A DNA stretch of 23,486 nt, taken from positions 1 through 23,486 of the forward strand of contig CAVUKB010000008.1 of the NCBI GenBank assembly GCA_963741955.1. The letters run 5' to 3'. The stretch is from an uncultured Acidobacteriota bacterium (GTDB taxonomy: Bacteria; Acidobacteriota; Thermoanaerobaculia; Gp7-AA8). Made by a program: the position numbers and the translations under genes. Shown here piece after piece: positions 1 to 23,486 of this stretch. The notes below the pieces were generated by a model. The model was given only the letters and a program-made list of their open reading frames with translations. It was not told the origin of the DNA and did no database searches. Position 1 is the stretch's first letter; each line of letters begins with the position of its first letter.

Positions 1-277
1 GCCCATTGGTGCTAAGAGGCCATGGCCGGTCTGCAGCGAGGTGCTCTGGCGGTCGGCCATCAGCTCGAACTGGACGTTGTACCCGATCGGGACGCCGAGC
101 AGGACGCCGTATGCGCCGCTGTCCGTCACATCGACATCGGTCCCGAACAGATTCGTGTCGTAGGTGGTGATGGTTCCGCCCCACCGATAACCGCCGAACG
201 GCGTCACTTCGAACTTCGCCGACTGAGCCCAGACGAGGCTGGGGAACAGAAGACTGCGAGACGATCGACTTGCGCAT
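1..277 (-). CDS. Outer-membrane beta-barrel protein (OmpA/OmpW-like barrel), N-terminal part; runs off the left edge; frameshifted in the signal peptide
   Basis: Not in the ORF track; read by hand. AAGGAG SD (complement of 285-290) precedes ATG at 277. Frame 1 gives MRKSIV; another frame gives LFPSLVWAQSAKFEVTPFGGYRWGGTITTYDTNLFGTDVDVTDSGAYGVLLGVPIGYNVQFELMADRQ. Restoring two C residues gives the signal peptide MRKSIVLAVLLFPSLVWA|Q. The 'FEVTPFGGY' start and alternating beta-strand pattern are typical of small barrels. Confidence 0.7.
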   Translation of the reverse strand, partial: MRKSIVSQSSVPQPRLGSVGEVRSDAVRRLSVGRNHHHLRHESVRDRCRCDGQRRIRRPARRPDRVQRPVRADGRPPEHLAADRPWPLSTNG

Positions 278-410
278 GCACACACTCCTTCGTCGAGTCG
301 GCCTGAACCGTCGATTACGCTGACTGAGAATCGGCAGAACGACGCTGCGATTCCCCCCCGAGAGCATGGATGGGGCCGAATTGACCGATTTGCAACTTTC
401 ACCCCATGAG

Positions 411-568
411 GCTCGAGCTCGGGATTCGGGATTCGGGTCTCGGGGCTCGGGAAGTGGGGAATCGAGAAAGACTCTTTCGATCCTCGACGTGTGACCGGGG
501 ATCACTGCACGCGCGACGCTTCCCACCTCCGATTTTCAGCCTCCAGTCTCCAGCCTCGAGCCTCGAAT
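411..568. repeat. Two inverted arrays of imperfect 7-bp tandem repeats
   Basis: 417-451: GCTCGGG ATTCGGG ATTCGGG TCTCGGG GCTCGGG. 520-568: TTCCCAC CTCCGAT TTTCAGC CTCCAGT CTCCAGC CTCGAGC CTCGAAT. The second array is roughly the reverse complement of the first and directly abuts the TAG at 569-571. Confidence 0.8.
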
Positions 569-1445
569 CTATCTCGGAAGGACCAGACGCAGGCGCTCAG
601 AGGCGAGGGTGACTCGGAGCGGAGTCTTCCCGACGAGCTCTCCGTCCGCATAGACCGCCATCGGCTCGTCCGTGTCGAACTGAAAATCGGTCCCGCTCTC
701 CATCCGGACGAACGGACGACGGACGTGCCCTCCGCTGTAGGCGAGCGGGAGGGTCCGGATCAGGTCCCATTTCGTGCAGCGCCGCACCACGCAGAGATCG
801 AGGAGGCGGTCGTCGAGCTTCGACAGCGGGGCGATCCGGATCCCGCCGCCATAGCTTCCCGAGTTGCTCACGACCGTGAACATGATCTCCTCGTCCCTCT
901 GCTCCCCATCCACGGAGTAGAGGAGCCGATGCGGCCGGAACCGCGGCAGGACGTTGAGGATCGACCAGAGGTAGATCAGCGGTCCGCGCAACCACTTCAC
1001 TTCCTCGTTCGCGAAACGGGTGACCTCCGAGTCGAATCCGAACCCCGCCACGCCGAGATAGCGAATCCCGTTCGCGAGGGCGACGTCGATCTCGTGGACC
1101 TCGCCGTGGACGACGGCATCGCATGCCTCCTCCAGCTTCGTCGGGACGCCCGATCGCTTCGAGAAAATCATCCCCTGACCCCAACGGAATGATTGCGACA
1201 TCCGTGGCCGCGAGATGCATCTCGCGGATGGCCAGGTGAATCGTCCCGTCGCCACCGCAGATCACCACGCGGTCGTGACCGTCGCTCGCGGCTTCCGCGC
1301 CGAAGCGGATCAGCTCTTCGCGATTCCGGCTCTCGACAACGTCCACCTCGGCGCCGCGGTCGAGCAGCATCCGGAGTGCCTGGTGCATGTGCGCGTGGGC
1401 ACGGCCACGCCCGGCCGTGGGGTTCACGATCATCTTCAGCCGCAT
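569..1445 (-). CDS. Diacylglycerol/lipid kinase family protein (YegS/BmrU/DgkB-like); one frameshift near 1150
   Basis: N-half in ORF 597..1751: MRLKMIVNPTAGRGRA, CGGDGTIH (DAGK GGDGT motif), IPLGSGDDF. C-half in ORF 569..1255: EIDVALANG, GFGFDSEV, SNSGSYGGG, DDRLLD, YADGE. Alternative ATG at 1469. Confidence 0.9.
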
Positions 1446-1542
1446 GAGGGAAGAGTCTACCCGGCTCATCCGTAATCCGCCACTCCCGGCACCCGAAGGA
1501 GGTGGGCTCGATCCGTCGATCCGGAGCGATAGAATAGCGACT

Positions 1543-2943
1543 ATGAAGAAGCTCAGCTCCCTCGCCACGTTCCTCTTCATCCTTCTGACGGTTCTCCCGG
1601 CGTGCCGCCAGAATGCAGAGACGGCGGAGGTCCCTGCGCAACAACCCATCCCGGAGGCCAAGCCGCCCGCGATTCCAAAGTCCGTGAACGCGAAACGGAT
1701 CACCCCGGTGGTCGTCGCCGCACACAACATCCTTCCCTCGGTGGTGAACATCCAGGCCGAGGCGGTGATCCGGCAGCGGACGATGGACCCCTTCTTCGGG
1801 TTCTTTCAGCCGGACCGCGCAGTTCAGACCGAATCGATCGGATCGGGATTCGTCTGGCAGAGCGACGGGATCATCGTGACCAACAACCACGTCGTGGAGG
1901 GAGCGTCGCGGATCTCGGTAAACCTGCAGGACGGACGTCAGTTTCCTGCGAAAGTGATCGGAGTCGACCCGGACAGCGATCTGGCGGTCCTGAGGGTCAA
2001 GGCTTCAGGACTTCCTGCCGCACCGATCGGGACGTCATCGGATCTTCTGATTGGAGAGACGGTGATTGCGGTGGGTAATCCGTTCGGACTGAGCGGCTCG
2101 GTGACGACTGGAGTGGTCTCCGCGCTCGGGAGGTCGGTCCCGGAGAAGAACGCCGGACGGACATTCACCGACTTCATCCAGACCGACGCGTCGATCAATC
2201 CCGGGAACTCGGGTGGACCGCTTCTCAACATCGAGGGTCGGGTGATCGGCATCAATGTGGCGATCTACGCACAGGCGCAAAACATCGGGTTCGCGATCCC
2301 GGTGGACCGGGCGAAGAAGGTGATCGGGGATCTGCTGCGGTACGGTTCGGTACACTCGGCGTGGATCGGCGTCGCGACGACGACCGTCACGCGTGAAGAG
2401 GCGAAACGAACGGGTCTTCCGGTCGCGCAGGGGGCGATGGTGGCGCACGTCTTCTCGGGGTCGCCGGCGGATCGCGCCGGGCTCCGGCGCGGAGACATCA
2501 TCACCTCGGTCGACGGACATGCGGTCGACTCGCGCGAAGCGTTCAACACCTACACGGCGACCGTTTCCGCCGGCTTGCCAATTCCGCTCACGGTGGTGCG
2601 CGGAGGAGGAAAACAGACCCTCTCTCTCACTCCGGTGGAGCCGCCGCGCGACCTCGGGCTTCAGATCTTGCGGGATGTGACGGGAATCAGCGCGAGCGAC
2701 CGCGGCGGAAACATCGTGGTGTCGTCGGTGGATCGCGGCTCGCGTGCCGACCAGATCGGGCTCGCTCCCGGTGACGTGATCGTCGGAGTGAACGGCGCCG
2801 ACGTCGGCTCGGTGAAGGATCTGAACTCGGAGATGATCAACGGTGCGGACCGTTCGTCAATCGTCCTCTCGGTCGCGCGGGGACGGTACATTTACACGCT
2901 GACCTTCCCGATGGATGTATCGGACGGCGGCGAGTCGCTCTGA
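1543..2943 (+). CDS. htrA: HtrA/DegP-family trypsin-like serine protease with two PDZ domains; predicted lipoprotein
   Basis: GSGF, TNNHVV (His), DSDLAVL (Asp), QTDASINPGNSGGPL (Ser); two PDZ signatures (GSPADRAGLRRGDII, GSRADQIGLAPGDVI); signal MKKLSSLATFLFILLTVLPA-C with lipobox-like Cys. The ORF is intact. Confidence 0.95.
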   Translation: MKKLSSLATFLFILLTVLPACRQNAETAEVPAQQPIPEAKPPAIPKSVNAKRITPVVVAAHNILPSVVNIQAEAVIRQRTMDPFFGFFQPDRAVQTESIGSGFVWQSDGIIVTNNHVVEGASRISVNLQDGRQFPAKVIGVDPDSDLAVLRVKASGLPAAPIGTSSDLLIGETVIAVGNPFGLSGSVTTGVVSALGRSVPEKNAGRTFTDFIQTDASINPGNSGGPLLNIEGRVIGINVAIYAQAQNIGFAIPVDRAKKVIGDLLRYGSVHSAWIGVATTTVTREEAKRTGLPVAQGAMVAHVFSGSPADRAGLRRGDIITSVDGHAVDSREAFNTYTATVSAGLPIPLTVVRGGGKQTLSLTPVEPPRDLGLQILRDVTGISASDRGGNIVVSSVDRGSRADQIGLAPGDVIVGVNGADVGSVKDLNSEMINGADRSSIVLSVARGRYIYTLTFPMDVSDGGESL

Positions 2944-3019
2944 TCGGTAAGTCGGCGCAAGCTCGATCTGCTCCTGGAAAGGTCATCGCTCTTCGCTGCA
3001 TCCATCGCTCTTCGGCTTG

Positions 3020-3055
3020 AAAAGGGCGGAGTCGTGCGAGACCCGCACAACCCGC
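3020..3055 (-). terminator. Possible intrinsic terminator after the VOC gene
   Basis: Imperfect stem GCGG..GTGCG / CGCAC..CCGC (3026-3055) with AAAA at 3020-3023, giving a short U-tract on the minus strand; lies between convergent genes. Confidence 0.3.
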
Positions 3056-3067
3056 GTGGGCAGCTGA

Positions 3068-3571
3068 TTACTCATCGCCCTCCGCGGCGCGCCGCAATGC
3101 GTCGAGATCGATCTTCTTCATCGAGAGAAGAGCCTTCATCGTCCGGTTCGCTCTCCCCGCGGCGCCTCCGAGGTATTTGCCGAGATCCTTCGGCACGATC
3201 TGCCATGAGAGACCGAAACGATCCTTGAGCCAGCCACACTGTTGCGCGCTCGGATCGCCTCCCTCCGAGAGCTGCTCCCAGTAGTGATCCACCTCCTCCT
3301 GCGAATCACAGTTCACCACGAACGAAACCGCCTCGGTGAAGTGGAATTGAGGGCCGCCGTTCAGCGCGACGAATTCATGTCCGTCCAGCTCGAAGACGAC
3401 CGTCATCACCGACCCTTCCGGCTTCCCCGACGCGGCTGCGCTGTTCCTGTCGTAATGCGTCGTCGTGATGATCTCCGAGTTCGGGAAGACCGATGTATAG
3501 AACTTCGCCGCCGCCTCGGCATTGTCGTCGAACCAGAGAAACGGTGTGATCTTCTGTGCCCTGACCTGCAT
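3068..3571 (-). CDS. VOC/glyoxalase-superfamily protein (PhnB / 3-demethylubiquinone-9 3-methyltransferase-like family)
   Basis: QKITPFLWFD..AEAAAKFYTSVF, ALNGGP.F.FTEAVSF.V.C..QEEVD.YW..L, CGWLKDRFGLSWQIVP, MKKID; AAGGAG SD upstream of ATG 3571. Confidence 0.93.
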   Translation of the reverse strand: MQVRAQKITPFLWFDDNAEAAAKFYTSVFPNSEIITTTHYDRNSAAASGKPEGSVMTVVFELDGHEFVALNGGPQFHFTEAVSFVVNCDSQEEVDHYWEQLSEGGDPSAQQCGWLKDRFGLSWQIVPKDLGKYLGGAAGRANRTMKALLSMKKIDLDALRRAAEGDE

Positions 3572-3861
3572 TTCGACTCTCCTTCAAATCTGACAGTCAT
3601 TTGAACGGACTCCGGACCGGCAGGAAATCATCGGTCGGTGAGTACTGGAATCTGCTCCCGCTCGCATGGTTCACAGGATCGCGTCGCGACGTGTGGAACT
3701 GCGCAGGCAGAGTCGTCCGGACTCGAACCGCTGAACCGTCTTAATAGCAGGACAGCTTCTACTGCGCAATCTCATGGTCAACGTCGCCGACGGGAGCCAA
3801 TTCAGGCGCCGGAACGCGGAGGAACATCCGACCGTTCGGGTAGGGCGAGGACAGCCGACCC

Positions 3862-4920
3862 TCACGGCTGCGGACAACGCGGATCGGGGGTTCTCGTCGC
3901 CGCGATCGTATCGAGAACCTTCCGGACTCCGCGGGCGAGCTCGATCGGATCTCCCGACCGCAGGGTGTGCGAGAAGAAGAGATTCGGATCGATGGCGATC
4001 TGCTGATTGTACAGACAATGGATCTCGAAGCCGGCGGCGCGAGCCGTGGTCAGTGCAGGGTTGACCTCACCGGCCAGCATCGCGAAATCCACTTCGCAGT
4101 TCGCTTTCGATCCGCTCTCCTCGAGAGGCTGAAACGTGATCTTGTGCAGGACATTCAACCGCGGCCGGAGCACCACTCCGGCTTCGACGAACGTCTGGCT
4201 CCGGGTGACCATCACCGCGACGACGCCATCGTCCTCGACCGACGCCTTCCCGCCGATGATGTCGCCGATCTGCTGGTCGGGCAACGGCGTGGTCGGATTC
4301 GCCGGCGGCTTCTGCGGCGGCGGCGTCGCCGTGGCGCGGACCACCTGCATCGCCCAGGCTTCGCGACATCGAGTGGGTTTCCTCGTCGCGGAAGTGGTAG
4401 TGGAACGGCTGAGGAACCTGTCCGATGAAGTGCTGCCGATTTGCTCAGCCATCAGTTCGAGAGGCGAGCCGAGGATCACGTCGATGGAGTCGCGTTCAGT
4501 CTTCCGATCCAGAAAAACGAATGCGGCGTTCATGAACGCCTCGCCGTTGCTAGAGCGCCTGGAAGAAGAACTCGTGCTGCGGCGCAAACGCCGGCTTGAA
4601 GACGTGACCGTGCGGACCTTCGATCCGTACGTCCTCGTCCGCCCGAAGCGATCGTGAGAACACCGTCCTCCATCTTCCCGCTCGTCGTGCATGATCTTTT
4701 CGATCTGCGAAAAACTGGAAGATCGCCTCCCGGACGGGATCGGCTCGCACGAGCCGAGCGTGTAGGCAGGCGGCTCCGCCGGCGACGCGGTCGCGCACGG
4801 CCCGGTGAGCGCCGCGGCGACTACGCTCCGCCCCGCTGATCAGAATGGCGCGACGGCTGAAGTCCTGGAACGCTGAGGTGTCGAAACGTCTTCCTGAAAA
4901 TCACGATCGGTTGCGGGCAT
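3862..4920 (-). CDS. Tat-exported tandem DUF1259-like domain protein; many frameshifts (errors or pseudogene)
   Basis: AGGAG SD then ATG 4920 (MPATDRDFQEDV). A shifted frame gives FSRRAILISGA (twin-arginine motif). Repeat 1 fragments: QIEKIMH, KMEDGVLTI, FKPAFAPQHEFFFQ, GEAFMN. Repeat 2 is intact: IGDIIGGKASVEDDGVVAV..FQPL..DFAMLAGEVNPAL..AGFEIHCLYNQQIAIDPNLFFSH..GDPIELARGVRKVLD. Family assigned from remembered motifs. Confidence 0.65.
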
Positions 4921-5033
4921 GCGGTTCTCCTGCAGTCGTTCTTCGCCTCTCGCAGAGGTGACGTCGAGTTTGCCACGTCCGCTGACGGCCACGGGTCACA
5001 CTGCAACTCACACACCCGATCTCGACCGCAGAG

Positions 5034-5507
5034 TTACCAGAGGGTCAGCTGCTGCGGCCTGGGGGTAAAGGCGGACGGCGGCGGGAGCTGCGGCGGCGTG
5101 GAACGCACGGGACGGGCGCGGTGCCCGAGGAGCACGGGAAGATTGTGCTTGAGCCATTCGCGGGCTTCACGGTGATAGCGGAAGCGGCGCTCGTGACTGT
5201 GGAAGCGGCGGTTGTGCGCACCACCGAGTACGTGATGGAGAAACTCGTGGAAGACGATCGATTGGATGAAGAAGTGCGGAACTTCCGGCGAGTCGAGGAG
5301 CGGATGGATCCGGATCACTTCGGTCGTGCGATGGTAGGAGCCGAGCCGGATGCTGCTTCGTCTCTTACGCCGGATGCGTTTTCCCCATTGGATCTCCGGC
5401 CGCGTGTACTTCGGAAAATACTCGCGGTGGATCTCCTGCGCGATCTGATCGAGATCGTAGAAACCCGACTCCGCGCTGACCAGAACTCCGTCGAATCCGT
5501 CGCTCAA
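5034..5507 (-). CDS. SprT/YgjP-like zinc metalloprotease with Pro-rich tail ending QQLTLW
   Basis: GAGGAG SD and TTG start; WG..(basic)..IRLGSY..IRIHPLLD..VP.FF...IVFHEFLHHVLGGAHNRRF (HEXXH plus a third His); intact ORF. Confidence 0.85.
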   Translation of the reverse strand: MSDGFDGVLVSAESGFYDLDQIAQEIHREYFPKYTRPEIQWGKRIRRKRRSSIRLGSYHRTTEVIRIHPLLDSPEVPHFFIQSIVFHEFLHHVLGGAHNRRFHSHERRFRYHREAREWLKHNLPVLLGHRARPVRSTPPQLPPPSAFTPRPQQLTLW

Positions 5508-5517
5508 GCTGTCCTCC

Positions 5518-8125
5518 TCAGCTTCGTCCCCTCACTACGGCCACGACGTAATTGTCGACTTGGAGATACTTTTTCGCAATATCTCTGACCTCATCGCGGG
5601 AGATCGCGTGGATCCTCTCCAGAAACCGCTCCGTGAAGTCGAGGCCCAGCCCGTAGAGGACGTTCCTCGCGATCTCTCCCGCCAGCGCGGCGTTGGTCTG
5701 CAGGTGGATCTTCGTCGAGCCGGCCAGATACGCCTTCGCCCGGGTGATCCCCTCCTCGTTGGTACCCTCTCCTCCGAGCATCCGAAGCTCCTCGAGGAGA
5801 CTTCTTCTCGCTTCCTCTTCCTTCCCCGCCTCGGTCGCGATGTAGGCGACGAACGCGCCGGCGAGCTCGCGGTGGGAGTCGCCCGCGTAGACCGTGTACG
5901 CGAGCGAGCGTTTGCTTCGGAGCTCGACGTACAGCCTTCCCCGCGCCGCCGGACGCAACATCCTGCAGCAGGCGGAGAACGGCCCAGTCGGGATGGGACG
6001 GCGGCACGGAAGGGAAACCGATCGCGATCGCGGTCTGCTTCCGGTCGCGGACTTCGATCGTCTCGAGACGCGTCCCGGGAACGACCGGCGCGGTCAGCGG
6101 GCGGTGGAGTCTCCGGCTCTTTCCGAGACGGCCGAACACCCGCTCCATCGAGTCGCGGACCCCTTCGGCATCGACGTCGCCGACGACTACGATCGTCGCG
6201 CCGTCTGCGACGACGTGTCCCTCGTACCAGGAGACGAGGTCGGCCCGGCCGAGAGACTCGATCACCGGCACGAACCCTCCGTCGGGGAGGCCGTACGGAT
6301 GTGGTCCGTAGAGCGTTGCGAAGAGAAGCTGGAACGGGCGGGCGGACGACGAGTCGAGCGCTCTTCGGATCGACGCGATCTGCAGGTGCTGCTCTTCCGC
6401 GATCTTCTCCTCCGGGAAGACCGGCTTGAGGATGACGTCCGCGAGGATCTCCGCCGCGGGCTCGTAAAGCTTCCGCAGCACTTCGAGATTGAATCCGAAG
6501 AAGTGTTCGTCGACCACCAGGCCGATCTGAGTGCCGAGGAGCTCGATCTCGCGATCGATCTCTTCCCCGCTCCGTTTACCGGTGCCGCGCCGCATGCTGC
6601 GGGCCATCAGCTGCGTGATGCCGGCGTTCGAGCTGTTCTCCCGGACTCTTCCTCCCCGGAAGTAGACCGCCATGGAGACCGCCGGCGTCCCCATCCGTTC
6701 CCGCACGAAGAGCGACATGCCGTTGGAGAGGACGAAGCTACGAGTCGAATCTTTCGACGTCGCTCCTCGGAACCCCGCGGCGATCTCCGGCAGCGGGACT
6801 TCCGGCGGGGCTTGCACGCGCGCGCTCCCCGCGTCACGGAGGAGCTCCAACGCAGATTCACGCGTCGACGCCGCGACGCCCCGAGGAAGGTGACGAAAGA
6901 GGGTCATGTTTTCAGTTTGCAGATAGCGGTTCACGACTTCGCGGATCTGCTCTTCTCCGAGAGCTGCGATCCGGTCGAGATGGAGAGAGATTCTTTCGTA
7001 ACCGCCTCTCGCCTCGAAATACGCGAGCGTGTCCGCCTGTCCCAGAACGTCTTCGAGCTCGAACACGAACGCCGCCTCGATACGATTCCTCGCAAGCTCG
7101 AGCTCGTAGGCGACCGGTCCCCACTGTCTGAAACGCTCGATCCCTTCGACGATGCGCCGCTCCGTTGCCTCGCCGTTCGCCGAGTCGTATGCCGCACGGA
7201 TGGTGAACATCCCCACGTCCTCGTAAACCATGTTGAACGCGCTGACCGAGCTCGCCGCGTCGGGAGCGACGGCACTCCGGAAAAGACGTGAATAGCGACC
7301 CGCCCCGAGGATCGAGGCAGCGATCAGCAGCGCCTCTTCGTCCTCGTGGTTCTCGCCGGGAGTGTGCCAGCCGAAGACGGAATAACCCTGCTGGATGTCG
7401 GCGAACGACTCTCCGAACCGGAGCTCCTTCTGCGGCGGCTCCTCCGGTCCGCGCTCCTTTCGGAGCTCCCCCGCAGGAATCTGCCCGAACGTGCTCTCCG
7501 CCATCTCGATCATCTTCTGTTGCGGTACGTCACCCGCAACCGAGACGATGATGTTCGACGGACGGTAGAGGGTCTGGAAGAACGCGAAAAGATCGTCCCG
7601 GCGAATGTTCCGCAGGACGTCGTTCGAGCCGATGCGCCACCGTCGCATCCGGTGACGGGTGAAGGCAGTGGCGAACATCCGCTCCGTGGCGACAGCGGCA
7701 GGATTGTCGAGCTTCCCGTTGGATTCTCGATCACCACTTCCGCTTCGCGCTTCAGCTCATCGGGGTCGAAGAGTGGATTGGCGATGGCGTCCGCCTGGAT
7801 CTCCATCCCCTTCGCGAAGCCCTCGGAAGGGAGAACGAAGTAGTAGTTCGTCGAATCGTAGATCGTCCCGGCGTTGCTGTATCCGCCGAGTCCGGTGACG
7901 TGAGTCGAGATCTCGTCGGCTCCGGGAAACCGCTTCGAGCCCTTGAAGAACATGTGCTCGAAGAGGTGCGCCATCCCGGCGACCTCGTCCGGTTCGTGAA
8001 AGTACCCGCGCGGACCCAGGTCTTGATGGCCACCACGCCGCGGCCCCTCTCCTCACGCGTGAGGAGGTCAACCCGTTGGACAGTCTGGTCCGACGGACGG
8101 ACTCGAGGAATGGCTCGAGTGCCAC
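5518..8125 (-). CDS. M16 family (pitrilysin/PqqL-like) zinc peptidase with two M16 halves; about 4 frameshifts
   Basis: Pieces: RTRLSNGLT (7757..8125), VVAIKTWVRAG, GMAHLFEHMFFKGS (inverted HXXEH), NAGTIYDSTNY, EAEVVIE; ORF 5591..7678 (YRPSNIIVSVAGD; second half LSNGM..GITQLMARSMRRGT, which lacks the zinc motif); ORF 5518..5961 (GRLYVELRSKRSLAY). Shifts near 8065, 8000, 7720 and 5960. No signal peptide. Confidence 0.92.
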
Positions 8126-8136
8126 CGCGGCTCCGT

Positions 8137-8463
8137 CTACCCGTGGCCCCCGAGCTTGGAGGCCAGCATCGAATTGATGCTGGTGGTGGCCAGCGCCGCC
8201 ACCATTGACGATCCGGCGGCGATCGCGTCATCCCCCTTCTTGTAGCCGACGAGGAAACCGATCCCCGCTCCCAACAGAATGGCGGCGATCGGAAATCGGA
8301 CCACCTGTTCACGCCACGCTTCCGGAAGAAGATTCTCGATCTCGTCGAGAAGCGCCTGAGGGCCGCCTTCGAACAGGGCCGAGCCCATGGCGGCGGCCCG
8401 ATCCCGAACCACTTCTTCGTAATCCATGCCTTCGGCTGAACTGTCGAATTCCTCTTCAATCAA
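8137..8463 (-). CDS. Small membrane-anchored hypothetical protein, DUF883/ElaB-like hydrophobic segment
   Basis: AGGAGG SD and TTG; acidic N-terminus then EQVVRFPIAAILLGAGIGFLVGYKKG, resembling the DUF883 C-terminal 'P..A...A.G.GF..G' motif; 11-nt gaps to both neighbours. Confidence 0.7.
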   Translation of the reverse strand: MIEEEFDSSAEGMDYEEVVRDRAAAMGSALFEGGPQALLDEIENLLPEAWREQVVRFPIAAILLGAGIGFLVGYKKGDDAIAAGSSMVAALATTSINSMLASKLGGHG

Positions 8464-8474
8464 CGCCGAACCTC

Positions 8475-8808
8475 CTACTCTTCCTCTTCATCGCCACGAC
8501 GCCGCAGCATGAGGCCGACCACGAACCCGACTCCGATCGACATCAGGAGGGCCTTTCCCGGATTGGCCTGCACGTATGCGCGGATCCGCTCGCCCATTCC
8601 CTGAAGATCGACGTCCTGAACTTTCTCACGCACGGCCGAGTAGCGGTTCTTCATCGACTCGGATGCCGAATCGAATTTCTCTTTCACATTCTCGCTCGCC
8701 TCGGAGTACTTCTGCTCGACGTATTCTTTCGCGCGATTGACCTTCGCACCGGTCGAGGTCGAGCTCGACTCCGATCCTGCCGGTGGGCTGTTCTCTCTCC
8801 TCTGCCAT
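8475..8808 (-). CDS. ElaB/YqjD/DUF883 family tail-anchored membrane protein; one frameshift near 8760
   Basis: GGAGGT SD, ATG 8808 (MAEEREQPTG); helical repeats AKEYVEQKYSEASENVKEKFDSASESMKNRY; C-terminal signature YVQANPGKALLMSIGVGFVVGLMLRRR. Confidence 0.85.
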
Positions 8809-9095
8809 GCCTACCTCCATGTTACTCACCGCGCGATTCCGCGCCGGTCGGGGGTTATCACATCACCAAAGTTCGTGAATTACAACTTATGTCGCCCGAG
8901 TGCGAACGGCCCTGTTCGGCGAAATCCAATTCGCCGCCGGAGTCCGATTCGCTCCCGGCTCCGGCACCTCAGCCGGATCCACTCGTTGAAAACGACCGCA
9001 ACCGACTGCTTGCAGCGCGCGTGCCGCGACGTCCGTCCTCCGGAGCCGGACCTCCGCCGTTTCCTTCTCTTCCCGATCTGGCACTCTTACACCCG

Positions 9096-12392
<3,297 letters not shown>

Positions 12393-12424
12393 CGCTCTTA
12401 TCTCACGCTACGTCGCTGCGCAGC

Positions 12425-12480
12425 CGACTCGCCCTGAGTCGAGAAAGTGGCTCGGAGTCGCTATCCGCGATCTCCGAGCC
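12425..12480. terminator. Two GC-rich hairpins between convergent genes (possible terminator or processing site)
   Basis: CGACTC-GCCCT-GAGTCG (12425-12441) and GGCTCGGAG-TCGC-TATCC-GCGA-T-CTCCGAGCC (12449-12480; 13 bp with one bulge). No clear U-tract. Confidence 0.4.
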
Positions 12481-12518
12481 GTGATTCTTCGCTGCTGCTG
12501 CCACGCTGAGGCTGTCCT

Positions 12519-13237
12519 TCACTGCGGTGTGATCACTTCAACGTCTTCGGAATCGTTATTCGTCACGGTCACGAAGGCCCAAAGGCGCACGTCGTGAGAA
12601 CCAGCGATCTGGATCCAGCCGTAATCACCGAAAACTGCCGACCTACCTCGATCGGAAATTGTGCGTACCTCAGCTCGGTAATCACGTTTGGATGAATCGC
12701 ATCTATTCGCCAGCTCGCGACGGGCAGATTATCGAGCATTGTTCGAAGCGTGACCTCGATCGTCTCTGTGCCAACGCGGTCCGGCGTAAGAAGTATATAC
12801 ATTCGCAAAGTCAACCGATCCGAATCCCGAAATGGGATCCCAGTCAACAGTGCCTCCCCTCTCAGGAGTTCGTCCTCACGAACGACCGGAATTTCGGTCA
12901 TCCGGTCCGATTTCCCGTCCGCCATGACTGTCAGACGGAACGCCACGTGTTCGCCGTCGTACAGCTTCCAGAGCATTTCCCTGCCAATGCGAAAATCGAC
13001 GAGGCTGCTCTGGGCGGCAATCGGGAAAGCCACCGGAGGGCTCGAAGCGACCATTTCGGCCAGCGAGTCGCCGGCGTTCGTCACGGACAGCTTGACCTTC
13101 CACGTCGTAGCGTGAGCGCCCTCGTATTCGCCGGGGGGGATCGGCAGCAGAACATACGATTCGCTCGCGAGCGCCGACGCGGAGGCGACAATCCACGTGA
13201 CCAGCACGAAACACAAAGGCTTTATCTTTTTTCTCAT
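12519..13237 (-). CDS. Secreted hypothetical protein; frameshift near the C-terminus
   Basis: Signal peptide MRKKIKPLCFVLVTWIVASASALA|S; VLLPI..GAHATTWKVKLSVTN; TEIPVVRE; RLTLRMY. A shifted frame gives the tail DVRLWAFVTVTNNDSEDVEVITPQ-stop (TGA 12519-12521). I recall this motif set from a paralogous hypothetical family in Thermoanaerobaculia; not verified by search. Confidence 0.75.
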
Positions 13238-13309
13238 ATCGTCCCGCTGGTTGCGGCTTTGCCTCGCCGCGTCAGTTTGCTCCTCCGATCTCCAACTCGA
13301 GTTCAATAA

Positions 13310-14473
13310 CTAATTCGGCGACCCGCTACCGAGGCCAGTGAGTCGATTGGTCGTTGCCTTTCCCTTTCAGCGCGGCTTCGAGTTGAGCTGGAGTGTACGT
13401 TGGGTTGATTGACAGAAATTTGGCCATGACCCCGGCGACATGAGGCGATGCTCCTGACGTTCCACCGAACAATATCTCGCCGTAGAAGTTGTGCGGATCA
13501 GCGGCCGCTGTATCGACTCCGGGAGCGAACAGATCCACGCACGCTCCCCGGTTAAAAAACGCCGCCATCGCGTCAGCGCTATTCGAGGCACCGACAGTTA
13601 CCACTCCGTCCATTGATCCCATTCCCGAAGGCTGGCCCGCACATGCGTCCAAAGAGTCATTGCCCGCCGCGACAACAATGGGAACCATCTGCGCCAGGTT
13701 CGCGGTCGCGGTACTTACTAACGGGCTATTATAGTCGATCAGGCTCATGTTCACGACGCTCGGCCCGGAGTCGTGATTCCCGATCCACTCCAATCCGGCG
13801 ATCCAATCAGCCGTGGATGTCGAGAGCTACGTACATCCGTAGACCCGAACGTCGTATATGTTTGATGCTCGCGCGACACCGTGGGTCGCCCCGGCTGCCT
13901 GGCTGGCTACTGCAGTTCCGTGCGGATAGCAGTCGTCGGTCCTATTCTCCCCGGAAGCTGACACGAAGTTGATGTTACCGACAAGTCGGCCTCCGAATCC
14001 GGAGTGGTCGTTCACCCCCGTATCCACAACGAAGATCGTGACGTTCGCGCCATCGACATCCTGGTACGCGTATGATGACGAGAGAGGCAGGTCTCGCTGA
14101 TCGATCCGATTCAGCCCCCAATTGCTAGGATTGTACTGGATGGAAGCAACCTCGAAGTGAGAGTCTTGGTAAACCGCGTTCACAATGGGATTCCTGCTCA
14201 CGGCCATCGCCGCTTGCTCGGACCCTCGAAACGAGAATCCGCGAAGTAACGTTGTGTAGGTGTACCCAAGCGTATTGGCGCCGACTAACTTCGCTGCTGT
14301 AATGGGTATATCTTCTACCTCGTCGTTCAGAAGAGCGATGTACACTCCCCGATTCGTGTTATCCGAACGATGGATGTAGCCTGTTGCGCCGCAACGTATG
14401 GACGAATGATCGCCATCGCCAACACGGCGATGGCGATCTCTCTTCCAGCTCGTGTGCATCTCAGGTATTGCAT
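13310..14473 (-). CDS. S8 subtilase (aqualysin/proteinase K-like) with I9-like propeptide; about 3 frameshifts
   Basis: ATG 14473 with signal-like MQYLRCTRAGREIAIAVLAMAII; propeptide ..YTTLLRGFS..VNAVYQD; NWGLNRIDQRDLPL; VVDTG (Asp), HGTAVAS (His), VVNMSL, VAAGND, DLFAPG, GTSGASPHVAG (Ser); last frame KATTNRLTGLGSGSPN-TAG (13310-13312). Confidence 0.92.
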
Positions 14474-14694
14474 GCAGTCTTCCTCTTTCTTCTTGTCTTT
14501 CTGTCTTTCTGAATCTCTTGAACTTGCTTGCGGCACCGGGTGAGTCGCCGCCGCGATAGCACTGTCTTGAAGATGACCCCGGGGCCACCATCGCTCAGTG
14601 GCGGTGCTCGTCCGGCCGGCAGCGTTTTAGGGCAAGAAACCCGTCTTCGTTTGCAGCCTCTCGCGAAGAGATGATGGGGTCGTGACCGCGTCCG

Positions 14695-15084
14695 TTAGCC
14701 GCGGCGGTACGTGGTCTTCGCGTTCGAAACGCCCGCGGTCCGGAGAAGGTGGATGGCGTGAATCAGCCGTTGGGACAGCTCCCGCACGTCCGTAGACCCT
14801 CTGACGCTGCGGGGCACGACGGTCGGGGTCCCGCCTAAGCTTAGTGATGTCGCACCACTGCCCGATCCTTCACGATCGCGCACCAAACCGGCAGCAATCC
14901 CCCGGCAGGCTGCCAGCAGTCGCATGATGTTCCCCTCCCATCTTGGGAGCTCCGCGAGGAGACCGTATTGGTACCCAGGTTCGGACCACCGTAACGGTTT
15001 CGTAACACCAGAATTGAAGATTGCCGGCGGTTCGACCGGTCCTTCAAGGCCTAAGACTTCGTCGATCGATCTTTCTCTGGCCAT
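14695..15084 (-). CDS. Possible 129-aa hypothetical protein
   Basis: GGAG 5 nt before ATG 15084; MARERSIDEVLGLEGPVEPP...; fills an otherwise empty gap, but has no recognisable motif and is the tail of an antisense shadow ORF. Confidence 0.25.
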   Translation of the reverse strand: MARERSIDEVLGLEGPVEPPAIFNSGVTKPLRWSEPGYQYGLLAELPRWEGNIMRLLAACRGIAAGLVRDREGSGSGATSLSLGGTPTVVPRSVRGSTDVRELSQRLIHAIHLLRTAGVSNAKTTYRRG

Positions 15085-15135
15085 ATACGCTCCGGGACTG
15101 CTCCGTCCCCGCACGATTTCTGTTAGATTTCCGCC

Positions 15136-16215
15136 ATGAGATGGCTTGCTCTCTCTCTTCTCCCTCCTCGCACTCCCCGCTCTCGGAGGTGAACCGCCGA
15201 TGGATCCGCCGTCGCAGGGCGATTCGCCGACCTGGCCCTCGGCTGCGTTCGGAAGGAGTACCCCAACAAGATCGCTCACGTGATGCAGAGTGACGCGGAT
15301 GCGAAGACGCCGCGGCAGCTGACGCCCGCGTTCTACGGCTGCTTCGACTGGCACTCCGCGGTCCATGGGCACTGGATGCTGGCTCGGCTCGCCCGGCTCT
15401 ACCCGGACCAGCCGCTCGCTGCGAAGGCGAAGGCGGCGCTTGCCGCGAACATCACCGCGGATCACATCCGGAGCGAGGTCGCGTACTTCAACGGAGCGGG
15501 ACGCGCGAGCTTCGAGCGGCCTTATGGACTCGCCTGGCTCCTTCAGCTCGGGACGGAACTGCGGGAGTGGAACGACCCCGACGCGAAAGAACTGTCGCAG
15601 AATCTTCAGCCGCTGGAAACCGCGGTCGCGGCGAGACTCACTGAATGGCTCCCCAAGCTCGAGCACCCGATCCGGTCGGGCGAGCATAGTCAGACCGCAT
15701 TCGCGCTCGGACTGATCTCCGACTGGGCCGAGAGCAGCGGAGACGCGGCGATGAAGAGCCTGGTGGAAAAGAAGATCCGGCAGTTCTACATACCCGACCG
15801 CGATTGCCCGCTCCGCTATGAGCCCTCTGGCGAAGATTTTCTCTCTCCCTGCCTCGCCGAAGCGGATGTCGTGCGCCGGGTGCTCAAGCCGGCCGATTAC
15901 GCGGCGTGGCTCGGACGTTTTCTCCCGGACGTGCCGCTCGACGGTTCGACCGGGTGGCTCACTCCCGAAGTCTCGCCCGACCCGACGGACGGTAAGCTCG
16001 CGCACCTCGACGGACTCGACCTGAGCCGCGCGTGGATGCTCCAGGGCATCGCATCGGGACTCCCGGCGAATGACCCACGCATCTCTTCGCTTCGGAAGAC
16101 CGCCGATGCACACGCACGGCAGGGGCTCGCGGCGGTCACGGGTGAGCATTACGAGGGCGGGCACTGGCTCGGCAGCTTTGCGACGTATCTCATGACGAAC
16201 CGCGGGATTCGCTGA
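15136..16215 (+). CDS. DUF2891 family protein, probably secreted; frameshifts in the 5' 100 nt
   Basis: ATG 15136 MRWLALSLL; shifted frame RFADLALGCVRKEYPNKIAHV; PAFYGCFDWHSAVHGHW, FERPYGLAWLL, PIRSGEHSQTAFAL, EPSGEDFLSPCL, DGKLAHLDGL.LSRAW, HYEGGHWLGSFA. Confidence 0.9.
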
Positions 16216-16271
16216 TCTCGCGTTCCGCACCAGCGGCACAGGACCCCGCCCCCCTCTTCGAGACGGCCCGG

Positions 16272-16350
16272 TGCTACACTGGATCTTTCGAACAGGAGAC
16301 GGCGTTCCTCCACCGGAGGTCGCCAGAAAGGTCCATCGGCGGTGTTCGAA
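16272..16350 (+). ncRNA. Candidate small structured RNA preceded by an extended -10 element
   Basis: TGcTACACT at 16272-16280; 6 nt later a perfect 8-bp stem TTCGAACA (16287-16294) / TGTTCGAA (16343-16350) encloses GGCG-TT-CCTCC-acc-GGAGG-T-CGCC. No plus-strand gene follows. Confidence 0.35.
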
Positions 16351-16473
16351 TGGGGGGCCGGAACCTTCAACGACGGAGCGGGAGACAATATTACGGATCG
16401 GACGAGACGAATAGGTATCAATTACTGCGTCCAATCAGAGTGATTGATATACATATCATTTATAAGGTCTATT

Positions 16474-16515
16474 TCTTGATTCTAATTTCTGCACCCTGAA
16501 TTCTGCATTCATTTT
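16474..16515. repeat. Imperfect 7-bp tandem repeat array
   Basis: TCTTGAT TCTAATT TCTGCAC CCTGAAT TCTGCAT TCATTTT, 2 nt from the stop of the AttH-like gene. Confidence 0.65.
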
Positions 16516-16517
16516 CG

Positions 16518-17691
16518 TCAAGGCCGCAGCGGTTCGTCATACCCCGTCATCTCGACGTATCCCTCCCCCTGCACCGGAGTCCCGCCGGCCCGGCCGTCGA
16601 CGTGGACCGCACCTTCCCAGTAGGTCACCCCGGTCGACTCTGTCGTCGCGAGCTCCTGATCGCGCACACCGGATCGAGGGTGATCCGAAGTCCGATAGGC
16701 CGCACCGTGAGTGTCCAGCCCATGGGGTACGTCGCTCCTGTCGCGGGAGAGGTCCACGACCCACTCGGCTCGATGAGGAACTCGTCATGGCGGAGGTGGA
16801 TCACCCGTCCGTCTGCGGCGATGAACGATCCGGACGAGGTGTCGGCGATGCGGCCGTTCCTCTGTCGCATCTGATACAGCATCAGCTCGGTGTGATTGTC
16901 GAGCTGCACCGAGAACCAGTCCCAACCCGACTGTGCCTCGGAGAGCGTGGCGCTGCCGAACTCGTGATCCATCCAGGCGGTGCCGCTGCACTTCCGGGTG
17001 ACTCCTTTCGAGCGGATCGTTCCAGTTGCTGCGATCCGGGTGTAGGAATAGTAGTGGGAGGCGTACCCGGTACCCGGCGCCTTGACGCTCACGCCGTTCA
17101 CACCATGGATGGCGGGCGGCTTGGTGGGCGTGAGCACGAGATCGACCGCGTCGCCACCGGATGCCGCGTGCAGGCTCCAGTTCCCGTCCTCTCTCGTTTC
17201 GACGCTCCATCCTTCATTGAACACCGAGAGGCGTCCCGCAGCGGCCATGGCGGTGTAAGGGCTCTCGCGGTTGAGCCGTTCGGCATACCGGAAATCGTCT
17301 TCAGGAACGTCGGTGAGTGCGAAGTGCGCCATGGCGAGATCGTGGAGATCCCACGCCGTCTGCGACTCGCTATCGGGAGGGAGCACTCCGATCCGGAAGA
17401 ACGTCACCTCGAATCCGTACTCACCCCCCTCGGGAGTGAAGAGGTGACCGGTGAAATACCACCATTCGTTCTGGTATCCGGGGTGCGCCCCCTCGTCTTC
17501 CGGGAAGTGGAATTCGTAGCCGGGAAGAGCAGGAAGAAATCCCGCTTCGACGGCGGGGGAGGTGTCCGGGGCCGGAGCGGGAGGAGCGGCGTACGCCGCG
17601 GTCGTGAAGCCAGCGAGAATCAGCATCAGAAGAACGACGGCAGGGGCCAGGTGAACACCGCGCCGAGCAGCTCTCGAGGGAATTCGGCCAC
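16518..17691 (-). CDS. attH: AttH-like secreted lipocalin-domain protein (CrtC-like + Lipocalin_9); frameshift near 16670; start uncertain (GTG 17691 or ATG 17626)
   Basis: FPEDEGAHP.YQNEWWYFTGHL, YGFEVTFFR, ASHYYSYTR, GTAWMDHEFGS, GWDWFSVQLD, WTSPATGATYPMGW, then DQEL..TGVTYWEGAV..GEGYVEMTGY; signal-like LAPAVVLLMLILAGFTTAAYA. Confidence 0.9.
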
Positions 17692-17729
17692 TTCGTTCAA
17701 ACCTCCAGTCATCCGTGACTTGCGAACGG

Positions 17730-17735
17730 TATAAT
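17730..17735 (+). promoter_or_regulatory. Consensus sigma70 -10 hexamer TATAAT upstream of the TPR-cNMP gene
   Basis: Exact TATAAT 13 nt before ATG 17749 in a GC-rich context; no good -35 or SD, so the leader would be very short. Confidence 0.4.
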
Positions 17736-17748
17736 ATCGACTCCGAGC

Positions 17749-19540
17749 ATGGGAGAGCCGGTGGCAAAGTCGCCGCAGCGATTCAACGCCGACGACGCAT
17801 CGATCCCGATCGACGCGAAGGATCTCGCTGCACTCGCGAGGCGCTACGCCGATCAGTCGATGTACGACGAGGCGATCCACCTGTACGAGATGGCGTGCAA
17901 ACTCACGCCCGGATCGGTCTCGCTCCGGATCAACCTGGCTCGGGTGGTCGATCTGAAGAAGCAGTCGGAGGCCACCCGCGTCGAACAGGTGCGGCGGGAC
18001 ATCAACGCCAAGCGGTCGCGCGACGAGATCGACTCGTCCCAATACATCGGTCTTGCCCAGCATTACATCGAGAAGGACCAGACCACGAAGGCGATCGAGC
18101 TGCTCGAGATCGCCAAGCTGAAGACGCCACAGTCACCGCCCCTACGAGATTCTCGGCAGACTCTACTTCTCGGAGGGGGGAATGGAGGAGCAGTCGTGGG
18201 ACGAGATCCGGATCGCACGAAAGTTCAACCCGTTCGACCGGGAGCTGGCCAGCTCTCCGGGCGGATCCAGTTCGAGCTCAAACGGTTCGGCGATGCCCTC
18301 GACGATTTCATCGATGCGTTCCTTCTCTCCACCGACCAGAAGGGAGAGGGGTCAGAGCCGATCCGCCGGATGATCAACACGCTCAAGCGGATCCTCTCCT
18401 CGAGACCAAAGAGCTGAATGCCCGAATCCGGGACCGGGTCGAACATCTCCAGCTCTGTACTGAACGCCTGGAGTTCCGGAAAGAGAACCTCTTCCGAGTC
18501 GAGCGGAAAAGCTACGGGCAATCGTCGCGAAGGTCAATCGCGACGTGGAGAAGCGGGAGAATCTGATCCAGATCGCGTCGGAGCTGAAAGCTTCGGCACG
18601 TTCCGCCACATGAAAGACGAACAGATCTTCGCCTCTCCCGTTTCGCGAGGCTGGTCGAATCGAAATCGGGCGAGTTTCTCTTCCACGAGAACGATCGTTC
18701 CATGGACTTCTACATCATCCGCGAGGGACGGATCGAAGTGCGCAAGGAGACGCCGTTCGGTGCGCAGCGACTTGCGGAGATCGGAGCGGACAAGATCGTC
18801 GGCGAGATGAATTTCATCGACCGGACCCACCGCTCGTCCGACGCGATCCCCTCTCCGACGCCGCCTGTTACTCCTTCTCCTTCAGTGCGCTCGACCAGAT
18901 GATGGACGAGGACAAGGAGATCGCGGTGGCACTCCACTGGGCGTTCTGGCGATCGCTCTCCGAAAAGGTACGCGACGCGAACGAACAGCTGAAGTCGTTC
19001 TTCGTCGAAGACGCGAAACGAGGCGGCGGCCGGAAGAAGATCGAAGGAGTCCGCGAAACTCAGGAGGTGCGGGTCCGTTCGGAAGACAAGGTGGACCTGT
19101 TCGCGGTGAGCGTGGTCTCTCCGCGGCGGAAATGAAGCTCCTGGCCACGTTCTCGAGCGAAGAGCGATTCCGCTCCGGGTCGATGATCATGCGGGGAAGG
19201 AGAACAGGGCGACAAGCTCTACATCATTCTCGATGGCCGCGTCCGTATTTCCAAGTTCATCCCGGGCGTCGGGGAGGAAGCGCTCGCGGTGCTCGATCGG
19301 GGCGATTTCTTCGGCGAGATGGCGCTGATCGACGAGAGCGTCCGTTCCGCCGACGCGAAGGCCCACGAAGCGGACGCAACCGTCCTTTCGATCGATCGCG
19401 CGACGCTCAACGAGATCCTGGCAATGGATCCGCACGAATCACTGCAGTTCCTGAATCTGCTGTGCCGGATGATCACGCGGCGGCTTCGGGAGATCAACGA
19501 CAAGATCGTGCAGTGGAAGTACATGTCGGGCGGCTTCTGA
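17749..19540 (+). CDS. TPR-repeat protein with two cyclic-nucleotide-binding domains; multiple frameshifts
   Basis: TPR-like helices (LARRYADQSMYDEAIHLYEMACKLTP; LAQHYIEKDQTTKAIELLEIA; LGRLYFSEGEW; SGRIQFELKRFGDALDDF). cNMP-1: GEFLFHENDRSMDFYIIREGRIEV..IVGEMNFIDRTHRSSDA. cNMP-2: GEQGDKLYIILDGRVRI..GDFFGEMALIDESVRSADAKA. Fragments tile 17749-19540 continuously; a single gene is an inference. Confidence 0.82.
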
Positions 19541-19585
19541 CCGGGCTCCCCGACCTCCACTCGCGCCGTCGACCGAGAGATTCAA

Positions 19586-20523
19586 TTGCCGACTGCCATC
19601 GCCGCACATCCAGCCACAACCGCTTTTGTCGCGCTCCCTTCTGCCGTCGCACCGTTCCTCCCGTGGCTCTTTTTCGCCGGCTTCTTCCTCGGCTTCTGGC
19701 TCGTCTTCGCTTTCTCCCTTCCCGCCGCGGGCCGTCTCGCGCGCGGGATCTGGAGGAGGACCACTCGAGTGGGGTCCGCTGGTCGTGGGCGGCTGCACGG
19801 ATCGGCGTGCTCCGGCACCGGCTCGGCGGTGCGGTCGACTACCTCCCGATCGTCATCATTCTCGCGATCGCGATCGGAGCCGCAATGGTGGCAGGGGACG
19901 GCTTTCTCGATCTGGCGGAGATGGTTCACGGCCGCAGTCCCGCACTGGCGGCAGTCGATCAGCAGGTGCACGCCCAGGCACTCTACTTCCGCGGCCGCTC
20001 CGCGACGGCGTTCTTCACTACGATGACCTGGATCGGGACACCGTGGGGTGTCGGAATCATCACACTCGTCGTCGCCGCGATTCTGATGTGGAAGCGACAA
20101 CGTGCACTCGCGATGTACGTGGTGGCGACCACAGTCGGCGCCGGTCTGCTCGACCTCGAGCTGAAGAGCTTCTTCCACCGCGCGCGTCCCGATCTGGCCG
20201 AGGCTCTGATGAAAGCACACGGGTTTTCGTTTCCCAGTGGTCACGCGCTCGGATCCACAGCCCTGTACGGCGCACTCGCCTGGGTGGTCTTCCGCATCGC
20301 CGCCCGCTGGAGCGTCCGCTCCGCGGCGTTCGCGTTCGCCACGACCATGGTTCTCGCGATCAGCAGTTCACGCCTCTACCTCGGCGTTCACTGGATCTCC
20401 GACATCGGTGCAGGAATCGCCGCCGGAGTCGCGTGGCTCGTCGGAACCACCACGGCACTCGAAGTGGGCCGGCGGATTCGCGCGATGCGAAGGACTCGCG
20501 GACCGATCGCCGCGGAAGAATGA
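19586..20523 (+). CDS. PAP2-family membrane phosphatase (undecaprenyl-PP/PgpB-like); frameshift near 19770
   Basis: C1 KSFFHRARP, C2 SFPSGH, C3 SRLYLGVHWISD; several TM segments; N-terminal TM in ORF 19586..20026; start uncertain. Confidence 0.9.
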
Positions 20524-20571
20524 CTTCGGAACAATGGGGAGTTCGGAGGCGGCGCACGCCCGGGGAGCCGG

Positions 20572-21997
20572 TCAGGGACGGAAACGGCGGATGTCCTCTT
20601 CCGCGCCGAGCGGACGCCGTGGTCCGTGAACTTCCCTCACCAGCTGAGTGATCGTCACCGCCCCGAGGGTCTTCACCACGCAGTCGTCGAAGGCGGAGAA
20701 GAGACGCGAGATCGACTCCTTCACCCTGTCTTCCTCTCCCGTCAATGGGAGCTCGCGGTTGCCTCCTTCCATCACCCGGAGGACCTCTTCCACGGAGATC
20801 TTGTCCGGATCGAAGCCTGGGACGAAGCCTTCCCAGTCGCCTCCGATCTCCTTGACGAGCTGCTGGTCTTCGAGCCGGCGGAGGACGTTGACCATCTGCC
20901 GGTCGGTCGCTCCGAACTCTTCCGCCAGACGGTAGGAGGAAGGCGCGTCTTCCCGCATCGAAACGGCGCGTGATCTCGACCAGCGAGCGGAGTGCGAAGT
21001 AGGTGTCGTAGCGCGGGTCCTCGTGAAGCTGAAGCTCGGAGGCGCGGAGCACTCCTCTGAGGTTCTGAAAACGAAGCTGATCTCGACGCCGAGGAGAACG
21101 ATCACCCACATCAACTCGAGAGCGACGAGAAAGACGATCAGGAGGCCGAGAGTCCCATAGATACATTCAGGCCGGCGAAGAGGCGTGCGGTGTACCAGCC
21201 GAACGCGCTTCGAACGAGCTCGAAGAGAATGGAAGTGATGGCTGACCCGAGGAGCGCGGCCTTGAATGTCGCACGAGTGGCAGGGACCAGCCAGAACAGC
21301 ATGGTGAATGCAACGAAGAGCATCAGCAGTGGCAGAAGCGCGAGAATGAGATCGCTACTGACGTACCGGCTGACGTACGGGCTCTTCTGCAGAGATGAGG
21401 TGGTGGTGAAGGAAAGGCCGATCAGAAGCGGTCCCCAGAACAGCAACATGGTGAAGGCGCGCAGCTTCTGGCGGTAGCCACGCGCTTTCGGCACCTTCCA
21501 GATCTTGTTCACCGCGTCTTCAACGGCCATGAAGAGCTCGAACGAGATCAGGAGAAACACGACCGCGCCGAATGTGGATGCGGTCTCGGCGTTCTGTGCG
21601 AACCGATTGATGTGGTACGCGATCTCGCCGGACCGATACGGGACAATGAGGTTCAGGATCGTGTCGAGCTGGGCCCGGAAGTCGGGAAAAGGCGAGCGAA
21701 ATAGTTCCGGATGACGTAGGAAAACGCCACCACCAGGGGAACGAGTGAGAGGAGAGTGGTGTACGCCAGCGACGCGGCACGGGTCAGGATCTGGTTTCGA
21801 AGGGACTCGCGCACCACTTCGCGCAGGAAGAGAACCCCCTCGATCGCATGGATTCGGAAGCGGTGCTGTCCCTGGGCGCTCCTCCGGTAGATCAGGACCG
21901 CTTCGTCCGTCCAGAACGAGAGGAGATTCCGTCTGAGATCCTGAATCCACTCGCTGGCCGATCGGCGTCCGCCGGGGTGTTGCGGTTGCTCGCTCAT
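20572..21997 (-). CDS. YihY/BrkB family inner-membrane protein with C-terminal Rrf2-like winged helix; several frameshifts
   Basis: GGAGG SD, ATG 21997; RAASLAYTTLLSLVP; VEDAVNKIWKV; LFWGPLL; FELVRSAFGWY; WVIVLLGVEISF; then LAEEFGATDRQMVNVLRRLEDQQLV..GFVPGFDPDKISVEEVLRVMEG. Confidence 0.88.
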
Positions 21998-22254
21998 ATC
22001 CTCCCGCGACCGGTTCGGTTTGCCCGAGTTCCGTCCCAGTATAGACGAGGGAACGGAGAACCACCCCGGGAGGCCGTCGCCTGCACGGTCAGCCGTGGTC
22101 TGCACCGGCACGATCCGGTACCGAGGGTCACGTTTTCGCTCTTCAGAGTATCGCTCTCCCCCCGGGATTCCGCGACCCCCTCTGCTGCAAAGTAGAGACC
22201 GGAACGACGGTTCTGTCCGCCGTGAGCAGGGGCATTGCATAATGTCGGAGAAGA

Positions 22255-22770
22255 ATGCCAGAACCGATCATTCCGGAAGTCTACGAACCGGATGAAACGC
22301 TCCCGCCGGACCTGGTGGCGCTGCGCCGATTCGCGGTCCTCCTCGACGCCGCCGTCCCGATCCCCGGAACTCGGCGGAGAGTGGGGCTGGATGCCGCGCT
22401 CGGCCTGATCCCCGGAGTCGGCGACGTCATCGGCGGAATCCTCTCCTTCTGGATCGTGATCGGGGCGATCCGTCATCGAGTCCCGCTCCGCTGGATCGCG
22501 CGGATGCTGATGAACATCGCCATCGACATGATCGTCGGCGCCATTCCGCTGGCCGGAGACGTCTTCGATCTTTTCTTCACCGAGAACGTCGGGAACGTCG
22601 GGATCGTCATCGGCCATCGTGATCGGAGACGTCCGCCGCGCAGCGGTGGCGACATCGTCGCCGGCGCCGTGATCGCGATCGTGATCTGCTTCGTGATCTC
22701 CGTGTTGATTCTGTCGGCCATCATCCTCGGTGTGATCTTCCTCCTTCAGCACGCTGGGCGGACAGTCTGA
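22255..22770 (+). CDS. DUF4112 domain membrane protein
   Basis: LLDAAVPIPGTRRRVGLDAALGLIPGVGD..RMLMNIAID..VGAIPLAGDVFD.FF..N is the family signature. Confidence 0.9.
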   Translation: MPEPIIPEVYEPDETLPPDLVALRRFAVLLDAAVPIPGTRRRVGLDAALGLIPGVGDVIGGILSFWIVIGAIRHRVPLRWIARMLMNIAIDMIVGAIPLAGDVFDLFFTENVGNVGIVIGHRDRRRPPRSGGDIVAGAVIAIVICFVISVLILSAIILGVIFLLQHAGRTV

Positions 22771-23486
22771 TGCTGTTTCGAAAGAACAAGCGGTCCAAAT
22801 ATCCTCGAAGGCCGACGCTGCCGATCGTGCGACGGAAGGCGCCGCTTCACTATCAGCTGCGCCATCAGTTCGGAGTGCGGGATGAAGCGTTTCCTCGCTC
22901 CATCGAGGCGATGACCGGAGCTCCTCTGCTCGACGGCAATCGCGTCGAAGTGCTGAACAACGGTGTCCGATTTTTTCCGTCGATGCTCGAAGCGATTCGC
23001 GAATCGAAACAAACCATCACGCTCGAGTTCTACATCTACTGGGACGGAGAGGTAGGAAGGACATTCGCCGAAGCGTTGGCGGAACGCGCGCGGGCCGGAG
23101 TGAGCGTCAAGGTGATCCTCGACTCGGTCGGATCCGCAACGATGTCTCAGGCACTGATCGACTTTCTCTCGCAGAACGGAATCGACATCACCTGGTATCA
23201 CTCGATCCGCTGGTACAACCTCTCGCGAATCAACCACCGGACTCACCGGAAGCTGTTGATCGTCGATGGAAGGATCGGCTTCTGCGGAGGATTCGGAATT
23301 GCGGATTTATGGCAGGGCGACGCCGATACTCCCGATCATTGGCGAGAGACCGTGGTGCGCGTCGAAGGTCCCGCCGTGACCCAGATGCAGTACGCATTCA
23401 TGGACAACTGGCTCAAGAGCCGAGGCGAAGTCCTTCCGGGACCTGCCTACTTTCCGCGGGTCTATCCCTGCGGTCCGTATCTCGTA
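22770..23486 (+). CDS. cls: Cardiolipin synthase / phospholipase D family (ClsB-like), partial; runs off the right edge
   Basis: Not in the ORF track because there is no stop in the window. ATG overlaps the DUF4112 stop (TGATG). GNRVEVLNNG..FFPSMLEAI..TITLEFYIYW..VKVILDSVGS..NHRTHRKLLIVDG (HKD motif)..WRET. Confidence 0.92.
   Translation, partial: MLFRKNKRSKYPRRPTLPIVRRKAPLHYQLRHQFGVRDEAFPRSIEAMTGAPLLDGNRVEVLNNGVRFFPSMLEAIRESKQTITLEFYIYWDGEVGRTFAEALAERARAGVSVKVILDSVGSATMSQALIDFLSQNGIDITWYHSIRWYNLSRINHRTHRKLLIVDGRIGFCGGFGIADLWQGDADTPDHWRETVVRVEGPAVTQMQYAFMDNWLKSRGEVLPGPAYFPRVYPCGPYLV

Follow-up and report, generated by a model that had tools for sequence, protein, structure and literature searches.

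One of the closest described systems is eukaryotic. In SPRTN/DVC1, an SprT-like protease domain is followed by a disordered tether and a peptide, the PIP box, that engages the sliding clamp PCNA, all within a protein of about 490 residues that also carries a zinc-binding/basic DNA-binding subdomain and modules for binding ubiquitin and p97. In bacteria, DNA-protein crosslinks are handled by nucleotide excision repair when the adduct is small and by recombination when it is large, and to our knowledge the proteolytic handling of these lesions is poorly defined. The bacterial clamp is itself a busy platform, with clients that include polymerases, repair ATPases and nucleases, ligase, replication regulators, transposases and toxins; Hda engages it through an N-terminal QLSLPL, and Pol II and Pol IV through C-terminal clamp motifs. 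The consensus of the clamp-binding pentapeptide is given as QL(S/D)LF (PMC9690074), and the ImuB sequence QLPLWG is described as a mutationally validated variant that contains tryptophan (PMC10421592). In the full-text literature that we searched, outside which most subscription journals fall, we found no protease among the beta-clamp clients, no bacterial SprT-like protease tied to the clamp, and no dedicated replication-coupled bacterial protease like SPRTN/Wss1; the original prediction for this locus likewise knew of no characterised bacterial example.

Here we describe a gene from an uncultured member of the Acidobacteriota whose short product joins an SprT-like zinc metalloprotease domain to a tail of the clamp-binding type, and which probably encodes a beta-clamp-tethered protease. 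The gene lies in a stretch of 23,486 nucleotides, referred to in full as the window. The organism is known from metagenome-assembled genomes (MAGs) only, and our analysis consists of MAG sequence and prediction. The enzyme belongs to soil Acidobacteria, and a search of sequencing runs returned one DNA run from soil with a small share of the sequence words and no RNA run.

The gene and its product

The locus holds one open reading frame by ORF list and translation (Table 1), with TTG as its start codon, 5034-5036 as its stop codon, and final six codons (5037-5054) that read QQLTLW. The TGA stop codon of the upstream gene (5518-5520) abuts the GGAGGA of the SprT-like gene, and the arrangement suggests that the two are probably co-transcribed; a scan of positions 4600-5700 for promoters and terminators gave no promoter-like site and nothing else of use. 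By inspection, the N-terminus (MSDGFDGVLVSAESGFYDL) contains no signal-like hydrophobic stretch, in keeping with the absence of a signal peptide noted originally, and the other features listed at that time (157 residues, a basic segment, HEFLH with a third histidine, a Pro-rich linker and the terminal QQLTLW) are all present. The isoelectric point is 10.8 for the whole protein and 10.4 for its core, and the family median is 11.3.

Table 1. Coordinates of the SprT-like gene and of the features of its product, in window positions
Feature	Position	Residues	Strand	Basis
Whole gene, 157-aa SprT-like zinc metalloprotease with clamp-binding-type C-terminal tail	5034..5507		-	ORF and translation
Shine-Dalgarno-like GGAGGA, 4 nt upstream of TTG	5512..5517		-	Read from sequence
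Catalytic domain, minimal zincin / SprT-like fold	5124..5474	about 12-128	-	pLDDT 80-98; structure matches; Pfam
Basic loop WGKRIRRKRRSSIR, between strands of the catalytic sheet	5346..5387	41-54	-	Conservation and model
HEFLH zinc-binding/catalytic motif (H87, E88, H91)	5235..5249	87-91	-	Invariant in alignments
Third zinc ligand and signature H98-x3-F102-x3-E106 (HNRRFHSHE); H98 codon 5214-5216	5190..5216		-	Invariant
Pro-rich basic variable linker	5052..5123	129-152	-	Unconserved; without secondary structure in model
Pro-rich stretch PVRSTPPQLPPPSAFTPRP		133-151	-	Translation
Pentapeptide QLTLW, short linear motif of beta-clamp-binding type	5037..5051	153-157	-	C-terminal; conserved

The contig that carries the window (C8) is a collinear variant, 84-94% identical, of a region on a second contig of the same genome (C10:223846-245186). 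Neither copy of the SprT-like ORF is disrupted; the C10 copy is 88.5% identical to the query, has a different linker and ends in QQLSLW. The gene for an M16 peptidase is a single ORF of 869 aa on C10 and is frameshifted across three frames on C8, and because of this split C8 may carry indel errors, or may be a decaying duplicate or a strain variant.

A minimal SprT-like catalytic domain

SprT-like (PF10263) is the sole Pfam family matched by the query (residues 20-114, E 7.3e-4), at 19.8 bits against a gathering threshold of 25.6. The same family matches all 10 relatives that were scanned, six of them above threshold (P0129 at 36.2 bits, P0143 at 32.9, P0131 at 30.2, P0127 at 26.7, P0148 at 26.5 and P0134 at 26.2). 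At E<=1e-3 the query has 141 homologues, and a HMMER search over 1.84 billion representatives returned 2,016 relatives at the same cut-off. Searches with NCBIfam, PHROGs and PADLOC left the query unmatched, and the latter two also returned nothing for a longer form of the protein described below. The query shares the zincin superfamily and the HExxH...H arrangement with the SprT proteins of E. coli and Bacillus (NF003421, NF003339) and with YgjP-like proteins (PF01863), but it lacks the C-terminal zinc ribbon of the former along with any NCBIfam match, and its relatives score far below the cut-offs of the NCBIfam SprT models (14-19 bits vs 113-175). Judged by these comparisons, the protein is not orthologous to the SprT of either E. 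coli or Bacillus.

An AlphaFold2 model built with 104 homologues (mean pLDDT 87.6, pTM 0.75) folds residues about 12-128 as a single domain, the rest being unstructured linker. Comparison by VIA-align placed the archaeal minigluzincins (selecase 4qhf, projannalysin 4jix, proabylysin 4jiu) first, at Z 11.1-12.6 and rmsd 2.4-2.8 over 100-106 residues, with selecase at Z 12.6 (rmsd 2.4, 105/109 residues), jannalysin at 12.1 and abylysin at 11.1. These proteins are of the same size class, with a catalytic module of about 110 residues, and nearly the whole target is covered; they differ in lacking a linker and clamp-type tail, in having been deposited as zymogens or as regulated by oligomerisation, and in sequence, since identity is only 11-18% and there is no sequence match. 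In agreement with this distance, a profile of the family (A1, the 104-sequence alignment) searched against PDB sequences gave 0 matches at E<=10. The protease domain of SPRTN follows at Z 9.4-9.6 over 97-102 residues (6mdx: Z 9.6, 97 residues, rmsd 2.9) and was matched by Foldseek with a probability of 0.99, while M48 and M56 peptidases and Wss1 are found at Z 6.6-7.5 (Wss1 itself at 6.7-6.8).

The active-site signature of the fold is intact. H87, E88, H91, H98, F102 and E106, which make up the HExxH...H..F...E pattern, are invariant both in A1 and in A3, an alignment of long and short forms in which the HEFLH residues are numbered H227/E228/H231. In A3 only eight columns are invariant, corresponding to query L19, G56 and these six residues, such that the zinc site together with the SprT signature accounts for six of the eight; the query's H98-x3-F102-x3-E106 aligns with 'H-x-P-E-F' in the long forms. 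The identification as an SprT-like or minimal-zincin metalloprotease is thus supported, as originally proposed, by the Pfam match (E 7e-4), by relatives above threshold, by the SPRTN fold (Z 9.6) and by the invariant signature.

In the model, strands 38-41 and 56-59 flank the basic loop. Within it W41, R50, S52, I53 and R54 are invariant in A1, and G42, R47 and R51 are at least 90% conserved, making it a candidate for contact with nucleic acid. The "very basic segment" of the original prediction is thus real, but it is a conserved loop or hairpin of the catalytic domain and not a separate DNA-binding module. The comparison with SPRTN (6mdx, 6mdw) has a similarly divided outcome. The SprT-like fold is common to both, as is HExxH with a downstream histidine and then an aromatic residue, and so is the layout in which a catalytic domain is followed by a disordered tether and a clamp peptide, here of QLxLF/W type and presumptively directed to bacterial DnaN in place of PCNA. 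Identity in the structural alignments is 18-21%. At 157 residues, however, the present protein lacks the DNA-binding subdomain and the ubiquitin- and p97-binding modules, and its DNA-binding candidates are confined to the basic loop and the high pI; in the absence of such modules it falls outside the SPRTN/Wss1 set as defined by them. The suggestion of an SPRTN analogue therefore holds for the fold and for the arrangement of tether and peptide, and fails for the zinc-binding DNA-binding subdomain, and no repair genes lie nearby.

The fold also bears on whether the enzyme is a protease at all. It might instead be a metal-dependent hydrolase of nucleotides or small molecules of the YgjP/DUF45 type, with a tail that may or may not bind the clamp. 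A few annotations lean this way: one homologue is named 'predicted metal-dependent hydrolase', one of 120 carries a precomputed PF01863 match, P0131 weakly matches YgjP-like (E 0.009, 16.4 bits vs a threshold of 26), and neighbours in the Atlas carry mixed YgjP-like, SprT-like and WLM labels. The query itself, however, has no PF01863 match at E<=0.01, SprT-like being its only Pfam match; the latter family is matched by every scanned relative, and the best solved folds are those of peptidases. We regard a hydrolase of this type as very improbable.

A conserved clamp-type pentapeptide on a variable linker

The tail was compared across 120 close homologues of 142-190 aa at 50-70% identity, from Thermoanaerobaculia where named. 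The original prediction proposed to test whether QLxL[FW] is kept while the linker drifts, and this is the pattern observed. The strict motif Q[LM]xL[FW] occurs within the final 12 residues in 114/120, and the relaxed motif QxxLF in 120/120. In the 114 strict-motif homologues the pentapeptide forms the very C-terminal end in 87 cases and is followed by one residue in 19, by two in 4 and by four in 4. In A1, Q153 and L156 never vary and conservation of F157 is at least 90%, while no conserved column lies between G128 and Q153. The linker is 14-28 residues long (median 20, n=120 sequences); in the query it has 24 residues and no secondary structure in the model.

A tail of this kind is rare in the host. 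Across 21,171 stop-to-stop ORFs of at least 120 codons, Q[LM]xL[FW] occurs in the final 10 residues of just 6, which makes chance an unsatisfactory explanation for QLTLW. The six comprise the two copies of the SprT-like gene, a porin ending in aromatics, an ORF without coding support, an MBL-fold protein and an AAA_28 protein. The penta- or hexapeptide consensus at the terminus of a disordered segment is the arrangement of bacterial clamp clients (PMC9690074, PMC10421592), and the final tryptophan of QLTLW is the same variant as that validated in ImuB QLPLWG (PMC10421592).

In the monomer model the tail has a pLDDT of 70-77, which could mean that it is placed against the domain. This is one of several observations that would fit a different role, in which the terminal peptide is a latency plug for the protein's own active-site cleft, or else a degron or docking peptide for some other partner. 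In minigluzincin zymogens, C-terminal segments block the cleft. The top structural matches 4jix and 4jiu are titled as metallopeptidase zymogens, and the deposition of projannalysin and proabylysin in that form keeps an autoinhibitory reading of the tail alive; a freely mobile tail might also have been expected below a pLDDT of 50. Several features of the tail speak against this, however. The motif equals the clamp-binding consensus (PMC9690074), between 1 and 4 residues follow the final aromatic position in 27/114 of the strict-motif homologues, and the linker varies widely in length and sequence as a tether would.

Relatives with the motif at the N-terminus

Most of the distant relatives are longer (210-300 aa), with an additional, conserved domain at the N-terminus, and their sequences stop directly behind the final helix of the protease domain. 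In many of these long forms a clamp-type motif (QLDLF, QLSLPL, QLALPF etc.) is found in the leader, at residues about 5-15. It was detected N-terminally in 34/110 long representatives, against a mean of 1.4 and a maximum of 5 over 200 leader shuffles, and in the rest of the protein in 2/110. Among 119 proteins found from one long form (Myxococcales/Anaeromyxobacteraceae MAGs where named) it is present in 85; of the other 34, 13 have leaders that are too short, their start having been placed within or close to the N-domain, and about 9 carry near-variants such as QLSIPL and QLTLPW. The N-terminal domain of the long form is modelled at pLDDT 86, and a Foldseek search of the long-form model against the PDB gave matches in the catalytic half only.

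The motif has thus moved between termini within one family. Its sequence is kept, its terminus is switched and its leash is variable, and on this comparison it appears to behave as a short linear docking motif. The switch is the strongest argument against any role that needs a free C-terminus: a motif that sits N-terminally in the long forms, 20-100 residues from the domain, rules out a function for the free C-terminal carboxylate and is hard to reconcile with a plug of the cleft. Clamp tethering would not be universal, however. When the family was clustered at 50% to 146 representatives, the motif was N-terminal in 34, C-terminal in 6, at both ends in 0 and at neither in 106, and because these 106 have no recognisable motif, tethering would be a trait of clades and not a constant of the family.

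Distribution and gene neighbourhood

Genome tallies covered 31 genomes, including one unpublished genome (G024) in which DnaN was matched but no SprT-like protein, and whose DnaN was excluded from alignment A2. Within the order of the host, 19/21 other genomes have the short form; the two that lack it are 95% and 78% complete. It is present in 0/9 genomes of the other families of the class, G024 being one of the nine. Among the best 80 genome loci, all derive from Acidobacteriota/Thermoanaerobaculia MAGs except for one short contig labelled Longimicrobium.

On the minus strand of the window the order is an ABC-transporter-like region (so called solely on the strength of a tblastn match in an alternative frame), a small protein whose C-terminal helix is hydrophobic, M16, the SprT-like gene, DUF1259, a PhnB-like gene and a convergent HtrA. 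Two of these recur as neighbours of the short form, namely the small protein with the C-terminal hydrophobic helix on the upstream side, which in most relatives is immediately upstream of the SprT-like gene, and the convergent HtrA-type protease downstream. Neighbouring ORFs were taken as crude stop-to-stop frames, and in such GC-rich DNA several neighbour clusters consequently represent real genes read in another frame. No replication or repair genes were found near the short form in the 80 genome loci or in the 21 related-genome loci. For the long form, we used the 50 of 80 metagenome loci that span at least 4 kb; the neighbours are NFACT (34/50), an Omp85/TamA-like gene (24/50), a TamB-like gene and pyruvate kinase, which are functionally uninformative, and no replication or repair genes were found among these 50 clustered loci.

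That two neighbours, M16 and HtrA, are themselves proteases could be read in favour of a latency or docking role for the tail, but M16 is adjacent in just 5/21 of the related-genome loci. Weighing this together with the tail and the long forms, we consider a latency plug, a degron or a docking site for another partner quite unlikely, though less so than the hydrolase.

Predicted complex with DnaN

The host DnaN is a 375-aa ORF adjoining dnaA on contig C13 (C13:69486-70610). A complex was predicted between this protein (25-row alignment) and tail residues 118-157 (104-row alignment), in answer to the original suggestion that the tail be modelled on the host clamp. The prediction scored 0.58, vs 0.02 for the best of three controls, with at least 92% contact agreement between runs and a partner pLDDT of at least 45, and was graded as 'weak support'. 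In calibration such a score was reached by 58/80 solved complexes and 2/110 mismatches, and scores of 0.60 or less were returned by just 7/80 solved complexes together with both of the passing mismatches. Because solved clamp-peptide complexes are abundant, the pass may be mere likeness to them, and we have not counted it as evidence.

Two further proteins of the host provide some context. Its DinB homologue ends in PEMLLPGFE, with no canonical motif, and for this reason clamp-motif usage in the lineage appears not to be fully canonical. An ImuB-like protein of the host carries an internal QLSIFG. Both observations are suggestive only.

Proposed mechanism

That the protein is a DnaN-tethered zinc protease working on DNA-bound proteins beside the clamp is, in our estimate, an even proposition. 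Clamp binding, taken separately, is likely; the removal of crosslinks or roadblocks as the enzyme's specific job falls somewhat short of an even chance. In the proposed mechanism the Q-L-x-L-F/W pentapeptide, carried on a flexible and fast-evolving Pro-rich linker, would dock in the protein-binding cleft of DnaN, and the protease would be recruited by clamps on DNA, either at forks or where they have been left on repair or lagging-strand DNA. A leash of 14-28 residues would allow the catalytic domain to sweep the DNA beside the clamp, the basic surface would help the protease to sit on DNA, and proteins stuck or crosslinked near the clamp would be cleaved, in a functional analogue of the eukaryotic SPRTN-PIP-box-PCNA system. 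[quoted passage not shown]

The same tether could serve a different end. It may be that the substrates are the clamp-bound clients or the clamp itself (polymerases, Hda-like regulators, abandoned clamps), and that the enzyme regulates clamp traffic instead of repairing crosslinks. The evidence from the motif and the protease domain is identical for this reading; a leash of such length would hold the active site near the clamp face, and the lack of a dedicated DNA-binding domain and of nearby repair genes would be expected. The basic catalytic domain and the structural kinship with SPRTN/Wss1 nevertheless suggest DNA-associated substrates, if by analogy only, and we judge a clamp-traffic regulator unlikely, albeit the most probable of the alternatives to a protease acting on DNA-bound proteins.

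Significance

Extended to the family, the DnaN-tethered protease acting beside the clamp would imply a bacterial clamp-recruited protease pathway, in which SprT-like enzymes hooked to DnaN remove crosslinked or trapped proteins, the peptide being C-terminal in Thermoanaerobaculia and N-terminal in the Myxococcota-type long forms. We offer this wider proposal tentatively, as a possible but rather doubtful one. If it is true, the logic of SPRTN and PCNA has a bacterial counterpart, whether convergent or ancient, and a protease that bears the canonical peptide for clamp binding would extend the clients of DnaN by a new enzyme class. The switching of the motif between termini would offer a clean natural experiment on how short linear motifs evolve. 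Given that the long forms come from Myxococcota-type organisms, the idea may be testable in relatives that are cultivable and genetically tractable, and not in uncultured Acidobacteria alone, and the family would be a specific candidate on which replication-coupled proteolysis in bacteria could be tested.

Genomic context of the short form

The entire window (1-23486, contig C8 of the host bin) is collinear, in opposite orientation, with positions 223846-245186 of host contig C10, at 84-94% identity, window stretches 3585-5088 and 12506-15090 having no counterpart in that interval. The window could be a strain haplotig, derive from a second population within the bin, or have arisen by recent segmental duplication.

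The SprT-like gene is separated from the convergent HtrA gene by two others, one PhnB-like and one of the DUF1259 type (see table). The PhnB-like gene falls within a block 83.5% identical to C10 and is thus present in the C10 copy, while the DUF1259 gene sits inside the unmatched stretch 3585-5088; at the short-form locus of a relative (L093), HtrA comes directly after the SprT-like gene. DUF1259 looks like a local insertion.

Upstream, an insulinase-type (M16) peptidase is spread over three reading frames in the window. On C10 the gene forms one ORF of 869 aa, and a related genome (G006) runs uninterrupted across the position of the 3'-proximal break, which points to two frameshifts in the window gene, whether it is a pseudogene or was affected by indels of the assembly. 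Among the upstream neighbours of the short form, the most conserved encodes a small protein with a hydrophobic C-terminal helix and no Pfam family; a crude clustering of ORFs places it at about 73 of the 80 loci.

Features of the window, the host genome and the long forms
Feature	Position	Strand
PhnB-like (3-dmu-9_3-mt) gene	window 3068-3571	minus
DUF1259 gene	window 3862-4692	minus
M16 peptidase, three frames (region 5518-8125)	window 7510-7974, 5591-7678, 5518-5961	minus
Small protein, C-terminal hydrophobic helix	window about 8164-8739; L093:5142-5903	minus (window)
Metallo-beta-lactamase-fold protein (Lactamase_B_2), tail GQLALF	host C1:166535-167440	+
AAA_28 P-loop protein, tail SQLPLFGSR	host C7:458993-459994	-
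ImuB-like protein and DinB homologue, regions	host C4:518576-519139 region (L218) and C5:267790-268233 (L217)	
N-terminal domain of long forms, signature TDNRSTMVSFRR...RVHHMFLDAP	residues about 50-150 of P0142	

Long forms

The conserved N-terminal domain of the long forms, absent from the Thermoanaerobaculia short form, was modelled confidently in P0142 (model m7a467eb72c79), and a Foldseek search against the PDB returned no match for it. A conserved acidic peptide, F-D-[PLF]-[DE]-D-P-L-A, occupies the C-terminus of 20 of the 119 long forms (among P0302-P0359), nine of which also carry the N-terminal clamp-type motif; it looks like a second docking motif. Among the 50 metagenome loci of at least 4 kb (from L137-L216), the long-form gene is adjoined by an NFACT-domain (RqcH-like) gene in 34 and by an Omp85/POTRA gene in 24, adjacencies that probably reflect lineage synteny and not a functional link.

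Other clamp-motif-like proteins of the host

An ImuB-like inactive Y-family protein of the host (590-aa frame) contains QLSIFG inside the chain, similar to QLPLWG of mycobacterial ImuB, and the host DinB homologue ends in PEMLLPGFE, non-canonical as a clamp motif. Separately, Pro/Arg-rich linkers precede the clamp-motif-like tails of the Lactamase_B_2 and AAA_28 proteins, which may be additional, uncharacterised clients of the clamp.
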